This document shows, one piece after another, positions 1 to 48,179 of a stretch of 48,179 nucleotides of DNA. The position numbers were made by a program, and so were the translations under genes. Every line of letters starts with the position of its first letter. Positions within the stretch are counted from its first letter, which is position 1. The stretch is from sequence record OZ503099.1. One strand, written 5' to 3'. Source of the stretch: a phage. The notes beneath the pieces are model-generated. The model saw only the letters and a list, made by a program, of their open reading frames with translations. It did no database searches and was not told the origin of the DNA.

Positions 1-127
1 TCGAGAAGCGGGCGTTTGCTAACATTCGGCCCCCATATTTCGTAGCGACTTAATCCTTTAAGCAGTACGTTAACGGCGTGCGGCTTCTCCTCAAAATTGA
101 ACTTTGGCAGCTTAATTATGGTGGTGT
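1..127. repeat. Terminal direct repeat, identical to 48053-48179 (circularisation overlap or short terminal redundancy)
   Basis: Bases 1-127 are repeated verbatim at 48053-48179. Confidence 0.9.
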
Positions 128-1154
128 TTGGCTTAACCTGCCACGCAGTTACAGATGATACGGTCCCTGTTAAACTGTAATACAACGCATCTGACATTAA
201 CCCGCGAGTTGAGATTAACGCAATGTGTTTCCATGTGCGGATGTTACCTCTGGAGTAATACGCGCCGATACCGGAATCAAACACGCACACATTATTGTTT
301 AGCGTGGTGTCATCTACCAGGCCGTCAATCTGCATTGATTGCGCGAGTTTACTTTGTGAACTAGACCCGTTTATCTTAGATAATAGCGCAGCGCCTTCAG
401 TAGTGCCGGAGTCATACACCGTAACCGGGGTGGATGGATCGGTTATAACTAATTGCCCTGTCCAGTTAACATCGTAGATAAATTCTGAATTCTCCATTTT
501 AAAAGTTAAACCGGGTATCACAAGGTCTTCACTTCCACCAATTCTGTAAACCGGATTACCTGGAGTGGTATCAACTACCTTTCTTATCCCTTGAGCATAC
601 GCATTTGCAAAAATGGCGTTTAATTGCGAGGTAACAGACGTTGCCCCTGTCTTATCCAAATCATCAAAAGAGTTAAGATCTAACCATGTTATTACTTTCG
701 ACAACTCCTGGCGTAATACAGCATCACCGACACTTACAAGATGAGTCACATCAACCGCCCATGATGTGCTGTTAACCCCTGTGGTTGTGTATGGAGGTGT
801 TGTTGATGCGTTTAAGCGCCAGAACTCTCCTTGATAGCGAATTACCTGGTTAATGGCATCAATTGTATACGGGCCGTTTTCATAATCACCTAAAAATTGA
901 TAGCCTGAATTTAAGAGGAACTGCTGAAAGCGCAATTCTTTATTTTCCTGTGACGCAACAAATTCTGCCTCACGCTCATATTGTGCTGTCTGAAACTGTT
1001 TATCCCTGCCGGTATTCGTCAGCCTATGCGCACCAAATCGGTCGGCGTAGTAATCAGCACTGCCATTGACCTCTTCATCAATCTTCCCGGCGTTAAACTT
1101 CAGGTCGCGCGGGTCTTCCGATGGAATTGGTTTATTAGTTGGTGTGGTAGCCAT
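1..1154 (-). CDS. Tailspike/tail fibre protein, N-terminal part (ORF continues across the junction into 46498-48179)
   Basis: ATG at 1154 (MATTPTNKPIPSEDPRDLKFNAGK...); minus frame open to position 1 and in phase with the ORF at the window end (hand-translated across the junction). Confidence 0.6.
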   Translation of the reverse strand, partial: MATTPTNKPIPSEDPRDLKFNAGKIDEEVNGSADYYADRFGAHRLTNTGRDKQFQTAQYEREAEFVASQENKELRFQQFLLNSGYQFLGDYENGPYTIDAINQVIRYQGEFWRLNASTTPPYTTTGVNSTSWAVDVTHLVSVGDAVLRQELSKVITWLDLNSFDDLDKTGATSVTSQLNAIFANAYAQGIRKVVDTTPGNPVYRIGGSEDLVIPGLTFKMENSEFIYDVNWTGQLVITDPSTPVTVYDSGTTEGAALLSKINGSSSQSKLAQSMQIDGLVDDTTLNNNVCVFDSGIGAYYSRGNIRTWKHIALISTRGLMSDALYYSLTGTVSSVTAWQVKPNTTIIKLPKFNFEEKPHAVNVLLKGLSRYEIWGPNVSKRPLL

Positions 1155-1193
1155 TATAATAAATGCTCCTTTGTGAATTTGATGTATATTGTA

Positions 1194-5197
<4,004 letters not shown>

Positions 5198-5201
<4 letters not shown>

Positions 5202-5674
5202 TTACTGTGTTCTGGCAGTTCTCTGTTTACAGTTTCATCAAGGAAGCTATACCATCTGTAATCAAGTTCAACCAGAACATCATCAAACTCATCCATCGTG
5301 TTATTGAGTTTCTTAGCGATGACATTGCCAGTCCACGTAACCACGCCACCATCAATGCTAGTCTGCACCGGATAATCGGTAAAGTGCAGCGTCTGCTCCT
5401 GCAATCCGCTGCCGCCTAGGTCAATCATCATGGTGAACCAGTTGTTACACTTATTCAGGTAGCGTGAGCTACGAAGCCACTGGATAAATGCACGTTCTTC
5501 CGCCAGTGTAAAAATCCACGTCAGGCTCCATGTCGCCGCAATATCAGTTGTCAGCTTCTGGAAAATTGGTGCTCCGACCGCAGGCTGGTCACTGCGGAAC
5601 GGGGTTTGCTGTGTCAGGTTTTTACTGGCGCGTTGTGCCAGTGGCAGCCAGTCAGGGTATTTGATGATAGTCAT
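5198..5674 (-). CDS. Minor tail protein (gpM-like position)
   Basis: 158 aa immediately downstream of tape measure gene; start overlaps tape measure stop (TAATG). Confidence 0.45.
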
Positions 5675-8157
5675 TATTCGGTTGCTCTCCTGTTGGTGTT
5701 GTAGTTTCTTGAGATGGCTTGCCCTATTGGGCCATTTTCCGAAATATCACTCACAATCGTCTCAATTGTCACGCTGCCGTCACCGTTATCTCTGGCGCTG
5801 CTACTAACCTGTGCTGAACTGTTATTGATGATGCTATTATAAACCACAACGCCACTGCCACCTCCCGTTAGGTCTTTGTTGCTGATAACCTTTCCTGAGT
5901 TGCCAGGTATCATGTATTGCCTGCCTGTGCTCGCCTGGAATATCTCTGGTGCGTTTCCCTCGCCAACTTCGTACATACTTCCGGCACTAACAGGGCCACC
6001 ATTTTTACGCTTGCCAGCAATGCCCATTGCCATCGCCCCGAGAACGGCACCTACCCCAATTGCAGCAGCCCCGCCGAATGAGCCGATTGATGCCACGATT
6101 GCCGCAGGAGTCCATGCTGCCGTTGTGGTGGCTGCCGCTGCAGTAGATGCTGCTGTTGTGGTTGCCAATCCTGCTGTTTGCGCCGCTGTGGTTGTAGCTG
6201 TTGCTGCAACCTGCGCAGTCTGCCCCATAACCGCAGATTTTACCCACTGAACGCCCATTTCAACAAAGCTGTTTACCAGAGAGTTCAGCACTGTAGAGCC
6301 GAGGCTACGCATTGCATCCTGTACGCTCATTGTGCCTGTCAGCAATCCGGTGATGCTGTTTGATGCCGTGCTCATTGCTGAATCAAGAGCTGTACCGAAC
6401 AGCTGCGCGCCGAGGCTTTGTTGCTGCCATTCCTGCCACATGGCGTCCATTCTCTGCTGGCGATATTGTGCTTCAATTGCTGCGCGAGTTTGTTCAATCT
6501 CCGTGATTTTCTGCGGATATGCTGCGGCGTAGGCGTCAAGGTCAGCCATACGTTGCTGGTATTCGCTGTCAATGCCAGTGGTTGGCGACGCAATGGCGCG
6601 CACCCCCTGATATGATTTTTCTACTCGTTGCTTTTCTTTCTCCGCTTCCGCCTGTTCCTTCAATGCGTTCTTCTGGTCCCAAATCTTCGCAGCGTACTCA
6701 CCAGCCAGTTTTATTTGCTCCTGAGTGGCAGCTTTGCCAAGCGATTGCTGCGCGTTGAGGATTGCTTGCTCGCGGGATAGTTCGCTGGTTGATGTGGCAT
6801 TTAGCATGGTTTGCTGGCGTAATTTCTCCAGCTTTTCAGTTACTGATTCTTCAAGGTTGGCTTGCTTTGTTGACGCAGCTATGCGTTTTTTGTCTTGCTT
6901 TTCCTGCTCTTTTTTTGCAGCAAGCTCAGCCTTGTATGCCTCTATCTTGTCGAATGACGAGTTGATTGTTTGCTTGTCTGCATCACTTGCTCCAAGCTGT
7001 TCAGCTCTGTACAGTGCCTTTTGTCTTGCTGTAAAGGCGATGGTTTCACCTTCTTCCTTGATCGACTGGATGTAAGCCTGAAGCCTTTTCGTGTTTTCTT
7101 CAGTGGCTCTCGCATCCTCTTCTGAAGCTACTTTGTGCCCGTTCAGCATGTCGGTAGCCAGCTTTGTAGATTCTGCTGCCTGATCTGCCGAAATTGAATA
7201 CTCGCCAACCTTGCCAGTAAGCTCAGATAGTGACTTGTTTGCGTATCCATATTTCTGACTAAGGTCAACAGTCAGGTCACGCAGTTCCGCTATTGTTTCA
7301 GGATTGGCGTTTTTTCTCACCGCCGCCAGAGCTTCAACCAGCTTCAAAGCGTCCTCTGCGCTTATACCAAACTCATCTGCCAGGCTTTTTACCACCTGAT
7401 TAAGCTGGTTTAGTCCTAGAATATTACCCTCATATGTCCCACCAAGATTTTTGAGTGCTGTGTTTACATCAATGCCTCTTGCTTTCAGTGTATCAAGCTG
7501 ACTGATGGCTGCTGATAGTGGCGCTTTCCATGAGCCAAGTGCGTCACCAAGCTCATTGACTCCCTGCACTGAAGCCTTGATGATATTGTTTGCATCAATC
7601 AGAGCCATTGTTAACTGCGCTCTGGCGGCGTTTTCTGACTGTTTAGCCAGTGTTGCGAATTTGTCAGAGAGAACTACAACTCCATTAGCAGAAAGCTGGA
7701 ATATATCAGCAAGTCGCTGCTGTGCTGCGGTAAGCGCCTTTGTAGAAACGGTTGCGTTATCCATGCCAGCGATTAATGAGCCAACAATTACCGTACCGAT
7801 GGTTAACAGTGCACCGGCAACCGCGCCGCCTGAACCAAAGACGCTTAATAACTGACTACCTTGCTGACTTAGAGCAACAAGTGCTGATTGTCCACTCTGC
7901 ACCTGAACTACAAAGTCCTGAATCTGGTAGCCACCCTGCCGCATGGCGTTATTTAAACTGGAGAAACTCCTGCCAGATTTCTCAACTGTCGACGCGGTGT
8001 TTTTTAGACCTGTGTCAAGTTTATTTATCCCAGCAATTGACTCATCAATTGACTTCTCAATCTCCTGAAGAACCTTGTTTACCTTTTGCCCGCCAGTCGT
8101 CAGCCCGGATACATCCATCCCGACTTCGTAGACAATTCCGCCGACTTCTTCAGCCAT
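5674..8157 (-). CDS. Tail tape measure protein
   Basis: 827 aa, long coiled-coil-like stretches, Ala/Thr-rich and Gly-rich hydrophobic C-terminal region; position between chaperone and minor tail genes. Confidence 0.8.
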   Translation of the reverse strand: MAEEVGGIVYEVGMDVSGLTTGGQKVNKVLQEIEKSIDESIAGINKLDTGLKNTASTVEKSGRSFSSLNNAMRQGGYQIQDFVVQVQSGQSALVALSQQGSQLLSVFGSGGAVAGALLTIGTVIVGSLIAGMDNATVSTKALTAAQQRLADIFQLSANGVVVLSDKFATLAKQSENAARAQLTMALIDANNIIKASVQGVNELGDALGSWKAPLSAAISQLDTLKARGIDVNTALKNLGGTYEGNILGLNQLNQVVKSLADEFGISAEDALKLVEALAAVRKNANPETIAELRDLTVDLSQKYGYANKSLSELTGKVGEYSISADQAAESTKLATDMLNGHKVASEEDARATEENTKRLQAYIQSIKEEGETIAFTARQKALYRAEQLGASDADKQTINSSFDKIEAYKAELAAKKEQEKQDKKRIAASTKQANLEESVTEKLEKLRQQTMLNATSTSELSREQAILNAQQSLGKAATQEQIKLAGEYAAKIWDQKNALKEQAEAEKEKQRVEKSYQGVRAIASPTTGIDSEYQQRMADLDAYAAAYPQKITEIEQTRAAIEAQYRQQRMDAMWQEWQQQSLGAQLFGTALDSAMSTASNSITGLLTGTMSVQDAMRSLGSTVLNSLVNSFVEMGVQWVKSAVMGQTAQVAATATTTAAQTAGLATTTAASTAAAATTTAAWTPAAIVASIGSFGGAAAIGVGAVLGAMAMGIAGKRKNGGPVSAGSMYEVGEGNAPEIFQASTGRQYMIPGNSGKVISNKDLTGGGSGVVVYNSIINNSSAQVSSSARDNGDGSVTIETIVSDISENGPIGQAISRNYNTNRRATE

Positions 8158-8864
8158 TATGTATTCCTCGCTTTTTTAGCTTTGCGTTCAGCCAGTGCCT
8201 TCATGCGCTCACGGTCTGCTTTAGCCTGATCGTACTCTGCCGCGCGCTCTTCTTTCGTTAACCCCTTCGGCTCTGGGTATTTATTCTTAACCATCATCTG
8301 AAACTCTGTCATGGACAGGTTTTCGGCCTCATCGCGAGTCATATCGAAATGCGTGCGTGCTGAGATGATGTATTGCGACGCATGAAACTCGTTTGTAGTT
8401 TTCTTGCCTTGTTCTTCCAGACGCTCTGGAACCTTGAGTGGTGATTTTCCAATAATGCCGTGCTGCATCAGGTTGCGCGCAATAATAATAATGTCGTTCA
8501 CTGGCATGATGCCGGGAACATATCGCACACCGCGCGGAGTTGGCTTCCAACCACCAATCAGCACTGAAACATCATCTTCACAGCATGACTGCATGACGAT
8601 ATAGGCTGCGCTCAGCACATGGCGACCATACACGGGCTTACTGATGGTCTTCATGACCTGCATCTGCGCTCCAAATGGCAGGTATTCGACGTGCTGCAAC
8701 GGCGCAACATAATCAATGCCATTGAGCTTAGCGTATACCTCAACGATTTCTTTTGGTGTGCCAATTTCATTCATGGCGCGGAATGATGGCTTGAAGAAAA
8801 AACTCCTGTCAGAAAGCGAGATGCGCATCTCCCCGATTTCTGTTAGTGGCGTGCGATTGCTCAT
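8157..8864 (-). CDS. Putative tail assembly chaperone
   Basis: ORF directly upstream of tape measure with stop/start overlap; basic C-terminus; no frameshift site identified. Confidence 0.35.
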   Translation of the reverse strand: MSNRTPLTEIGEMRISLSDRSFFFKPSFRAMNEIGTPKEIVEVYAKLNGIDYVAPLQHVEYLPFGAQMQVMKTISKPVYGRHVLSAAYIVMQSCCEDDVSVLIGGWKPTPRGVRYVPGIMPVNDIIIIARNLMQHGIIGKSPLKVPERLEEQGKKTTNEFHASQYIISARTHFDMTRDEAENLSMTEFQMMVKNKYPEPKGLTKEERAAEYDQAKADRERMKALAERKAKKARNT

Positions 8865-8890
8865 GTTTTGCATCCTGAATTTGACTGATG

Positions 8891-8942
8891 TTGATTATAT
8901 CATCTCAGTAGTGTTGACACCTGCTAGGTGGTGATGTAGATT
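8891..8942. promoter_or_regulatory. Bidirectional promoter module
   Basis: Minus-facing extended -10 TGaTATAAT (8894-8902); plus-facing TTGACA (8914-8919), 17 bp, TAGATT (8937-8942). Confidence 0.45.
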
Positions 8943-8977
8943 CAAGTCATCGAAACGAGATATTGATGAGGTGAGTT

Positions 8978-9271
8978 ATGAAAATTAAAATGTTGATTAC
9001 ATCTGTCCTGTTGGCTTCTTCTTTTGCCGTCAGTGCAACTTCCGAGGTGTGCAAAAACATCGGAGAAATCGCCATGAACACTGCAGATGTTCGCGATAAC
9101 GGTATCAGCAAGAATCTTGCGGAAGTGGTGGTAAAAGGTTCCGCAAAAAACAACGAATCAGCAGAAATAATCGGCCTTGCTATCGTAGAAATGGTTTATG
9201 CACGCAAGGATATGACCAAAGAGCAATTGCGTGATGTGGCTGTTTCTTTGTGCGAAAAGCAAGGGATGTAA
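8978..9271 (+). CDS. Small secreted protein (N-terminal signal peptide)
   Basis: MKIKMLITSVLLASSFAVSA then TSE: typical Sec signal peptide; RBS GAGGTGAG upstream; first gene of plus-strand island A. Confidence 0.55.
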   Translation: MKIKMLITSVLLASSFAVSATSEVCKNIGEIAMNTADVRDNGISKNLAEVVVKGSAKNNESAEIIGLAIVEMVYARKDMTKEQLRDVAVSLCEKQGM

Positions 9272-9280
9272 GATTCTGCT

Positions 9281-9424
9281 ATGAACGAACAAACAAAAGC
9301 TGACCTGATTTTCTATACTGATTTGTATGTCGATGCGGGTTACGACTACGAAGAAGCGGAACGCATGGCGAAAGACTTACTCCGCGTGATTGGCGTGATT
9401 TTTGATGAGGATAAGGTGATATGA
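9281..9424 (+). CDS. Hypothetical small acidic protein (47 aa)
   Basis: ATG 9281 to TGA 9424, hand-translated; stop overlaps next start (ATGA). Confidence 0.35.
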   Translation: MNEQTKADLIFYTDLYVDAGYDYEEAERMAKDLLRVIGVIFDEDKVI

Positions 9425-9711
9425 AAAATTATGAAGAGATGAGCGATTTTGAGATTAACTGCCGTGTGCACGCAGAGATTATGCAAATCTCAGGGTTGAA
9501 TTCATTTAAGGCAAAAGACTACTGCAACAACCCATCTTATGCATGGCCCATAATAATTGATAATCACATGTCAATTGAATGCGTCACGGTTAACCGGCAT
9601 GCGTTTACATATCGCGTGTATCACTCTGCATCGTTCACTAAAAGTACGCACGAAAACCCCCTTCGTGCCGCCATGATCGTCTTCCTTAAAATGAATGAGG
9701 ATAAATTATGA
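9421..9711 (+). CDS. Hypothetical protein
   Basis: 96-aa ORF, translationally coupled within island A. Confidence 0.5.
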   Translation: MKNYEEMSDFEINCRVHAEIMQISGLNSFKAKDYCNNPSYAWPIIIDNHMSIECVTVNRHAFTYRVYHSASFTKSTHENPLRAAMIVFLKMNEDKL

Positions 9712-9908
9712 GCCAGTGGATTAAGTGTAGTGAAATGCTACCTGGTAACGGTAGTACAGATAAAGAGTTCTTGGTGTATGAAACTTTGAATAATGCCGTT
9801 CAGCACGACTACTACATTGTTCCTGACGACGAGAGAAAGCCATTCTGGAATCACTACGGAAAATATGTAACGCACTGGATGCCACTACCACAACCACCAC
9901 AAGAATAA
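9708..9908 (+). CDS. DUF551-like small phage protein
   Basis: MSQWIKCSEMLPGNG...THWMPLPQPP resembles the DUF551 pattern as I remember it. Confidence 0.45.
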   Translation: MSQWIKCSEMLPGNGSTDKEFLVYETLNNAVQHDYYIVPDDERKPFWNHYGKYVTHWMPLPQPPQE

Positions 9909-9910
9909 AC

Positions 9911-9937
9911 AAAGCCCCTTTCGGGGCTTTTTCTTTA
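9911..9937. terminator. Rho-independent terminator (bidirectional)
   Basis: AAAGCCCC-TTTC-GGGGCTTT hairpin followed by T-run; flanked by A-run on the other side. Confidence 0.6.
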
Positions 9938-10654
9938 TCAGGACACGGTGCACGCCGTGCTGATGATAATTTCCGGGTCAGTGGACGAATCTGTGACCGT
10001 AACGGTATACACACCATCGGTAGGGCTTGCCAGCGATGCGCCAGACTCACCACCGACAACCACGCCGTCTTTGCGCCACACGTAGGTGTAAGGAGCGACG
10101 CCACCTTCAACAGCAACAGTTAACGGGCTGCCAGTGCTGCCAGTTGATTGCAGGTCGGTGGTGAACTTCAGTGGCTCAAGGCTTTCGACGGTAACGCTGT
10201 CAGAATCGTAAACCTTGAACTCAAGGCTGCCAGTTACGATGTCGTTGGTGCCGCCTTCATAACTGATGCTGGTGATGTTGCAGTACGCGGTAACGATAGT
10301 TGCACCAGTTACCTCACGTACCCACAAAGAAGGCTGACGACGCGCTTTCAGTTCGGTGGCGTAAATCTCAACCAGACGATGAAAACCAAACTCATCGCTC
10401 GGGTCATTCTTGCGGATTTCAACCTCAGCACTGATGGTCATATCAGAGCTGGTTACGAGAGTGGAAACAAAGCCGCCAGCGGTATCCGCTTCCGACGTAG
10501 TGGTCTGCGGCGAGTAGTCAACGCCTTTACTGGTGGTTGAGCCTAAATATTTCCAGTCACCTGCATCCGGGACTGCGTCACCGCACCCTTCAGCAAGGAA
10601 CAGTCTGGTCATGCGACCGACCAGAACGCCTTTATCATTTGCACAAATAGCCAT
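9938..10654 (-). CDS. Major tail protein with C-terminal Ig-like domain (gpV-like position)
   Basis: 238 aa upstream of chaperone/tape measure; C-terminal segment with Ig-like (Big_2-type) sequence character. Confidence 0.5.
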   Translation of the reverse strand: MAICANDKGVLVGRMTRLFLAEGCGDAVPDAGDWKYLGSTTSKGVDYSPQTTTSEADTAGGFVSTLVTSSDMTISAEVEIRKNDPSDEFGFHRLVEIYATELKARRQPSLWVREVTGATIVTAYCNITSISYEGGTNDIVTGSLEFKVYDSDSVTVESLEPLKFTTDLQSTGSTGSPLTVAVEGGVAPYTYVWRKDGVVVGGESGASLASPTDGVYTVTVTDSSTDPEIIISTACTVS

Positions 10655-10690
10655 TTCGATCTCCGAATTGTGTTAGCTGCTAACGTGGTG

Positions 10691-10734
10691 ATTATATCAC
10701 AGGTGTTGACAGTGATTATTTTGTGGTGTAGATT
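10691..10734. promoter_or_regulatory. Bidirectional promoter module (paralogue of 8891-8942)
   Basis: Minus-facing TGaTATAAT (10691-10699); plus-facing TTGACA (10706-10711), 17 bp, TAGATT (10729-10734); shares GATTATATCA with the 8891 module. Confidence 0.45.
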
Positions 10735-10735
10735 G

Positions 10736-11228
10736 TATTTCAGATAGTTTTCGTTAGCGACTTTGCGGACTTTTTAGAAACTGACCACAAAGATAAATGC
10801 AAACGATGATGTTGTTCTGATGGCGGCGTAATAGCCTGTAAGTCAGCAAGGTCTTCCGATTCCTTGTAAACAAATTCGGCGCAGTGGCCCGCTGTGATTA
10901 ATAATGGGCACGCAACAGGTAAGAGCATTGGGTAATGTCAGCCTTGGTTCGAAGTCGAAAGACATGCGGTAATACCCAGCCCAAGTTCCAGTGCTCTTTC
11001 CGTTGTGGTGAAGCTCAATGGCGAGCTAGCAGATAGGCGACAGTGAAAATACTAGTCATGTAGCTGACCGCCGCGCGTACTGTAATCGGCAGCGCACCGA
11101 TGGAAGCAGGTTCGATTCCTGTCGCCACAACACTTAATATCCAGCATTATCGCAATCATATGTAGGGGTATGTATGGGTTACGGGGCTGGATATTAAGAA
11201 AGCACGCTGGCAATGCTTAAGCCAGTAA
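10736..11228 (+). other. Orphan transcribed non-coding region (candidate ncRNA or decayed island)
   Basis: About 500 bp between a consensus plus-strand promoter and a terminator, with no ORF above about 20 aa on the plus strand; 13-bp inverted repeat at 11141-11153 / 11187-11199. Confidence 0.3.
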
Positions 11229-11258
11229 TAAAGCCGCTTCATGCGGCTTTATTTATTT
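11229..11258. terminator. Rho-independent terminator
   Basis: AGCCGC-TTCAT-GCGGCT hairpin followed by TTATTTATTT. Confidence 0.5.
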
Positions 11259-11627
11259 CACAACCCGCAAAAGCAACTCATGCACAGGCCGCTTCTCTTC
11301 CGTTAACATCGGCCTACCGAGCGGCGCTTGCAACTGGATGTAGTTAACGCATGAATCAATCGGATTAGTTTTGATGTATTCGATAATCTCATTGGCTTTA
11401 GCGTCAACATCCGACACGTTGTATTGACCATGTTTGCCAACAACATACAGAGAGAAATAGAAATCACCGCCGAGTCCATCCATAACCTGCGTACCGCCAT
11501 TGGATTGCAGGACAATAAATTGCTCATTGCCGTCTCCGGTGTCATTCCAGAACTGCAACTGCGAAGTCCAGCCATCGTATAATCCGGCATCCTGAAGATA
11601 TGCGTCAACCAGCTCAAGCATATTCAT
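11253..11627 (-). CDS. Hypothetical structural protein (connector/tail completion region)
   Basis: 124-aa ORF in an overlapping gene series between head and tail genes. Confidence 0.45.
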   Translation of the reverse strand: MNMLELVDAYLQDAGLYDGWTSQLQFWNDTGDGNEQFIVLQSNGGTQVMDGLGGDFYFSLYVVGKHGQYNVSDVDAKANEIIEYIKTNPIDSCVNYIQLQAPLGRPMLTEEKRPVHELLLRVVK

Positions 11628-12094
11628 TAGAGTGTCATCTCCTTCTTAATCACGCTATCAACAAGGTCTTTTGTGCGTTGCGCTGCTTTGGTCAGGAATT
11701 GTGGCTCGGCATTTGGGTCCCAGTAGTTACCTGTCAGCGAGCCGCCACCAAATTCCTTAACCTGTTTCGGTCCAAAATCTGAAAGGTTATTGGTCTTGCC
11801 AAAATGAGCGCGTGGCTTTCCTTTTAGTGTCCCCGGTGCGCGGTGAACATATAGAGCATAATCAGCAGAATAACCTATTTTCCCTGTTATCCTCGTCCCT
11901 GACACTTCCACCGTATCATATTGGCTATTGATAAGGTTTGATGTATCAATTGGCGTTATTGTTGCCGCTTCTGTGCGAATAATATAGTTGGCACTTTTGA
12001 TTGCTCTCACCGCTTTTTCTGCCGTGATAGTGCCAACTATCTGCTCAGTTTTGCGAATTGCCTCCTGAATACCTCTTAATTTCGCTGCCATCAC
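11627..12094 (-). CDS. Hypothetical structural protein (connector/tail completion region)
   Basis: 155-aa ORF; start/stop overlaps with neighbours. Confidence 0.45.
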   Translation of the reverse strand: MMAAKLRGIQEAIRKTEQIVGTITAEKAVRAIKSANYIIRTEAATITPIDTSNLINSQYDTVEVSGTRITGKIGYSADYALYVHRAPGTLKGKPRAHFGKTNNLSDFGPKQVKEFGGGSLTGNYWDPNAEPQFLTKAAQRTKDLVDSVIKKEMTL

Positions 12095-12438
12095 GTCACC
12101 AGTGCGAAATCCGGCGGCTCAGCACGATTGAACGTGTTGCCGTAATTAATCACATTCAGAATCTGATTTGCGCCAGCCACCAGAGGGTCAACTTCTGCCA
12201 CTGTGCCAATCATGATGTAGTCGCCAGTCTTAGCGCCAACATACTCAGTCCAGAAAGTATTCTTCTGCACAATCTCATTGCCTTTCGCATCGGTCGATAC
12301 ATCATCGTTAAAGCCATAGTCGCACATGATGCTCACTGGCGCGTCAAAAGTCGGCTTTCCGTACTTGTCAGTGCCGCTTTTGTGCCAGATCGTGCATGGT
12401 TGCGTGTAGCTCCAGTTAGCCAGTGAAGTCATTTGCAT
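12091..12438 (-). CDS. Hypothetical structural protein
   Basis: 115-aa ORF; ATGA-type overlap with upstream gene. Confidence 0.45.
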   Translation of the reverse strand: MQMTSLANWSYTQPCTIWHKSGTDKYGKPTFDAPVSIMCDYGFNDDVSTDAKGNEIVQKNTFWTEYVGAKTGDYIMIGTVAEVDPLVAGANQILNVINYGNTFNRAEPPDFALVT

Positions 12439-12857
12439 TTACTCCCGCGAACAACCGCAAACCACGGTTTACCGCTTCCGTCAGGGTCTTCCACCAAATC
12501 GCCAGTGCATCCAGCCGTATCCAGTAGTTTCATCTGATTGTACAGCGCCACCCACGGCTTGCTTCCGTAAGCGAATGATTGTGATGCGCCAGATGGTGCG
12601 CTCTGACTGGTAACGTAGCGACCAGCGGTATTTGCACTAATCAGGATGGAAGCCCACAGCATGATCGCATTTTGTCGGCATTCATCGTTTGGATAGCTCA
12701 GTTCAAGGCATTCACTGATTGATGCCACAAGACACAGAATACCGGATGCATCCGTTGTGGTAATAGTCATTCCACGGGATGCCATCTGGCTTACTAATTC
12801 TTCAGGTGTTGGTGCTGCCATTTTTTTTCGACTCCCGTACCTTCCACCACATTTCAA
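12429..12857 (-). CDS. Hypothetical structural protein
   Basis: 142-aa ORF in same series. Confidence 0.45.
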   Translation of the reverse strand: MKCGGRYGSRKKMAAPTPEELVSQMASRGMTITTTDASGILCLVASISECLELSYPNDECRQNAIMLWASILISANTAGRYVTSQSAPSGASQSFAYGSKPWVALYNQMKLLDTAGCTGDLVEDPDGSGKPWFAVVRGSKCK

Positions 12858-13086
12858 AGAGGTTTTTTATTACCAGAGACAGAGCGCCGAGGATTGACGC
12901 TACCGCCGCCCACTCTGTCAGGCTGTGTGGAATCATAGCCTCAAAATAAGATTGCGTGACAGGTGTTTGCTCTGCGACTTTCAGGCCGATGCCAGTGCCA
13001 ATAGATGCGTATCCAGCCTTGTCAATCACCTGCCCTGTCGTTCCGCTTATAATCTGCTCTGCGACTTGCCTTAGTGCTCCGTTCAT
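12802..13086 (-). CDS. Hypothetical protein with C-terminal hydrophobic segment
   Basis: 94-aa ORF; start position uncertain. Confidence 0.35.
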   Translation of the reverse strand: MNGALRQVAEQIISGTTGQVIDKAGYASIGTGIGLKVAEQTPVTQSYFEAMIPHSLTEWAAVASILGALSLVIKNLFEMWWKVRESKKNGSTNT

Positions 13087-13118
13087 TGCGTGTCTCGCTG
13101 ATGATATGTTTCCAGCAC

Positions 13119-13559
13119 TTATAGATTTGAATCAGCGAAAAAACAATGGCGACCACGCCAAGAATAATGTCCAATTTCGCCGCCCCATTTAAAAGTGATG
13201 GAAAGGATGAACAGATGGATGCCGATAATAATAAATGCGTACTGCGCATGAAGCGGCGTTTCTACAGGCGTGATAAATTCCCATACGAATGACTCTATCG
13301 CTACCAGCCATTCGTAAAGGCTCATCGTCAGCACGCAGAGCGCCATCTTTGTACTTTTGCGCAGTGCAATAGCTGGAAACAACCAGATCATAGACTGCGC
13401 AAGGTAATACAGATATTCGGCGGGAAATGAATCAACAAGCACCCATCCAAGATACACAGACATCGCCATTGCCGGAATGAACACCAGAAACGCGACCATG
13501 CCCGTGCAGGCAAAACCCAGCACATACATGATCATGATGGCAACGTCTGCGCCGAACAT
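13119..13559 (-). CDS. Integral membrane protein (about four hydrophobic helices)
   Basis: 146 aa with four long hydrophobic stretches. Confidence 0.5.
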   Translation of the reverse strand: MFGADVAIMIMYVLGFACTGMVAFLVFIPAMAMSVYLGWVLVDSFPAEYLYYLAQSMIWLFPAIALRKSTKMALCVLTMSLYEWLVAIESFVWEFITPVETPLHAQYAFIIIGIHLFILSITFKWGGEIGHYSWRGRHCFFADSNL

Positions 13560-13724
13560 TATTTCTTACCGCGCGATGGTGAGCGAGTGGAGCCGTTTGG
13601 CTTCACTGCGCCAGTTTTGCCGCCAGTTTTGGTATTGCCAGCGGCACGTGAACGAGAAGGACCGTTTGTTGAACCCATTCTTAAATCTCCTGTTGTTTGA
13701 TTAGCATGATTTTAGCATATTCCT

Positions 13725-13754
13725 GTTGACGTAGATTGATGTGACGTTTATAGT
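13725..13754 (+). promoter_or_regulatory. Promoter of island B with repeated TGACGT(AGA) sites
   Basis: TTGACG (13725-13730), 18 bp, TATAGT (13749-13754); TTGACGTAGATTG at 13725-13737; TGACGT at 13726-13731, 13742-13747 and 13759-13764. Confidence 0.45.
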
Positions 13755-13794
13755 AGGTGACGTAGAAACAGCAATAAATGTTAGGGTGAATGAG

Positions 13795-13992
13795 ATGAGA
13801 GCAGCAAGCATGTACTACTGTATGTTCCGCAATACCGTGATTGATTTCCGCGATTGTGTTGACGCAATCAGCAACGCTGGTTCCATTGATGACTTCAGCA
13901 TCCCAGAGCGCGGCGCTGCTGAACTAATGTATCACCTGGCTAATGCATACATTGCAAACTATGAACTTTTATTAGAAGAAAGTGGTGAATGA
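13795..13992 (+). CDS. Hypothetical protein
   Basis: ATG 13795 (MRAASMYY...) downstream of predicted promoter. Confidence 0.4.
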   Translation: MRAASMYYCMFRNTVIDFRDCVDAISNAGSIDDFSIPERGAAELMYHLANAYIANYELLLEESGE

Positions 13993-13993
13993 G

Positions 13994-14338
13994 ATGAAAG
14001 AATTTAAAGGTACGCCCGGGCCGTGGGTCGCAGATATTCGCGGAGGTTGCGCAGCTATTTACCCGTCTTGTCGAACTGATGACACGCCGGGCTGTCACCA
14101 CGACGATGACAGAAATATTGCCTTCTCTAGCAAGGGTGCAAAATACAACGGTATGCATTGGGAGATTGATGGCAGCGTTGTGCATGACTTTAATTTAATG
14201 GCAGCGGCCCCTGAGTTGCTTGAAGCTCTGCAAAAAATGCTTGGCAAGGCATACAAACAAAACTGGAATGAGCAATACCCAGAAGAATTGCTGTTAGCTG
14301 AAGAATCTATCAAGAAAGCATTAGGAAAGAAACAATGA
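13994..14338 (+). CDS. Hypothetical protein
   Basis: 114-aa ORF (MKEFKGTPGPW...), Cys/His-containing. Confidence 0.45.
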   Translation: MKEFKGTPGPWVADIRGGCAAIYPSCRTDDTPGCHHDDDRNIAFSSKGAKYNGMHWEIDGSVVHDFNLMAAAPELLEALQKMLGKAYKQNWNEQYPEELLLAEESIKKALGKKQ

Positions 14339-15144
14339 AAACACTAAGCAAAATCTATTCAGACAAAGAAACGCGCAACGGTATTGCTGTTAACAAAACC
14401 TATCTCGTGCCAGTGGAGCGAATCTATCTGGAGCCGGGATATAACATCCGTGAAGCAGATGAGCAACACGTTGAATATTTCGCTCAGTGCTGGGAATCAG
14501 GTCAGCCATTGCCAGCATTAACAGTTATCCCTGACGACAAAGGAATCCGCATTCTTGATGGACAGCATCGCTATCTCGGCGCATTGCGTGCCATTGAGCG
14601 CGGTGCACCAATCGTTCGCATTGAGTGTAAGGATTTCACTGGCGATGAGGCAGACAAAATCGCCTTCATGGTGTCATCCAGTCAGGGTAAGCAGCTTGAC
14701 CCGTTTGAGCGCGCAAAGGCTTATACGCGACTGAAGGGCTTTGGATGGACGAATGAAGAAATCGCCAAGAAGGTAGGGCGCTCAGTGTCTGACGTGCAAA
14801 TGCATTTGTCGTTGGGTGATGTGCCAGCGGAAGTAAAAGCGCGCATCAGTGCTGGGCAAATCAGCTATGCAAACGCCGTAGCAGTAACGCGTGAGCACGG
14901 AGATGATGCGGTAAAAGTTATCGACGAGGCAGTCGAAGAAGCGAAGGCGCAAGGCAAGGATAAGGTCACAGCGAAGGTGCTGAAGTCGAAAAAGATTAAG
15001 CCAGTGGACCGCCTGATTGAGTTACTGAAGCCAGCAGACCACGTGATTCTTCCTGCTGGTCATGTGGTGGTTGAGGATGAGGAATTTATCCAGATTCCTG
15101 TTGCTGATATTCACGAGGTCATGGCAATTCTGGAGAAGATGTGA
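14335..15144 (+). CDS. ParB/Srx-fold (ParB N-terminal-like, DGQHR motif) protein
   Basis: 269 aa with ...GIRILDGQHRYLGALRAIERG... in the N-terminal third, typical of ParB-like nuclease/NTPase domains. Confidence 0.55.
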   Translation: MKTLSKIYSDKETRNGIAVNKTYLVPVERIYLEPGYNIREADEQHVEYFAQCWESGQPLPALTVIPDDKGIRILDGQHRYLGALRAIERGAPIVRIECKDFTGDEADKIAFMVSSSQGKQLDPFERAKAYTRLKGFGWTNEEIAKKVGRSVSDVQMHLSLGDVPAEVKARISAGQISYANAVAVTREHGDDAVKVIDEAVEEAKAQGKDKVTAKVLKSKKIKPVDRLIELLKPADHVILPAGHVVVEDEEFIQIPVADIHEVMAILEKM

Positions 15145-15335
15145 TGAGTAAGTATGAAGAGTTGGACCTGAAGATATTGCACATGCTTTCTGTTAAGCCA
15201 ACTCCTGTTTTTGATATATGGCTTAAGTTTCGTGATGATGTTAGAGACATTACGGTTATTGATCGGCGTATGCAGGTACTGAAAAAGAAAGGTCTTGTTT
15301 ACAACGTTCGCGGATGTGGTTGGGTTAAGCTATGA
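15144..15335 (+). CDS. Small protein, possible winged-helix DNA binder
   Basis: 63 aa; helix-rich pattern (LKILHML...RMQVLKKKGLV); TGATG overlap with upstream gene. Confidence 0.35.
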   Translation: MSKYEELDLKILHMLSVKPTPVFDIWLKFRDDVRDITVIDRRMQVLKKKGLVYNVRGCGWVKL

Positions 15336-15505
15336 CACCAGAACAATTCATCGAAAAACAACTGCGCGCCAAGCTGACTGACATCGACCAGATGGCAATT
15401 GATGCGGCGATTCAGTATTACAAGCGCAATCAGAGCGCAAAGAAGGGAGGCATTTTTGAGGAATGCCTGAAGGTTGCAAAACAGCACATGATTAAGGTGA
15501 AGTGA
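15332..15505 (+). CDS. Hypothetical small protein (57 aa)
   Basis: ATG 15332 to TGA 15505, hand-translated; ATGA/TGATG overlaps with both neighbours. Confidence 0.35.
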   Translation: MTPEQFIEKQLRAKLTDIDQMAIDAAIQYYKRNQSAKKGGIFEECLKVAKQHMIKVK

Positions 15506-16044
15506 TGAAACTAAAAATCAGCAAGCTATTACTTGAATCAGCGTTAATCTTTCAGGCGCGCAATGATGTGCGTTACTACCTGAATGGCATTTGCTTTATG
15601 CCAGATGGTCGCATTGCCTCAACTGACGGTCATCGTGCGTTTATTGGCGGAAGCCATGACAATAAGCTGACAGAAAATGTGATCATCAAGATTGGAAAGT
15701 CTCCAACGAAACGCTATGAGTACGCCATCATTGATACCAAGGCGAAAATTGCAACGTATCATGATGAAGCTGGCGCGATGGTTGGCGCTGGTATCTGCGA
15801 AGAGATTGATGGTCGATTCCCAGATATTGATCGCGTGATACCAAAGGAAACGAAGGCAGCAGAGGAAATTGGTTTCAATGCTGGCTACCTTGTGGATGTC
15901 GAGAAAGTGGCTAAGCTGTTTAATCCTAAATTCTGTGGTGTCAAATTTGAACTGAATGGAAATACAAATGCAGCAGTTTGCTGTCTTAGTGCGCCATCTG
16001 GCGAGACTGCGAAGATTGTTGTTATGCCGATGAGGATTGATTGA
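15505..16044 (+). CDS. Truncated beta sliding clamp (DnaN)-like protein
   Basis: NDVRYYLNG...ASTDGHRAF, IDGRFPDIDRVIPK and C-terminal GFNAGYLVDV...KIVVMPMRID match my recollection of E. coli DnaN domain II/III segments and its C-terminus. Confidence 0.65.
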   Translation: MKLKISKLLLESALIFQARNDVRYYLNGICFMPDGRIASTDGHRAFIGGSHDNKLTENVIIKIGKSPTKRYEYAIIDTKAKIATYHDEAGAMVGAGICEEIDGRFPDIDRVIPKETKAAEEIGFNAGYLVDVEKVAKLFNPKFCGVKFELNGNTNAAVCCLSAPSGETAKIVVMPMRID

Positions 16045-16226
16045 TGGACATCAAAGAGAAAACAAAACTGGCTGCCATCGCTGCGCGTGATGCTTTAAAC
16101 ATGGGTTGCAGCGTAAGAGCGGCAAACGAAGCGTTTAATGAAATTGCTGGTTTTTATTTAAACCATAGCGGAAAACGAGATTTCATTAAGTTAGTTAACT
16201 TCTATGCAGACCCAGATTGTCAGTAA
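16044..16226 (+). CDS. Hypothetical small protein
   Basis: 60-aa ORF; TGATG overlap with clamp-like gene; last gene before terminator. Confidence 0.4.
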   Translation: MDIKEKTKLAAIAARDALNMGCSVRAANEAFNEIAGFYLNHSGKRDFIKLVNFYADPDCQ

Positions 16227-16228
16227 AC

Positions 16229-16257
16229 CAAAGCCCCTTCACGGGGCTTTCCTTTTA
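16229..16257. terminator. Rho-independent terminator
   Basis: AAAGCCCC-TTCA-CGGGGCTTT hairpin followed by CCTTTTATC. Confidence 0.6.
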
Positions 16258-17076
16258 TCACGCCAGATAAGTATCATCCTCAAACCACGAAATGTAAGCA
16301 TTGATATTCTGCGTCGAAGCATCCAGTGATGTTATGCGAAGCAGATACGTCGTATTTGGTGCCATGATAATTTGCTCGCCGAGTTTCGCCTGCGAGTTAC
16401 CCTGCCCCTGATTCGATGCATTCCCTTCGCTATACGTTGCTGCAACTGTCAGCTGCCCGATGTTTGTCACGGTAGCGCCAGTAATTAACTGCGCCGTAGC
16501 TGCTTGTGGTGTTATATCGTTGGGATTATTAATCTCCGCAGCCGTGCCGCCAGTGGCTACAGCTCCACGGTAGATTGACGCTACGACACCCTTACCGGTG
16601 TAGCCGATGATGCGTTGATTAAAAACGACCTGTTTTGAGCCGGTAATAAAAATGCTGTCAAGGCTGGCTCCGCCAGCAACATCAGTTACTCTGCGAGACG
16701 CAGTGAACAGCTTGCCTTGCTTGTTGGCAAACTCTGCATAGGACTGCGCGACAACCTGACTTGATGGTACTGATGTAGCAGTTCGCCATACCAGGACTTT
16801 CAGAGATGCAATGCCAGCAGGTATCTGTGACTTGATCACCTTCAGTCGCAGCGCCACGCCATAATAATTATTATTGTTGACGTCAATCCAGTAGTTGCCA
16901 GATTCAAATGGCGACACCTTCACGGACACGGTTCCGCTTGTTAATGGCTCATAGCCACCGGAAGAATTTAGCGGCACAATCTGTACCTGCAGTGCTGACC
17001 AGTCTGCTGACATGGTTTCGCTAAGCAAAACCTCTCCATCAGCCGGAGTTGTGTTTATTTCGTACCTGACAGCCAT
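16258..17076 (-). CDS. Hypothetical structural protein (Ser/Thr/Gly/Asn-rich)
   Basis: About 272 aa from ATG 17076, G-rich RBS upstream; low-complexity beta-rich composition. Confidence 0.45.
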   Translation of the reverse strand: MAVRYEINTTPADGEVLLSETMSADWSALQVQIVPLNSSGGYEPLTSGTVSVKVSPFESGNYWIDVNNNNYYGVALRLKVIKSQIPAGIASLKVLVWRTATSVPSSQVVAQSYAEFANKQGKLFTASRRVTDVAGGASLDSIFITGSKQVVFNQRIIGYTGKGVVASIYRGAVATGGTAAEINNPNDITPQAATAQLITGATVTNIGQLTVAATYSEGNASNQGQGNSQAKLGEQIIMAPNTTYLLRITSLDASTQNINAYISWFEDDTYLA

Positions 17077-17088
17077 AGAAACCCCCAA

Positions 17089-17112
17089 TAAAAAACCCGC
17101 ATAATGCGGGTT
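17089..17112 (-). terminator. Rho-independent terminator (minus strand)
   Basis: AACCCGCA-TAA-TGCGGGTT hairpin followed on the minus strand by a U5 run, just after the stop of the 17117-17314 gene. Confidence 0.55.
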
Positions 17113-17116
17113 CAGT

Positions 17117-17314
17117 TTACTCTGCTTTCTTTTTCTTTGTCGTCTTTTCTTGCGGGGTTGCGACTTCGAAAGACTTTTCCAGTTCTGGCATGACGCGCAG
17201 CTTTGACATCAGATGCTCAGCAGGTTCCGTAATCACCTCGCCAAGCTGCAATTCACGAATCTTGCCTTTCTCTTTAACAAAGATTCCTCGCGCGATGACT
17301 TCGTATTTAGCCAT
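17117..17314 (-). CDS. Hypothetical small protein with Lys-rich C-terminus
   Basis: 65-aa ORF downstream of capsid region. Confidence 0.45.
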   Translation of the reverse strand: MAKYEVIARGIFVKEKGKIRELQLGEVITEPAEHLMSKLRVMPELEKSFEVATPQEKTTKKKKAE

Positions 17315-17690
17315 TATTCACCTCCGAAAGATTCTGCTTAAGGAGATAACCCTCAAGCATCCAGATTTTATTTACCGCATTCTCTCTGGCAATCTTGCGA
17401 CCAATTCCAGCATCGAAATTCTCTGGGCTGGCGCAGGCGCTTTCTCCGGTCACGGTGAATCCGTTTTTCAACACCAATACACAGAATGTGATAAGTTTTA
17501 ATGATTCATGGCTCGAACGCAAGTCAAGTGCTGACTTGTATTTTGCCCACGCACCATCTCCACCAATGCCATCGTAACCCGTAAAGTAGTGCTCGCTGAC
17601 AATGATGTCTTCAATGTGTTGCCCGGTTACTCGTGGCGCTTTACTGCCTTTGTCCTGAATCTCTTGCTCAATGCCTTTGCTGGTCATCAT
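17307..17690 (-). CDS. Hypothetical protein
   Basis: 127-aa ORF between major capsid gene and terminator. Confidence 0.45.
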   Translation of the reverse strand: MMTSKGIEQEIQDKGSKAPRVTGQHIEDIIVSEHYFTGYDGIGGDGAWAKYKSALDLRSSHESLKLITFCVLVLKNGFTVTGESACASPENFDAGIGRKIARENAVNKIWMLEGYLLKQNLSEVNNG

Positions 17691-17706
17691 AACCTCTGAT
17701 AGTTAT

Positions 17707-17730
17707 AAAGGGGCTTTCGCCCCTTTTTTA
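17707..17730 (-). terminator. Possible attenuator hairpin after capsid gene
   Basis: AAAGGGGC-TTTC-GCCCCTTT hairpin immediately after capsid stop codon. Confidence 0.3.
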
Positions 17731-18801
17731 TTACAGCGGAGTTTGCGTGCCGTAACCGTTGAACACTTTGGACTTGCCAGTGAAATCCTTACGGATTTGC
17801 AAACCGAAAGCTGACCACACCATAAAGTTAAAGTTATCGTGCGGGTTGGCGCGAACTGCCGCGTAGGTGGAAACAGGCTGGGCAACGCGAGGACGGATGT
17901 ACATATCGTTGCGAACGTAGCCAACGAAATGGTTACCAGTCAGCAGGAAGTTGGTGCCAATCTTGCCGATGCGACCATTGCCGAACTGCGTGATGTACTG
18001 CTCAACAGTGCCACCTTTGAATCCAGCTGCATCAGAATACGGACGCATGAAGCTGCGACGCACTGCCGGGGAAACCCACAGAGTCACCTGCTCAAATACG
18101 TTCTGCGCATCCAGAATAGCCTGGAAATCCTGATTGAAGAAGGTCACGATCTCATCTGGCGTTGCGGTTTGCAGGTCGATATTCAGGCCGCCGGAAGCAT
18201 TCAGGTTAACCTGAATAGTGTTCGGGTGGTTAGTGATACCGTAACCAGTGTAAACGCCGTTCACGTTCAGAGTCTGGTCGCCAGTCAGCAGGTACTGCGC
18301 CATATCTGAACGCAGGTTAAAGGTGACGTTAGCCTGATCGTCAAGCAGTGGGTCAAAACCTTCAGACTGCATACCCCGCAGTTCGCGCCATTCGCGGCTG
18401 TAGCCAGTCTTGAAAATTGGAATTACATCGCCAGTGTAATCGTAGCGAGTTTTATCCAAATCTTCCGGCTCCTGACCAGACAGAGTGCGAACAACCTTAC
18501 CAGCATCGGAAGCAATGCGGCTGATTGCCACAGTCTTACCGATATTGATGTTTGCCGCGATACCCATCAGGTCAGCCATCATATCCTGACCAGCTTCGTT
18601 GCGGAAAACGCGGGTGGTGACGTTATCAACATCGCGCCAGTAATCCTTCGTTACCAGTGCGGTGGCGTTTAGTGCGTATTTTTTCGCAAGAGCATTTTCC
18701 GCATTAACAAAAACCTTGCGGTCAATCTTCAGGTGATTCCACTGGTCAGCCACCACTGCGGAGTTGGCTACCAGGTCTTTGGTAAAAATAATCTTTTCCA
18801 T
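17731..18801 (-). CDS. Major capsid protein
   Basis: 356 aa, size and position (after scaffold and decoration-like genes, before strong terminators) typical of an HK97-fold capsid protein. Confidence 0.6.
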   Translation of the reverse strand: MEKIIFTKDLVANSAVVADQWNHLKIDRKVFVNAENALAKKYALNATALVTKDYWRDVDNVTTRVFRNEAGQDMMADLMGIAANINIGKTVAISRIASDAGKVVRTLSGQEPEDLDKTRYDYTGDVIPIFKTGYSREWRELRGMQSEGFDPLLDDQANVTFNLRSDMAQYLLTGDQTLNVNGVYTGYGITNHPNTIQVNLNASGGLNIDLQTATPDEIVTFFNQDFQAILDAQNVFEQVTLWVSPAVRRSFMRPYSDAAGFKGGTVEQYITQFGNGRIGKIGTNFLLTGNHFVGYVRNDMYIRPRVAQPVSTYAAVRANPHDNFNFMVWSAFGLQIRKDFTGKSKVFNGYGTQTPL

Positions 18802-18803
18802 TA

Positions 18804-20683
<1,880 letters not shown>

Positions 20684-21130
20684 GGTTAACTCTCCACGGT
20701 TAGTTTGTGGTCGAATTATAACACAGGGAGATATAGCACCATGAGGCGGTAGCCAGTGCAAACAATGGCGAATTGGTGAGCGCGTATAGCGTGAGAAAGT
20801 AAGTGATAGGGATTATGTTCATGGGCTACCTCCTGATTAAATGATAGCAGCCCACGATGAACAAAAGATATACGGAGTTAGTCTGAAATCACATCATCCA
20901 TAAATGCAAGCGCAGCACCTGACAGGCAGAACAGAGCGCCATAACAAATCATCTGGTACAGAGTGTCTGCCTCAAATACCCTTGCGAATGCGTAGGCTGA
21001 TAACATCCAAAGCAATGGAATCATAATTTACCTCTCCACGCTCTAATCAACTCCTCTATTCCAGCAAATAATAAGTAGCCGGAAAATAAAGTTAAAATCC
21101 AGTGGTCAGCGAACCAGTTCAGGAAGTCCA

Positions 21131-21457
21131 TCATAACCCCGCCTCCTGTTTTGCGCGGTGAACGTAAGACATGAACTTGCCAATAGGCATTTCCTTGCGG
21201 ATTTGCGCCAGTATCGCGCCATGAATCATTCTTTCTTCGCCAAAATATAGCTTATCAAGACGAGTTTTAATGAGTGCTCGCGTGCGCTTCATGTGGTCGC
21301 GCGCCTTAAGTGCTTTCTCATGCCAGACGCGATCATTCTTCTTATCTGCATATTGCAGTTGACGCTCAACGGTTTCGATTTCAAACGCCAGTTGCATGTC
21401 ATAATCTTCAAGCTGAATGATGTCTGCTTTCATGATGTCGTTTAACTGGATAATCAT
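21131..21457 (-). CDS. Hypothetical protein
   Basis: 108 aa from internal ATG 21457; ATGA overlap with upstream gene. Confidence 0.4.
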   Translation of the reverse strand: MIIQLNDIMKADIIQLEDYDMQLAFEIETVERQLQYADKKNDRVWHEKALKARDHMKRTRALIKTRLDKLYFGEERMIHGAILAQIRKEMPIGKFMSYVHRAKQEAGL

Positions 21458-21756
21458 TTGCTTAACTCCTTCAACATATCGTAAGCGCCGCGAGTGTACG
21501 GATGGTCGTAAGGGTTTCTTTCCCATTCTTGAATTTCCTTCTCCTCCCATTTACTTAGCTTCTTGCTGTTTAAATACACAGCTGGATTAACTTTCTTGTC
21601 AAGCATGTACTGATTTCCAATCCACTTTTCAAATTCTTCCTGTGTCATCTTCACTTCCTCCACTATCCAGCCCATCTTCCTACGGTTATTGGCAACAAAC
21701 TCGTCTGATGTTACAAACAGAGTTCTGCCAGATTTATGCTTAATAGCCCATCTCAT
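21454..21756 (-). CDS. Hypothetical protein
   Basis: 100-aa ORF. Confidence 0.45.
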   Translation of the reverse strand: MRWAIKHKSGRTLFVTSDEFVANNRRKMGWIVEEVKMTQEEFEKWIGNQYMLDKKVNPAVYLNSKKLSKWEEKEIQEWERNPYDHPYTRGAYDMLKELSK

Positions 21757-21881
21757 TTAGTACATCCTCAGCAAGTTTGCGGAACATGATTTGCACTCTT
21801 GCCACCTTGCGCCACTCAGCTTCGGTAAGAATCACATCCTCCTGTCGAGGCATTCCTGACATTTCGCATGGTGGTAATGGT

Positions 21882-22376
21882 TCATACTCTTGCTTCTTGC
21901 GTTTGGCTTTCCCCATGCTGACCTCTTACGTTGCGAAGAAGTGAATTGAACAGGTTGCTCACATTAACTTCCTGCTCATGCCATGAGTAACTCCACAGCT
22001 TCTTGTGGTGGTCATAGCTTCGCGTCACGTCTCCGTTATGAAACATAATGCGGATGCGGTTTTTCACGATTCGATAATCAATGCTAGTGTCTGCGCTAAT
22101 TTCTTTCACCTCTGCGCCAGCGTTATCAATCAAATGGCACTTAATGGCATCATCAATACCTGCCGCATCATCAGAGATGAAATATTTATACTGCCACTTA
22201 CCGCCACGAATCACTGACTTCTCACGGCGAATAAAGCCAAGTGCCAGCATCTCATGCAAACGATGCGTAGTTGTGCTTGAATGTTTACCACCGCAATGCT
22301 TTTCAATGTATGCGCGCGTTGCTCCCGGATGATTGACAATCACGCGCATTATTTGCGATTCATAGTCCATAATCAC
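21882..22376 (-). CDS. Hypothetical protein with N-terminal winged-helix-like region
   Basis: 164 aa; N-terminal 70 aa resemble a winged-helix DNA-binding fold. Confidence 0.35.
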   Translation of the reverse strand: MIMDYESQIMRVIVNHPGATRAYIEKHCGGKHSSTTTHRLHEMLALGFIRREKSVIRGGKWQYKYFISDDAAGIDDAIKCHLIDNAGAEVKEISADTSIDYRIVKNRIRIMFHNGDVTRSYDHHKKLWSYSWHEQEVNVSNLFNSLLRNVRGQHGESQTQEARV

Positions 22377-22614
22377 GCCCCTCTGCTACCTGATTGAAGT
22401 CTTCTGCGGTGTACAGGTTCCCACCTCTTGTGTTCCATTGCGTAGCTGCTGTCAGTTTTGTTACGTGAACATCACTTGAGCATCCGCACTCACACATGGC
22501 GAAATACATTCCATCATCGTTATATAACTTAACTTCGCTGCTGCCACAGAATGGGCACTCAAGCAGCATTTCATCATTCATTGTTGGCATATGTGGTGCG
22601 CTCATTTCACCCAC
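22360..22614 (-). CDS. Lar-family-like zinc-ribbon protein (possible restriction alleviation)
   Basis: LLECPFCGSSEVKLY...YFAMCECGCSS: CPFCG then CxCGC spacing as in Lar-family proteins. Confidence 0.5.
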   Translation of the reverse strand: MGEMSAPHMPTMNDEMLLECPFCGSSEVKLYNDDGMYFAMCECGCSSDVHVTKLTAATQWNTRGGNLYTAEDFNQVAEGRDYGL

Positions 22615-22796
22615 TCCCCAAGATTATTAAATTTAGGCGTATCACCAGACCAGTCGATAACGTCTTTCTGCTGACTACGCTTACGTTGCAGGCGGTTGCG
22701 CACTTCTCGCAGCTCGCATTCCAGCCATTCGCGAGTACGCTCAACTTCATTCAGTCGCTGGATTAGCGATTCTTCGTACAGTTCGTCATGCGCCAT
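22602..22796 (-). CDS. Hypothetical small coiled-coil protein
   Basis: 64-aa ORF. Confidence 0.4.
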   Translation of the reverse strand: MAHDELYEESLIQRLNEVERTREWLECELREVRNRLQRKRSQQKDVIDWSGDTPKFNNLGEWVK

Positions 22797-22856
22797 TTAT
22801 AATTTCTCCCGTAGAATTTGATAACAACATGCTCAATGCACAGATAACCTTCATCT

Positions 22857-23054
22857 TCAATCGTTACTGGTTGAACTATAAACCAGCGCGGATATAAGTT
22901 CGTCAGCCTTTTCACGACCAGCAACCTCCGCTTCAAGTGCCAGTGAACACATGGCAGTTTCCACATACTTAATGGTATCTTCGCGAACGTTAAGAATCTC
23001 CATAACCTCGCGCACCTCCTTCTGGTATCTCGCCGCTATTTCTTTGTATCGCAT
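22857..23054 (-). CDS. Hypothetical small protein
   Basis: ATG 23054 (MRYKEIAARY...); first gene of a minus-strand unit. Confidence 0.4.
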   Translation of the reverse strand: MRYKEIAARYQKEVREVMEILNVREDTIKYVETAMCSLALEAEVAGREKADELISALVYSSTSND

Positions 23055-23153
23055 TTCCACATCACCTTTTCTGTTATGGTACAATCTACGTCAACAAGTA
23101 TTGACTAAGTGATGTAGAAACGTCAAGATGTTTTTCGAGAAGGAGTAGTAAAT

Positions 23154-23378
23154 ATGCCAAGACCACGACGAGAGCCGATGGACATTATCACCAGCATTGT
23201 GGAGAAGCGGCAGCCGCTGACACTCCGTGATGTTCGCTACTTTGCCCGTTGCTATGTGGCGCTGGCTGATATGTCTAAGGGTGATATGTATGATTTGGTT
23301 CGTGAGAATTTTAACGTTGATGAACACAACCGCGTCACAATGCCGCGACGCGAGATGACTAAGTGGAGAGAGAAATGA
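23154..23378 (+). CDS. Hypothetical basic small protein
   Basis: 74 aa; AGGAG RBS at 23142-23146; first gene of island C. Confidence 0.45.
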   Translation: MPRPRREPMDIITSIVEKRQPLTLRDVRYFARCYVALADMSKGDMYDLVRENFNVDEHNRVTMPRREMTKWREK

Positions 23379-23959
23379 AGAAGTGGAAATATCTGAAAGG
23401 TTATGAGGATGATTTTGCTGGCCATGACACGGCTTGTCTTGTAGTTAAGTCAGGAAGCACTGGTGAGATTTTCTATCTAAGCATAGATTACGCTGGTCGC
23501 ATTGAAGTGATTGAGGGTTGCGGGGATATTGTTATTGCATACCGCGAGCCAATTACCGACGAACAAGACCTCAACGAATGTACTGGCGCTCCTGAAGCAG
23601 ATGTGAAGCGAGGTGGCTTTATTCCCAACACAACATTTGTTGGTGATTTCTTGCCTGAAGGGTATCCGATTTTTGGTCATCCCAATTGCCGATGCAAGGC
23701 AGTTAAGGTTGGAGAACTTCACACGGATGGGAAATGGCATGAGGCGCAACTTGGAAACAAATACCTGCGCGAGATTAAGCCGGGTGTATTTGTTGATGTG
23801 TACGATGTGCTCATGGCGTGGAATGCCACCAATCCAGCATTGCAGCACTTAATCAAGAAGGCATTGCAGGCTGGCGAGCGCGGACACAAATCACGCGAAC
23901 AAGATTTGCAAGACATCATTGACAGCGCAATTCGCGCAAAAGAACTGGAGATTAAATAA
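23375..23959 (+). CDS. Hypothetical protein
   Basis: 194 aa from ATG 23375 (ATGA overlap); Cys/His-containing. Confidence 0.5.
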   Translation: MKKWKYLKGYEDDFAGHDTACLVVKSGSTGEIFYLSIDYAGRIEVIEGCGDIVIAYREPITDEQDLNECTGAPEADVKRGGFIPNTTFVGDFLPEGYPIFGHPNCRCKAVKVGELHTDGKWHEAQLGNKYLREIKPGVFVDVYDVLMAWNATNPALQHLIKKALQAGERGHKSREQDLQDIIDSAIRAKELEIK

Positions 23960-24270
23960 TGGCATTTTGCGATATCACAATCGCGCAACGAAACGCGAAC
24001 TTTACCAACATTGCTGACACATCCGCACAACTGGTATCACTGAACAGCGACGGCAGCGCAGTGCTAAAAATCGGCACAGAAACAGCGCAATTCATCGTGC
24101 AGAATCTGTCGCAGGCGAACGCAAAGCAGGTACTGATTAGCACGGGTAGCGTGCTGTTTCTGGCTGGCAATTACAATGCACCTAACCTTGAGTGTTCACT
24201 GGTGCGCATCGTTGAAGCTGCGGTTGAGGAATCTGTTGATGAGTCAACAACAGTTCTCCCAATCGAATGA
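23959..24270 (+). CDS. Hypothetical protein
   Basis: 103 aa; TAATG overlap with upstream gene. Confidence 0.5.
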   Translation: MAFCDITIAQRNANFTNIADTSAQLVSLNSDGSAVLKIGTETAQFIVQNLSQANAKQVLISTGSVLFLAGNYNAPNLECSLVRIVEAAVEESVDESTTVLPIE

Positions 24271-24400
24271 GCCACAAAAACCATCTGCATGGTGTGAGCA
24301 AATGGAGCGCAATGCTAAAGATGGAGATGAAGCGTATGCTTATTTTCAGTTGAAGCAGATGTGGAAGCAGAGAGAAGAGTCGGAACACACCAGTTAAACA

Positions 24401-24426
24401 CAAGCCCCATCACGGGGCTTTTTTAT
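24401..24426. terminator. Rho-independent terminator (bidirectional)
   Basis: AAGCCCC-ATCA-CGGGGCTT hairpin followed by TTTTTTATT. Confidence 0.6.
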
Positions 24427-24901
24427 TGCGCAGCGAATTATACTGCGCCTCACACGCTAATCCTGCCTCTCTTGCCCTGTCAGCGTAATCTGCCAGCTGT
24501 CTATTTCTTTCGACAGATTTGCTGAGCACGTCGGAGAGCAAAACTCCGGTTTCTGCGGCTGGGTTGCCAATGGACTCAGCGGTGGAATATCCGACGAGCT
24601 GCTTGCGGATATTTGCGAGCTGTTGCTGCAACCTGCCAGACTTAGAAGCAGCATTGACAGCATCATTGCGCGCAGCGTCAATCCTTTGCTGTGCGTCGGC
24701 CTGAATCTTTTGCAGTTCTGCATTGCGTCGTTGCTCCTCTTGTTCGTCTGCGGCCTTTTGCTCTGCGATTGCTTGAGTCTTGCCTTCTGCGTATCGCTGG
24801 TCTCCGTAGCTGATGATTTCGCTACGCGCCCACAGCACGCCAGCTGCAACAATTATAATAATTGCCAGCGGTCGCCAGTATCTACTGAGTACTGTTTCCA
24901 T
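24410..24901 (-). CDS. Rz: i-spanin (Rz-like)
   Basis: 163 aa; N-terminal transmembrane anchor then Gln/Ala/Arg-rich coiled-coil-like domain; downstream of endolysin/holin; contains embedded Rz1 frame. Confidence 0.7.
   Translation of the reverse strand: METVLSRYWRPLAIIIIVAAGVLWARSEIISYGDQRYAEGKTQAIAEQKAADEQEEQRRNAELQKIQADAQQRIDAARNDAVNAASKSGRLQQQLANIRKQLVGYSTAESIGNPAAETGVLLSDVLSKSVERNRQLADYADRAREAGLACEAQYNSLRNKKAP
24457..24666 (-). CDS. Rz1: o-spanin (Rz1-like lipoprotein) embedded in Rz in another frame
   Basis: MMLSMLLLSLAGCSNS: signal peptide plus lipobox LAGC, Pro/Ser-rich mature part; entirely inside the Rz gene. Confidence 0.6.
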   Translation of the reverse strand: MMLSMLLLSLAGCSNSSQISASSSSDIPPLSPLATQPQKPEFCSPTCSANLSKEIDSWQITLTGQERQD

Positions 24902-25023
24902 TTCCCGAAACTCCAGCCAGCCATAAGTGAGGATGGGCTATGCAGTTGGTTATAAAGTGCAATCCCTTGGTGGTCTGGTATGCAAAGTAAAATCCACTCC
25001 GCATCTTCATTAGTTTATGTATT

Positions 25024-25263
25024 TCACGCATTCTTGCTTTCATCTTTTAACCTCTTATTCGCCTTATTCATCGCATGCATCTTGCCGAGTATGGAGAGCA
25101 GTAGAATGGAATAGCTGATAGCCTTTACCGCGATTGGCGGCAGCGCTGCTTTCAGGTCATCAGGCATCATTACCCACACATGCATCATTGCATCAGGCCA
25201 CAGCTGCAATAGCGAGCAGAATGAAATCCACGCACCAAGCAGCCAGTTGCTTAGCTTTTTCAT
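25024..25263 (-). CDS. Holin-like small membrane protein
   Basis: 79 aa with two hydrophobic segments and charged C-terminus; ATGA overlap with endolysin stop. Confidence 0.5.
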   Translation of the reverse strand: MKKLSNWLLGAWISFCSLLQLWPDAMMHVWVMMPDDLKAALPPIAVKAISYSILLLSILGKMHAMNKANKRLKDESKNA

Positions 25264-25724
25264 GCCACGGCCCCGCCAGCATCCTTGTACACCTGAATCA
25301 GCTTATCCAGTTTCTGCTCATGCTGACCATAGCCAGCGCCCGGCAATGAAGCCCAGCGGGAGCGGCATTTATGGATAGCATCAGCAATGCGACCAGCTTC
25401 AATGTCGGCAGTGGCTTTGCATTCGCGGATTAACTTCATTGCAATAGCGTCCTGTGATGCTGGGGAGAAGTCCGGCAGGCACAGCTGCTTTTTGTACGCG
25501 TCATAAAATTTAGCCAGCACCTGATAGCGCCCGGCGGCGGTGGACTTGATGCCCAGCTTAGGCAGGCTAATCAGCTTGCGTGGGTGGTCGGAGTAATCAG
25601 TAAACAGTGAGCCGCCAACAATCACATCATAGCCATGATTATTGGTTTTCTGTCGTCCGTTATCCGTACCCTCGCTGTACGCCAGCATATCCAGAAACGC
25701 CTTCATGTTTTTGCTAATAGCCAT
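25260..25724 (-). CDS. R: Endolysin, lambda R-like lytic transglycosylase
   Basis: FLDMLAYSEGTDNGRQKTNNHGYDVIVGG...WASLPGAGYGQHEQK closely matches lambda R as I recall it; start at internal ATG 25724. Confidence 0.85.
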   Translation of the reverse strand: MAISKNMKAFLDMLAYSEGTDNGRQKTNNHGYDVIVGGSLFTDYSDHPRKLISLPKLGIKSTAAGRYQVLAKFYDAYKKQLCLPDFSPASQDAIAMKLIRECKATADIEAGRIADAIHKCRSRWASLPGAGYGQHEQKLDKLIQVYKDAGGAVA

Positions 25725-25992
25725 ACCAGTAAACCTCTTTTTCAGCCTTGCGTTTTGCTTTGTCGCCAGTCTTCTCGCCCCACACGATGAAATGAGCAAC
25801 AGCACATGAGAAGCAGCGAAGGTTGTGTTTCTTCAGAAGCGTTGATTTGCGGAAAGTGTCAATACCAATGTCGGTGGCGAGGCTTGTCAGTGCATCAAAC
25901 TGATTCTGCGTTGTCTCGGTGGTGATGTAAGGCGATATATCCACGGCATCGGTGATTCCAAGCGTTTCCATGCCGCGTTGCGATAGTTTCAT
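25714..25992 (-). CDS. Small ORF resembling the C-terminal lobe of a GH24 (P22/T4-type) lysozyme; possible gene remnant
   Basis: TQNQFDALTSLATDIGIDTFRKSTLLKKHNL parallels NQNQYDALCSLIFNIGKSAFAGSTVLRQLNL of P22-type lysozymes (from memory); N-terminal catalytic region absent; strong RBS AGGAGG. Confidence 0.4.
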   Translation of the reverse strand: MKLSQRGMETLGITDAVDISPYITTETTQNQFDALTSLATDIGIDTFRKSTLLKKHNLRCFSCAVAHFIVWGEKTGDKAKRKAEKEVYWYGY

Positions 25993-26036
25993 CCTGCCTC
26001 CTGTTTAAATAATGATTAATTCTATCACAACAGGTA

Positions 26037-26076
26037 TTGATGTAGATTGAGAGGTGGTGCATACTATCTACATCAA
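26037..26076 (+). promoter_or_regulatory. Promoter of island D with palindromic operator-like site
   Basis: TTGATG (26037-26042), 17 bp, CATACT (26060-26065); inverted repeat TTGATGTAGAT (26037-26047) / ATCTACATCAA (26066-26076). Confidence 0.45.
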
Positions 26077-26097
26077 ATGATGAGTGAGGGAGAAATC

Positions 26098-26241
26098 ATG
26101 GTAATAGTCAAATTCAAAGAAACAGGATGCCGCAGAATGTTCAACCTTGAGCAAATCAAAATACGTCCATGCGGCAAGGTGGTTGCGCCATTTAGTCTGG
26201 TGCAGATGCGTGAATGCGAAATTGTTGAATATATTAAGTGA
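26098..26241 (+). CDS. Hypothetical small protein
   Basis: 47 aa from ATG 26098; four Cys. Confidence 0.4.
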   Translation: MVIVKFKETGCRRMFNLEQIKIRPCGKVVAPFSLVQMRECEIVEYIK

Positions 26242-26249
26242 GGCAGGCT

Positions 26250-26513
26250 ATGACGCAGCGCCAGGTGTACCAGTTATTTAGTGAGTGGTTTGATTATGTT
26301 GGTTTTGTCGGCATGACGGATAGAGAAAAGGACTTGATTTGGCTTGGGTTTTCTGTTGGTTATTGTCACGAAAATAGTAAATCAATGCTATCAGCGCTCC
26401 AGCAACTCTTGGAAATCTACGACGACCACTCCGGCAAGGTCTGGACAACATCAAGCAAGCGTCGCGCTCTTGATAATGCGCGTGCGGCGGTTAATAAAGC
26501 ATTGGGAGAATAA
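26250..26513 (+). CDS. Hypothetical protein
   Basis: 87 aa from ATG 26250. Confidence 0.45.
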   Translation: MTQRQVYQLFSEWFDYVGFVGMTDREKDLIWLGFSVGYCHENSKSMLSALQQLLEIYDDHSGKVWTTSSKRRALDNARAAVNKALGE

Positions 26514-26515
26514 TT

Positions 26516-26740
26516 ATGTGGCTTGTATTTAATATTGGATGCATAGAATGCGGTGTCTCATCAAATGTTGTTGCTGTTTATCCGCACAAACATGAAGCCG
26601 ATGCTGTCGCAGCAAAACTAAATGAAAAATTCTCATGGCGAGACGGCGGTCAAAACTCGTATGAGGTATTTAAGCTTGGTGAACTGTACGAGGTTGAAGG
26701 TGAATATAAAGAAATACTTTCTGATGGAGAAACAAAATGA
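26516..26740 (+). CDS. Hypothetical protein
   Basis: 74-aa ORF. Confidence 0.45.
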   Translation: MWLVFNIGCIECGVSSNVVAVYPHKHEADAVAAKLNEKFSWRDGGQNSYEVFKLGELYEVEGEYKEILSDGETK

Positions 26741-26952
26741 GCAACAAGAAGGTAATTGTTGGTGGCATTTACAAGAGTAATTACTCTTGGGGCGATGCAG
26801 GTGTGGCTAGTTTCATGGTAACTGCGGTTGGGTTGGAACACATACTTATCGCTGACTACCCATTGATAAAACTCAATGAATCCTGTTTAGAATATTGTGT
26901 TGGTAGAAAGGAATTCGAATCAAAATTTGAGTTTGTGGAGGAAACAAAATGA
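26737..26952 (+). CDS. Hypothetical protein
   Basis: 71-aa ORF; ATGA overlap. Confidence 0.45.
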   Translation: MSNKKVIVGGIYKSNYSWGDAGVASFMVTAVGLEHILIADYPLIKLNESCLEYCVGRKEFESKFEFVEETK

Positions 26953-27599
26953 AACTTATCGACCTGTTAGTTCAAGAATTGCCTAAGCGTGGTGGGTGGC
27001 CTCACAATGCGCTGTCAATTACCCAAGATGATGACGGTTCTCTGTGCGTATGGGACACAAATGACCCAAACTATGATGGATTGTCATGGAGACATCACAC
27101 AGGGAATAGCCTTGTATATTACTGGCGTGGAATTGATGCCGTACCTTTATCTTGCGACCACAGGGAGTCGATAGTGACCTATTGGCAATACAAATCAGCG
27201 ATCGCAGCATCGCAAAAGCCAGCATGGAACGGAGATGGCTTACCGCCAGTTGGTGAAAAAGTAGAATTTTTCATCAATCCAAAGTTTGGATACCGCAATG
27301 ACTGGATTCCTGCTGCTGGAACTGAAATGGAAGTAGTTGCACACAAGAAAACCACGGACGGAAACGATGTGGCTGTTTGCTACTGGGATGAGGGTGGCGC
27401 CGGTCGGTCATGCTGCTTCGTGCCTGAAAGCCTAAAGCCATTACGCACAGAAGCAGAAAAGAAGCATGAGGCTGTACTTGAGTCTATCTGCGCGGTGTTA
27501 GAAATGGTAGCTCAAGATTACAAGCGCGAGGACGAGGCCAAGCTAATTTATGAAGCTATCGCGGCAGGCAAGATTCCAGGTGTTAAACTGGATGATTAA
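26949..27599 (+). CDS. Hypothetical protein (216 aa, Trp-rich)
   Basis: Largest ORF of island D; no recognisable motif. Confidence 0.5.
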   Translation: MKLIDLLVQELPKRGGWPHNALSITQDDDGSLCVWDTNDPNYDGLSWRHHTGNSLVYYWRGIDAVPLSCDHRESIVTYWQYKSAIAASQKPAWNGDGLPPVGEKVEFFINPKFGYRNDWIPAAGTEMEVVAHKKTTDGNDVAVCYWDEGGAGRSCCFVPESLKPLRTEAEKKHEAVLESICAVLEMVAQDYKREDEAKLIYEAIAAGKIPGVKLDD

Positions 27600-27675
27600 A
27601 ACAATATTCAGCGTCGTAGAGATATTGTGCTATGCGATAATAATATTTGTTCTGTGCATGCTGATAAGATAAATC

Positions 27676-27700
27676 AAAGCCCTCACTTAGAGGGCTTTTT
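27676..27700. terminator. Rho-independent terminator
   Basis: AAAGCCCTC-ACTTA-GAGGGCTTT hairpin followed by TT. Confidence 0.6.
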
Positions 27701-28672
27701 GCTTGCTGACTGCCACGCTTCACGCTGCTTATCAAGCCTTTCCTGCGACGACTCAAGAATAACTGGCTTGCCATCCATTAACAGCGATGGGATTTGGCTG
27801 CAGTGGCAATTATATCTATTGCCATTCTCACTATAAAACGTGTCAATCTCTTCTGGCGTGTAAAAGCGCCCGTGTCTCGCTGCGTGAGTCTGGCGGGTCG
27901 TGCGCATCAATGCCGACTGCCACAGCATCACCGTCTCAATGCCTAACTCTTCGCGCGCCTCAATGACCTCTCTCCTGTTAGCCTGCCTGAGTGTTCCTGT
28001 GATTTCTGTTTGCGCCAACTGTTTCGCATAGCTGTGAGATACATCAACACGTTTAACAATATCATCCTCAACATCGCGAGGATTAGCTCCACGAGCAATG
28101 CCTTCCATAATGACAGATGCCAGTTGCTGACGGGAGTAATCGCTCAATCCGCGCCAGTCGGAATAACCTTGTGTGTACGCCAGCTGGAGCCGATTCAGGT
28201 AAGGCTCACTGTAGAGTATCGCGGCAATCGGCCTTTGCTCAGCATAAACAGGAGACAGGCTTGACAGTTCCGAGTTGGCTTTCTGTGTGCCAGCCTGATA
28301 CACATCACCAATGAATACGTTAGCCCACATTCTGCCGTGACCGAAATCATCACCCTCAAGCAAAATCTCGTCAACCAGCTCCTGTAATTCATCCATGAAA
28401 GTGGCGGCCCGCGCGCTGCTGAAATCATAGAAATACAAGCCGCTTGATTCTGCATTGGTCTGACTACTTGGAATGGTGCGAAACAACTCAAGGGCACGAA
28501 TCCTGAGTTGCTTGTATTTGCGCGTTATCACCTTATCCATCTTCGACAGGCGAGTTGCAGCGCCTAACGGGTCCGTCAGACTCTGCGATATGCGCGGCTG
28601 TGGCAGTCTTGCGTTAAACCGGAGTATCTTCATTTTCGTCTTCCGGTGGTGTGTCTTCGCGGTAGCTTTCAT
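27683..28672 (-). CDS. Head morphogenesis protein (Mu F-like minor head protein)
   Basis: Position directly downstream of portal; C-terminal region has the character of Mu-F/SPP1 gp7-type proteins; start uncertain. Confidence 0.5.
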
Positions 28673-30026
28673 CAAGCTCAATCGGCTCCATGCCAACCAT
28701 GCCGCGAGCCTCATCAACACTCAGCAATGCAGATTGACCAGCATCAAAGAACGACTTGTTCGCAGTTGCGAGCTTAGACAGCAATTCAGCTTTATCCAGC
28801 TCAGAAGGGGCAAGCAGGTCATCCCACTTAACCTTGTAGCCATTTGCCGGGGCTTTATCGACAATGCCGAACTGAATCATGCGCTCAACGAACATTGAGA
28901 TAACATAATCAACCCATGTTTCGCGGCGCTGTTTGGCGGTCATCGCCTCCTGCATCTTGTCTTCGTCGCTCGCAAGACGTCCGGTCTGCTGCCCAAAAAT
29001 GACGGTGAACGGAAGTGCCATTGATGCGGCGAACTGGTTGGCAGCCACTTCCCATGTGGGTTTCGGGTCGGCCGGTGTCACAGCGAGAACTTTTGCATCC
29101 GCGCCCATTGTGAACATAGCGGCGTCAATCCCGGAGTTCAGCGCCTCAATGTTCTCATTCATGATGTCGGTTAGCTCTTCAATATCGACACCCATTGATT
29201 GCGCAAGGCTTGCTGGTGTTACGTTATCCTTCGTGTAGTTAACAGCCAGTTGGCGGCTTGCATTTTTCAGGAACCCTTCAGCTGAGCTACCGGAAACCTT
29301 AGCCATGTCGATAAGGCTATTGTAACCAGCACGCAGCATTGGGATTCCACTGAACATGCTGCCATCGAAGCTACCCTCAGCCAGAATGATGATGCGGTCT
29401 GGATGAATCTGTACGGAACGCTCAGGTTTGCCGTCGCTATCGAAATCTTCCACGGCGCTTTCCTGATATTCGTACATCTCAGGCATTCCGTAGTCTTCGC
29501 TGGTTTCGTCATTATTCCATGCGCTGACGCGGAGCTGCTCCTCCCATACAGGAATAAAGCGAACGATGGATTTATCTTTAATGCGGCGGGTCTTTGTGAT
29601 GTCTACTGGCTCACTCCACTGCTTGCCGTCACGGATTTGCAGGATAATAGCAGAGTAGCGGTTGATGGCGTTGCGTTTGTCGGCCTCCTTGATGAATGGG
29701 TAAGCACGCTTCATCATGTCGTTGATGGACAGTTCCCACGACGTTGAGTTCTTGTCGTCCTCGCCATCTTCGACCACTTCTGGGTATTTCTGCCAACATT
29801 TATTAATAATGCGGTTGATACCAGCGGCGGCGGCTGGATGTCGTTCGTAGGCATAGCGGAACATCTCAGCGGTAATTTCCTGTGGGTAGCCCAGCTCCTT
29901 CCACATGAACTCACGTTTCTGGTCCAGATTCTTCCCGCCAGCACAAAGCCGCTGCTGCTGGAGCGCCCGGTTATTATTCGCCACGCGGTCGCGTATATAG
30001 GCGTTTAATGCATCAATTTTTGACAT
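28614..30026 (-). CDS. Portal protein
   Basis: 470 aa between large terminase region and head morphogenesis gene; acidic C-terminus. Confidence 0.6.
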
Positions 30027-30099
30027 ATGTCACCAATAAAAAATCCCATCACGTTGGATGGGATTATAACACGAGCTTGCAGTGGCTATGGTTGATGGC

Positions 30100-30333
30100 T
30101 TATTCTCTCCGTGATGGCATTGCAATCATCGGTTGCGTTTGTCTTTGCATGATAGATAATAGCTCGCCCTTGTAATGTTCTGTAATTTCATTTTGCCCTT
30201 TCATGTAAATCAAGATGGCCTCCTGTTCGGTGACAATTCCTTGCTTAAACAAGGTTATTACTTTCCTTGCCATAGTATCGCAAAGAGACAATTCTTCAAG
30301 GTATTGAATCGGCGTTTCGCAGTTATCCATCAC
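30100..30333 (-). CDS. Hypothetical protein
   Basis: 77-aa ORF. Confidence 0.4.
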   Translation of the reverse strand: MMDNCETPIQYLEELSLCDTMARKVITLFKQGIVTEQEAILIYMKGQNEITEHYKGELLSIMQRQTQPMIAMPSRRE

Positions 30334-30515
30334 TCCACCTTTTCCAGTTTATCAATAACAATATCGAACCCTTGGGATTGGAATATGGCGGCATTCTCGT
30401 TCGCCATAAATACTTCGAAAGCATGAACTGCGTTTGACGCAGCTATCACCATAGACATTTTTGCGGCAACTTCACCACCACCAAGCACTTCAGCATGAAT
30501 AAAATAAACGCTCAT
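30330..30515 (-). CDS. Hypothetical protein
   Basis: ORF with ATG at 30515. Confidence 0.4.
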   Translation of the reverse strand: MSVYFIHAEVLGGGEVAAKMSMVIAASNAVHAFEVFMANENAAIFQSQGFDIVIDKLEKVE

Positions 30516-30694
30516 CACTCAATCTCCTCACCATTAACCCAGCGGTGCAGGACTTCGATTAGTTGCTCGGCTTGGTGTTTGTCAATAATAATAGTGTCGT
30601 GGCCCTGAGTAATCATTGGGTCAGAATTGAAATCAACCGCTATTGTGCACATTGTCGTTTTGGTTTCGTCTTCAATAACAATCATCACATCACC

Positions 30695-31102
30695 TCAACA
30701 AAGTTCACCATCAGTTATCATCAACAACCTCTGCCATTTATTCACAGGTTTACATAACTCAGCTTTCAGCCTGCTCAGTGAACCTGTAATATCAGGCCAT
30801 TCAGTAAACGGAACGAATCGCACAAAGCGATAATCAGCACCAGACCAGTGCCAGCCAAGTGTGTAATCAACATAAGAGCCGTCCGCCTGCATGTTGATGT
30901 AATGTGCTGTTCCGCTATCATCATTAATCATAACCACCTCAACCACTGCGCACGAACTACCATCACGAGCACGGTTTACTGCATTCAGATGGCAAGCATG
31001 ATTGTACAGGCCAGCGCCATCAATGAATGAAATATCAATCTTTTTGGTGTACCTCTTATCCGCAGCATCGCGGATTATTTTCTTTAGTTTATTATTAAAC
31101 AC
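30695..31102 (-). CDS. Hypothetical protein
   Basis: 135-aa ORF downstream of terminase. Confidence 0.45.
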   Translation of the reverse strand: MFNNKLKKIIRDAADKRYTKKIDISFIDGAGLYNHACHLNAVNRARDGSSCAVVEVVMINDDSGTAHYINMQADGSYVDYTLGWHWSGADYRFVRFVPFTEWPDITGSLSRLKAELCKPVNKWQRLLMITDGELC

Positions 31103-31103
31103 A

Positions 31104-31370
31104 TCACCCTCTCAAAAAATCATTCTTGCAGCAGATACCCTTATATCCGCGCTTCTCCTGCAGGTTAACGAAAACATCATCCAGAACGCGTAGCAGGAAG
31201 TCTTCGTCGATATCATACCGACGACAAATCACCTCGTCAGGCACGCCAGCTCGCGCCAGTGAATAAACCTGCTCTTTTTCCTCCTGTGTGAACCCTGCAT
31301 AGCTGCGCATAGTGATATCTCCGATAAGCCTGATGTAGATTATACTATTCGCTCGGTGTAGATTGGTCAA
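31104..31370 (-). CDS. Hypothetical protein with helix-turn-helix-like segment
   Basis: 88-aa ORF. Confidence 0.4.
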   Translation of the reverse strand: MTNLHRANSIIYIRLIGDITMRSYAGFTQEEKEQVYSLARAGVPDEVICRRYDIDEDFLLRVLDDVFVNLQEKRGYKGICCKNDFLRG

Positions 31371-31386
31371 GTGTGGTGATGAAGAT

Positions 31387-32811
31387 TTATCGCCTGCGAC
31401 GGATTAGCATTCCACTGCCACGCTGAACGATGTGGTCATTGAGTGCATAACGAACCGCGTCCCAGTAGTGGTTATATGCATCAACAATATCAGTCAGCAC
31501 ATTCCCTGTCAGCTTATCAACTTTGTAGCTGTACATTGCCGCCTCATTCTGCATCTCCTTGCATCGTTCGTGAATGACAATGCTGTCGCAGCCGCGTAAC
31601 CATGTCACGCCATCCTCGACACTGCCGGGCCATTTTGTGCATGGATGAATGTCAAAGCCAGAGCGCTTGATGTGGCTGATAGTTTCTGGTCGCGCGCAGT
31701 CGGCATACCATCGTGCGCGCTTAGCCATCGGGAATGATTGCTCCATCGCAGCTGGCGTGTCGGTAATCTCAAGCCCCACCTTTCCGTACTCGCGATTAAT
31801 ATAAATATTGCGTCGCCCGCCGGGTAACTCTTCGATGTAAACCTCAACCATTGCGGTTGGATCGGTGGAAAACCCAAAGTCCATCCCGAAGTATGGTCCA
31901 TGCCATTCAGGCTTGACCTCGAAGTTATCAATGAGCCATTTTCCGCCAAATACCTGTTCGTCGCTACGCTTGTTGAATTTTCCTTCATACACCCAAAGGT
32001 AGCGATCATAATCCACTGCCTTCATCTGGTTCATGTGCTGTTTAAGTTCTTCCGTGAACCACGGGTTGTGAACGTAGTTAACATTAACAACAACGATGTC
32101 ATCATCCTGATATATGCCATCTACCATCTTGTCGATGTAAGGCTCAACAAAGTTAGTCCATGTCGGGTCCGTCTCTTTGTTCGGGTTAAAAACAATAATA
32201 ATTTCAGAACCAGCGGCGCGCACCGTTGGAATTAACGTATCCCATGACACCTGACTGATGTTTTCGGATTCTTCACAGAACACGTCTGTAAGGCCAGCCA
32301 TGCCTTTGATTGCGGTTATGTTTCGCCAAAGGCCACGAAAAACAAACTTTGATCTCGTTGTGTGGTGTGTTATCTCGCCATCCACGCAACGATATTCCTG
32401 AGTGTGCCCCTTCCTGTTTATCTCATCAACCAGTTCGGCATAGCTTGATTCTTTGATTGAGTTCTGTATCTCACGGAAGCATCCGACGCGGCTGTTGCGG
32501 AATCTTGCCTTTTCTATAAGGTAAGAAACAACGTTAGCCGTCTTTCCGCTGCCCCTACCCCCATAGAACACCTTGAAACGGCGAGGATAAAGCAGCAGCT
32601 CCATTCGCTCAGGTATTAATATTGTTGGCTTCTCGTCTGTTTCTGACACGCCAGTGGCTGTCATTTTAAGGCACTTAACCACATTCGGTGTACCGTCAGG
32701 CAATAGCTTATCGACAATACCGAAAACAGAAGACTCTGGTTTTGCAGTTGAATTGCCTACTGCTTGCTCAAGTTTTTCTATCGCAACGCTTGAGAGTCTT
32801 TTACGCGCCAT
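31387..32811 (-). CDS. Terminase large subunit
   Basis: Walker A YGGRGSGKT near the N-terminus, conserved acidic nuclease-type residues in the C-terminal half, 474 aa. Confidence 0.8.
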   Translation of the reverse strand: MARKRLSSVAIEKLEQAVGNSTAKPESSVFGIVDKLLPDGTPNVVKCLKMTATGVSETDEKPTILIPERMELLLYPRRFKVFYGGRGSGKTANVVSYLIEKARFRNSRVGCFREIQNSIKESSYAELVDEINRKGHTQEYRCVDGEITHHTTRSKFVFRGLWRNITAIKGMAGLTDVFCEESENISQVSWDTLIPTVRAAGSEIIIVFNPNKETDPTWTNFVEPYIDKMVDGIYQDDDIVVVNVNYVHNPWFTEELKQHMNQMKAVDYDRYLWVYEGKFNKRSDEQVFGGKWLIDNFEVKPEWHGPYFGMDFGFSTDPTAMVEVYIEELPGGRRNIYINREYGKVGLEITDTPAAMEQSFPMAKRARWYADCARPETISHIKRSGFDIHPCTKWPGSVEDGVTWLRGCDSIVIHERCKEMQNEAAMYSYKVDKLTGNVLTDIVDAYNHYWDAVRYALNDHIVQRGSGMLIRRRR

Positions 32812-33319
32812 GATTGCAAAATTCTCCCTGATGTTTCTCCCTGAACTGTCTTATTGCACGATCAGCATCATCAATTGATGAAAACCTACCTATTTTGTGA
32901 TACTTGCCAAATAACCAGCATTGGGCTATCCACTTTCCCCTTTGATTATCCCAGCTAACTCCCTTGATTCCAGATGTGTTGTTTTTTTGCATCCTCTTGT
33001 TCCACTGATTCTGTGATGTTGTGGCCAGTCTTAAATTTTTAATCCTGTTATCGTTGCGAATGCCATTAATGTGGTCAACTTGTTCTTCAGGCCAAGCTCC
33101 ATAGACGTAAAGCCATGCCAGCCTATGAGCAAGATAGATTCTTCCACTTATTCCTATTTCCACATACCCCTTCTTAGGTTTTATCCTGCCAGCAATGCTT
33201 CCAGAATTTATTCTTCTGCTTGGCTTACTTAACCACGTGAAAACACCAGTGTCTGGATTGTAATGCAGGAGGTGTTTAAGTCTCTCTTGAGTGATGGGCA
33301 ACTCTTTTAATGATGGCAT
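32801..33319 (-). CDS. HNH homing endonuclease with AP2-type domain
   Basis: DHINGIRNDNRIKNLRLATTSQNQWN plus SGIKGVSWDNQRGKWIAQ; paralogue of 4710-5201 and 40538-41128; sits between putative small and large terminase genes. Confidence 0.75.
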   Translation of the reverse strand: MPSLKELPITQERLKHLLHYNPDTGVFTWLSKPSRRINSGSIAGRIKPKKGYVEIGISGRIYLAHRLAWLYVYGAWPEEQVDHINGIRNDNRIKNLRLATTSQNQWNKRMQKNNTSGIKGVSWDNQRGKWIAQCWLFGKYHKIGRFSSIDDADRAIRQFREKHQGEFCNHGA

Positions 33320-33422
33320 GATTGAATCCTCGGTTACAGGCGGTCTATTGGTTGGATGCGGCAGCCCGGAGACCAATCCGGGCAGGGAGCTACCCTTTGC
33401 CGCATTAATTATTATAAATCAG

Positions 33423-33866
33423 TTACTGTTGCTGCTCAAGTAATTTCTCCAGTCGCTCAAGGCGTGCTGCGAGTTCGGTTAACTCTTTCACGTCAAGACC
33501 AACCTTAATCATAGACACAACCTGAGACGCCACGTCAATTGGGAGTTCTCCACTGGAAACGGATTGAATGACATCCTCTATCTGCTCAACTGGAGTGGCA
33601 TCTTTTCGATATTTAAAGTTAACCGGAGGTGCCATGCTTTTTTGCACAGGGCTGATGCGCAGGAATATTTCCTTCAGCATCTGCACACCCTGAGTCGGGT
33701 TTTCCTCCGTCATCCTGATTGACGTCATGATGAATGCGTCAAGGAATTCCTCCTCACCAAGCCCGCATCGCTTTAATGCTTCAATAAGCCTGTTTCTGTA
33801 GCTTAATCCTCTGCCAGCAGGCTGGTACTCAGAGGAAAATTTCATTACAGGGTTCGGATTAGCCAT
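33423..33866 (-). CDS. Putative terminase small subunit
   Basis: 147 aa upstream of HNH plus large terminase; coiled-coil C-terminus; assignment by position. Confidence 0.4.
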   Translation of the reverse strand: MANPNPVMKFSSEYQPAGRGLSYRNRLIEALKRCGLGEEEFLDAFIMTSIRMTEENPTQGVQMLKEIFLRISPVQKSMAPPVNFKYRKDATPVEQIEDVIQSVSSGELPIDVASQVVSMIKVGLDVKELTELAARLERLEKLLEQQQ

Positions 33867-33984
33867 TCTGTTTTCGTCTTTTCGTATTTCGATATGGTTA
33901 GTTTAACACAGATAAAAAAGAACCCGCACAAGGCGGGTTAAAGGTTGGGTGATGATATGAGTGAAAGCAATGGTGGTTATGCGA

Positions 33985-34224
33985 TTATTGTACACCATCA
34001 TTATCACGCTTGCCAGCATAACACCATGCATTTTCATTTCTCGTCTGCACATGAACGATTTCAAGCGCATCAGGGAATGTTTTAGCAACCTTCGCGATAA
34101 AATCATCCAGTTCGTATTGTTTTGCGAGTTGCCAGACTTTCGCTTTAGTGGTTTGCATTAGCAAAAGCCCTCGTTGAGCACATGTACTTAATGTCATGCA
34201 CGCCGTTATCTGGCACAACCTCAA
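33985..34224 (-). CDS. Hypothetical protein
   Basis: 79-aa ORF. Confidence 0.4.
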   Translation of the reverse strand: MRLCQITACMTLSTCAQRGLLLMQTTKAKVWQLAKQYELDDFIAKVAKTFPDALEIVHVQTRNENAWCYAGKRDNDGVQ

Positions 34225-34316
34225 TGTAATTGCCGATTTGTACCATCATGTAGTGACATGTCTTCATACTGTCCCAGTAGCGTTCCCACATGTTTTGCAT
34301 CGCGTCGCTAATGTCA

Positions 34317-34655
34317 TTAAACATAATGCCTCCACTCCCTTTTAACCCACGCTATGCGATTCTTGTTGGTGTGAATTGTTCCGTTAACACATTCCACATA
34401 GTATGAGTTCTCTGCGTTATTAAACGGGTAATCACGGTTGAGTCCGGCCTTAATGAATTGCGATTTCATTAACTGCAACGCCATATCCCTTACCGGGAAT
34501 CTGCAACCTTTACTTGTAAGGTGCGAGCATAAAGAACCACAAAGCCCGCTGCGACGACTGAATGGTTCACTTTCTGGTGCTCCGGCATCAATCCAGTCGG
34601 AATATGCTTCATAAAACTCAGCTAATTGATTAAACATAATACACAACTCCTGCAA
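34317..34655 (-). CDS. Hypothetical protein
   Basis: 112-aa ORF. Confidence 0.4.
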   Translation of the reverse strand: MQELCIMFNQLAEFYEAYSDWIDAGAPESEPFSRRSGLCGSLCSHLTSKGCRFPVRDMALQLMKSQFIKAGLNRDYPFNNAENSYYVECVNGTIHTNKNRIAWVKREWRHYV

Positions 34656-34806
34656 TGGCTGCTACCAGCGATAGCACATAAACAGCAAGGAATATTTTAG
34701 CGCCAGTGGTGTATCGGCGTCGTTGGTGTCTGGTCATAAAAAACTCCTGTTAGCTATGTTTAAGAAGCCATAATGCAAACTTCTGCCTAATGGAAATCTC
34801 TTTTCT

Positions 34807-35070
34807 CTAACCCGCAGTGCTTTCAACTGACGAGGGGAACAAAATCTTTTCTTCAAATCCGGCATTCATATCATGGACAGCAACACACCAATCCATTGAC
34901 GAGCGATTATCGAGAGCCTCCATGATTTCATCCATGCGGCGCAGGTCATACAGGTAAATGCTTTTATCGCCAATGGTGTAAAAACCAATTTTTTTTGGTG
35001 ATGGACAGCGATCAAGAACGTCCTGTAATTCATTCAACCATGCCCGTTCTTTTTTTGTCAAAGTTGCCAT
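34807..35070 (-). CDS. Hypothetical protein
   Basis: 87-aa ORF. Confidence 0.4.
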   Translation of the reverse strand: MATLTKKERAWLNELQDVLDRCPSPKKIGFYTIGDKSIYLYDLRRMDEIMEALDNRSSMDWCVAVHDMNAGFEEKILFPSSVESTAG

Positions 35071-35071
35071 A

Positions 35072-35485
35072 TCACTCTCCTTTGCGAAGCTGTGCGGCGA
35101 AATATTCAGCTCTTTTTACGCATTCTTCATAAGCAGCTGCATCAGCAATATCCTCATCAATGAGAGTAAAATCTCGCTCACCTCTACACCACTGTGCAAA
35201 CATCTCAACCCCCTGTGCACGAATTTCAGCCAGGAAAGCGTCGGTGGCTGGGGTTTCAGTGAGGTTGTCCTCCCAACCGTAGTACTCCTGACGACAGAAG
35301 TTATTAAATTCCTTCTCCGACTGTTTAAGCGCCGCATTCTCCGCTGCCAGCTCCGCGCATTTAGTTTCGAGTGCTGCATAGTCCTTGTATTTAACGAACT
35401 GCCCGAGCCTCAGCTCTTCTCCATGCTTAAAATTAAGAATCTCTTTTTCGCCCATAACCAATGTGTATATCTTCACTTCACTCAT
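35072..35485 (-). CDS. Hypothetical protein
   Basis: 137-aa ORF. Confidence 0.4.
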   Translation of the reverse strand: MSEVKIYTLVMGEKEILNFKHGEELRLGQFVKYKDYAALETKCAELAAENAALKQSEKEFNNFCRQEYYGWEDNLTETPATDAFLAEIRAQGVEMFAQWCRGERDFTLIDEDIADAAAYEECVKRAEYFAAQLRKGE

Positions 35486-35727
35486 ACCATAACCCCCATT
35501 ATTTCTTCGTAATAGCCATCTTCTTCAAACTCAATCTTTGCGATTTTGAGCGCATCATCATCTGTGATGTCAATCGCTTTGAATTTGCACTTTGCCAGCA
35601 CGATGCAGCCAGAAAGAATTAGCCACTTATTCCACCAGTGGACTCTCTTGATTGTCCTGCTTGCATACATTTTGTTCTGCACTATCCAGAACTCGTATGT
35701 TTTCACTTTTTCCATATCAATCACCAT
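35482..35727 (-). CDS. Hypothetical protein
   Basis: 81-aa ORF; overlap with neighbours. Confidence 0.4.
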   Translation of the reverse strand: MVIDMEKVKTYEFWIVQNKMYASRTIKRVHWWNKWLILSGCIVLAKCKFKAIDITDDDALKIAKIEFEEDGYYEEIMGVMV

Positions 35728-35920
35728 CTACTCTGCGATTCCAGTCGACGACTGCCTGTTCTGCAGACTCCCTGAAGTTTGTCATTCTCGCCCCGCATGA
35801 GCATCGAATGAGAAAGTATGGTCTTTCATGGTCAGATGAACGCCATAGCTTAACTTTTGGTTCACCACCGCAAAACGGACAACTCTTGATAATCAACTCA
35901 CTCATATAATCACCATTCAA
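35717..35920 (-). CDS. Lar-family-like zinc-ribbon protein (possible restriction alleviation)
   Basis: IIKSCPFCGGEPKVK...YFLIRCSCGARMTNF: CPFCGG and CSCG motifs as in Lar-family proteins. Confidence 0.5.
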   Translation of the reverse strand: MNGDYMSELIIKSCPFCGGEPKVKLWRSSDHERPYFLIRCSCGARMTNFRESAEQAVVDWNRRVDGD

Positions 35921-35940
35921 ATAAACGTGCTGAATCGCGG

Positions 35941-36123
35941 TCAGAATACGATAATCAGCTCATCCATTACTCTGCGCTTACCTTCACCATTAAACACGCG
36001 CACAACGCGATTTACGCGGATAGATTCCATTGCATTGCGTGCCTGTTTGCTCATAAAGTTCTGCGCGCCAACGTGACCGAGTTCCGGCTCCAGTTTCTCA
36101 CGACGATAGATAGTCTTTGCCAT
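35941..36123 (-). CDS. Hypothetical basic small protein
   Basis: 60-aa ORF. Confidence 0.4.
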   Translation of the reverse strand: MAKTIYRREKLEPELGHVGAQNFMSKQARNAMESIRVNRVVRVFNGEGKRRVMDELIIVF

Positions 36124-36218
36124 TTGTTACTCCTTATACCCTGATTTAGAAACTGCCACCGCGATGATAATGAATGCCACGACAACCAGACTGGCGATAA
36201 GTTCGAATGATGCACCTG

Positions 36219-36404
36219 TCATTTCTTAGAAGCCTTATATTCATCTTCAGTCATCGCATATGCCTCGCAAATCATGTTCGCTGCATCAATGATTGCATTT
36301 GAACGCATGTCAGCAGGAAGACTTGCAACCTGTTGTGATAATGCCATGCATATATCGCTGAACAACTTCATCTGGTCGATGTCGTACGTGCTTTCCTCTT
36401 TCAT
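36219..36404 (-). CDS. Hypothetical acidic small protein
   Basis: 61-aa ORF; first gene downstream of minus-strand promoter. Confidence 0.4.
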   Translation of the reverse strand: MKEESTYDIDQMKLFSDICMALSQQVASLPADMRSNAIIDAANMICEAYAMTEDEYKASKK

Positions 36405-36434
36405 CTCTTCACCCCCGTTTGTTACGATGAGTTC

Positions 36435-36463
36435 AATCTACATCAATGATGATTCTACGTCAA
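36435..36463 (-). promoter_or_regulatory. Minus-strand promoter for the long leftward transcription unit
   Basis: On the minus strand TTGACG (36458-36463), 17 bp, TAGATT (36435-36440); two copies of the recurrent 13-bp motif. Confidence 0.45.
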
Positions 36464-36539
36464 TATAATAGCTAAAATAAACATCTATGTTAGTTGTCAC
36501 TCACGGTTATTAATTTTGTAACTCATTGATTTTTAATAG

Positions 36540-36890
36540 GTGCATTTATCCGTTTTATCCCGCTGATTTTTTCATTTATCCCAAAGATTTCGTTATAAAT
36601 CATAACATTGCGTCGTTTTATCTCATTTAACCTTATCCTGAATCTAATAGAGAGAAATATAATTTTTGAAATGGATTTTTGGTGAGTGAAAAAGATGGTA
36701 AGAAAAACGGGGTAAATGGGATAAATAATAGTATATATCAATAATAATATTAATAAATACATATACTTATCAACAAAATTACTTATCCCAAACTTTCCCC
36801 GTTCTTATCCCGATTTATACCGAATTGCATTTAGCGGATAAGTGATTTGCTAATGTTGCGGCTTGGTTGACATGGAGAATGGATAAGAAT
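36540..36890. promoter_or_regulatory. AT-rich region with clustered TTATCC (DnaA-box core-like) repeats; candidate replication origin
   Basis: TTATCC at 36546, 36555, 36576, 36633, 36783, 36805 (plus) and GGATAA at 36719, 36836, 36881 (minus); very AT-rich block 36721-36780. Confidence 0.4.
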
Positions 36891-36895
36891 AAGAT
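36867..36895 (+). promoter_or_regulatory. Promoter of the P1-P4 operon
   Basis: TTGACA (36867-36872), 17 bp, TAAGAT (36890-36895); GGAGG RBS 5 nt before ATG 36925. Confidence 0.5.
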
Positions 36896-36924
36896 ACTTT
36901 ATGTATAAGTGCGCGGAGGTTTTA

Positions 36925-37146
36925 ATGAAGGTAACAATGGCAACTCAATTTGATCTGGATAATGCAAGGAAGAGAACAAAGTGGCCTTTTAGCAGGATGA
37001 AGCCTGGAGACATTGTGTGCATATCAGAAAGTGAATTCAGCAATACAAAGGTTCAGAGAAAAGCCCATGCTTATGGGCATGCAACAGGAAAATCATTCAC
37101 ATGCAAATCAAGTGATGGGAAAGTAATCATCAAAAGGATCTCATAA
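36925..37146 (+). CDS. Hypothetical small protein P1 (73 aa)
   Basis: Strong RBS; stop overlaps P2 start (TAATG). Confidence 0.5.
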   Translation: MKVTMATQFDLDNARKRTKWPFSRMKPGDIVCISESEFSNTKVQRKAHAYGHATGKSFTCKSSDGKVIIKRIS

Positions 37147-38633
37147 TGTCGATAAAAACCATTTATGACCTGACTTCTGACATAAACAAAGACAGATGGT
37201 ACGACATCACAAAACCACCTGGACTTGCTGGTGAAATTGCTGATGATATTGCCGCTGGTGAGGTTCGTGAACAGCCAAGACTTAGAGCTGTTGCTGCTCT
37301 TCATGAACTGATTATTGCCAGCAAAGGCAAGATTAAAACACCAAGCGGTATGAAGGGAAATCTCCTCACTATCTGTATCGCAGATTCAGCAGGAGGAAAG
37401 GATAGATCACAAAGCCATTTCAAAATCATGGCGAGAGATATCGAAAAGGGTATGCATGTCTTTGGTCGGATTGCATCATCAAAAGATATCGGTCGGTCAC
37501 TGATAAACCATGATGGAGTTGCGACATTTATTATTGATGAATGTCATGGATTGTTTGGTGTAATGACGCAGAAGAATGGCGCAGCTTACATGGCTGAACT
37601 TGGTTCTGAAATTCTGTCTGTTTATTCCGACAGGCTGAAGAAGTTTTCAGACCTTGATGCTGTTAACGCCAAAGAGCAGCTTGAGAAGGAACTCAAGAAG
37701 CTGAAAGCTGAAGTTAAGGATAAAGGGATTGTAGAGTCAGAATACCGCAGACGCGAGCAGCAGCTTGAGCGTGAAATATTGTGGCCAATTCAGCAGGGTA
37801 TCGAAGACCCGATATTCTCGATGATGTGCTTTTCAACACCAGAGAAGCTGTCCAGTATTATTTGTTCAGAAAATATCGGAACAGGCTTGATTGGTCGAGC
37901 AATCTTCATTAAAGGGAAAGACGGTCGCGCAAGGAAATTACGCAAATATGGCCATAAAACACCACAGTCTCTAATAGATAAAATGAAGGCAGTGGAAAAA
38001 TCATCACCACAGGTTGCAAGATACGAAAACGATGTTGTGCAGGCGCTGGCTGAATCACTTGATGACAGATTTGAGGAACTGGTAAATGATGTTTCTCTTG
38101 GCGCAGTAATTGCCCGTTCATTCGAGCAGGTTGAAAAAGTTGCGACTGCACTTTCTGCTGGGAATAAAGGTGTAATTACAGAAGAAATGCTGATGTGGTC
38201 ATTCTGTTTTGTTTGTGAAAGCCTGACAGACGTTATGAGCATGCTAAAAGTGAACGAGAGCCAGGAAGAACTCGGAACAATGGCCAGATGGAATGAGATT
38301 AAAAATAGAATTGAGAATATCCTTTCTGGAAGAACGAAGGATGACAGGATGCCTCAGTCTATTCTCGTTCAGAGGGCTGTTAAAACAAAATCCCTTAAGG
38401 CTCTCGCTGATGCAATAGCAAGATCTAATGGGGAAGATTTTTCCTATGGAGCAAAAACTCTTGTTACTCCAGTAATACAATCCCTCATGGCATCTCGTGC
38501 AATTGATGCTGTAGGTTGCGGTTACTGGATTAACGACGCAAGTAAATTTGAAGGCACGAAAATGAGCGTTAAATTCACGCAAATTGTTGATGGGATTGGC
38601 ATGAATATGGCTGCAATGAGGGGTTGGCGATGA
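37146..38633 (+). CDS. Hypothetical protein P2 (495 aa) with degenerate nucleotide-binding-like motifs
   Basis: CIADSAGGKD and FIIDECHGLF segments about 45 aa apart; rare-codon (AGA/AGG/ATA) rich; no family I can assign. Confidence 0.55.
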   Translation: MSIKTIYDLTSDINKDRWYDITKPPGLAGEIADDIAAGEVREQPRLRAVAALHELIIASKGKIKTPSGMKGNLLTICIADSAGGKDRSQSHFKIMARDIEKGMHVFGRIASSKDIGRSLINHDGVATFIIDECHGLFGVMTQKNGAAYMAELGSEILSVYSDRLKKFSDLDAVNAKEQLEKELKKLKAEVKDKGIVESEYRRREQQLEREILWPIQQGIEDPIFSMMCFSTPEKLSSIICSENIGTGLIGRAIFIKGKDGRARKLRKYGHKTPQSLIDKMKAVEKSSPQVARYENDVVQALAESLDDRFEELVNDVSLGAVIARSFEQVEKVATALSAGNKGVITEEMLMWSFCFVCESLTDVMSMLKVNESQEELGTMARWNEIKNRIENILSGRTKDDRMPQSILVQRAVKTKSLKALADAIARSNGEDFSYGAKTLVTPVIQSLMASRAIDAVGCGYWINDASKFEGTKMSVKFTQIVDGIGMNMAAMRGWR

Positions 38634-38989
38634 ATATAGTGATTAATGAAAATGTTGTGAACTGTTATGCAACAGAAACTCGTCCTGGTAAAGTTGATTT
38701 CACATTGGGCGCTGCTGATTGTGATTGGTTTCATGATCTGTTTTTTCCATATGGAGACTCTCAAGAAGGCATTGAAGTTATTAGTGGTATTTTTTGCTTC
38801 AAAGACGTGCATGGTAATGGTTGGAGAGGAGTCTTGATTGGCATAGATGGACATCATACTGGTAAAAAGTATCAGATTCACACGTCTGGAATCGGGGAGA
38901 CAAAAGACAAGGCGGCAAAAAACACAAGGAAATTGTGGCTTAGTATACGGGATGAAATTGATCATAAACGCAGTGAGGGTGTGTTTTGA
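38630..38989 (+). CDS. Hypothetical protein P3
   Basis: ATGA overlap with P2 stop; 119 aa. Confidence 0.5.
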   Translation: MNIVINENVVNCYATETRPGKVDFTLGAADCDWFHDLFFPYGDSQEGIEVISGIFCFKDVHGNGWRGVLIGIDGHHTGKKYQIHTSGIGETKDKAAKNTRKLWLSIRDEIDHKRSEGVF

Positions 38990-39399
38990 TGAGCGCCAAG
39001 AAAAAACTCAAGTTTCTTATTCACAAGGCGATAGCTCTAAATTTGTATGAATATCGGCTTTTTCTTCTTGAGTGTTCAGTATCTCCTTGTGGATATGGTG
39101 ATTATGATTACTCCATTTCCATTGGTGAACGCCGTGGATGGCTTGAGACGTTTAACACTCTAAGTATTGGTAATGATTGCGAGAAAATAAATAATTGCTT
39201 GTGCTGGAGCTGCGGCGATGGTCTTTTTAGGGCTGTTTACATAGATACATTTTGCAAGATGGGAGACATAATGCTTTATTCAACAGCCATCTGTGATTCA
39301 AAAAACAGAGCTTCGATTGATGCTATTTATGCATGGAGTAATGCAAAGCGAGAGATAATAAAGATTATTGACGATGAAATTGACAAGATGAAATGCTGA
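38989..39399 (+). CDS. Hypothetical Cys-rich protein P4
   Basis: TGATG overlap with P3; 136 aa with about 12 Cys. Confidence 0.5.
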   Translation: MSAKKKLKFLIHKAIALNLYEYRLFLLECSVSPCGYGDYDYSISIGERRGWLETFNTLSIGNDCEKINNCLCWSCGDGLFRAVYIDTFCKMGDIMLYSTAICDSKNRASIDAIYAWSNAKREIIKIIDDEIDKMKC

Positions 39400-39404
39400 T
39401 AACA

Positions 39405-39434
39405 AAAACCCTCCAGTCGGAGGGTTTATTTTAT
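39405..39434. terminator. Rho-independent terminator (bidirectional)
   Basis: AACCCTCC-AGTC-GGAGGGTT hairpin followed by TATTTTAT. Confidence 0.6.
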
Positions 39435-40384
39435 CTGCTTACTGACATTTTCTCTATCAACTCGCCAGCGTCATAAATCTTTCTTCTGATTCTCTTCGCC
39501 ATCCTGATTGTGTCAGCATCATCAGGCAGCATCACCGGTAGTCCTGCGTTTTCCGCAGCGCAAAGTTCGTCAAATTTATAATTAACTATGCAGCGTAACC
39601 GTGCTTTCGTCTCATCACTAACAGAACGCACCACTTCCCACATGTTTTCCGGCGACCAGCAACACCAGACATGAGCGCCAGTGAAGTAATGGCACTTCCA
39701 CGCATCGGCATAATCAGACACCAGGTAAATGAACTTTCCGTTGTCTTCTCCGATTGGGCTTATCGCGCCGCGCGTGAGTTTGCCGTTGATGGCTGAGTCC
39801 TTGTTGTATCCTGCGCGGAAAAACGTTTTGAATGAATCACCATCCATGCCAATGAATGCCACGTTGCACGGCTTCATTGTGTCAGCTCGCATCATCTCAA
39901 CCGCAATAAGCTCTCCAGATTTACCTCTGGCAACATTAACGTCGCAACCAATACCATTTATCAACGTCCACTCATTCATCGCTACACGCGTCGTTTTAGC
40001 CATGATTGCGGCGACTTCCTGTTCGGTGATGAAGTCATCGTTGTAATTTATCTTCGGCATCTCCTTCCTGATTGCCTCCAGCTTTTCGCATGGGTGCATG
40101 TTCAGGAATCCTCCCAGCGCCTCCAGTGCTTCAGGAAAGCTCATGCCTGAAAGTTTCATCAGCCAGTTCATGCCGCTGCCGGAGCCGCACTGATTGCAGA
40201 TTGCACCGCCATCGCCTTTTGTTTCTAAGTTGTCATCAAAGCGATATCTGTCTGTTCCACCACAACTTGGACATGGCTGGTGCTTACCATTGAAAACTCT
40301 GCTATCCACATTGACGATAGACATGATGGCAGCCTGCCAGTTATTTCTCATTAGAGGCTCGATTTCCTTCCAGTCGTACTTCAT
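39431..40384 (-). CDS. DNA primase-like protein (zinc-ribbon plus putative TOPRIM)
   Basis: CPSCGGTDRYRFDD...CNQCGSG zinc-binding motif near N-terminus; downstream acidic E and MDGD elements; adjacent to helicase operon. Confidence 0.5.
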   Translation of the reverse strand: MKYDWKEIEPLMRNNWQAAIMSIVNVDSRVFNGKHQPCPSCGGTDRYRFDDNLETKGDGGAICNQCGSGSGMNWLMKLSGMSFPEALEALGGFLNMHPCEKLEAIRKEMPKINYNDDFITEQEVAAIMAKTTRVAMNEWTLINGIGCDVNVARGKSGELIAVEMMRADTMKPCNVAFIGMDGDSFKTFFRAGYNKDSAINGKLTRGAISPIGEDNGKFIYLVSDYADAWKCHYFTGAHVWCCWSPENMWEVVRSVSDETKARLRCIVNYKFDELCAAENAGLPVMLPDDADTIRMAKRIRRKIYDAGELIEKMSVSR

Positions 40385-40396
40385 AAAATCTTCCTG

Positions 40397-40479
40397 TTGA
40401 CGATGATGTAGATTCATTGTAATTTACTCACATGAAACGCGCAAGCGTTCTTGACATGAAACGCAACTGAGTTTAACAT
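40397..40479 (+). promoter_or_regulatory. Tandem promoters of the helicase/recombination operon with CATGAAACGC direct repeat
   Basis: TTGACG (40397-40402), 17 bp, TAATTT (40420-40425); TTGACA (40451-40456), 17 bp, TAACAT (40474-40479); repeat at 40431-40440 and 40455-40464. Confidence 0.4.
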
Positions 40480-40537
40480 CGAGGATAAGAAATGGCTATC
40501 ACTCTGAAAAAGTGCAAAAATTGTGGGGGAGAATTCT

Positions 40538-41128
40538 ATGGAACATCAAGAGCTGAGTTTTGTTGTTCAGGATGCAGACTCAAAAGTTTCCGAGAAAAAA
40601 AGAAGGGTGCTAAAAATTGATGTTGATTACGTGACATCAAGGTTAGAGGTTGTCAATGGACGCCTGTATTGGAAAAGGAGAGATGAATTAACGCCATACC
40701 ACAAAACATGGAATGCACGGTATCCGGGGAAACCTGCTGACAATAAGCTTGACAAAATGAATTACAGGCTTGTGATGATTGATGGTGTTTATTATAAAGC
40801 ACATAGAATTGTATGGGCTATATGCAAACAGCAAGACCCTGGAGCTATGGACATTGATCACATCAATACAATTAAGAACGATAACAGGATAGAAAATCTC
40901 AGGTTGGCTGATTGCAGTCAAAACAAATGGAATAAAGGCTTATCATCAAATAACACTAGCGGATACAAAGGTGTTAGTTGGTTCAAAAGGGAGAAACGGT
41001 GGGTTGCTCAGATTTGGGTTAGAGGTAAAAAGAAAGTTATTGGTTATTTTAATACCCCTGAAGATGCACATAAAGCGTATGCAAAAGCATCATCAAGTCT
41101 TCATGGTGAATTTGGTAGGGTAAAATAA
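40538..41128 (+). CDS. HNH homing endonuclease with AP2-type domain
   Basis: DHINTIKNDNRIENLRLADCSQNKWN plus SGYKGVSWFKREKRWVAQIW; stop overlaps helicase start (TAATG). Confidence 0.7.
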   Translation: MEHQELSFVVQDADSKVSEKKRRVLKIDVDYVTSRLEVVNGRLYWKRRDELTPYHKTWNARYPGKPADNKLDKMNYRLVMIDGVYYKAHRIVWAICKQQDPGAMDIDHINTIKNDNRIENLRLADCSQNKWNKGLSSNNTSGYKGVSWFKREKRWVAQIWVRGKKKVIGYFNTPEDAHKAYAKASSSLHGEFGRVK

Positions 41129-43062
41129 TGCATAAAATAGACAAGATGATTTCAGAAATTGATATAGATAAATTAAAGAAATCAATAAAACTAGGCTCCA
41201 TAGAGCCATATGATTACCAATGGCTTGTTTACGCAAAGTGCGCTGAGGTTATTCGTAATTTTGGAAAGAAACCTGAACCAAGCTATGTTACAGCGTCTGT
41301 TTCATCAGGAAAGACCGTGATGATTTCAATGCTTTGCAGTAGATTTCAGGATATGGGGTGGGAGGGTCTTGTAATCTCAAGGCAGGGCGAGATAGCTGAG
41401 CAGAATGCTGAAATGATGTGGGAGTGTGGTGTAAAAAACTCTCTTTATAGCGCATCTCTTGGTAGGAAAAGTACAGCATACCCTATTATATGCGGCACTG
41501 AAGGAACAATAGTTAACGCACTTTTTGATAAAAAAGATGAATCAAATGGTGACGTTAAGAAAGGTGGGTTGAGTGATTTTACCCCAAGATTTTGCCTTTG
41601 CGATGAAGGGCACCAAGTACCGTGGCAGGATATTGTCGGTGGTGATCCAACAACACAGTATGGCGTTATACTGACCGAGTTAAATCGACGCTGTAAGGCA
41701 AAGTATGGCCATGACATGATAACTATCGGATTCACTGGAAGCCCTTTCCGTGGCACCGAGTCAATGAAAGGTGCGTATTGGAAGAATGAAATAATAAACA
41801 TTGACACAAAGTACATGGTAGATCGCGGATTTGTTGTTCCAACAATCTTTGGCCTTCATGATGTTGATGATTTGCAATACGACCTTTCATCATTTCATGG
41901 CTCTGATGTTGACGGAACGCAGGATTTCACCGCAGAACAACTCAAGCAGATGCAGAAAGAAATTCTTGATCAAGGTACGCTAACGCAAAAAATAATGATG
42001 AAGGTTGTCGAACTAACAAAAGACCGGAATGGGGTTCTGATTACCTGTGCAGGGAAGAAGCACTGCTTGGAAGCCGCTAAATATTTACCTGAAGGAAGTT
42101 ATGCGATTGTCACCGAAGATATGGGGCAAAAAGCAAGGCGCAAAGCTCTAAAGGATGCGTACACTGGCAAAATAAAATACACATTCCAGATCGCCGCGCT
42201 TACAACTGGCGTTAATATCCCCTTATGGGATGTAAGCGTGATATTACGAAAAATAATGTCGCTAACTCTCCTTGTCCAGCTTCTTGGTCGCGGTATGCGC
42301 CTGCTGAAGAAGGAGCAAATTGATGCCGGGTATCATAAAGAAGACCATCTGGTTCTTGATTTCTCAGGAACGATGTTTGAGCTTGGTCAGTTGTATGAAG
42401 ACCCGATTCTGGAAGAGGCAGAAGCGCAGCGTTCAAAACGCAGTGGTGAACAGGTTCCGTGCCCGAAATGCGGAACGATGAACAGCCCATACGCTCGTCG
42501 CTGCATTGGCAAAGATGCATTGTCGCCAGATGGTCGTTGCGAAGAGTTCTTCAGTTACATCCGTTGCGGTTTCGATAAGCACGGCATCCGTATTTTTGAT
42601 GATGGATGTGGTACTAAAAACGACCCTACTGCGCGTTATTGCCGACATTGCGATCATGTTTTGCGCGACCCGAATGCTGCACTGAATGAGCGTGCGTATA
42701 CCGACAATGAATGGGCTGATGTTATGGACTTCAAAGTACAGTTGACGAAGGACGGAGAGGGAATTTTATATCGCTACTGGATTAATCGTTGTGATGGCAA
42801 AGAAGGCTGGGCTAATGAAGTTTTCTATCCATACGGTGGCGCAACTCACATGAAAAACATGTTTAAGGCAAAGGCGGTTTTTCCTCACCTTGATGATAAG
42901 TCAATGGCGGGTAAAATCCTGAAATGCCAGAACGCCAAGCAGTTCATGATGTATGCGGGATTGATTAAAGCGCCAAAACGCATCACTCATCGCATCAACG
43001 ATAAAGGCAGAGACATAATCCACCGCAAAGAATTTAAAGGAGAACAAAGTGAAGCAGCTTGA
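41128..43062 (+). CDS. ATP-dependent DNA helicase (SF2, DEAH-type) with C-terminal Cys-rich region
   Basis: Motif I ASVSSGKT, motif II CDEGHQ, motif VI QLLGRGMR; C-terminal CPKCG...RCIG and CRHCDH zinc-ribbon-like pairs. Confidence 0.8.
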   Translation: MHKIDKMISEIDIDKLKKSIKLGSIEPYDYQWLVYAKCAEVIRNFGKKPEPSYVTASVSSGKTVMISMLCSRFQDMGWEGLVISRQGEIAEQNAEMMWECGVKNSLYSASLGRKSTAYPIICGTEGTIVNALFDKKDESNGDVKKGGLSDFTPRFCLCDEGHQVPWQDIVGGDPTTQYGVILTELNRRCKAKYGHDMITIGFTGSPFRGTESMKGAYWKNEIINIDTKYMVDRGFVVPTIFGLHDVDDLQYDLSSFHGSDVDGTQDFTAEQLKQMQKEILDQGTLTQKIMMKVVELTKDRNGVLITCAGKKHCLEAAKYLPEGSYAIVTEDMGQKARRKALKDAYTGKIKYTFQIAALTTGVNIPLWDVSVILRKIMSLTLLVQLLGRGMRLLKKEQIDAGYHKEDHLVLDFSGTMFELGQLYEDPILEEAEAQRSKRSGEQVPCPKCGTMNSPYARRCIGKDALSPDGRCEEFFSYIRCGFDKHGIRIFDDGCGTKNDPTARYCRHCDHVLRDPNAALNERAYTDNEWADVMDFKVQLTKDGEGILYRYWINRCDGKEGWANEVFYPYGGATHMKNMFKAKAVFPHLDDKSMAGKILKCQNAKQFMMYAGLIKAPKRITHRINDKGRDIIHRKEFKGEQSEAA

Positions 43063-43489
43063 TAGCGGTATATGGGTATTTGATAGCGGTTATCGTGGGG
43101 AGTGTAATTCAGAGGAAACGGAACAGATGACTTATGGGTTGTGGATGGATTATCACTTCCCTGATGTCATATGGTTTCATGTTCCAAATGAGACAGGGAC
43201 AAAAAGCGGTGCGCAGTTCGTTATAAAGAGAAAAAAAATGGGCGTAAAAAGCGGAGTGAGCGACGTAATTATACTAAGCAATGGTGTTGCTCATTCTTGC
43301 GCAGTAATTGAGCTTAAGAAAGAAGATAGAGCAAAATCTCAGGTATCAAAAGACCAACGCAAATTTCTTGAGAGGGCGCATAGAGAAGGCAAGTTCGCAG
43401 CTATAGCATACGGTGCTGAACAACTAAAAAAAGCCACGCTTTTCTATTTTGGCTTGCCTTTTGATGTGGATTGGTGTAGATTCAACTAA
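43049..43489 (+). CDS. VRR-NUC-type (PD-(D/E)XK) nuclease domain protein
   Basis: GVSDVIIL...AVIELKKE arrangement typical of VRR-NUC; GTG start with AAGGAG RBS. Confidence 0.5.
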   Translation: MKQLDSGIWVFDSGYRGECNSEETEQMTYGLWMDYHFPDVIWFHVPNETGTKSGAQFVIKRKKMGVKSGVSDVIILSNGVAHSCAVIELKKEDRAKSQVSKDQRKFLERAHREGKFAAIAYGAEQLKKATLFYFGLPFDVDWCRFN

Positions 43490-43503
43490 CAATAACAAGA
43501 GAG

Positions 43504-43701
43504 GTGATGAAGATGAAATTATTCTGTGCAAGTTCAACGAGTTTCAGATTTACAGAGGGTGAGCTGTATGATGCAGAGTTCAACGGAATGCAGTTTCGCA
43601 TTAATGATGATGCAGGAAACGCATGGAATGGATGGTACGAAGATGAGTCTGGTTTTATTGTGGTAAGCATGGTTGGTGGTGATTTTGTGGAGTTTGAGTG
43701 A
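43504..43701 (+). CDS. Hypothetical small protein
   Basis: 65-aa ORF. Confidence 0.4.
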   Translation: MMKMKLFCASSTSFRFTEGELYDAEFNGMQFRINDDAGNAWNGWYEDESGFIVVSMVGGDFVEFE

Positions 43702-44657
43702 TGAAAGTGTACTTCAACAACGAACTCACAAATGGGCAGTATCACGCTGACACAGAGCACATCAACGGCTCTGGCCTGTGGAACATTTATGACAGATGTC
43801 CAGCAGCTTGGCGATACAAAGACGAAGAAGATGAGCAGTCAAAAGCTCTTGTCTTCGGAACTGGCAGCCACACAGCGCTGCTTGAGCCTGAGCGTTTTGA
43901 TGCTGAATATGCGCGAATGCCGGTTGTAGATGATTTTCCAAAAGACAAGGATGGGAAACCCACGGTACTGGTGACTACTGCAGATATGAACTCATGGGCG
44001 AAAGAGCGTGGTATCAAAGGGCTTTCAGGGAAGTCGAAAGCTGAGGTAATCAAAATCATTCAGGCGACTGGCGAACCAGTGAAAATTTACGATGTAATCC
44101 GTGAAGAGGCTGAAAAAGCTGCTTCAGGAAAGCAGATGCTGGAAGGAGGTGATTATGACGCCATTCAGCAAATGCGCGCTGTAATCCACGCAAACAGCTA
44201 TTACAGCAGTCTTCTTGCTGGTGCTTATGCTGAAGTATCAATACTCGGTGAACTTAACGGAGAAAAAGCAAAGGTTCGTTTTGACTGCCTGACAAAAGGT
44301 GGTGACATCATTGACTACAAGACAGCAGTAAGCGCCAAGCCTGATGAGTTTTTCCGTCATGCTGCGCGACTTGGGTACTTTATGAAAATGGCGATGCAGC
44401 ACGACATGTTTTGCGCGGCATATCAGCATCCGCCACGCTCTGTAAATCTTCTCGTGCAGGAAAAGAAAGCGCCGTTTATTCCTGCGTTAATTCGATTAAC
44501 AGAAGAGCAGTTGCACATTGGTCGAATTCAGTTACATGGTGCAATGGAAATTTACAAGGCGTGCAAAAAAGCCAATTCATGGCCGGGGTATTCAATGGGA
44601 AATCCAGTCATCGAAATGGAAACGCCTGAATGGTTCAAGAAACAGTTTAATTTATAA
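43701..44657 (+). CDS. PD-(D/E)XK-family exonuclease (recombination exonuclease candidate)
   Basis: VRFDC...GGDIIDYKT matches the D...D-x-K nuclease core; located beside Sak4-like ATPase and SSB. Confidence 0.5.
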   Translation: MKVYFNNELTNGQYHADTEHINGSGLWNIYDRCPAAWRYKDEEDEQSKALVFGTGSHTALLEPERFDAEYARMPVVDDFPKDKDGKPTVLVTTADMNSWAKERGIKGLSGKSKAEVIKIIQATGEPVKIYDVIREEAEKAASGKQMLEGGDYDAIQQMRAVIHANSYYSSLLAGAYAEVSILGELNGEKAKVRFDCLTKGGDIIDYKTAVSAKPDEFFRHAARLGYFMKMAMQHDMFCAAYQHPPRSVNLLVQEKKAPFIPALIRLTEEQLHIGRIQLHGAMEIYKACKKANSWPGYSMGNPVIEMETPEWFKKQFNL

Positions 44658-44668
44658 TTGATGAGGTG

Positions 44669-45715
44669 ATGCAAATGGGCATTCTAAATATTAAACCAGC
44701 AGAGCGTTCCGGTTCTCGCGTGGTCATCGGTATTTCAGGCCAATCTGGTAGCGGAAAAACATATAGCGCACTTAAGCTGGCGCGAGGCATGGTTGATTCA
44801 CCAGAAGAAATCGGCTTCCTTGATACTGAAAACGGTCGCGGTCGCCTGTACTCAAATATCCTTGATGGTAAATTCCTGCATGCTGATATGTATGCACCAT
44901 TCAGCCCTGCTCGTTACCGTCAGGCCATTGAAGAGTTTCAGGCCGCTGGCGTTAAGGTTCTTGTTATTGATTCAGGTTCGCACGAATGGGAAGGGGAAGG
45001 CAGTTGTACTGAGATTGCTGAAAAGCCACTACTTAACGGGAAAAAGATGGCTGACTGGAAGCGCGCCAAAGCTGAACACAAGAAGTTCATGAATGCCATG
45101 CTGCAAAGCAATATGCATATCATTGTCTGTCTTCGCGCTCGCCAGAAAACTGACTTCGCAAACCCGAAGGAACCTGTATCACTTGGGTTGCAGCCAGTGT
45201 GCGAGAAAGATTTCATGTTCGAGATGACCGTGAGCATGATGATGCACGATGGGGGGAAAATTCAAGAGTTCACCAAATTACCAGAAGAACTACGCCCCAT
45301 CTTCTTTGAGTCTGGTCGTGAAAGCGTTCGTCATGGATACATTGGCGAGGCACATGGTCGCGGACTCATAAAATGGGTTGACTCTGGAGTTAAAGTTGAC
45401 GAAGAGTTTGAGTCATGGCGCTCACGACTTCAGCTTTCCGCTGCAAAAGGAATGGAAGGATTGAAGGAAGAAGCAAAATCAATACCTGACAACCTGAAAG
45501 ATAAGATTCGCGCAATCTGGCCTTCTCTCGCTGCTTCTGCTGCTGAATATGATCGCATTGAGTCTTTTATCAATGATGAGCAATTATCCCCTGTGGTAAT
45601 CACTCCTCAGGATAATTTCAACCCTGCAAAACTGGCCAAACCACAACCTCAGCAACCAGAACAGCAGGAAGAAACCAAAACCGAACATAAACCAACTCCA
45701 ATTGAAGGATTTTAA
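44669..45715 (+). CDS. RecA-like ATPase of the AAA_24/Sak4 type
   Basis: VVIGISGQSGSGKTYSALKL Walker A followed by FLDTENG, as in Sak4-type proteins; adjacent to SSB. Confidence 0.55.
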   Translation: MQMGILNIKPAERSGSRVVIGISGQSGSGKTYSALKLARGMVDSPEEIGFLDTENGRGRLYSNILDGKFLHADMYAPFSPARYRQAIEEFQAAGVKVLVIDSGSHEWEGEGSCTEIAEKPLLNGKKMADWKRAKAEHKKFMNAMLQSNMHIIVCLRARQKTDFANPKEPVSLGLQPVCEKDFMFEMTVSMMMHDGGKIQEFTKLPEELRPIFFESGRESVRHGYIGEAHGRGLIKWVDSGVKVDEEFESWRSRLQLSAAKGMEGLKEEAKSIPDNLKDKIRAIWPSLAASAAEYDRIESFINDEQLSPVVITPQDNFNPAKLAKPQPQQPEQQEETKTEHKPTPIEGF

Positions 45716-45718
45716 TAA

Positions 45719-46219
45719 ATGGCACGCGGCGTAAATAAAGTAATTATTGTCGGCACTTTAGGTAATGACCCTGAAGTAAAATATTCAGCATCAGGTTCTG
45801 CTATTGCCAACCTTTCCGTTGCAACATCTGAGCAGTGGAAAGACAAGCAAACAGGAGAAAAGAAGGAGCAGACTGAATGGCATCGTGTTGTCATATTCGG
45901 GAAACTTGCGGAAGTTGCAGGAGAATACCTTCGCAAAGGTTCGCAGGTTTATATCGAAGGCCAGCTGCGCACTCGTAAGTGGACTGACAGCAACGGCGTG
46001 GACAAATACACCACTGAGATTGTCATTCCGCAGATGGGTGGCGTTATGCAGATGCTTGGAGGTAAACGCGAAGATTCTGGTCAGCAACCACGCCAGAAAT
46101 CAGGCCAACAACCTCAACAACTTCAACAACCGCAACGACAACAGCAGCAACCAAAACAACAAATCCCACAAGGAGGTAATGAGCCTCCGATGGACTTCGA
46201 TGACGATATTCCGTTTTGA
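45719..46219 (+). CDS. ssb: Single-stranded DNA-binding protein
   Basis: [17 protein letters not shown]...[41 protein letters not shown] and acidic tail [11 protein letters not shown] are near-identical to E. coli SSB as I recall it. Confidence 0.9.
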
Positions 46220-46239
46220 ATATAAAGAGGGAGTGTGAT

Positions 46240-46338
46240 ATGTGTAAATTAAAATGCAATTGTGGCGGCGCTGTTGATGTGCATGTAAGCGCGAACAAAT
46301 TTTATGCGCAATGTGAAAGATGCCACTATGGATGGTAG
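46240..46338 (+). CDS. Possible small zinc-ribbon protein (32 aa)
   Basis: MCKLKCNCGG...QCERCHYGW; GAGGGA RBS; not in the ORF track (below size cutoff). Confidence 0.3.
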   Translation: MCKLKCNCGGAVDVHVSANKFYAQCERCHYGW

Positions 46339-46470
46339 TAACTTTAGCTATTATAATTTATACCATTTACAAAAGCCTGATAATGCATTGGATTTGGGTG
46401 ATGTAATTCTTTACGCAGAGAATCAGATATTACTGCTGCAAGAGTTCGAAGGTGCGGAATCAGCATAGTA

Positions 46471-46494
46471 GAAAGGGGCCGAAAGGCCCCTTTG
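46471..46494. terminator. Bidirectional terminator between convergent replication and tailspike units
   Basis: AGGGGCC-GAAA-GGCCCCT hairpin between SSB-operon end and tailspike stop. Confidence 0.5.
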
Positions 46495-46497
46495 TCA

Positions 46498-48179
46498 TCA
46501 TGCCGCCAGGTATATATCACGTAACATAGCATCTGCTGATGCAGTTGCTGAGTTTATTAAAGCACGGTTTCCCCTGATACTTATGTTAAGGAAGTACCCA
46601 CCATCGGCCCCGTTATATAACTTACGTCCCAAGTTTCCAGAAAGACTACTAATCTTAAAGGTGTCATTAGTCGTCAGAGAGTTATACGCGCTTTGAGTCA
46701 CTATGTCGTTACCATTACGAATCTGTACCGACACTGAAACAGGTGTAGTTCCGATAGATCCAGAGAATAATTTCATATATGGCACTTTAGCACCAGTAGT
46801 TGTGAAGAATTGACACCCAGACAGTTTGAACCACTTAGCGAGATTTAGGTTTGTTTCCGTGACTGTCGACGCTGAGAAATCGCCCAAAAATGCGACGTTT
46901 GCGGCAGAGATGTCATGATATACATTGTCATTGGCGGTCATAGGCATTATGGCGCTATCAAACACCTTGAATGTGCCACCCGTAACTTTAATGACATTTG
47001 GCACAGTTGGCTGAGATGAACCAAACACCGCGCTAAGACTCGTAATATCAGAATCACTAATATCGTAAACCCCGCGTGTGCTTGCGACAATAGCCACGCC
47101 TTTTTTGCCGTAGCGCAAATCCCTAACCTGATTAATCTTAACGCTGATGTTTTGTTTATTACCTGTTCCGGCGAAGGTTAATCCGGCGAAGGCCCCACGA
47201 TTAATAGTCACATGGCATGTTGTATCAATAGCCATTGGCGGTGAAGTTGTATCATCTGTGTAGTACGTGTCAAGCCAGTTACCAAACCCGAAGACCAGTG
47301 GCTGGTCACAGAAGTAATCGAAGTCATCAAGAGTTATTGACTCGGGGTGCTTTAAATACTGCGGCAGGTTAGAGTAGATGAAACGTCTATAGCGTTCACC
47401 AGTATATCGGCGAAGGTGTTTAAAGCCTTTTATTGTGATGTCCCTGAATAGTCGTGGTACGACTGGGGATCCAGGTGGCAGGATATCGCCGCCCGGATTG
47501 GTAGCCGACATATTGATCATCCCACCAATGAAATAACTTGGTATTGCGTTGTTGTCGTTATAAGTAAGCCCCCCTGACACAATACTATTTTCAATATAAA
47601 TATCGCCATCGAACCAACCACCTATATCATCACGGGTTTTGATCATCGTAGTTTCTACAGGCTGGTACGGGGCATTTAATGTTTCAGGTTTGAAATCACA
47701 TCGGATAACGTCTAGCCGCCCCATGCCGCACATACTAATCCCTTTGTCACCGACGGTGCAATCAATAAGCGACGTGCGGCCTTGCATCGGTTCGTGGAAG
47801 TCAAAGCGGTTCAGTTTACAATTAATGAAAGTGGTATTAGAGCATACTTCTCCAGCACTAGAACCCCAACCAAAACCCATCGAATACTGATTGATAAACC
47901 GGCAATCGAGGCAGAAATTATAGTTCAGAGTGTATGACGAGTACGCTAGTTGCCCACTACCATTCAGCGCCACGTTAGGATGAATATCATAACCCCATCT
48001 CACCTCGCAATCGAAGCAGTTAACCATACTGATAACGTATTCCGAACCGTCATCGAGAAGCGGGCGTTTGCTAACATTCGGCCCCCATATTTCGTAGCGA
48101 CTTAATCCTTTAAGCAGTACGTTAACGGCGTGCGGCTTCTCCTCAAAATTGAACTTTGGCAGCTTAATTATGGTGGTGT
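46498..48179 (-). CDS. Tailspike protein, C-terminal part (beta-helix-like; continues at 1-1154)
   Basis: Repetitive Gly/Asn/Cys-containing segments typical of right-handed beta-helix tailspikes; frame open upstream of Met 48027 to the window end. Confidence 0.6.
   Translation of the reverse strand, partial: TTIIKLPKFNFEEKPHAVNVLLKGLSRYEIWGPNVSKRPLLDDGSEYVISMVNCFDCEVRWGYDIHPNVALNGSGQLAYSSYTLNYNFCLDCRFINQYSMGFGWGSSAGEVCSNTTFINCKLNRFDFHEPMQGRTSLIDCTVGDKGISMCGMGRLDVIRCDFKPETLNAPYQPVETTMIKTRDDIGGWFDGDIYIENSIVSGGLTYNDNNAIPSYFIGGMINMSATNPGGDILPPGSPVVPRLFRDITIKGFKHLRRYTGERYRRFIYSNLPQYLKHPESITLDDFDYFCDQPLVFGFGNWLDTYYTDDTTSPPMAIDTTCHVTINRGAFAGLTFAGTGNKQNISVKINQVRDLRYGKKGVAIVASTRGVYDISDSDITSLSAVFGSSQPTVPNVIKVTGGTFKVFDSAIMPMTANDNVYHDISAANVAFLGDFSASTVTETNLNLAKWFKLSGCQFFTTTGAKVPYMKLFSGSIGTTPVSVSVQIRNGNDIVTQSAYNSLTTNDTFKISSLSGNLGRKLYNGADGGYFLNISIRGNRALINSATASADAMLRDIYLAA
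48053..48179. repeat. Terminal direct repeat, identical to 1-127
   Basis: Exact 127-bp identity with the window start. Confidence 0.9.

What the first reader, a model, noticed from the sequence alone, without database searches (positions are those of the whole stretch)
23054..24426. Island C: plus-strand cassette of unknown genes between head and lysis genes
Three to four coupled ORFs (74, 194, 103 and possibly 52 aa) with an AGGAG ribosome-binding site and a strong terminator sit in a divergent regulatory region carrying TTGACGTAGATTG (reverse) and TGATGTAGAAAC. None resembles a known family that I can name.
Basis: seen in the sequence. Interest (0 to 1): 0.4.

Follow-up and report, generated by a model that had tools for sequence, protein, structure and literature searches.

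The report
Phage accessory operon with gp1.7-like protein
This is a real four-gene accessory operon of a Skatevirus-type coliphage; its largest protein ends in a very widespread, uncatalogued domain that is probably a distant relative of the phage T7 nucleotide kinase gp1.7, so the cassette is mostly ordinary but now has a testable function.

Summary
Four plus-strand ORFs (74, 194, 103 and 52 aa) are translationally coupled, preceded by AAGGAG and closed by a strong intrinsic terminator. They sit between a leftward small-gene operon that leads to the head genes and the convergent lysis genes. All four are conserved and under purifying selection in more than 130 related phages (Skatevirus/Deseoctovirus cluster, about 90% nt identity), where they are annotated as hypothetical. 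None resembles a virion protein.

ORF2 is a three-part chimera: a lineage-specific N-domain, an optional disordered Cys/His insert, and a near-invariant 66-aa C-domain. That C-domain occurs in at least 2,472 protein clusters and 769 phage genomes, and no Pfam model detects it. De-replicated profile-profile comparison (E 1.8e-4; 0 of 400 shuffles) and fold matches suggest a divergent branch of DUF3310, the domain of T7 gp1.7 and lactococcal SaV. In very close relatives the same N-domain carries DUF6378 instead.

ORF4 belongs to a roughly 35-aa mini-protein family that lies beside dUTPase, dNMP kinase or NrdD genes in unrelated phages. ORF1 and ORF3 remain unknown.

Best reading: an accessory operon, probably expressed early, that acts on nucleotide pools or host takeover. 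The biochemical function is inferred, not shown.

The parts
23055..23153 (.). Divergent intergenic regulatory region (99 bp) between the leftward small-gene operon and the rightward cassette
   Evidence: It is nearly identical in Bas77 and partly conserved in ASO78B. The leftward gene most likely starts at ATG 23054 (phrog_37091 matches residues 11-74 of the 75-aa ORF), with AAGGTG upstream.
23056..23085 (+). Candidate rightward promoter A: TCCACA-18-TACAAT with TG (extended -10)
   Evidence: Both hexamers are conserved in ASO78B (TCCACA ... TGATAGAAT). Pattern match only.
23101..23129 (+). Candidate rightward promoter B: TTGACT-17-CAAGAT
   Evidence: Read from the sequence. The homologous TTGACT site is annotated as a promoter in phage ASO78B and GTATTGACTA is invariant. 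The -10 is weak (3 of 6).
23097..23126 (-). Candidate leftward promoter TTGACG-18-AATACT; a second TTGACGT lies at 23088-23094
   Evidence: direct repeat ACGTCAA at 23088 and 23120. Pattern match only.
23054..23120 (.). Inverted repeat TTTCCACATCAC (23054-23065) / GTGATGTAGAAA (23109-23120), centres 55 bp apart; possible operator pair
   Evidence: 11 of 12 complementary. By my own estimate, about 0.1 such pairs are expected by chance in 300 bp. The left arm overlaps the RBS and start of the leftward gene, so its conservation is not independent evidence.
23140..23145 (+). Shine-Dalgarno AAGGAG, 8 nt upstream of the ORF1 ATG
   Evidence: invariant.
23154..23378 (+). ORF1, 74 aa, basic N-terminus, function unknown; always the first gene of the cassette
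   Evidence: phrog_14963 at E 3.9e-42. tblastn finds it in 207 phage records: Skate-like, Klebsiella Roufvirus-like and Yersinia P400. No Pfam, NCBIfam, PADLOC or PDB hit.
23375..23578 (+). ORF2 N-terminal domain (aa 1-68), compact alpha/beta, lineage-specific and fast-evolving
   Evidence: AF2 pLDDT above 92. Matches positions 1-79 of phrog_17775. No PDB fold match. Non-synonymous changes equal or exceed synonymous ones in two of three comparisons.
23579..23755 (+). ORF2 linker plus optional insert (aa 69-127), predicted disordered, contains HPNCRCK...H...H
   Evidence: pLDDT below 50. Residues 77-127 are absent from the 143-aa versions such as Bas77_0025.
23756..23959 (+). ORF2 C-terminal domain (aa 128-194) plus stop: a beta-hairpin and three helices with a basic GERGHKS loop; DUF3310-like
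   Evidence: details in the report.
23959..24270 (+). ORF3, 103 aa: small beta-barrel with two helices and a disordered acidic tail (aa 89-103); function unknown
24239..24397 (+). ORF4, 52 aa mini-protein, conserved core PSAWCEQMERNAKDGDEAYAYFQLKQMWKQRE
   Evidence: phrog_1312 at E 5.9e-15. Found in 308 phage records. Synonymous to non-synonymous 9:1, 8:5 and 10:2. Neighbours elsewhere are dUTPase, dNMP kinase, NrdD or a stand-alone DUF3310-like protein.
24402..24428 (+). Intrinsic terminator AAGCCCC-ATCAC-GGGGCTT plus TTTTTATT, shared with the convergent spanin gene
   Evidence: The stop codon of the minus-strand Rz-like spanin (24410-24412) lies in the hairpin loop. Terminators are annotated at the same place in ASO78B.

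Best explanation
The region is a small accessory (non-structural) operon of a Skatevirus/Deseoctovirus-type siphophage. Host RNA polymerase probably starts at a sigma-70-type promoter in the 99-bp divergent intergenic region. It transcribes four translationally coupled genes and stops at the hairpin shared with the convergent lysis operon.

The operon's products most likely act on the deoxynucleotide pool or on host takeover rather than on virion assembly. ORF2 is a modular protein. A lineage-specific N-domain and an optional disordered Cys/His insert carry a highly conserved C-terminal domain, which is a divergent member of the DUF3310 superfamily (T7 gp1.7 dTMP/dGMP kinase; lactococcal SaV). 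It probably binds and phosphorylates, or otherwise handles, dNMPs as gp1.7 does.

ORF4 is a roughly 35-aa helical mini-protein that travels with dNTP-metabolism genes in many phages and may be an accessory factor of such enzymes. ORF1 (the conserved leader gene) and ORF3 (a small barrel with an acidic tail) have no assignable function.

Shown: the gene structure, coupling, conservation, purifying selection, modularity and domain swapping. Moderately supported: the DUF3310 relationship (about 0.7). Inferred: early timing, promoter identity, kinase activity and the role of ORF4. The confidence value given is for the nucleotide-handling reading as a whole; that this is a real, non-structural accessory operon is about 0.9.
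For: The genome context is non-structural. The divergent leftward operon encodes a Lar-like restriction-alleviation protein (TIGR03655, E 1.5e-9) and a MarR-like regulator (phrog_1687). Bas77, about 91% identical, has no other annotated nucleotide-pool enzyme.

The ORF2 C-domain occurs in 2,472 clusters at E <= 1e-3. It is typically 65-85% identical over about 66 aa and is fused to many different N-termini. It is present in 769 phage records.

Homology to DUF3310 rests on four observations:
- T7 gp1.7 has the same architecture, with PF11753 at residues 122-184 of 196.
- hhalign of divergent C-domain members against divergent DUF3310 members gives E 1.8e-4 over 75 columns in a whole-domain register. 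The score is 26.8, against a mean of 10, sd 2 and maximum 18.4 in 400 column shuffles, and 10.4 for the reversed profile. After redundancy filtering at 60% or less the E-value is 4.4e-4 to 4.6e-4. DUF6378 as a negative control scores 12.7-13.7.
- Apart from three mis-named members of its own family at ranks 9, 10 and 49, the functionally named weaker Foldseek hits in BFVD are SaV-like, DUF3310 or 'nucleotide kinase' proteins. Two examples are rmsd 1.0 A over 49 columns (prob 1.00) and rmsd 1.8 A over 53 columns (prob 0.97).
- The N-part of Acinetobacter phage WCHABP1 gp59 hits phrog_23238, whose C-part is a canonical DUF3310 region hit by gp1.7. One homologue is named DUF3310 by its source (P0107).

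Function of DUF3310 proteins, from the literature: gp1.7 phosphorylates dTMP and dGMP (PMC11897194, PMC10700055). SaV is an early, toxic protein (PMC8306868).

The ORF4 family lies directly beside dUTPase (9g and SP8), a P-loop dNMP kinase (Vibrio Maculvirus), NrdD (Aeromonas LA93P2) and a stand-alone C-domain protein (AHS24).
Against: - PF11753 does not hit ORF2, 100 family members or five divergent members, even at E <= 10.
- The PHROG families hit by ORF2 and by gp1.7 do not overlap.
- With unfiltered, redundancy-dominated profiles the hhalign result is not significant (E 0.07-0.35). ORF2 alone against the DUF3310 profile gives E 0.3. The link is therefore transitive, through divergent family members.
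- Foldseek E-values to named DUF3310 proteins are 0.25-0.56.
- To my knowledge it is not established that the DUF3310 domain itself carries the gp1.7 kinase activity.
- SaV-type members are known only as toxic or defence-triggering proteins.
- Close relatives replace the C-domain with DUF6378. That fits an interchangeable effector as well as it fits an essential enzyme.
- The ORF4 association rests on seven lineages, and in two of them (Braunvirinae) the neighbours are unknown genes.
- No transcription data exist, and promoter-like sites are not enriched.
Confidence: 0.4

Rival explanations
1. The cassette encodes host-takeover or counter-defence effectors rather than enzymes. The conserved ORF2 C-domain would bind a conserved host target (SaV-like toxicity). 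The N-domain and the swappable C-terminus would diversify under pressure from host immune sensors that recognise DUF3310-type proteins.
For: - DUF3310 proteins are sensed by defence systems: SaV determines sensitivity to AbiV and is toxic (PMC8306868), and gp1.7 activates EfAvs5 (PMC11897194).
- DUF3310 proteins are strongly cytotoxic in mycobacteriophage screens (PMC10700055).
- The same N-domain carries either the DUF3310-like domain or DUF6378 in phages about 87-90% identical.
- The N-domain evolves fast.
- The divergent neighbouring operon carries a Lar-like anti-restriction gene.
- Cassette content varies between relatives: an extra 73-aa gene in Bas77 and ASO78B, and presence or absence of the insert.
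Against: There are no hits to known defence proteins (PADLOC), and the libraries searched hold no dedicated models of anti-defence proteins. The extreme conservation of the C-domain across thousands of phages of different hosts fits a universal small-molecule substrate at least as well as a host protein target. [quoted passage not shown]
Confidence: 0.3
2. The cassette is a set of dispensable 'filler' ORFan genes with no common theme. The DUF3310 similarity and the ORF4 neighbourhood pattern would be coincidental consequences of small helical domains and of gene-dense early regions.
For: Sequence-profile support is borderline and depends on weighting. ORF1 and ORF3 have no detectable relatives outside the lineage. 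Phage early regions are rich in nucleotide-metabolism genes anyway.
Against: All four genes are under purifying selection. The C-domain is among the most conserved small phage modules seen here. The shuffle, reversed and DUF6378 controls argue against a composition artefact. The functionally named weak fold hits point to one family only.
Confidence: 0.15
3. The ORFs encode minor virion or assembly proteins.
For: The cassette lies between head and lysis modules. Some database records label neighbouring genes 'tail protein' or 'tail assembly chaperone'.
Confidence: 0.03

Closest known systems
T7 gp1.7 nucleotide (dTMP/dGMP) kinase, Pfam DUF3310 (PF11753)
   Same: Similar size (196 vs 194 aa) and architecture: a variable Cys-containing N-part followed by a C-terminal domain of about 65 aa. 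The two domains align over their whole length (Y130 to the HY motif, D141 to E, K161 to K, G167 to G, D177 to D, A185 to A). Both are non-structural genes in a small-gene region. Profile-profile E is 1.8e-4, and the fold superposes on DUF3310/SaV-like models.
   Different: Not detected by PF11753 or by any 'nucleotide kinase' PHROG. ORF2 has KY instead of HY and a longer basic loop (GERGHKS). The N-domain is unrelated. No activity is known.
SaV of lactococcal phages p2 / sk1 (DUF3310; AbiV sensitivity determinant)
   Same: A small phage protein of the same superfamily. Foldseek hits include proteins labelled SaV-like (rmsd 1.0 A over 49 columns).
   Different: SaV is a short, domain-only protein of Gram-positive phages. 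Nothing is known about toxicity or defence triggering for ORF2.
Uncatalogued phage family phrog_2452 / 13223 / 35158 / 23361 / 18443 / 17613 (all 'unknown', one labelled 'ATPase')
   Same: The ORF2 C-domain is a bona fide member (E 1e-28 to 1e-10). Members occur in Jerseyvirus, Kagunavirus, Drexlerviridae, Queuovirinae, Obolenskvirus, and Vibrio and Pseudomonas phages, often near RusA or RdgC.
   Different: ORF2 combines this domain with the N-domain of phrog_17775, whose canonical members carry DUF6378 instead.
DUF6378 (PF19905) proteins at the syntenic position (ASO78B_023, Klebsiella ZCKp20p gp32, Yersinia P400 gp32)
   Same: Same slot in the cassette, and the same N-domain and linker in ASO78B_023 and P0231.
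   Different: The C-terminal domain is different, with no detectable similarity to the ORF2 C-domain (hhalign E 0.09) or to DUF3310 (E 0.13).

Membership tests
DUF3310 / gp1.7-SaV superfamily (PF11753) | Significant match to the Pfam PF11753 model | tested here: not met
   No hit for ORF2, its C-domain alone, 100 family members or 5 divergent members, even at E <= 10. The positive control T7 gp1.7 hits at 4.5e-23.
DUF3310 / gp1.7-SaV superfamily (PF11753) | Profile-profile similarity over the whole domain | tested here: met
   hhalign of 6 divergent C-domain sequences against 9 divergent DUF3310 sequences gives E 1.8e-4, Prob 49% and 75 columns. None of 400 column shuffles reaches the score, and the reversed profile scores 10.4. 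E is 4.4e-4 to 4.6e-4 after filtering at 60% identity or less. Caveat: the result is not significant with redundant profiles (E 0.07-0.35) or with ORF2 alone (E 0.3).
DUF3310 / gp1.7-SaV superfamily (PF11753) | Same fold as DUF3310 proteins | tested here: inconclusive
   Foldseek against BFVD matches SaV-like A0A6J5MII1 (prob 1.00, rmsd 1.0 A over 49 columns, E 0.25) and DUF3310 protein I6RT60 (prob 0.97, rmsd 1.8 A over 53 columns, E 0.56). No solved structure is available.
DUF3310 / gp1.7-SaV superfamily (PF11753) | Nucleotide kinase activity (dTMP or dGMP to the diphosphate) | not testable with these tools
   A biochemical assay is needed. Activity is known only for T7 gp1.7 (cited in PMC11897194 and PMC10700055).
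DUF6378 (PF19905) | Match to PF19905 | tested here: not met
   ORF2 has no hit. Syntenic relatives do hit: ZCKp20p gp32 at 9.7e-7, P400 gp32 at 7.9e-6 and P0231 at 1.1e-5. hhalign of the C-domain against DUF6378 gives E 0.09.
PUA-like barrels (YTH / ASCH / EVE), considered for ORF3 | Fold similarity with a convincing score, plus an aromatic binding cage | tested here: inconclusive
Virion / assembly proteins | Homology to structural or assembly families | tested here: not met
   None in PHROGs, Pfam, NCBIfam, PDB sequence search or fold searches.
Known anti-phage defence proteins (PADLOC) | Match to a PADLOC model | tested here: not met
   No hits for ORF1-4 at E <= 1.
Rho-independent terminator | G+C-rich hairpin followed by a U-run, more stable than shuffles | tested here: met
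   A 7-bp stem with 5 G-C pairs, a 5-nt loop and a T-run. Fold energy -12.8 kcal/mol, z = -2.97, 0 of 200 shuffles as stable.
Sigma-70 promoter | -35 and -10 hexamers at 16-18 nt spacing, conserved, and active | tested here: inconclusive
   Candidates lie at 23056-23085 (+), 23101-23129 (+) and 23126-23097 (-) and are conserved in relatives. The number of such sites is not above shuffles, and no transcript data exist.

The most novel reading that the evidence does not exclude
The ORF2 C-domain family (at least 2,472 clusters, unrecognised by Pfam) and the ORF4-type mini-protein may form part of a widespread, so far undescribed phage module that manipulates dNTP pools. On this reading, the exchange of the DUF3310-like domain for DUF6378 on an identical N-domain in near-identical phages is an immune-evasion swap, driven by host sensors that recognise DUF3310 proteins (Avs5- or AbiV-type).
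Probability: 0.12. Interest if true: 0.65.

Novelty: new variant of a known kind. Interest (0 to 1): 0.35.

Why it matters
For this window, it gives testable assignments to parts of an 'unknown island': a candidate gp1.7-like nucleotide-handling protein in a phage group that has no other annotated nucleotide-pool enzyme.

More generally, it flags a very conserved domain of about 66 aa, present in hundreds of sequenced phages of enterobacteria, Vibrio, Acinetobacter and Pseudomonas. That domain is everywhere annotated as hypothetical and is missing from Pfam. Linking it to DUF3310 would extend the gp1.7/SaV superfamily considerably.

That superfamily is of current interest because its members trigger Avs5 and AbiV. 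The natural domain swap with DUF6378 in BASEL-collection relatives (Bas77-81, compared with ASO78B) offers a ready genetic system to test function.

Tried and rejected
- Pfam, NCBIfam and PADLOC scans of ORF1-4 gave nothing.
- Pfam scans of close homologues, 100 family members and 5 divergent members found no PF11753.
- PDB sequence searches for ORF1-4 and for DUF6378 found only chance hits, such as the Qbeta A2 protein at E 0.045.
- Foldseek of the ORF2 model against PDB found nothing with E below 1.
- The afdb50 fold library was unavailable.
- BLASTP of ORF2 against gp1.7 gave nothing.
- The first hhalign, using large redundant alignments, was not significant. It reached significance only after de-replication and the addition of divergent members.
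- hhalign of DUF6378 against the C-domain or against DUF3310 was not significant, so these are treated as different domains.
- Names for ten distant cluster representatives were all hypothetical or absent.
- Rfam on 22700-24700 gave only a chance snoRNA hit at E 0.96.
- TTGACGT as a phage-wide promoter motif is not enriched.
- The original Tran et al. papers on gp1.7 are not held in the library. Statements on gp1.7 biochemistry therefore rest on secondary citations.
- The idea that Bas77_0024 (73 aa) corresponds to the ORF2 C-domain was rejected. It is a separate extra gene (phrog_38236) that is absent from the window.
- The 'thymidylate synthase' label of Yersinia P400 gp32 was rejected. It is an N-extended DUF6378 protein.
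Full report
**What the window is.**
The 48-kb window is a small siphovirus of the Skatevirus/Deseoctovirus cluster. The cassette region is about 90% identical at the nucleotide level to Shigella phage DS8, Escherichia phages C1 and Bas77-81, and Salmonella phage IME207. The BASEL paper groups Bas77-81 with Skatevirus (PMC11990801). In the fully annotated relative Bas77, structural modules alternate with short blocks of small genes in the opposite orientation. No classical nucleotide-pool enzyme is annotated there.

**Check of the observation.**
- ORF1, 23154-23378, 74 aa.
- ORF2, 23375-23959, 194 aa, with its ATG overlapping the ORF1 stop as ATGA.
- ORF3, 23959-24270, 103 aa, with a TAATG overlap.
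- ORF4, 24239-24397, 52 aa, with a 32-nt overlap.

AAGGAG lies 8 nt upstream of ORF1. The terminator is a 7-bp G+C-rich hairpin plus T-run at 24402-24428. It folds at -12.8 kcal/mol with z = -3.0 against shuffles. The stop codon of the convergent Rz-like spanin (DUF2514, E 3.6e-30) sits in its loop, so one hairpin closes both operons.

All four ORFs hit PHROG families (E 1e-15 to 1e-62) and keep their order in relatives. Against three relatives their substitutions are mainly synonymous: ORF3 21:3, ORF4 10:2 and the ORF2 C-domain 11:5. They are real genes, including the short overlapping ORF4.

**The regulatory region.**
The true intergenic region is 23055-23153. The leftward gene most likely starts at ATG 23054, because phrog_37091 matches residues 11-74 of the longer ORF.

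They are parts of two repeats:
- A direct repeat of ACGTCAA at 23088 and 23120, which reads TTGACGT on the minus strand.
- A 12-nt inverted repeat, TTTCCACATCAC at 23054-23065 and GTGATGTAGAAA at 23109-23120.

Candidate sigma-70 promoters exist in both directions:
- Plus strand: TCCACA-18-TACAAT with TG, at 23056-23085.
- Plus strand: TTGACT-17-CAAGAT, at 23101-23129, homologous to a site annotated as a promoter in ASO78B.
- Minus strand: TTGACG-18-AATACT, at 23126-23097.

These come, and the elements are conserved in relatives. However, such sites are not more frequent than in shuffled sequence, and TTGACGT is not enriched in the genome. Promoter identity and early timing are therefore inferences. 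Rfam finds no RNA element. GC content is unremarkable.

**ORF2 is modular.**
An alignment of close homologues and the AF2 model (mean pLDDT 78.6) show three parts:
- Residues 1-68 form a confident alpha/beta N-domain (pLDDT above 92).
- Residues 69-127 are a disordered linker. It includes an optional insert (77-127, with HPNCRCK...H...H) that is missing from the 143-aa versions such as Bas77_0025.
- Residues 128-194 form a confident C-domain (pLDDT above 90). It has a beta-hairpin, two short helices, a basic loop (GERGHKS) and a long helix.

The N-domain matches the N-terminal half of phrog_17775. It evolves fast, with non-synonymous changes equal to or above synonymous ones in two of three comparisons.

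**The C-domain is a very widespread, uncatalogued module.**
An exhaustive HMMER search of 1.84 billion cluster representatives found 2,472 proteins at E <= 1e-3. Nearly all match only residues 126-193, typically at 65-85% identity. They are 76-327 aa long with unrelated N- or C-terminal partners.

The invariant residues are Y130, D141, Y143, H158, K161, K162, L164, G167, R169, G170, K172, S184 and R187. tblastn finds the domain in 769 phage records, among them Jersey-like Salmonella phages, CAjan-like and T1-like coliphages, a Kagunavirus, Obolenskvirus, Vibrio ICP2 and Pseudomonas phage Itty13. Almost all are annotated as hypothetical. In divergent members the gene sits next to RusA or RdgC.

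No Pfam model hits any of 100 members or five divergent members. There is no solved structure.

**Relation to DUF3310 (T7 gp1.7 / SaV).**
My starting lead was a resemblance in motifs. One database homologue (P0107) is labelled DUF3310 by its source. T7 gp1.7 has the same layout, with PF11753 at residues 122-184 of 196.

Direct tests were initially negative:
- BLASTP gave nothing.
- The PHROG families hit by ORF2 and by gp1.7 do not overlap.
- hhalign of two large but redundant alignments gave E 0.23-0.35.

I then fetched divergent members of both families, choosing them only by low identity in spread lists. The divergent C-domain proteins keep an HY motif (HSHYFKDV..IDVYRVL..DPCIQHAVKKLLCAGGRG.KD..KD..EAIDSL). 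They align with DUF3310 (P.HY..gIE.Ie.I...MT.EqFkGf.kGNilKY..R..kK...eDLkKA..YL) over the whole domain.

The results with these sequences were:
- hhalign gave E 1.8e-4, probability 49%, over 75 columns.
- The score of 26.8 compares with a mean of 10, sd 2 and maximum 18.4 in 400 column shuffles, and with 10.4 for the reversed profile.
- Filtering the large alignments to 60% identity or less gave E 4.4e-4 to 4.6e-4.
- DUF6378, used as an unrelated control, scored 12.7-13.7.

There is independent support from structure. In a Foldseek search of BFVD, the top hits are members of the C-domain's own family. Three of those own-family hits carry unrelated annotation names (DNA ligase, terminase large subunit, AAA domain protein, at ranks 9, 10 and 49). 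Apart from these, every functionally named weaker hit is SaV-like, DUF3310 or 'nucleotide kinase'. Local superpositions reach 1.0 A over 49 columns and 1.8 A over 53 columns (prob 1.00 and 0.97), but the E-values are only 0.25-0.56.

One further link is architectural. An N-terminal module of Acinetobacter phage WCHABP1 gp59 also occurs in phrog_23238, whose C-terminus is a canonical DUF3310 region.

I conclude that the C-domain is probably (about 70%) a divergent branch of the DUF3310 superfamily. The link for ORF2 itself is transitive, and PF11753 membership in the strict sense is not met.

**What DUF3310 proteins do.**
- T7 gp1.7 phosphorylates dTMP and dGMP (as cited in PMC11897194 and PMC10700055; the primary papers are not held).
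- gp1.7 activates the Avs5 defence protein (PMC11897194).
- SaV is an early, toxic protein that determines sensitivity to AbiV (PMC8306868).
- DUF3310 proteins are strongly cytotoxic in mycobacteriophage screens (PMC10700055).
- Many T7-group homologues are only 82-149 aa long, little more than the domain itself.

To my knowledge, no one has shown that the domain itself is the catalytic unit.

**Domain swapping at the same locus.**
In phage ASO78B (cassette region about 87% identical at the nucleotide level), the syntenic gene has the same N-domain and linker but ends in a DUF6378 domain. The same holds for P0231, which is 46% identical to ORF2 over residues 2-138. Klebsiella phage ZCKp20p gp32 and Yersinia phage P400 gp32 also carry DUF6378 at this slot (PF19905, E 1e-6 to 1e-5). 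The P400 gene is mislabelled thymidylate synthase.

phrog_17775 is in fact this N-domain plus DUF6378. ORF2 of the window is therefore a chimera of that N-domain with the DUF3310-like module. Cassette content also varies in other ways. Bas77 and ASO78B have an extra gene of 71-73 aa, while Bas80 has the four-gene layout of the window.

**ORF4.**
Its conserved core (PS[AE]WC.[KR]M..EAKDG[DE].AY.Y[FYW]QL...W..R) occurs in 308 phage records. Its immediate neighbours in unrelated lineages are:
- dUTPase in Nonagvirus 9g and SP8.
- A P-loop dNMP kinase in Vibrio Maculvirus.
- NrdD in Aeromonas phage LA93P2.
- A stand-alone 87-aa C-domain protein in the T1-like phage AHS24.
- Unknown small genes in two Braunvirinae phages.

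This is a small sample without statistics. It is nevertheless consistent with a link to nucleotide metabolism.

**ORF1 and ORF3.**
ORF1 is the invariant first gene of the cassette in Skate-like, Klebsiella Roufvirus-like and Yersinia phages (207 records). It has no detectable family beyond its PHROG.

**Conclusion.**
The finding is a genuine, well-delimited accessory operon, and it is not virion-related. Most of it remains of unknown function.

The best-supported mechanistic reading is a nucleotide-pool or host-takeover operon, probably expressed early, built around a gp1.7/SaV-like protein (confidence about 0.4 for the nucleotide-handling function). The main rival is a counter-defence or immune-evasion role for the same proteins. 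The two are not mutually exclusive.

The cassette is already present in many deposited genomes. The new elements are the remote assignment of a very large orphan domain family, the natural swap between the DUF3310-like domain and DUF6378, and the neighbourhood pattern of the ORF4 mini-protein.

Noticed in passing
window 24239-24397 (ORF4); L019:1480-1608, L022:2022-2126, L023:1989-2108, L024:1995-2102: ORF4 belongs to a mini-protein family of about 35 aa (phrog_1312; 308 phage records). In unrelated phages it lies immediately next to, and often overlaps, dUTPase, a P-loop dNMP kinase, NrdD or a stand-alone DUF3310-like protein. The gene is unannotated in some records, for example Vibrio phage SSJ01.
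   Followed up: partly
L002:3550-4041 (ASO78B_023) vs window 23375-23959; L004:2898-3284; L005:3166-3873: Near-identical phages carry the same N-domain fused either to the DUF3310-like domain or to DUF6378. Yersinia phage P400 gp32, annotated as 'thymidylate synthase', is actually an N-extended DUF6378 protein.
   Followed up: yes
window 22360-22614 (-) and 21882-22376 (-): The divergent leftward operon encodes a Lar-family restriction-alleviation protein (TIGR03655, E 1.5e-9, just under its cut-off) and a 164-aa MarR-like winged-helix protein (phrog_1687, E 4.5e-55). The latter is a candidate regulator for the inverted repeat in the intergenic region.
   Followed up: partly
window 23054-23065 and 23109-23120: A 12-nt inverted repeat (11 of 12 complementary), with centres 55 bp apart, flanks the candidate promoters. 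It could be an operator pair, or chance (about 0.1 expected by my estimate).
   Followed up: partly
window 24457-24666 (-), inside the Rz-like spanin gene 24410-24901: The alternative frame of the spanin gene contains MMLSMLLLSLAGCSNSS..., that is, a signal peptide with a lipobox (LAGC). This is probably an embedded Rz1-like o-spanin of about 69 aa.
   Followed up: no
window 24402-24420: The stop codon of the minus-strand spanin (24410-24412) lies in the loop of the cassette terminator hairpin, so a single hairpin closes two convergent operons.
   Followed up: partly
window 22857-23084 (-): The 75-aa ORF listed from a TTG start is probably a 65-aa protein starting at ATG 23054, with AAGGTG upstream. 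phrog_37091, 65 positions long, matches residues 11-74.
   Followed up: partly
window 26047-27599 (+): A second plus-strand block of small genes lies between the lysis genes and the head-morphogenesis genes. It includes a 216-aa protein (phrog_7798) and has the same island-like architecture, with all functions unknown.
   Followed up: no
L007:643-1410 (Acinetobacter phage WCHABP1 gp59): Residues 81-116 hit the N-terminal part of phrog_23238, whose C-terminal part is a canonical DUF3310 region hit by T7 gp1.7. The same N-module therefore pairs with either domain type.
   Followed up: partly

Follow-up and report, generated by a model that had tools for sequence, protein, structure and literature searches.

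An apparent lysozyme-derived pseudo-enzyme at the head of a siphovirus lysis cassette

Introduction

Endolysins are usually viewed as single-purpose enzymes, and phage lysis cassettes as sets of holin, endolysin and spanin. In the phage DNA analysed here (sequence record OZ503099.1; the whole stretch of 48,179 nucleotides is hereafter called the window), the lysis cassette opens with a 92-codon gene related to lysozymes, and an intact endolysin gene follows directly behind it. Genome papers merely list two 'endolysins' for these phages. Is the short gene a second enzyme, the remnant of an older one, or a protein with a task of its own?

The DNA of the region is 88-92% identical to that of many Salmonella, Escherichia and Shigella siphoviruses, including Bas77-80, DS8, 64795_sal3, Vi II-E1 and LPST10. 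According to the BASEL paper, these phages belong in or near the genus Skatevirus, with the Klebsiella Roufvirus as outgroup. PADLOC and NCBIfam gave no informative name for the 92-aa protein, and in the full-text literature we found no functional or evolutionary treatment, proteomics or ribosome profiling of it. The 'two endolysins' of phage S10 (PMC9677904) proved not to be relevant, since S10 is a Jerseyvirus with a different cassette.

Results

The cassette and its expression signals

The genes and signals of the cassette are listed in Table 1. It had been claimed beforehand that the short reading frame has a strong AGGAGG ribosome-binding site and overlaps the start of an intact endolysin gene similar to lambda R, and both claims hold: its last 11 nt overlap the start of the GH104 gene, the product of which is 65.6% identical to lambda R across 153 of its 154 residues and matches the endolysin family PHROG 90 (E=5e-56). 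The motif AYSEGT of the GH104 protein aligns with AWSEGT of lambda, so that the catalytic Glu, which we take to be the counterpart of Glu19 of lambda R, is kept. Enzymes of the lambda R type have no binding domain of their own. The start of the holin gene overlaps the GH104 stop codon (ATGA), and the holin matches Pfam PF25612 (E=3e-9) and the holin family PHROG 13249 (E=5e-48); a holin of this DUF7940 type is the constant partner in all cassette types described below. The larger spanin matches PF10721 (E=4e-30) and PHROG 312 (E=1e-48), and the Rz1-like reading frame, embedded in another frame of the spanin gene, matches the Rz-like spanin family PHROG 11621 (E=8e-33).

Table 1. Positions of the lysis genes and of the expression signals in the window
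Feature	Position	Strand	Basis
Putative sigma-70-like promoter: TCTACA, 16 nt, extended -10 TG-n-TAGAAT	26019..26046	-	Consensus scan
Shine-Dalgarno AGGAGG of the 92-aa gene, 4 nt before ATG	25997..26002	-	Read from sequence
92-aa GH24 derivative, gene 1 of the lysis cassette	25714..25992	-	ATG start, 92 codons
GAGG, ribosome-binding site of the GH104 gene, 9 nt before ATG	25734..25737	-	Read from sequence
GH104 endolysin, lambda-R-like, 154 aa, intact	25260..25724	-	Matches to lambda R and PHROG 90
Holin, 79 aa, DUF7940, two hydrophobic segments	25024..25263	-	PF25612, PHROG 13249
53-aa ORF between holin and spanin	24882..25043	-	ORF list
Rz-like inner-membrane spanin, 163 aa, DUF2514	24410..24901	-	PF10721, PHROG 312
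Rz1-like outer-membrane spanin, 69 aa, lipobox LSLAGC	24457..24666	-	PHROG 11621

The expression signals in front of the short gene are not peculiar to it. The extended -10 element, an upstream ATCTACGTCAA element and the ribosome-binding site are kept before all cassette types, that is, before the intact GH24 gene as well as before the short types A to D, and the sequence AACAGGAGGCAG(A/G)ATG also serves the intact GH24 endolysin gene of Bas81. The GAGG of the GH104 gene lies inside the 3' end of the 92-aa coding sequence. The RNA around the GH104 start is less structured than that of shuffled sequences (z=+1.6), and a hairpin that would mask this start and enforce coupling is thus absent. 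As GH104 has a GAGG of its own and the RNA shows no excess structure, its translation should not require strict coupling to the short gene. A fusion of the short protein to the endolysin by programmed frameshifting was also considered and rejected: GH104 lies in the +1 frame and the GH108 gene found behind type D in the -1 frame, and there is no long slippery run.

A lysozyme lobe without the catalytic residues

The 92-aa protein matches the Pfam family Phage_lysozyme (PF00959) with E=2.3e-10 and 41.3 bits (cut-off 22.3), which bears out the proposed similarity to GH24 lysozymes. The match is limited to profile positions 55-114 of 125, so the two-lobe domain is incomplete; the intact GH24 protein of Bas81 matches positions 1-125. 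The proposed likeness to the C-terminal lobe of P22- and T4-type lysozymes was right for P22: a profile of the short family finds the P22 lysozyme 2anv with E=1.4e-10, aligning query residues 13-85 with residues 67-141 of the 146 in the chain. T4 lysozyme matches the model of the 92-aa protein weakly (Foldseek E about 1), and the 'T4-type' designation therefore applies at the fold level only. The protein also matches PHROG 10457 (95 positions) over its full length (E=2.3e-42, residues 1-90 against profile positions 1-95); the name of this family, 'endolysin', is a database annotation.

Alignment with the intact proteins of Bas81 and KP591P1 locates the missing part, and agrees with the earlier statement that the N-terminal region with the catalytic Glu is absent. 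The protein begins with the seven residues MKLSQRG, the same as in Bas81, and continues after a gap of 46 residues with the C-lobe, which is 45-52% identical to that of the intact GH24 proteins of the sister phages. The deleted residues, 8-53, contain FEG...YPD...YTAGYG, i.e., the catalytic Glu, Asp and Thr of GH24. There are two further small deletions, of a 4-aa and a 5-aa loop, and a new Tyr-rich C-terminal tail (YWYGY) that is characteristic of the short forms. The cleft motif of GH24, [YF]-N-[ILV]-G, is altered as well: it reads T-D-I-G in type A, T-S-I-G in types B and C and A-A-I-G in type D. With the catalytic parts lost, the protein should be unable to cleave peptidoglycan. A split enzyme was rejected, as a search of the whole window with the N-lobe of Bas81 gave no significant match and no N-lobe is encoded elsewhere in it.

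Most of the about 140 genomes with the gene annotate it as 'endolysin', 'lysozyme', 'lysin' or 'lysozyme R'. Considering the missing catalytic lobe, these names appear to be a systematic and misleading over-annotation. Several of these genomes, in which the 92-aa gene figures as a further 'endolysin' or 'lysozyme', have been proposed for food or feed use. Cloning the gene in the hope of an antibacterial enzyme should yield no activity.

One motif of the C-lobe stands apart from other lysozymes. Residues 56-63 of the 92-aa protein (window 25804-25827) read His-Asn-x2-Cys-x2-Cys, and this motif does not vary among the short forms or in the intact GH24 proteins of Bas81 and of phages like Roufvirus. 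Where it stands, Leu-Asn-x-Gly-Asp-x2-Gly is found in other lysozymes of the GH24 family. Possibly this lineage of lysozymes has a metal or disulfide site of its own here.

Intact GH24 endolysins in the same slot

In Bas81, a phage of the same cluster, and in the Roufvirus-like Klebsiella phage KP591P1, the slot holds an intact GH24 gene of 146 aa with holin and spanin directly behind it, and no GH104. GH104 is absent from all 25 loci in which a GH24 of this type is intact. The enzyme is a working one, to judge from LysG24, the intact orthologue of phage MK54, which was lytic in experiments (PMC8978833).

Two comparisons at the DNA level show where the cassettes part. The homology between the window and Bas81 spans the promoter, the ribosome-binding site and 20 nt of the reading frame, and restarts exactly at the holin start. 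On the Roufvirus-like backbone, locus L066 (short gene plus GH104) and locus L041 (intact GH24) have flanks that are 91-93% identical; their identity stops 5 nt before the start codon and returns at the holin start, with the pair of short gene and GH104 replacing the single GH24 gene. The 92-codon gene is thus a derivative of the original P22-type GH24 endolysin of this phage group, formed by an in-frame deletion. The retained promoter, ribosome-binding site, start codon and first seven codons point to an internal deletion and not to a simple N-terminal truncation. The original prediction had offered, as one of two readings, the footprint of a lysis-cassette replacement. The replacement is supported by the intact GH24 genes that relatives carry in this slot without GH104, but the gene is not a passive footprint, as its purifying selection shows.

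Selection on the short gene

All 35 copies of the type found in the window (type A; the window and 34 loci from IMG/VR and GenBank) have 92 intact codons and an ATG start, and the three copies of type B, a 93-codon variant, are likewise intact and start with ATG. In GenBank, the protein is present at full length and at least 80% identity in about 140 phages, nearly the same count as the 143 records that carry GH104. In all, the short gene is preserved in upwards of 150 related phages. Pairwise dN/dS is 0.11 for the 92-aa gene, compared with 0.12 for the holin, 0.03 for GH104 and 0.29 for the spanin. Counted along the edges of a minimum spanning tree, there are 372 synonymous versus 157 non-synonymous changes (omega 0.12). 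The constraint is uneven: the first 28 residues are less constrained than the remainder (omega 0.27), and residues 29-88 reach 0.06-0.07, near the value of the intact GH24 gene (0.04-0.05). Synonymous divergence is normal, and therefore overlapping signals do not account for the constraint. The gene does not look like a pseudogene, with no broken frame among the compared copies and an omega of 0.11-0.12; it appears to have long been kept under purifying selection as a protein.

Two 'variants' of 64-80% identity, P0029 and P0033, were left out of this comparison. They arise through compensated frameshifts, and many genes of the contig, including the neighbouring ones, are broken; locus L040 (ERZ1948697 contig_319) belongs to this case together with P0029. 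These variants are probably errors of long-read sequencing and not biology.

Four allelic types and an exchanged enzyme

The short gene occurs in four allelic types: A, that of the window; B (P0034), 56% identical; C (L066-68), 55% identical; and D (P0055 and relatives). Types A, B and C are mutually saturated at synonymous sites yet have the same indels. All four types share one layout, with 30 residues before a QF motif, the 5-residue loop deletion and H-N-x2-C-x2-C, and they share the ending E-[KR]-E-[VI]-Y-[WY]-Y-G-Y. Omega is 0.02 within type C and 0.10-0.23 within type D. In a neighbour-joining tree the clade of the short forms has a low bootstrap of 32%, and we suspect that the comparison of rooted with unrooted clades distorts these values; with bootstraps this low, the common origin of the short forms rests on the shared indels.

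The partners of the short gene are less constant than the gene itself. Type B adjoins a GH104 that is 94-96% identical to the GH104 of type-A phages, which means that short gene and GH104 recombine independently. Type D (P0055, P0205) lies on syntenic siphovirus contigs in which the gene behind it encodes a GH108 enzyme with a PG_binding_3 domain (171 aa), followed by a holin of the same kind and a spanin; here the stop codon of the short gene overlaps the GH108 start via ATGA. The short protein was therefore retained while the enzyme behind it was exchanged, and it has outlived at least one endolysin swap. The second reading of the original prediction, a domesticated lysozyme-derived binding module, fares well as far as domestication is concerned, considering the omega of about 0.12, the four types and the two downstream endolysins; its 'binding' part is a conjecture, and the changed cleft motif does not favour canonical substrate binding.

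Several further sequences touch on this family. A single contig of 1,088 bp (L095, positions 95-538; P0207) encodes a full-length relative of 147 aa upstream of GH108. It combines the C-terminal hallmarks of the family with a full N-lobe in which the catalytic Glu is replaced by Tyr and the Thr by Arg, and its DNA is about 80% identical to that of L091 and L094 across the shared part. It could be an intermediate that survived or a product of recombination, and one contig cannot decide between the two. On an unrelated metagenome contig (L093, positions 120-425; P0082), a protein of 101 aa has a lysozyme-like N-terminal helix fused directly to the C-lobe, with the motif T-A-D-I-G-I-D, no G-L loop and a match to PHROG 10457 (E=1e-19); no lysis genes are recognisable among its neighbours. 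This protein could be a distant family member or an independent case.

In a library of 1.84 billion representative proteins, two clusters only match the family profile strongly. Many proteins of 80-120 aa among the top matches from this library fit the C-lobe but keep the Y-N and G-L motifs; they may be truncated gene calls, and we did not count them as the same phenomenon. Among the IMG/VR loci fetched with P0034, all the more distant matches (L069-L090) lie in open frames of at least 144 aa, except L089 (75 aa).

Predicted structure and physical properties

The predicted protein is soluble, has a mass of about 10.5 kDa and corresponds to the N-terminal helix and the C-terminal lobe of a lysozyme. 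When GH24 homologues are included in the alignment, AlphaFold2 predicts six helices in a compact arrangement (pLDDT 95.8, pTM 0.88), and the top PDB matches of this model are all GH24 lysozymes (TM 0.7-0.8, normalised to the query). With the short forms only, the same helices are obtained at low confidence (pLDDT 54.8), and for that reason we infer autonomous folding from homology and from the subdomain of T4 lysozyme. In T4 lysozyme, helix A together with residues 60-164 makes up a C-terminal subdomain that folds autonomously.

A search for a membrane segment found none in any of the four types (the maximal mean Kyte-Doolittle value over 19 residues is 0.8-1.1), and the 92-aa protein is accordingly neither a holin nor a membrane antiholin. 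The pI ranges from 5.4 to 8.8 among the types, which does not suggest a simple charge-based activity.

Discussion

A non-catalytic role in lysis

What, then, is selected in a lysozyme that has lost its catalytic lobe? Purifying selection despite lost catalysis argues for a pseudo-enzyme with a non-catalytic function. We favour, with moderate confidence, a protein that is made together with the endolysin from the late lysis promoter and serves lysis itself. An in-frame deletion took residues 8-53 out of the ancestral GH24 endolysin, and with them the catalytic Glu, Asp and Thr. Since the old late promoter, the ribosome-binding site, the start codon and seven codons stayed in place, the 92-aa protein would be the first product of the lysis transcript. 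Cleavage of peptidoglycan falls to the downstream transglycosylase of the lambda R type or, in the sister lineage, to GH108. In the scheme that we propose, the C-lobe would keep a second, non-enzymatic activity already present in the old endolysin; its target would be a partner common to all cassettes, either the DUF7940 holin or murein, and its effect would be to tune the timing or the efficiency of lysis. Because the function outlasts the exchange of the enzyme while holin family and promoter stay constant, a lysis role inherited from the C-lobe seems to us the best choice. The comparisons above show the descent of the gene, the loss of the catalytic parts, the conservation of the expression signals, the selective constraint and the persistence through endolysin swaps; synthesis of the protein, its independent folding and its binding target are inferences.

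Neither candidate partner is singled out by the sequences. The change of the cleft motif from Y-N to T-D or T-S does not favour canonical binding of substrate or murein. Phages that have the short gene and phages that lack it differ little in the DNA of the holin, so that there is no sign of co-adaptation with the holin. A broader proposal, which we put forward tentatively as a possibility, is that the GH24 C-lobe in general bears a second, non-catalytic function in the control of lysis (for example, holin binding or marking of murein), and that the mini-protein is this function alone. If true, lysis regulators derived from lysozymes would form a new class, one that persists whether GH104 or GH108 does the cutting.

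Alternative explanations

Purifying selection shows that there is a function, not which one. Alternatively, then, the protein could have been co-opted for a job outside lysis, such as anti-defence, exclusion of competitors or interference with the GH24 enzyme of co-infecting relatives, in which case its place in the lysis operon would be historical. The deep, saturated types and their mosaic distribution (type B next to a type-A-like GH104) are what one sees in conflict genes, and the altered cleft residues would also fit. Yet the short gene is always first in the lysis cassette and under the late lysis promoter, no defence or anti-defence model of PADLOC matched, and late expression suits anti-defence poorly; we regard such a job as unlikely.

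Another possibility is that the reading frame is merely a platform, kept open for the promoter, ribosome-binding site and translation of the downstream endolysin, with an amino-acid sequence of no importance. It does supply the only recognisable promoter of the cassette, it overlaps the start of GH104 by 11 nt and that of GH108 in type D through ATGA, and it houses the ribosome-binding site of GH104. Coupling, however, selects against stop codons and not against amino-acid changes, so it does not explain a dN/dS of 0.06-0.12 at normal dS. Moreover, GH104 with its own GAGG and its RNA less structured than shuffles (z=+1.6) leaves nothing to unmask, and the ending E-[KR]-E-[VI]-Y-[WY]-Y-G-Y persists in type D despite the different geometry of the overlap. 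On balance, this explanation is quite unlikely.

The arrangement also calls to mind PlyCB and PlyCA: the C-lobe might be a non-catalytic subunit that binds murein and forms a complex with GH104. A small gene directly upstream of the catalytic gene and overlapping it, the nearly one-to-one co-occurrence with GH104 in GenBank (about 140 against 143) and a lambda-R-type enzyme without a binding domain would all agree with this. The short family, though, is also paired with the unrelated GH108, which already bears PG_binding_3. No co-variation is seen either, type B (56% identical to A) standing beside a GH104 94-96% identical to that of type A, and the canonical cleft residues are changed. We therefore hold a subunit of this kind to be very unlikely.

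A neutral remnant, recently disabled and not decayed yet, would fit the origin of the gene by deletion in an endolysin that a second one had made redundant, but it is hardly credible for a gene that is intact in every examined copy and in about 140 GenBank genomes, has an omega of 0.12 (372 synonymous against 157 non-synonymous changes) and exists in four types of identical architecture with saturated synonymous sites. A second active endolysin, as most database records have it on the strength of GenBank and PHROG 10457 annotations, would be the least credible reading of all, contradicted by the absence of the segment with the catalytic Glu, Asp and Thr, by a match to half of the Pfam domain and by the lack of a complementary N-lobe in the window.

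Relation to known systems

The nearest relatives are the GH24 endolysins of sister phages, i.e., Bas81 gp20, KP591P1 gp43 and LysG24 of MK54, with which the 92-aa gene has the slot, promoter, ribosome-binding site and first seven codons in common. Each of these is the sole endolysin of its cassette and has the full domain of 125 positions with the catalytic Glu, Asp and Thr, unlike the 92-aa protein. The lysozyme of P22, gp19, is a more distant relative. At the level of the fold (Foldseek E about 1), the protein resembles the C-terminal subdomain of T4 lysozyme, which consists of an N-terminal helix and the C-lobe, the very part retained here; the T4 fragment, however, is a laboratory construct.

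A phage GH24 domain kept for a non-lytic role has a precedent in SpmX, a localisation factor of Caulobacterales. SpmX is a bacterial membrane protein that works in cell polarity, and it has kept the whole muramidase domain. In contrast, the 92-aa protein is reduced to the C-lobe, and its gene still lies in a phage lysis operon. SpmX is found among both the sequence and the fold matches of the 92-aa protein (NCBIfam NF051871; PDB 6h9d).

Small soluble proteins whose genes lie upstream of or overlap an endolysin gene, and which act together with the endolysin, are exemplified by PlyCB of the streptococcal phage C1 and Gp1 of the mycobacteriophage Ms6. Neither is known to be derived from a lysozyme, and each is specific to one enzyme partner, whereas the short family pairs with GH104 or GH108. 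An endolysin remnant also sits beside a holin-like protein in the toxin locus of Clostridioides difficile, where TcdL accompanies TcdE; it differs in enzyme family and host, belongs to a bacterial pathogenicity locus and has no functional endolysin downstream.

The 92-codon gene is best read as a lysozyme-derived pseudo-enzyme inside an active phage lysis operon. A dead half-lysozyme kept through at least one endolysin replacement suggests that the lysozyme fold is moonlighting, or that Gram-negative lysis has an unrecognised fourth player. Bas77-80 (short gene and GH104) and Bas81 (intact GH24) are near-isogenic phages of E. coli K-12 in a public collection.

Further observations on the locus

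In the divergent intergenic region, a perfect inverted repeat of 11 bp, TTGATGTAGAT / ATCTACATCAA (26037-26047 and 26066-26076, with 18 nt between the halves), overlaps the lysis promoter at its -35 region. Its promoter-proximal half, ATCTAC[A/G]TCAA, is kept in types A to C and in both loci with intact GH24, and partly in type D and L095. An operator for a late regulator is one possible role of the repeat, a bidirectional element another.

At the other end of the cassette, the 53-aa reading frame overlaps holin and spanin genes by 20 nt each and had no match in Pfam or PHROG. It is intact, at 67-100% identity, in only five related loci; elsewhere the holin gene joins the spanin gene directly. 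It may be an optional extra gene of the lysis cassette. Finally, the plus strand carries at 24402-24420 a GC-rich hairpin and, behind it, a run of T. This feature overlaps the stop codon of the minus-strand spanin gene, at a junction of convergent transcription units, and probably acts as a terminator of the plus-strand genes, perhaps bidirectionally.

What the first reader, a model, noticed from the sequence alone, without database searches (positions are those of the whole stretch)
26037..27700. Island D: five-gene plus-strand cassette under a palindromic operator-like promoter
The promoter lies within an inverted repeat TTGATGTAGAT…ATCTACATCAA, a candidate repressor site. It drives five coupled ORFs (47 to 216 aa) of unknown function located between the lysis and head-morphogenesis genes.
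Basis: seen in the sequence. Interest (0 to 1): 0.45.

Follow-up and report, generated by a model that had tools for sequence, protein, structure and literature searches.

The report
Phage accessory operon behind shared operator motif
This is an ordinary small-gene operon of a Skatevirus-type lytic phage, largely dispensable in a relative, but its "palindrome" is two copies of a 12-base motif found at most of the phage's promoters, so it looks like one node of an undescribed genome-wide control circuit.

Summary
There is a perfect 11-nt inverted repeat (26037-26047 / 26066-26076), a weak sigma-70-like promoter inside it, five tightly packed plus-strand ORFs (47, 87, 74, 71, 216 aa) and a bidirectional terminator (27676-27698). 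They lie between minus-strand lysis and head-morphogenesis genes of a Skatevirus-like phage.

- The repeat is not a private palindromic operator. Each arm is a copy of TGAYGTAGAWW. This motif occurs 12 times in the window against 0.6 expected, and nearly all copies lie at promoter regions. It contains the most frequent 10-mer of the genome.
- The motif is conserved in Salmonella, E. coli and Klebsiella phage relatives.
- In distant relatives the two copies at this promoter are direct, not inverted.
- The left arm also overlaps the divergent lysis promoter.

All five ORFs are real genes under purifying selection. ORF1, the ORF2 C-terminus and ORF5 are conserved across Skatevirus relatives; ORF3 and ORF4 are variable. 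No function could be assigned.

In deposited genome-reduced mutants of the relative seszw, the ORF5 homologue is usually deleted and the ORF1 homologue is almost always kept.

Best model: an early accessory operon whose promoter is occluded by an unidentified motif-binding regulator, probably phage-encoded.

The parts
25993..26097 (.). Divergent control region (105 bp) between the lysis operon (minus strand) and the island (plus strand). Almost invariant in 11 relatives even though the first downstream gene differs.
26019..26027 (-). Extended -10 element TGATAGAAT of the predicted lysis-operon promoter. Its -35 zone (TCTACA, 26046->26041) lies inside the left repeat arm. Predicted start is near 26012, with SD AGGAGG at 26002->25997.
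   Evidence: activity inferred
26037..26048 (+). Left arm, motif copy TTGATGTAGATT. Its first six bases are the -35 hexamer of the island promoter (TTGACG in most relatives).
26060..26065 (+). -10 hexamer CATACT (CATAGT or CATAAT in relatives), 17 nt after the -35. Predicted start is near 26071-26073.
   Evidence: activity inferred
26065..26076 (-). Right arm, motif copy TTGATGTAGATA read on the minus strand. It covers about -6 to +5 of the island promoter.
26098..26241 (+). ORF1, 47 aa, basic, strand-rich by eye (not modelled), phrog_21280 (unknown function). Present in all 15 Skatevirus loci examined (66-85% identity). Absent from ZCKP8 and CHRF_10023.1. Its homologue is kept in 69 of about 70 seszw records, including the 36.6-kb minimal genome.
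26250..26513 (+). ORF2, 87 aa. The C-terminal 33-45 aa (phrog_1273) are shared by all relatives, but the N-termini differ between them (domain shuffling).
26516..26740 (+). ORF3, 74 aa, no family match. Found in 3 of 15 related loci, with pN/pS about 0.15-0.21.
26737..26952 (+). ORF4, 71 aa, phrog_20019 (unknown function). Found in 1 of 15 related loci.
26949..27599 (+). ORF5, 216 aa, phrog_7798. It has 2078 homologues and is always the last large gene of the island (one or two tiny ORFs follow it in seszw, L016 and CHRF_10023.1). The N-terminus (MKLIDLLVQELPKRGGWP) and C-terminus (IYEAIAAGKIPGVKL) are invariant and the middle is variable. The AlphaFold model has an N-terminal alpha/beta domain, an SH3/Tudor-like barrel and a C-terminal helical hairpin. 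The homologue is deleted in most viable seszw mutants.
27676..27703 (.). Bidirectional intrinsic terminator AAAGCCCTCACTTAGAGGGCTTT plus a T run. The sequence is identical in 10 of 12 relatives checked. It ends the island (plus strand) and the portal/MuF operon (minus strand).
8931..8943 (+). Motif copy in another promoter: TTGACA-17-TAGATT, with the motif at -17..-8. It drives the plus-strand island 8978-9908.
13726..13769 (+). Two direct motif copies at -34..-25 and -3..+6 of TTGACG-17-TATAGT. This is the promoter of the operon that holds the ParB-like gene.
23082..23121 (.). Two motif copies in opposite orientation in the divergent promoter region at 23.1 kb.
31330..31388 (+). Three direct motif copies at a 23-bp period. 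They overlap the minus-strand promoter TTGACC-17-TAGTAT of the 68-aa HTH-like gene, with one copy at -5..+4.
36434..36463 (-). Two direct motif copies forming the -35 (TTGACG) and -10 (TAGATT) of one promoter.
31104..31310 (-). Candidate motif-binding protein, 68 aa. It is 95-100% identical in Skatevirus relatives and 53% identical in Klebsiella phage ZCKP8, and is present in all six full genomes compared. The model is a three-helix HTH-like fold. This link is speculative.
14335..15144 (+). Alternative candidate: ParB/KorB-like HTH protein, 269 aa.
   Evidence: against:

Best explanation
Island D is a conserved, separately transcribed accessory operon of a Skatevirus-type virulent siphophage. 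It is bracketed by an almost invariant promoter region and an invariant bidirectional terminator, and genes are swapped in and out between these two ends.

Host sigma-70 RNA polymerase is predicted to start at about 26072 from TTGATG-17-CATACT and to read ORF1 to ORF5 as one translationally coupled message that stops at 27676-27703.

The 'palindrome' is two copies of the phage's 11-12 bp motif TGAYGTAGAWW. One copy lies on the -35 hexamer and also on the -35 zone of the back-to-back lysis promoter. The other lies on -6..+5.

The same motif overlaps the core elements of most other promoters of the genome. It sits at -34..-25, at -17..-8 or around +1, in either orientation. The most likely mechanism is therefore promoter occlusion by one trans-acting sequence-specific DNA-binding protein, probably phage-encoded. 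Such a protein would shut down or coordinate these promoters as it accumulates, with the island as one member of the regulon.

The encoded proteins have no assignable activity. By homology with seszw mutants, ORF5 and the variable genes are dispensable for lytic growth in the laboratory, so they are probably host-interaction or accessory factors.

Shown here: the sequence anatomy, conservation, motif statistics, purifying selection, and dispensability of the homologues. Inferred: promoter activity, start sites, that a protein binds the motif, the direction of regulation, early timing, and protein function.
For: Anatomy.

The control region is conserved in 11 relatives while the first gene varies. 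The terminator is identical in 10 of 12 relatives.

Motif statistics:
- TGAYGTAGA occurs 12 times in the window against 0.64 expected, with a maximum of 3 in shuffles.
- ATCTACATCA is the most frequent 10-mer of the window, and ATCTACGTCA the most frequent in Klebsiella phage ZCKP8, found without prior pattern.
- The other full genomes carry 10-14 TGAYGTAGA sites each: BS5, Bas78, minimal seszw, ZCKP8 and CHRF_10023.1 (site listings).
- Non-circular linkage: 7 of 24 TAGATT hexamers are preceded by GAYG, against 0 of 82 for TATAAT, TAAAAT and TACAAT.

The motif lies at three different promoter positions and in both orientations. This fits occlusion and not a fixed sigma or activator element.

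The C/T change in the left arm is not compensated in the right arm, and the two copies are direct in L016 and ZCKP8. This argues for two separate binding sites rather than a hairpin.

Between the window and ZCKP8, the motif copies and the -10 are conserved while the spacer has diverged.

The genes are real: pN/pS 0.15-0.6, PHROG matches, 2078 ORF5 homologues.

Dispensability: the seszw_300L.2 minimal genome keeps only the ORF1 homologue of the island. The ORF5 homologue is present at 99% identity or more in 13 records, against 69 for the ORF1 homologue. The source is the CiPGr study, PMC9825161.
Against: - There are no transcription data for any relative, so promoter activity, timing and start sites are predictions.
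- The window's own promoter is weak (8 of 12 matches) and was not called by the scanner.
- No binding protein has been identified, and every candidate has a weakness.
  - The ParB/KorB-like gene is missing from CHRF_10023.1, which still has 14-17 sites.
  - The MarR-like gene is absent from the viable minimal seszw genome and only 35% identical in ZCKP8.
  - The 68-aa protein has only weak fold matches (E > 0.2) and no Pfam family.
- The motif itself contains a -35-like TTGACG and a -10-like TAGATT, so part of its positional pattern follows from its own sequence.
- seszw carries a 19-bp deletion that fuses the two arms, yet it is a viable phage.
- Repressing the lysis promoter late in infection would be counter-productive, so the sign of regulation at that promoter is unclear.
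Confidence: 0.55

Rival explanations
1. There is no dedicated regulator. The 12-mer TTGACG+TAGATT is simply a reusable sigma-70 promoter module that supplies a -35 in one register and a -10 in another. On this view the inverted repeat is two such modules face to face. The left one fires into the island. The right one (TAGATA as -10 on the minus strand) fires towards the lysis genes.
For: The motif contains good -35-like and -10-like hexamers. In four promoters TAGATT sits exactly 17 nt after TTGACA/G (TTGCCT in one), and in three promoters TTGACG sits 17 nt before an independent -10. In most cases a forward copy lies 25-60 nt upstream of a start codon. The 17-bp and 23-bp offsets between copies match promoter geometry.
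Against: Sigma-70 gives no reason to keep the two hexamers fused, or to conserve GAYG in the spacer. TAGATT is preceded by GAYG in 7 of 24 cases, whereas other -10-like hexamers are so preceded in 0 of 82. Copies reading TAGAAA lack the essential -7 T yet are conserved. Copies also occur reversed across +1, at P4 and P5, and three copies point into the 3' end of the terminase gene where there is nothing to transcribe.
Confidence: 0.25
2. This is the first reader's model: a stand-alone palindromic operator bound by a dimeric repressor that controls only this cassette.
For: There is perfect 11-nt dyad symmetry around the -10, and it is conserved in close relatives.
Against: The same sequence is present at seven or more other promoter regions. 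The arm centres are 29 bp apart. The symmetry is imperfect in most relatives and is replaced by direct repeats in L016 and ZCKP8. No repressor-like gene lies in or next to the island.
Confidence: 0.05
3. The repeat acts as a nucleic-acid structure: an RNA hairpin that attenuates, terminates or stabilises a transcript, or a DNA cruciform.
For: The arms can pair, with a minimum free energy of -15.6 kcal/mol for 26030-26100.
Against: The z-score is only -1.65, and 14 of 200 shuffles fold as well. No U tract follows on either strand. The predicted start lies inside the right arm, so the island mRNA would not contain both arms. The left-arm C/T substitution is uncompensated, and the copies are direct in distant relatives. 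There is no Rfam match.
Confidence: 0.03
4. The conserved promoter and terminator act mainly as recombination 'bookends', like the promoter-early stem-loop cassettes of T4-type phages. Homologous exchange at these ends would shuffle accessory genes between co-infecting relatives, and regulation would be secondary.
For: The ends are invariant and the content is mosaic. The islands hold 3 to 6 genes, ORF3 and ORF4 are sporadic, and ORF2 has swapped N-termini. GC is lower in ORF1-4 (40-44%) than in the flanks (about 50%).
Against: This does not explain why the motif overlaps core promoter elements at promoters that do not border variable cassettes, such as the replication-gene promoters at 36.4, 40.4 and 43.5 kb. 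It is compatible with the best explanation rather than an alternative to it.
Confidence: 0.1

Closest known systems
KorA/KorB global regulon of IncP-1 (RK2) plasmids
   Same: One short operator sequence is repeated at about a dozen promoters of a small replicon, overlapping or adjoining core promoter elements and giving coordinated repression. The phage also encodes a ParB/KorB-family HTH protein (Pfam HTH_ParB and KorB above threshold; Spo0J E = 5e-13), and that protein's own operon promoter carries two motif copies.
   Different: KorB and KorA operators are palindromes, whereas this motif is asymmetric. The link between the ParB-like protein and the motif is untested, and one relative lacking the gene keeps the sites. 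The replicon here is a lytic phage, not a plasmid.
T4 middle promoters (MotA box with sigma-70 -10; AsiA/MotA sigma appropriation)
   Same: A phage-specific 9-11 bp box replaces or overlaps the -35 region of otherwise sigma-70-type promoters. In three promoters here the motif spans -34..-25, about where the MotA box lies.
   Different: The position is not fixed: the motif is also at -17..-8 and across +1, in both orientations. No MotA or AsiA homologue was seen among the proteins scanned. Activation is not implied.
Promoter-early stem-loop (PeSL) mobile regulatory cassettes of T4-type phages, and 'morons' of lambdoid phages
   Same: These are small genes of unknown function with their own promoter and terminator, sitting between conserved structural or lysis modules. 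Their content varies between relatives while the regulatory ends stay conserved.
   Different: Three of the island's components (ORF1, the ORF2 C-terminus, ORF5) are conserved across the genus, so the island is not a sporadic insertion. The phage is virulent, so there is no expression from a prophage. The repeated element is a promoter motif, not a stem-loop.
phrog_7798 / phrog_3483 / phrog_26870 family of uncharacterised phage proteins (ORF5)
   Same: ORF5 matches phrog_7798 over its full length (E = 6e-70). BFVD fold matches go to uncharacterised proteins of Aeromonas, Pseudomonas, Enterobacter and Klebsiella phages.

Membership tests
Sigma-70 (-35/-10) promoter | TTGACA-like and TATAAT-like hexamers separated by 16-18 bp, with A at position 2 and T at position 6 of the -10 | tested here: met
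   TTGATG-17-CATACT gives 8 of 12 matches, below the scanner cut-off of 9. Relatives have TTGACG-17-CATAGT or CATAAT, 9-10 of 12.
Sigma-70 (-35/-10) promoter | Transcription starts 6-8 nt downstream of the -10 | not testable with these tools
   No transcript data are available for this phage or its relatives. Literature searches found none.
Palindromic operator of a dimeric HTH repressor (lambda/P22/434 type) | Two half-sites with dyad symmetry about one helical turn apart within a 14-20 bp site | tested here: not met
   The arm centres are 29 bp apart.
Palindromic operator of a dimeric HTH repressor (lambda/P22/434 type) | Dyad symmetry maintained in evolution | tested here: not met
   The left arm is TTGACG in most relatives with no compensating change. 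The copies are direct in L016 and ZCKP8.
Dispersed operator regulon (KorA/KorB-like) | The same operator sequence is present at many promoters of the replicon | tested here: met
   There are 12 exact core matches in the window, all but one (inside a coding sequence at 19.7 kb) in eight promoter regions. Relatives have 10-14.
Dispersed operator regulon (KorA/KorB-like) | An identified cognate DNA-binding protein that binds the operator | tested here: inconclusive
   Three candidates were found (ParB/KorB-like, MarR-like, 68-aa HTH-like), and each has evidence against it. Binding cannot be tested in silico here.
T4 MotA-box middle promoter | A box at a fixed position centred near -30, with a sigma-70 -10 | tested here: not met
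   The motif is at -34..-25 in three promoters, but at -17..-8 in four and across +1 in four, in both orientations.
Intrinsic (rho-independent) terminator | A GC-rich stem-loop followed by a U tract | tested here: met
   The stem has 9 bp (5 GC) and a 5-nt loop, with T runs on both strands. The sequence is identical in 10 of 12 relatives.
Moron (lambdoid-phage sense) | An autonomous promoter-gene-terminator unit present in some relatives and absent from others at the same junction | tested here: not met
   The unit is autonomous, but an island with an ORF5 homologue is present at this junction in every relative examined, including ZCKP8 and CHRF_10023.1. Only ORF3 and ORF4 are sporadic.
SUKH / SMI1_KNR4 immunity-protein superfamily (ORF5 N-terminus) | A Pfam PF09346 match above the gathering threshold | tested here: not met
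   E = 0.29, 12.2 bits against a cut-off of 25.4.
Known anti-phage defence or named NCBI families (all five ORFs) | A significant match to PADLOC or NCBIfam models | tested here: not met
   There were no matches at E <= 0.1.

The most novel reading that the evidence does not exclude
TGAYGTAGAWW is the operator of a previously unrecognised phage-encoded global regulator shared by Skatevirus, Macdonaldcampvirus and Roufvirus-like phages. The regulator could be the ultra-conserved 68-aa HTH-like protein, whose own promoter carries three copies. At the 26.0-kb divergent region the two copies would form a timing switch: binding blocks the early island promoter at -35 and +1, while sitting at -35..-26 of the extended -10 lysis promoter, where it could spare or even activate late lysis-gene expression.
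Probability: 0.3. Interest if true: 0.6.

Novelty: new member of a known kind. Interest (0 to 1): 0.4.

Why it matters
Skatevirus-type phages are widely isolated for Salmonella and E. coli biocontrol and are part of the BASEL collection, yet nothing is known about how they time gene expression.

A single 12-base motif at nearly every promoter gives a concrete, testable handle on the whole transcription programme and on the unknown factor that reads it. It also marks the regulatory 'bookends' between which accessory genes are exchanged, which is useful for engineering or minimising these phages.

For the cassette itself the message is sobering. Its largest protein is conserved in thousands of relatives but is dispensable in the laboratory and has no recognisable function. 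The 47-aa ORF1 is the member worth a genetic test, because its homologue survived nearly all genome-reduction lineages.

Tried and rejected
- Family searches: Pfam, NCBIfam and PADLOC gave nothing significant for ORF1-5, and PHROGs gave only families of unknown function.
- Rfam on 25600-28000 gave no match.
- Hairpin reading of the repeat: the fold is not significant and there is no covariation.
- Exact-pattern scan of IMG/VR for the palindrome returned two loci (L002, L003) that are unrelated coding sequence, so they are chance hits.
- Literature: no paper mentions the motif or Skatevirus promoters. The CiPGr supplementary tables are not held, so gene-level essentiality calls could not be read. 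The deposited mutant genomes were used instead.
- ORF1 as the motif binder was rejected, because ORF1 is absent from ZCKP8 and CHRF_10023.1, which keep the motif.
- Host transcription-factor sites recalled from memory (FNR, DnaA, DeoR, EvgA, MetJ and others) do not fit the motif. This was not tested with a database.
- The profile of the 68-aa protein against PDB sequences found nothing. Its homologue search returned 16 clusters with no Pfam domain.
Full report
**Context.** The window is a Skatevirus-like virulent siphophage genome. The best nucleotide matches are Salmonella, E. coli and Shigella phages such as SeLz-2, KFS-SE2, SeSz-2, ASO78B, BS5 and the BASEL phages Bas77-80. Identity is about 88-90% with mosaic coverage. 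In these genomes gene clusters alternate in orientation. The finding lies between the minus-strand lysis genes and the minus-strand portal and MuF head-morphogenesis genes. The lysis genes are two lysozyme-like ORFs at 25714-25992 and 25260-25724, followed by a holin and a spanin. MuF is at 27683-28720 and the portal at 28614-30026.

**Check of the observation.**
- The arms TTGATGTAGAT (26037-26047) and ATCTACATCAA (26066-26076) are perfectly complementary and 18 nt apart.
- Between them lies a sigma-70-like promoter, TTGATG-17-CATACT. It scores 8 of 12, just under the scanner's threshold.
- Five plus-strand ORFs follow, of 47, 87, 74, 71 and 216 aa. Each has a Shine-Dalgarno sequence, and the gaps are 8 nt, 2 nt and two ATGA overlaps.
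- A 9-bp GC-rich hairpin with T runs on both strands at 27676-27698 terminates both the island and the converging MuF operon.

An 11-nt perfect inverted repeat alone is not rare. Shuffles give 0.71 per window, and 41% of shuffles have at least one. Its significance therefore rests on conservation and on the recurrence of the motif.

**The repeat arms are copies of a genome-wide motif.** Searching the arm sequence in the window gave 45 matches with up to 2 mismatches, against 18 expected.
- The core TGAYGTAGA occurs 12 times against 0.64 expected, with a maximum of 3 in 200 dinucleotide shuffles.
- All but one of these lie in promoter-bearing intergenic regions, at 8.9, 13.7 (two copies), 23.1 (two), 26.0 (two), 31.3, 36.4 (two) and 40.4 kb. 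Weaker copies lie at 10.7, 31.35, 31.38 and 43.46-43.48 kb.
- A k-mer count without any prior pattern finds ATCTACATCA, the reverse complement of TGATGTAGAT, as the most frequent 10-mer of the whole window.
- The aligned copies give T-G-A-Y-G-T-A-G-A-W-W.
- A test that does not depend on how copies were selected: 7 of 24 TAGATT hexamers are preceded by GAYG, against 0 of 82 TATAAT, TAAAAT and TACAAT hexamers.

**Conservation of the motif.**
- Counting TGAYGTAGA, the five other full genomes carry 10-14 sites each (site listings). They are BS5, Bas78, the 36.6-kb minimal mutant of seszw, Klebsiella phage ZCKP8 (where ATCTACGTCA is the top 10-mer) and the Macdonaldcampvirus CHRF_10023.1.
- At orthologous promoters in the window and in ZCKP8, the motif copies and the -10 are kept while the spacer has diverged.

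**The control region at 26.0 kb.** The 105 bp between the two start codons are almost invariant in 11 relatives, although the first gene behind the promoter differs among them.
- Most relatives read TTGACGTAGATT...CATAGT-ATCTACATCAA. This is a better promoter than in the window, and an imperfect palindrome whose C/T difference is not compensated. That argues against a hairpin and for two independent copies of the motif.
- In the more distant L016 and in ZCKP8 the second copy is in direct orientation. Two copies are conserved; dyad symmetry is not.
- seszw has a 19-bp deletion that fuses the arms.
- On the minus strand there is an extended -10 promoter, TGATAGAAT (26027->26019). It is conserved as TGnTAGAAT in all relatives and is followed by AGGAGG and the first lysis gene. 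Because the MuF operon ends at the terminator, the lysis genes need this promoter.
- The left arm therefore covers the -35 of the island promoter and -35..-26 of the lysis promoter. The right arm covers -6..+5 of the island promoter.

**Where the motif sits in other promoters.** Pairing each site with the best sigma-70-like promoter gives three classes.
- At -34..-25, where TTGACG serves as the -35 hexamer: P2 at 13.7 kb, P4 (this one) and P6 at 36.4 kb.
- At -17..-8, where TAGATT is the -10 hexamer, 17 nt after TTGACA/G (TTGCCT at 43.5 kb): 8.9, 10.7, 36.4 and 43.5 kb.
- Across +1, in either orientation: P2, P3 on the minus strand, P4 and P5.

At 31.3 kb three copies at a 23-bp period overlap the minus-strand promoter TTGACC-17-TAGTAT of a 68-aa gene. 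A fixed-position sigma or activator element would not behave this way. Any overlap with the polymerase footprint suits a repressor that works by occlusion.

The caveat is that the motif itself contains -35-like and -10-like hexamers, so the first two classes partly follow from its own sequence. The rival reading, a bare promoter module with no dedicated factor, cannot be excluded. It does not explain three things: the fused hexamers, the conserved GAYG, and the TAGAAA copies, which lack the key -7 T.

**Who binds the motif?** This was not resolved.
- ParB/KorB-like protein (14335-15144). Pfam HTH_ParB and KorB are above threshold, and Spo0J matches at E = 5e-13. It is 95-99% identical in 135 records and 80% identical in Klebsiella relatives. 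It is retained in the minimal seszw genome, and two motif copies stand at its operon promoter. Against it: ParB operators are palindromic, and CHRF_10023.1 has lost all but 33 residues of the gene while keeping its 14-17 sites.
- MarR-like protein (21882-22370; phrog_1687; Pfam below threshold). It is absent from the viable minimal genome and only 35% identical in ZCKP8, where the motif is unchanged.
- 68-aa protein (31104-31310, minus strand). It is present in all six full genomes compared, at 95-100% identity within Skatevirus relatives and 53% in ZCKP8. The single-sequence AlphaFold model is a three-helix bundle (pLDDT 74.5). Its nearest PDB folds are DNA-bound HTH domains (NarL, CENP-B, DosR, DeoR, resolvase, KorA), but all at E > 0.2. 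It has no Pfam domain and only 16 homologue clusters. It is the most attractive candidate, but it remains speculative.
- ORF1 is excluded, because ZCKP8 and CHRF_10023.1 lack it.

**The five proteins.** All are under purifying selection, with crude pN/pS of 0.15-0.6.
- ORF1 (phrog_21280), the C-terminal 33-45 residues of ORF2 (phrog_1273) and ORF5 (phrog_7798) occur in all 15 Skatevirus loci. ORF3 occurs in three and ORF4 in one.
- Islands hold 3 to 6 genes between the invariant promoter and the terminator.
- ORF1-4 have 40-44% GC, against about 50% in the flanks.
- ORF5 has 2078 homologues, with invariant N- and C-terminal segments and a variable middle.
- No Pfam, NCBIfam or PADLOC family applies.

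**Experimental evidence from a relative.** The CiPGr study reduced the genome of the Skatevirus seszw by iterative Cas9 deletion and deposited the mutant genomes (PMC9825161).
- The smallest viable mutant, MZ375355 (36,655 bp), keeps only the 47-aa ORF1 homologue (gene 73) between the lysozyme and head-assembly genes.
- Across the roughly 70 seszw records, the ORF1 homologue is present at 99% identity or more in 69, and the ORF5 homologue in 13.
- The homologues of ORF5 and of the ORF2-type gene are therefore dispensable in the laboratory.
- ORF1 may be important, or it may simply have lacked a usable Cas9 target. The supplementary table that would decide this is not held.

**Verdict.** But the palindrome is one instance of a regulon-wide motif rather than a private operator. 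The region also controls the lysis genes. The cassette is a conserved three-component operon with variable inserts.

The operon is ordinary and its proteins remain of unknown function. The promoter motif is the notable result. It is conserved across at least three phage genera and appears to be undescribed. I rate the finding a new member of a known kind (a phage or plasmid regulon with dispersed operators) and of moderate interest.

Noticed in passing
window 25260-25992 (minus strand): There are two adjacent lysozyme-like ORFs that overlap by 11 nt. The 92-aa one matches only positions 55-114 of Pfam Phage_lysozyme. The 154-aa one is a separate endolysin family (phrog_90). Both are annotated as endolysins in all relatives. 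This could be a split or dual endolysin arrangement.
   Followed up: partly
window 31330-31388: Three direct motif copies at an exact 23-bp period abut the stop codon of the large terminase gene and overlap the promoter of the 68-aa HTH-like gene. This is the densest motif cluster in the genome. On the plus strand the copies read as TAGATT-17-TAGATT tandem promoter-like units pointing antisense into the terminase gene.
   Followed up: partly
L015/L019/L020 (Salmonella phage seszw), island region: The 47-aa ORF1 homologue survives in 69 of about 70 deposited seszw genomes, including the 36.6-kb minimal one. The rest of the island is usually deleted. Natural relatives (ZCKP8, CHRF_10023.1) nevertheless lack ORF1.
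   Followed up: partly
L015 2420-2445 (seszw): A 19-bp deletion fuses the two motif copies (TTGACGTA|TAGTATCTACATCAA) and destroys the normal -35/-10 spacing of the island promoter in this viable phage.
   Followed up: no
L023 1646-2490 (Salmonella phage CHRF_10023.1): The ParB/KorB-like gene and the two genes upstream of it are missing. An HNH endonuclease sits next to the promoter and a 33-residue ParB C-terminal remnant is left. The genome still has 14-17 motif sites.
   Followed up: yes
window 26250-26513 and homologues in L015, L010, L011, L012, L007, L016: The C-terminal 33-45 residues of ORF2 (...LQQLLEIYDDHSGKVWTTSSKRRALDNARAAVNKALGE) are joined to unrelated N-terminal parts in different relatives. 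This points to recombination inside the gene.
   Followed up: partly
window 4636-4696 and 11984-12041: There are perfect inverted repeats with 15-nt arms (TAACGCCCTTGTCAG, 31 nt apart) and 12-nt arms (ATAGTTGGCACT, 34 nt apart) inside the tail and head-tail gene regions.
   Followed up: no
window 10706-10734 (+): A strong promoter-like site, TTGACA-17-TAGATT, with the motif variant TGGTGTAGATT points plus-strand within a mainly minus-strand structural region. The gene it drives was not determined.
   Followed up: no
L021 10301-11704 (Klebsiella phage ZCKP8): The same junction between head morphogenesis and endolysin holds an opposite-strand island here too. It has different genes: a 287-aa protein shares only the N- and C-terminal segments of ORF5. 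Its promoter carries two direct motif copies.
   Followed up: partly

Follow-up and report, generated by a model that had tools for sequence, protein, structure and literature searches.

A second, rare Lar-family zinc-ribbon gene in the genome of a Skatevirus-group siphophage

Described relatives of the protein

The Ral protein of phage lambda alleviates type I restriction by enhancing modification. Its function goes back to Loenen & Murray 1986, as cited in PMC12904381. The Lar protein of the Rac prophage in E. coli K-12 (RalR, b1348, 64 aa) is like Ral in its proposed function, with no sequence relationship between them, and the two have been described as unrelated (PMC4041452). Rac Lar is the founding member of the family captured by Pfam PF14354 and NCBIfam TIGR03655. 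According to King & Murray 1995, as cited in PMC4041452 and PMC11482910, it alleviates EcoKI restriction, which is where the family takes its name. Guo et al. 2014 reported that RalR is a non-specific DNase toxin that is neutralised by the small RNA RalA; the protein cut both methylated and unmethylated DNA in vitro, was toxic, was inactivated by the substitution K52G and did not inhibit restriction-modification (PMC4041452). Rac Lar is the sole family member for which restriction alleviation has been shown, and the reports on it conflict. What Lar-family proteins do remains debated because the only member that has been studied is described on the one hand as an anti-restriction protein and on the other as a DNase toxin.

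We focused on a Lar-family gene in a stretch of phage DNA of 48,179 nucleotides (record OZ503099.1), which we refer to as the window. The window is a roughly 48-kb siphophage genome with 46% GC from the Skatevirus group of Salmonella, E. coli and Shigella phages, examples of which are VSt472, KFS-SE2, Seszw, DS8 and swi2. Its best genome matches cover 60-66% of the sequence at about 88-90% identity. The gene under study is referred to as copy 2, and a second relative elsewhere in the window as copy 1.

Copy 2 was compared with the E. coli K-12 ralR (formerly lar) sequence taken from NC_000913. The two proteins are alike in size and 32% identical over 57 residues (pairwise E 4e-8); for copy 1, the identity to RalR is 33%. 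Both RalR and copy 2 have CPFCG...C...C knuckles and a W-N-(K/R)-R helix, and both are encoded in phage-derived DNA among recombination or early-type genes. They differ in the second knuckle, which is C-x-C in copy 2 and C-x2-C in RalR, and in charge, copy 2 being near-neutral (+0.6) and RalR basic (+4.5). Copy 2 is found in a lytic siphophage, whereas RalR resides in a cryptic lambdoid prophage. RalR also has the RalA small RNA adjacent to it, whereas copy 2 has no adjacent RalA. Rfam gave no match in the window at the gathering score, a permissive Rfam scan gave only spurious matches, and E. coli ralA searched against the window gave chance-level matches with blastn and none with nhmmer. Elsewhere in the window there was no complementarity to copy 2 of at least 12 nt, only 11-mers resembling ribosome-binding sites. 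The RalR equivalog model NF007260 scored copy 2 at 19.5 bits, below its cut-off of 113 bits. By these comparisons, copy 2 is no orthologue of RalR, and there is no support for a RalR/RalA toxin-antitoxin arrangement.

Other described proteins are more distant. The zinc ribbon of Elf1, a eukaryotic and archaeal Pol II factor (PDB 9er2_O, 8rap_M, 1wii_A), resembles copy 2 in fold class only, and Pfam and PDB sequence searches gave no significant sequence or profile match between them. The Pfam scan of copy 2 at E<=10 contained no match to the Ral family, its only entries being Lar_restr_allev and a weak match to FdhE_central. Another candidate analogue, the methylation-altering phage protein Druad1 (44 aa), was rejected because it is unrelated and, according to its description, has no homologues.

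Coding sequence, family and fold

The minus-strand ORF at 35717..35920 encodes 67 aa from a TTG codon and reads MNGDYMSELIIKSCPFCGGEPKVKLW...CSCGARMTNF...WNRRVDGD. A preliminary description of the locus had reported a 67-aa protein with SCPFCGGEPKV...CSCGARMTNF, and this sequence was found at 35717-35920 as described. The TTG start did not hold up. An ATG at 35905-35903 opens a protein of 62 aa (MSELIIK...) and is preceded by GGTGA at 35914-35910 with a 4-nt spacer. The same ATGAGT (MSEL...) opens all five orthologous loci that were read, and the leader ATGGTGAT(G/T)ATATG is conserved across them. The in-frame TTG is absent from four of these five orthologues, as is its frame, and the annotation of the orthologue in relatives is a 189-nt CDS. 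The conserved ATG and leader, the missing TTG and the 189-nt annotated CDS lead us to place copy 2 at 35717-35905, with 62 aa. We thus rejected the TTG at 35920 in favour of the ATG at 35905, on the orthologue starts and the placement of GGTGA. The start is likely this ATG, giving 62 rather than 67 aa, and positions 35906..35920 are probably an untranslated leader. The stop codon TGA occupies 35719-35717 and the ATG of the next gene follows at 35715, with one base between them.

35717..35905, minus strand: coding sequence of the Lar-family zinc-ribbon protein, copy 2 (62 aa, MSELIIKSCPFCGGEPKVKLWRSSDHERPYFLIRCSCGARMTNFRESAEQAVVDWNRRVDGD), placed by profile matches and orthologues
35906..35920, minus strand: five-codon TTG extension, which holds the Shine-Dalgarno sequence GGTGA (35914-35910), from sequence and orthologue comparison

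Against PF14354 (Lar_restr_allev), copy 2 scored 40.8 bits (E 2.7e-10) over profile positions 3-57 of 58, where the gathering score is 28.6 bits. Against TIGR03655 (anti_R_Lar), it scored 42.6 bits over positions 1-54 of 55, where the curated cut-off is 39.6 bits. The match to PHROG 599, 'Lar-like restriction alleviation protein', had an E of 9.7e-11. The earlier suggestion that the protein is Lar-family-like was thus borne out, as a significant match to the Lar profile was found and copy 2 exceeds the curated cut-off in both Pfam and NCBIfam, two independent libraries. Copy 2 almost certainly belongs to the Lar family (PF14354/TIGR03655).

The zinc knuckles of copy 2 are C9-x2-C12 and C35-x-C37, and its C-terminal helix contains W55-N56-R57-R58. 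An alignment of 20 family sequences had ten invariant columns (C9, P10, F11, C12, G13, C35, C37, W55, N56 and R58), and all ten residues are present in copy 2, copy 1 and RalR. The AF2 single-sequence model of copy 2 (mean pLDDT 86.3) is a three-stranded ribbon (strands 17-21, 30-34 and 40-43) followed by a C-terminal helix (48-61) that carries W-N-x-R. Its best matches among the viral structures of BFVD are named restriction alleviation or Lar proteins, with TM 0.6-0.75 and probability 1.0; the Foldseek E of these matches is merely about 1e-2 because the domain is so small. A PDB sequence search returned no meaningful relative, and chemokine-like topological matches from Foldseek against the PDB were rejected as non-significant. 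In the model, copy 2 is a single predicted Cys4 zinc ribbon of three strands and one W-N-x-R helix, which presumably binds zinc.

To place copy 2 within its family, we used it as a single-sequence query in an exhaustive HMMER scan, which found 462 representative relatives at E<=1e-3 that share the CPFCG...C-x-C...WNxR pattern. A word-indexed protein search returned one homologue only; the family is seen through the HMMER scan. That homologue, P0001, is the closest outside the Skateviruses, with 70% identity to copy 2, and is encoded on a short metagenomic contig where a second Lar-domain gene directly follows it (locus L008 436-817). Among the best 150 of the 462 representatives, 80 have a single recognisable domain and 64 (about 43%) have two tandem Lar domains. 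WNxR occurs in nearly all of the 208 Lar domains examined, and its x is variable (R 88, K 22, T 18 and others). The second knuckle is usually C-x2-C in the surveyed domains, which makes the C-x-C of copy 2 a minority form. Ten longer relatives were searched for domain fusions and held repeated Lar domains only. The tandem proteins (64/150) and the Lar-domain neighbour of P0001 suggest that the domain often works in pairs.

Could copy 2 be a chance ORF or a decaying remnant? The ORF is short and is missing from most related phages, as such a reading would have it. However, its profile matches reach E values of about 1e-10, its fold is predicted with confidence (AF2), and it has a proper ribosome-binding site and is tightly coupled in translation to the gene that follows. 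The reading frame is intact in all six genomes compared, and pN/pS for the six orthologous coding sequences is 0.12-0.39. All six orthologues conserve the four cysteines and keep W-N-x-R, with Arg at x in five and Ser in LPST49. The profile matches, the AF2 model and pN/pS effectively refute a non-functional copy 2 already, leaving that reading scarcely credible. The comparisons show copy 2 to be a genuine gene on which purifying selection acts.

Gene order, distribution and the other Lar-family copy

Copy 2 is the fourth gene of a tightly packed run of about ten small minus-strand ORFs that starts at 36404. The run and its flanking signals are, in the direction of transcription:

36435..36463, minus strand: promoter-like site (TTGACG, 17 nt, TAGATT), a consensus match upstream of the first gene of the run
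36219-36404, minus strand: gene with no assigned function
36127-36222, minus strand: gene with no assigned function
35941-36123, minus strand: DUF7540 gene, 60 aa (PF24386, E 1.1e-32; PHROG 16924)
35482-35715, minus strand: gene with no assigned function, next after copy 2
35072-35485, minus strand: gene with no assigned function
34807-35070, minus strand: gene with no assigned function
34630-34737, minus strand: gene with no assigned function
34317-34637, minus strand: gene with no assigned function
34145-34324, minus strand: gene with no assigned function
33921..33939, minus strand: terminator-like hairpin (AACCCGC-CTTGT-GCGGGTT with a T-run), ahead of the HNH and terminase genes

The site at 36435..36463 is a candidate promoter of the unit that includes the Lar gene, in a window where the number of promoter-like sites does not exceed the shuffled expectation. 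The hairpin at 33939-33921 is a candidate for the end of the leftward small-gene unit. Upstream of the run, 500 bp of AT-rich intergenic DNA (GC 0.26-0.31) contain promoter-like hexamers that point both ways, and the primase and helicase genes lie rightward of this DNA. The locus had been assigned to an 'early leftward unit'. The packed leftward run is indeed seen, whereas its early timing is drawn from position; as a positional reading, the term is reasonable.

The divergent region at 36405-36900, between the leftward run and the rightward primase/helicase block, coincides with the local minimum of cumulative GC skew. The whole window has 19 TTATCC[CG] motifs (7.4 expected by chance), seven of which cluster at 36546-36841, in both orientations. 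Additional imperfect copies of the motif and several inverted repeats occur at 36405-36900, which looks like an iteron or DnaA-box-like origin and control region. On the minus strand at 36700-36809, a permissive Rfam scan gave weak, sub-threshold matches to miRNA precursors (MIR8742 at 23 bits, and MIR390), which are presumably due to a long AT-rich hairpin or inverted repeat and not to an RNA gene. Two genes on opposite strands match 'DNA primase' PHROGs, at 37146-38633 (plus) and 39431-40417 (minus), and are annotated alike in relatives; the latter contains a CPSCGG zinc-binding motif. At the other end of the run, a 67-aa ORF at 33903-34106 (minus) has no PHROG match and contains the hairpin 33939-33921 within its 3' end, and it may not be a real gene. 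An HNH endonuclease gene at 32801-33376 (minus; PHROG 99, E 6.5e-74) lies upstream of the large terminase gene at 31387-32811 and overlaps it, which is the usual packaging arrangement of such siphophages. The DUF7540 gene at 35941-36123 adjoins copy 2 upstream and is kept in genomes with or without the Lar cassette.

A scan of all stop-to-stop frames of the window with copy 2 as the query found only one other relative:

22360..22614, minus strand: Lar-family paralogue, copy 1 (PF14354, 36.4 bits; 84 aa from GTG)

This agrees with the earlier account, in which copy 2 was called the second Lar-family gene and the two paralogues were called divergent; in the pairwise comparison they are 28% identical (E 5e-7). 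The start position of copy 1 is uncertain, as an alternative ATG at 22605 would give 81 aa. Both copies belong to the same Pfam family and have the invariant residues in common. Copy 1 (CPFCGSS...CECGC...WNTR) is an acidic protein with a pI of 4.3 (7.7 in copy 2), carries WNTR in place of the WNRR of copy 2 and ends in a 20-residue C-terminal tail; its AF2 model has low confidence (pLDDT 62.5). Judging from their divergence, the two copies are old paralogues or independent acquisitions, and not the products of a recent duplication. Copy 1 overlaps the start of a gene for a MarR-family winged-helix regulator (21882-22376; PHROG 1687, E 4.5e-55). Annotations of Klebsiella and Salmonella siphophages repeatedly show a 'Lar-like / MarR family regulator' pair, suggestive of a conserved module of two genes. 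Two further plus-strand ORFs, at 40489-40620 and 46204-46338, have cysteine patterns of the CxxC...CxxC type (CKNCGG...CCSGC and CDMCKLKCNCGG...CERC); neither reached a Pfam threshold, and they were rejected as Lar-like.

The two copies differ in how widely they are distributed. With tblastn, copy 1 was found in 202 phage records, Klebsiella siphophages included. Copy 2 was found in 11, ten of them at 87-98% identity and one a distant match at 40%. By this distribution, copy 1 is a core gene and copy 2 a rare accessory. An IMG/VR search with copy 2 returned the same three isolate genomes and three relatives at 35-41%. A scan of representative bacterial genomes gave no close relative, and the exact protein was not found in the contig index. 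The orthologues in VSt472 (gp76, YP_010053759.1), KFSST1 (CDS0072, XYM60787.1) and IME207 (gp88, YP_009322801.1) have 62 aa, are 87-98% identical to copy 2 and occupy the same position in the small-gene run; the VSt472 protein differs by few substitutions, such as V52I and D62A. The genes downstream of the orthologue vary among phages. RefSeq names the VSt472 and IME207 orthologues 'Lar-like restriction alleviation protein', and the KFSST1 genome table lists both Lar-like genes, as ORF36 and ORF72 (PMC12965234). In view of the RefSeq annotation and the KFSST1 table, the finding is already on record at the annotation level: existing annotation records the gene, places it in its family and shows two Lar-like genes per genome.

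The edges of copy 2 are marked by a repeat of 14-15 nt, two copies of which bracket exactly one gene:

35903..35916, minus strand: upstream boundary repeat ATGGTGATTATATG, formed by the Lar gene's ribosome-binding site and start codon
35713..35727, minus strand: downstream boundary repeat ATGGTGATTGATATG, which spans the end of the Lar reading frame (its last codons and stop) together with the ribosome-binding site and start of the gene that follows

In Seszw_1, which has no copy 2, the DUF7540 gene directly adjoins the downstream gene of 77/78 aa. The alignment blocks between this genome and the window that flank copy 2 overlap by 14 nt in Seszw_1, which holds a single, hybrid copy of the boundary repeat. 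The paired repeats in the window and the single hybrid repeat in Seszw_1 indicate that exactly one gene, copy 2, was inserted or deleted between short repeats. Such an indel would fit the patchy distribution of the gene.

Possible function and its alternatives

Copy 2 is probably a small, stoichiometric binder rather than an enzyme, because it has 62 aa and no recognisable catalytic fold. It would be made soon after infection, if the timing suggested by its position is correct. By homology with Rac Lar, its most likely target would be the type I restriction-modification complex of the host, and its binding would alleviate the restriction of incoming unmodified phage DNA, enhance the modification of that DNA, or both. 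We put forward this anti-restriction mechanism, with type I restriction-modification as the leading candidate target, as a quite possible but tentative explanation. The accessory distribution of copy 2 and its presence or absence as one gene at a repeat of the ribosome-binding site are as expected of a host-interaction gene. The window contains four EcoKI and three StySB-type sites, close to the chance expectation. These near-chance counts indicate that type I sites are not avoided and that the genome would be a substrate; as functional context for copy 2, the site counts are weak. Anti-restriction by copy 2 has evidence against it in that the sole characterised homologue is just 32% identical and is reported to be a DNase toxin.

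Studies of other phages bear on the family as a whole, and the indirect evidence for alleviation of type I restriction is mixed. In phage Bas63, whether a Lar homologue is essential depends on the host (PhageMaP preprint), and the authors of that work speculate that it may counter type IV systems. The Skatevirus isolates Bas77-81 are reported to be markedly sensitive to restriction-modification systems (PMC11990801). Bas80 carries copy 1 at 91% identity, and there is no Bas phage among the records with copy 2. As Bas80 has copy 1 and Bas77-81 are sensitive, copy 1 confers no broad resistance to restriction-modification. The sensitivity of Skateviruses with copy 1 also means that membership of the Lar family does not guarantee anti-restriction. 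The earlier account had raised the possibility that the two divergent copies could target different restriction systems; this is a hypothesis on which our results weigh neither way.

The main alternative to a type I target is that copy 2 is a Lar-fold adaptor for another host factor, such as another defence that targets nucleic acids (type IV restriction, BREX or Druantia) or a protein of host replication or transcription, in which case the family name would be misleading for this subgroup. The Lar family is large and diverse (462 representatives) with just one member studied, the PhageMaP authors suggest a type IV role for a Lar homologue, and Skateviruses with copy 1 are still sensitive to restriction-modification. 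The copy 2 cassette, moreover, comes and goes among near-identical phages, as is typical of varied host-range and counter-defence genes, and it sits among neighbours that all have no assigned function. However, positive evidence for any specific alternative target is absent, domain fusions were uninformative (repeated Lar domains only), and a PADLOC search of defence systems gave no match. Action on another host target is possible but rather doubtful. It is unlikely that copy 2 is instead a RalR-like DNA-damaging protein whose zinc ribbon binds DNA and which is itself a non-specific endonuclease or recruits one; such a protein would help a lytic phage to degrade or nick host DNA, or would be a toxin. 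RalR, the sole biochemically studied member, did cleave DNA, was toxic and was inactivated by K52G (PMC4041452), and in copy 2 the residue aligned with K52 is likewise basic (R57), at a position where the family consensus reads WNRR. This position is nevertheless variable in the family (R, K, T, N, A, H and others); the LPST49 orthologue has Ser there and copy 1 has Thr. Neither a nuclease fold nor a catalytic motif is recognisable in the 62 residues of copy 2, whose charge is +0.6 against +4.5 for RalR and whose equivalog score is 19.5 against a cut-off of 113 bits, and the window contains no RalA-like RNA and no complementarity to copy 2 of at least 12 nt.

A heteromer of copies 1 and 2 that mimics two-domain Lar proteins, instead of two proteins acting on separate targets, would make sense of the two tandem domains in 64 of the best 150 family representatives and of the second Lar-domain gene that adjoins the gene of P0001 (70% identity). 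It is very unlikely, however. About 190 of the 202 records with copy 1 have no copy 2, which means that copy 1 works without it, and 13 kb separates the two genes, which belong to different blocks. In the tandem proteins, neither the N- nor the C-terminal domain is preferentially similar to one of the two copies, in a set that is biased, copy 2 being its query. We likewise consider it improbable that copy 2 is a mobile counter-defence cassette, bounded by repeats of the ribosome-binding site, with a target other than classical type I systems, or that it forms a split two-domain Lar protein with copy 1. If either were true (a target outside type I, or joint action with copy 1), the label 'restriction alleviation' would be misleading.

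Copy 2 is an ordinary annotated accessory gene. Our analysis corrected its start codon and showed that it is a rare single-gene cassette under purifying selection. Phages that are naturally near-isogenic and have or lack copy 2 (such as VSt472 and Seszw_1) would provide a ready-made test of how Lar proteins act. For Skateviruses that serve in phage therapy or as feed additives, it would be useful to know whether copy 2 widens the host range across restriction barriers.

Follow-up and report, generated by a model that had tools for sequence, protein, structure and literature searches.

A probable phage replication origin with helicase-specific iterons in a divergent intergenic region of a Gram-negative-host siphophage

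The window analysed here is a 48,179-nucleotide stretch of phage DNA (sequence record OZ503099.1). Over the 3.5 kb that surround the repeats described below, it shares 92–95% identity with phages of the Skatevirus cluster that infect Salmonella (among them Seszw_1, Skate, 64795_sal3, and NX263), and farther relatives have E. coli, Shigella, Citrobacter, and Klebsiella as hosts. The locus of interest is a 520-bp divergent intergenic region (36405–36924) that contains a set of short repeats (boxes) and an AT-rich block. To its left is a block of small, leftward-transcribed early genes, the last of which ends at 36404. To its right is a rightward operon that begins with a small ORF (from 36925, or from 36901), followed at 37146 by a 495-aa gene referred to here as hel495.

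A promoter scan yielded a leftward promoter (PL) and a rightward promoter (PR), which are listed with the other features of the locus in Table 1. For comparison, the region was aligned with those of Skate, NX263, PSH-1, and two Klebsiella phages, i.e., six phages including the window. The -35 block of PL (ATATTGACGTAGA) is invariant in this alignment, and PR is kept in Skate and NX263. Over the initial ~60 nt of the intergenic region, even phages that carry other repeats are 88–95% identical; PL sits within this stretch, which is common to all cassette types, and delimits a variable cassette on the left. The boxes and the AT-rich block fill the ~400 bp between the two promoters. A primase gene is found farther to the right, and its sequence conservation suggests a constant replication partner that is encoded outside the variable cassette.

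Table 1. Features of the divergent intergenic region and associated genes, with positions numbered from the first letter of the window.
Feature	Position	Strand	Basis or remark
Leftward early promoter PL (TTGACG, 17 nt, TAGATT)	36435..36463	-	Promoter scan; adjoins leftward genes
Candidate iteron B1, TTTATCCG, distal direct cluster	36545..36552	+	Position kept in alignment
Candidate iteron B2, TTTATCCC	36554..36561	+	Klebsiella phages: TT(C/T)AACCC at same column
Candidate iteron B3, TTTATCCC	36575..36582	+	Motif match, alignment
Candidate iteron B4, TTTATCTC, one mismatch	36617..36624	+	NX263: TTTATCCA; Klebsiella phages: TTCAACC
Candidate iteron B5, CTTATCCT	36632..36639	+	Motif match, alignment
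Candidate iteron B6, TTTACCCC, one mismatch, proximal left, inverted	36709..36716	-	Klebsiella phages: ATTCAACCC
Candidate iteron B7, TTTATCCC, abuts AT block	36718..36725	-	Kept in 6/6 aligned phages
AT-rich block, 56 bp, 89–90% AT, proposed DNA unwinding element	36726..36781	.	Duplex stability, conservation
Candidate iteron B8, CTTATCCC, abuts AT block on right	36782..36789	+	Kept in 6/6 aligned phages
Candidate iteron B9, CTTATCCC	36804..36811	+	Motif match, alignment
Candidate iteron B10, TTTATACC, one mismatch	36814..36821	+	Skate, NX263, PSH-1: TTTATCCC; Klebsiella phages: TTCAACCC
Candidate iteron B11, CTTATCCG, inverted	36835..36842	-	Motif match
Rightward promoter PR (TTGACA, 17 nt, TAAGAT), serving small ORF and helicase operon	36867..36895	+	Promoter scan, 10/12 matches
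Candidate iteron B12, CTTATCCA, within 17-nt PR spacer	36880..36887	-	Motif match, promoter scan
Small ORF (73 aa; 81 aa if from 36901), translationally coupled to helicase gene	36925..37146	+	Matches phrog_28399 (function unknown)
hel495, proposed initiator helicase, 495 aa	37146..38633	+	Predicted MCM-like AAA+ ATPase fold
Primase, Zn-ribbon PF08273	39431..40417	-	Pfam and PHROG matches

Nine exact copies of the hexamer TTATCC/GGATAA are found between 36546 and 36886, with six on the + strand (36546, 36555, 36576, 36633, 36783, and 36805) and three on the - strand (36719, 36836, and 36881). When the intergenic region was shuffled 5000 times with dinucleotide composition preserved, the hexamer occurred 0.63 times on average and never more than five times, so that 0/5000 shuffles reached the observed count. 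Likewise, the commonest hexamer of any sequence did not exceed seven copies in 2000 shuffles, and other 350-bp stretches of the 48-kb window contain at most two TTATCC/GGATAA hexamers each. A chance origin of the repeats is excluded. An initial annotation, made from the letters of the DNA, had described nine such hexamers in both orientations within about 350 bp, most of them in the form ATTTATCCC or TCTTATCCC, in a divergent intergenic setting and together with a block of >80% AT at 36721–36780. All of this description was confirmed, and the block in question is 90% AT. A tenth hexamer is located at 36957, within the next ORF.

A sequence logo of the nine sites reads Y-TTATCC-c, in which the 5′ base is always C or T, the seventh position of the repeat is C in five of the nine sites, and the eighth and ninth positions are without information. 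Allowing up to one mismatch to YTTATCCC, 12 boxes (B1–B12) occur in the 343 bp from 36545 to 36887, as compared to 67 in the other 47.8 kb of the window. This array lies upstream, rather than downstream, of hel495 and ends 260 bp before the gene. Its five leftmost boxes, all direct, form a distal cluster (36545–36639), whereas the AT-rich block is flanked by two - strand boxes on its left (36709–36725) and three + strand boxes on its right (36782–36821). The boxes that adjoin the block are thus directed away from it on either side. From one box to the next, the distance calculated from the coordinates is in most cases close to a multiple of a helical turn (9, 21, 42, 9, 22, and 10 bp).

The AT-rich block stands out in the window for its low duplex stability. 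The segment from 36722 to 36781 is the least stable 60-bp duplex in all 48 kb, with a nearest-neighbour dG of -55 kcal/mol relative to a mean of -81 kcal/mol (z = 5.3), and the block is also the least stable when window sizes of 40 and 100 bp are used. The only TACATATA of the window is found inside the block, at 36758–36765. Within the alignment, the core of the block (36726–36772) is the best-conserved part of the region, at 94% identity to the Salmonella relatives and 79% to the Klebsiella phages. Conservation of the boxes exceeds that of the intervening spacers only moderately, with respective identities of 81% and 72% for the Salmonella relatives, and 65% and 53% for the Klebsiella phages. 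The rightmost box, B12, is present in Skate, degenerate in NX263, and absent in PSH-1 and the Klebsiella phages.

Differences among the boxes are themselves informative. At seven box positions, the Klebsiella phages have TT(C/T)AACC in the columns where the Salmonella phages have TTTATCC, and three of their boxes stay TTATCC. A concerted change of this kind within a maintained layout would be expected of sites that co-evolve with the protein that binds them. The TTATCC type itself is shared by the window, Skate, Seszw_1, NX263, PSH-1, and L021, one of nine metagenome contigs that encode hel495 homologues with 67–80% identity (L025, which starts ~110 bp upstream of the gene, was left out, so that eight were analysed). 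Contigs that reach far enough upstream possess a region of ~500 bp with the same anatomy: distal boxes precede an inverted pair, the AT block, three direct boxes, and one inverted box. The two-sided arrangement of opposed boxes around an AT block was seen in eight metagenome relatives, and an inverted box at the relative position of B11 is also present in eight (L018, L019, L020, L021, L022, L024, L026, and L027). The sequence of the box varies within this constant framework. For instance, L021 has 13 copies of TTATCC; L018, L019, and L026 have TTACCC; L027 has a mixture of TTATCC and TTACCC; L020 and L024 have TTCCC(C); and L022 and L023 have TTGTCC. In sum, five iteron variants (TTATCC, TTCAACC, TTACCC, TTCCCC, and TTGTCC) accompany hel495 homologues of 67–99% identity. 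Syntenic cassettes in which the helicase is distant or unrelated contain unrelated repeats, again in both orientations and around AT-rich DNA. Examples are AGTTACCGG in swi2 (13 copies), TGCCCCAC in ViII-E1, Akira, and IME207 (the ViII-E1 record enters it as a repeat_region), TTACCGG in Bas77, and GCTTCCC in Sf11.

Proteins encoded near the repeats were compared for their distribution with respect to repeat type. Among all phages of the TTATCC family, hel495 is 87–99% identical. At the corresponding position, swi2 encodes a distant homologue (hhalign probability of 97%, ~24% identity) and IME207 a DUF3987 protein, and a comparison of the hel495 profile with the profile of the IME207 DUF3987 helicase gave no match. 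The small upstream ORF was considered as a candidate iteron binder and dropped as a determinant of specificity because, by BLAST, it is unrelated in PSH-1 and the Klebsiella phages, which have the same iterons and helicases that are 87–99% identical; in the Klebsiella phage VLCpiS13f it is missing. Two ORFs downstream of hel495 (p121 and p137) were rejected as binders since both are absent from VLCpiS13f, as was the primase, which is 92–94% identical in IME207, swi2, and Bas77 despite the other repeats and other helicases of these phages. Genes of the leftward block, for their part, are 83–100% identical in phages with other repeats. Because no other protein examined tracks the repeats, hel495 is the only one that follows them in both presence and type. 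Co-variation of this sort would also be seen if the intergenic region and hel495, as adjacent parts of one cassette, were co-inherited even without direct interaction.

Database records variously name hel495 a “DNA primase”, “replicative DNA helicase”, “helicase”, or “hypothetical” protein. Searches with its sequence against Pfam, NCBIfam, and PDB sequences returned no match, so that its assignment as a helicase rests on the predicted fold. An AlphaFold2 model built from 16 sequences (pTM of 0.76, mean pLDDT of 76) predicts a hexameric-helicase-type ATPase whose core is structurally similar to MCM and other members of the AAA+ pre-sensor II insert clade, followed by a C-terminal, winged-helix-like domain at about residues 396–470. 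Between Walker B and sensor 1, the model places an insert in the form of a long helical hairpin. Candidate motifs, which were assigned by us from positions invariant in the alignment, include Walker A (SAGGK85), Walker B (D131-E132), and an arginine finger (R251). PHROG profiles align the protein to the C-terminal halves of primase-helicase fusions, and the two homologues most distant from it are fusions with Zn-ribbon/Toprim or Prim-Pol/PriCT domains and give weak DUF3987 signals.

The last ~100 residues of the hel495 homologues form their most variable long stretch, with a mean pairwise identity of 52–58% versus 70–86% for the ATPase core; a short segment at residues 265–297 is also variable. 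Among 11 sequences, iteron type is not cleanly separated by any one residue of the C-terminal domain. The wing-tip residue in VG-x-GYW is C or S in proteins that accompany TTATCC, K or R where the boxes are TTACCC or TTCCCC, and Q where they are TTGTCC, although P0014 and P0010 do not conform. This pattern is no more than suggestive of a role for the residue in specificity.

Taken together, the repeat statistics, a conserved architecture, repeats that co-vary with hel495, and the fold predicted for that protein point to a phage replication origin with helicase-specific iterons at 36545–36887, of the type served by a self-loading initiator helicase. We assign this reading a probability of roughly two in three. 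Cumulative GC skew, which had been put forward as a check, does reach its minimum at 36–37 kb, yet transcription changes direction at the same place. The minimum is accordingly non-discriminating, and it was left out of the evidence because it coincides with the change in gene orientation.

Initiator helicases that act on short iterons around an AT-rich element are known from staphylococcal pathogenicity islands (SaPIs), SCCmec-related elements, P4, and eukaryotic DNA viruses. In the SaPIs, origins have 6–12 iterons of 5–6 nt and an AT-rich center that is flanked on either side by two or more iterons, those on one side being oriented opposite to those on the other, and Rep is a self-loading initiator helicase with a C-terminal winged helix that melts the origin without a loader (PMC9371898). 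Given the SaPI-like anatomy of the region, corresponding steps are proposed for hel495. Its C-terminal winged helix would recognize the YTTATCCc boxes as iterons, and helicase assemblies would form on both sides of the AT-rich block, the weakest duplex in the genome. The block would then melt, and hel495 would encircle the single strands and become the replicative helicase, with forks presumably leaving in both directions. Synthesis would be primed by the Zn-ribbon primase, which has its own gene. The five iterons of the distal cluster probably raise the local concentration of initiator or have a role in control, and B12, from its position in the PR spacer, is a possible autoregulatory site through which the initiator may repress its own operon.

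SaPI Rep/ori, especially the SF6/MCM-like Rep2, together with Cch of SCCmec, is the closest system. The likeness comprises the iterons, their opposed orientation, the AT-rich center, and the predicted winged-helix helicase. There are also several differences. No sequence similarity is detectable between hel495 and the PDB chains of Rep1, PriRep5, Rep2, or Cch, and the predicted helical hairpin between Walker B and sensor 1 sets hel495 apart from Rep and Cch. The SaPI origin is located immediately downstream of rep, whereas the present one is upstream of the helicase operon and between divergent promoters, and it has an extra distal cluster of direct iterons. Finally, SaPIs are satellites, whereas the window belongs to a siphophage of a Gram-negative host in which no lysogeny genes were noticed in the parts examined.

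A second point of comparison is P4 alpha/ori, a phage system that combines primase, helicase, and origin binding, and in which the C-terminal domain reads repeats of ~8 bp. The distant homologues of hel495 that are fused to primase domains recall P4 alpha, and the primase encoded in the window has the P4-type Zn-ribbon. P4 alpha is, however, a single polypeptide with an SF3 fold, whereas here the primase and the helicase are separate genes on opposite strands and the fold predicted for hel495 is MCM-like. A second, crr-like cluster of repeats, as found in P4, was not detected in the window, where the next-best 350-bp stretch has two hexamers. Iterons beside an AT-rich unwinding element are also characteristic of lambdoid phages (O/ori-lambda) and iteron plasmids (RepA/pSC101, P1, and RK2), in which initiator and origin are exchanged among relatives as a specificity cassette and iteron-mediated autoregulation is frequent. 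The initiators of these systems are not helicases and recruit host DnaB, and their iterons are 17–22 bp long, with those of lambda situated inside the O gene. In the present case the cognate protein is a predicted helicase and the boxes are 7–8 bp.

The same layout could be interpreted as an operator array and nothing more, by which a phage DNA-binding protein (the winged helix of hel495 or another protein of the cassette) regulates PL and PR, the AT-rich block serves as promoter or UP-element DNA, and replication starts elsewhere. The location of the boxes between divergent promoters, with one of them in the PR spacer, suits such an array equally well, and lineage-specific sites that co-vary with a protein are typical of repressor-operator pairs, too. 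What makes this explanation unlikely is that 10 of the 12 boxes are >25 bp from either promoter, spread over ~400 bp that neither promoter needs, and that the box in the PR spacer is absent in PSH-1 and the Klebsiella phages. In addition, the sole protein that co-varies with the boxes has a predicted helicase ATPase core, and the symmetry of the array around the least stable duplex of the genome has no obvious role in repression. Since an initiator could regulate its own expression under the origin model as well, the operator explanation competes with it in its exclusive form only.

A packaging (pac) or terminase site, or some other structural DNA site unrelated to initiation (e.g., for binding of a nucleoid protein), is also conceivable. 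The database records of several relatives are linearized in or near this intergenic region, and sites for the small terminase subunit are often short repeats. The record ends are more probably choices of the annotators, though, and the terminase genes are ~2.5 kb away. Moreover, the protein at the TerS position (33423–33866) reaches 98.6% identity in Sf11 despite the different repeats of that phage, but only 51% in Seszw_1, whose repeats are the same. A packaging or terminase function was rejected because this protein does not co-vary with the repeats, and such sites are left with a very slight chance of accounting for the array.

Still less probable is an origin that depends on host DnaA, in which the hexamers are weak DnaA boxes on which DnaA oligomerizes and opens the AT-rich block. 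The region shares with oriC-type origins the hexamer, which constitutes the first six bases of the E. coli DnaA box TTATCCACA, and an adjacent AT-rich element. Furthermore, the whole window has 22 near-DnaA boxes (one mismatch or fewer) versus 12 in shuffled sequence. The initial annotation was correct in that the TTATCC core fits the DnaA box at only six of nine positions: each of the nine hexamers has two to three mismatches to TTATCCACA. Scoring of DnaA boxes, which it had recommended, was done through exact, degenerate, and one-mismatch searches, and no hexamer qualified. Neither TTATCCACA nor TTWTNCACA is present in the region, and 0/9 hexamers are within one mismatch of TTATCCACA; the only near-match, TTATCAACA at 36767, is not conserved. 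Unlike oriC-type boxes, the motif is extended at its 5′ end and lacks the 3′ half of the 9-mer: positions 7–9 (ACA) are not kept, and the logo is informative at the 5′ Y and, by a preference for C, at position 7, and blank at positions 8 and 9, where DnaA needs CA.

Comparison among relatives runs in the same direction. Homologous positions read TTCAACC, TTACCC, TTCCCC, or TTGTCC, the syntenic cassettes of Salmonella and E. coli phages have wholly different repeats, and, in contrast to oriC-type origins, the repeat sequence changes with the lineage of the phage helicase. To our knowledge, the specificity of DnaA is essentially invariant among bacteria, and it is because this specificity does not vary in the way the box cores do that the DnaA reading is very unlikely. 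The initial proposal of an origin with either DnaA boxes or iterons for a phage initiator is thus favoured by the comparative evidence in its second part, and is not borne out in its first by the box tests and the repeats of the relatives.

A broader interpretation combines the origin with helicase-specific iterons and its presumed initiator. According to this, the enterobacterial siphophages would have a clade of MCM-like, self-loading initiator helicases, so far uncatalogued, to which hel495 belongs; its winged helix would have switched targets among at least five iteron variants, with the ATPase core remaining 70–86% identical. The locus would be a slot in which four or more origin-plus-helicase cassettes can replace one another, all of them working with a single conserved primase, possibly via the shared TACATATA in the AT-rich block. 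We put this combined view forward tentatively, at somewhat less than even odds.

The kind of system is familiar, and what would be new is an origin of this kind in this group of phages; searches of the accessible literature on Jersey-, Skate-, or ViII-E1-like phages turned up no description of an origin and no experiment on binding or origin activity. If correct, it would define an origin and an initiator for the first time in the Skatevirus-like siphophages of Salmonella, E. coli, and Klebsiella, which are in use for typing and therapy. Lytic enterobacterial phages would also join Gram-positive satellites and SCCmec in following the logic of a self-loading MCM-like helicase and short iterons. 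Added interest comes from the natural series of iteron variants and from the use of one primase by exchangeable cassettes. With helicases so closely related and iterons that differ, the evolution of initiator specificity would become tractable, and the series of variants could reveal a recognition code between initiator and iteron. The swappable cassettes, in turn, bear on the mixing of replication modules in phages.

An Rfam search of the region produced only miRNA-like matches far below threshold, which reflect the inverted symmetry around the AT-rich block. Two kinds of existing annotation are open to correction, namely the various labels of hel495 and a spurious ORF that runs across the proposed origin. 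This 79-aa ORF (36523–36762, - strand) is entered as a hypothetical or membrane protein in the Skate and seszw records, and it was rejected as a gene because stop codons break it in PSH-1 and the Klebsiella phages.

The repeat-and-helicase cassettes of this phage and its relatives share one small feature of gene order. In every cassette, an ORF of 71–115 aa lies directly upstream of the helicase gene and overlaps its start. Versions of this ORF are unrelated by BLAST even where the helicases are 87–99% identical; they resemble one another in size and position and, loosely, in the pattern of their sequence. The small ORF may encode a fast-evolving partner of the helicase. For the DUF3987-type cassette, a recognition system of two proteins is suggested by the weak AP2-domain match of the small ORF in IME207 (gp85; E 7e-4), together with palindromic GTGGGGCA(N7)TGCCCCAC pairs that occur alongside TTACCC-like boxes in the intergenic regions of IME207 and a second relative (L008).

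A second shared feature is the 8-mer TACATATA. Most relatives have a single copy of it in their syntenic AT-rich DNA, with the strand unchanged, and among them are cassettes whose helicases and repeats are unrelated. Since it is the primase that these cassettes keep in common as a replication protein, our guess is that the 8-mer serves as a start or recognition site for this enzyme.

Features noted in the window and in relatives (plain coordinates, window; L-numbered entries, DNA of relatives)
Feature	Coordinates	Strand	Remarks
Three YTTATCCC-type boxes	583–1006	 	At 583, 651 and 999
HNH/AP2-like homing-endonuclease-type ORF	32801–33376	-	Between terminase genes
Lar-like restriction-alleviation protein and DUF7540 protein, both part of leftward early block	35717–35920, 35941–36123	-	
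79-aa ORF	36523–36762	-	Skate and seszw records annotate it as "hypothetical" or "putative membrane protein"
8-mer TACATATA	36758–36765	 	Within AT block; single copy in 48-kb window
8-mer in relatives	L008:2822, L010:2467, L011:2606, L012:2756 and others		
Small upstream ORF	36925–37146; L017:484–831; L005:1952–2167; L012:3043–3321; L007:2036–2568		
IME207 gp85	L010:2611–2883	 	Small upstream ORF of DUF3987-type cassette
201-aa ORF	40523–41128	+	Between primase and RadD-like helicase
RadD-like DEAD-box helicase	41128–43062		

The DUF7540 protein of the leftward early block retains 95–100% identity across most Salmonella and E. coli relatives that have different origin cassettes; identity falls to 66% in IME207 and 45–53% in the Klebsiella phages and L022, a metagenome contig with TTGTCC boxes. 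A 79-aa ORF that spans the iterons and the AT block was rejected as a gene. Because stops interrupt it in PSH-1 and the Klebsiella phages, it is most likely an annotation artefact of AT-rich DNA.

TTATCC/GGATAA hexamers are roughly twofold over-represented outside the cluster too, mostly on the + strand, with 34 copies in the whole window versus about 18 expected. Near-DnaA boxes (≤1 mismatch) are enriched as well (22 versus 12). The hexamer excess outside the cluster is probably an effect of codon usage or composition, one example being GAT-AAx in the leftward genes, read on their coding strand, rather than a set of scattered binding sites. Three good YTTATCCC-type boxes fall within 420 bp near the window start, a grouping that is not significant once the number of windows is allowed for. 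This is the place where a counterpart of crr, the second cis site of satellite phage P4, would be sought.

The HNH/AP2-like and 201-aa ORFs occupy points at which relatives carry different endonuclease inserts, with HNH types in swi2 and Bas77 and endonuclease VII in VLCpiS13f, which suggests that both positions are hot spots for mobile endonucleases.
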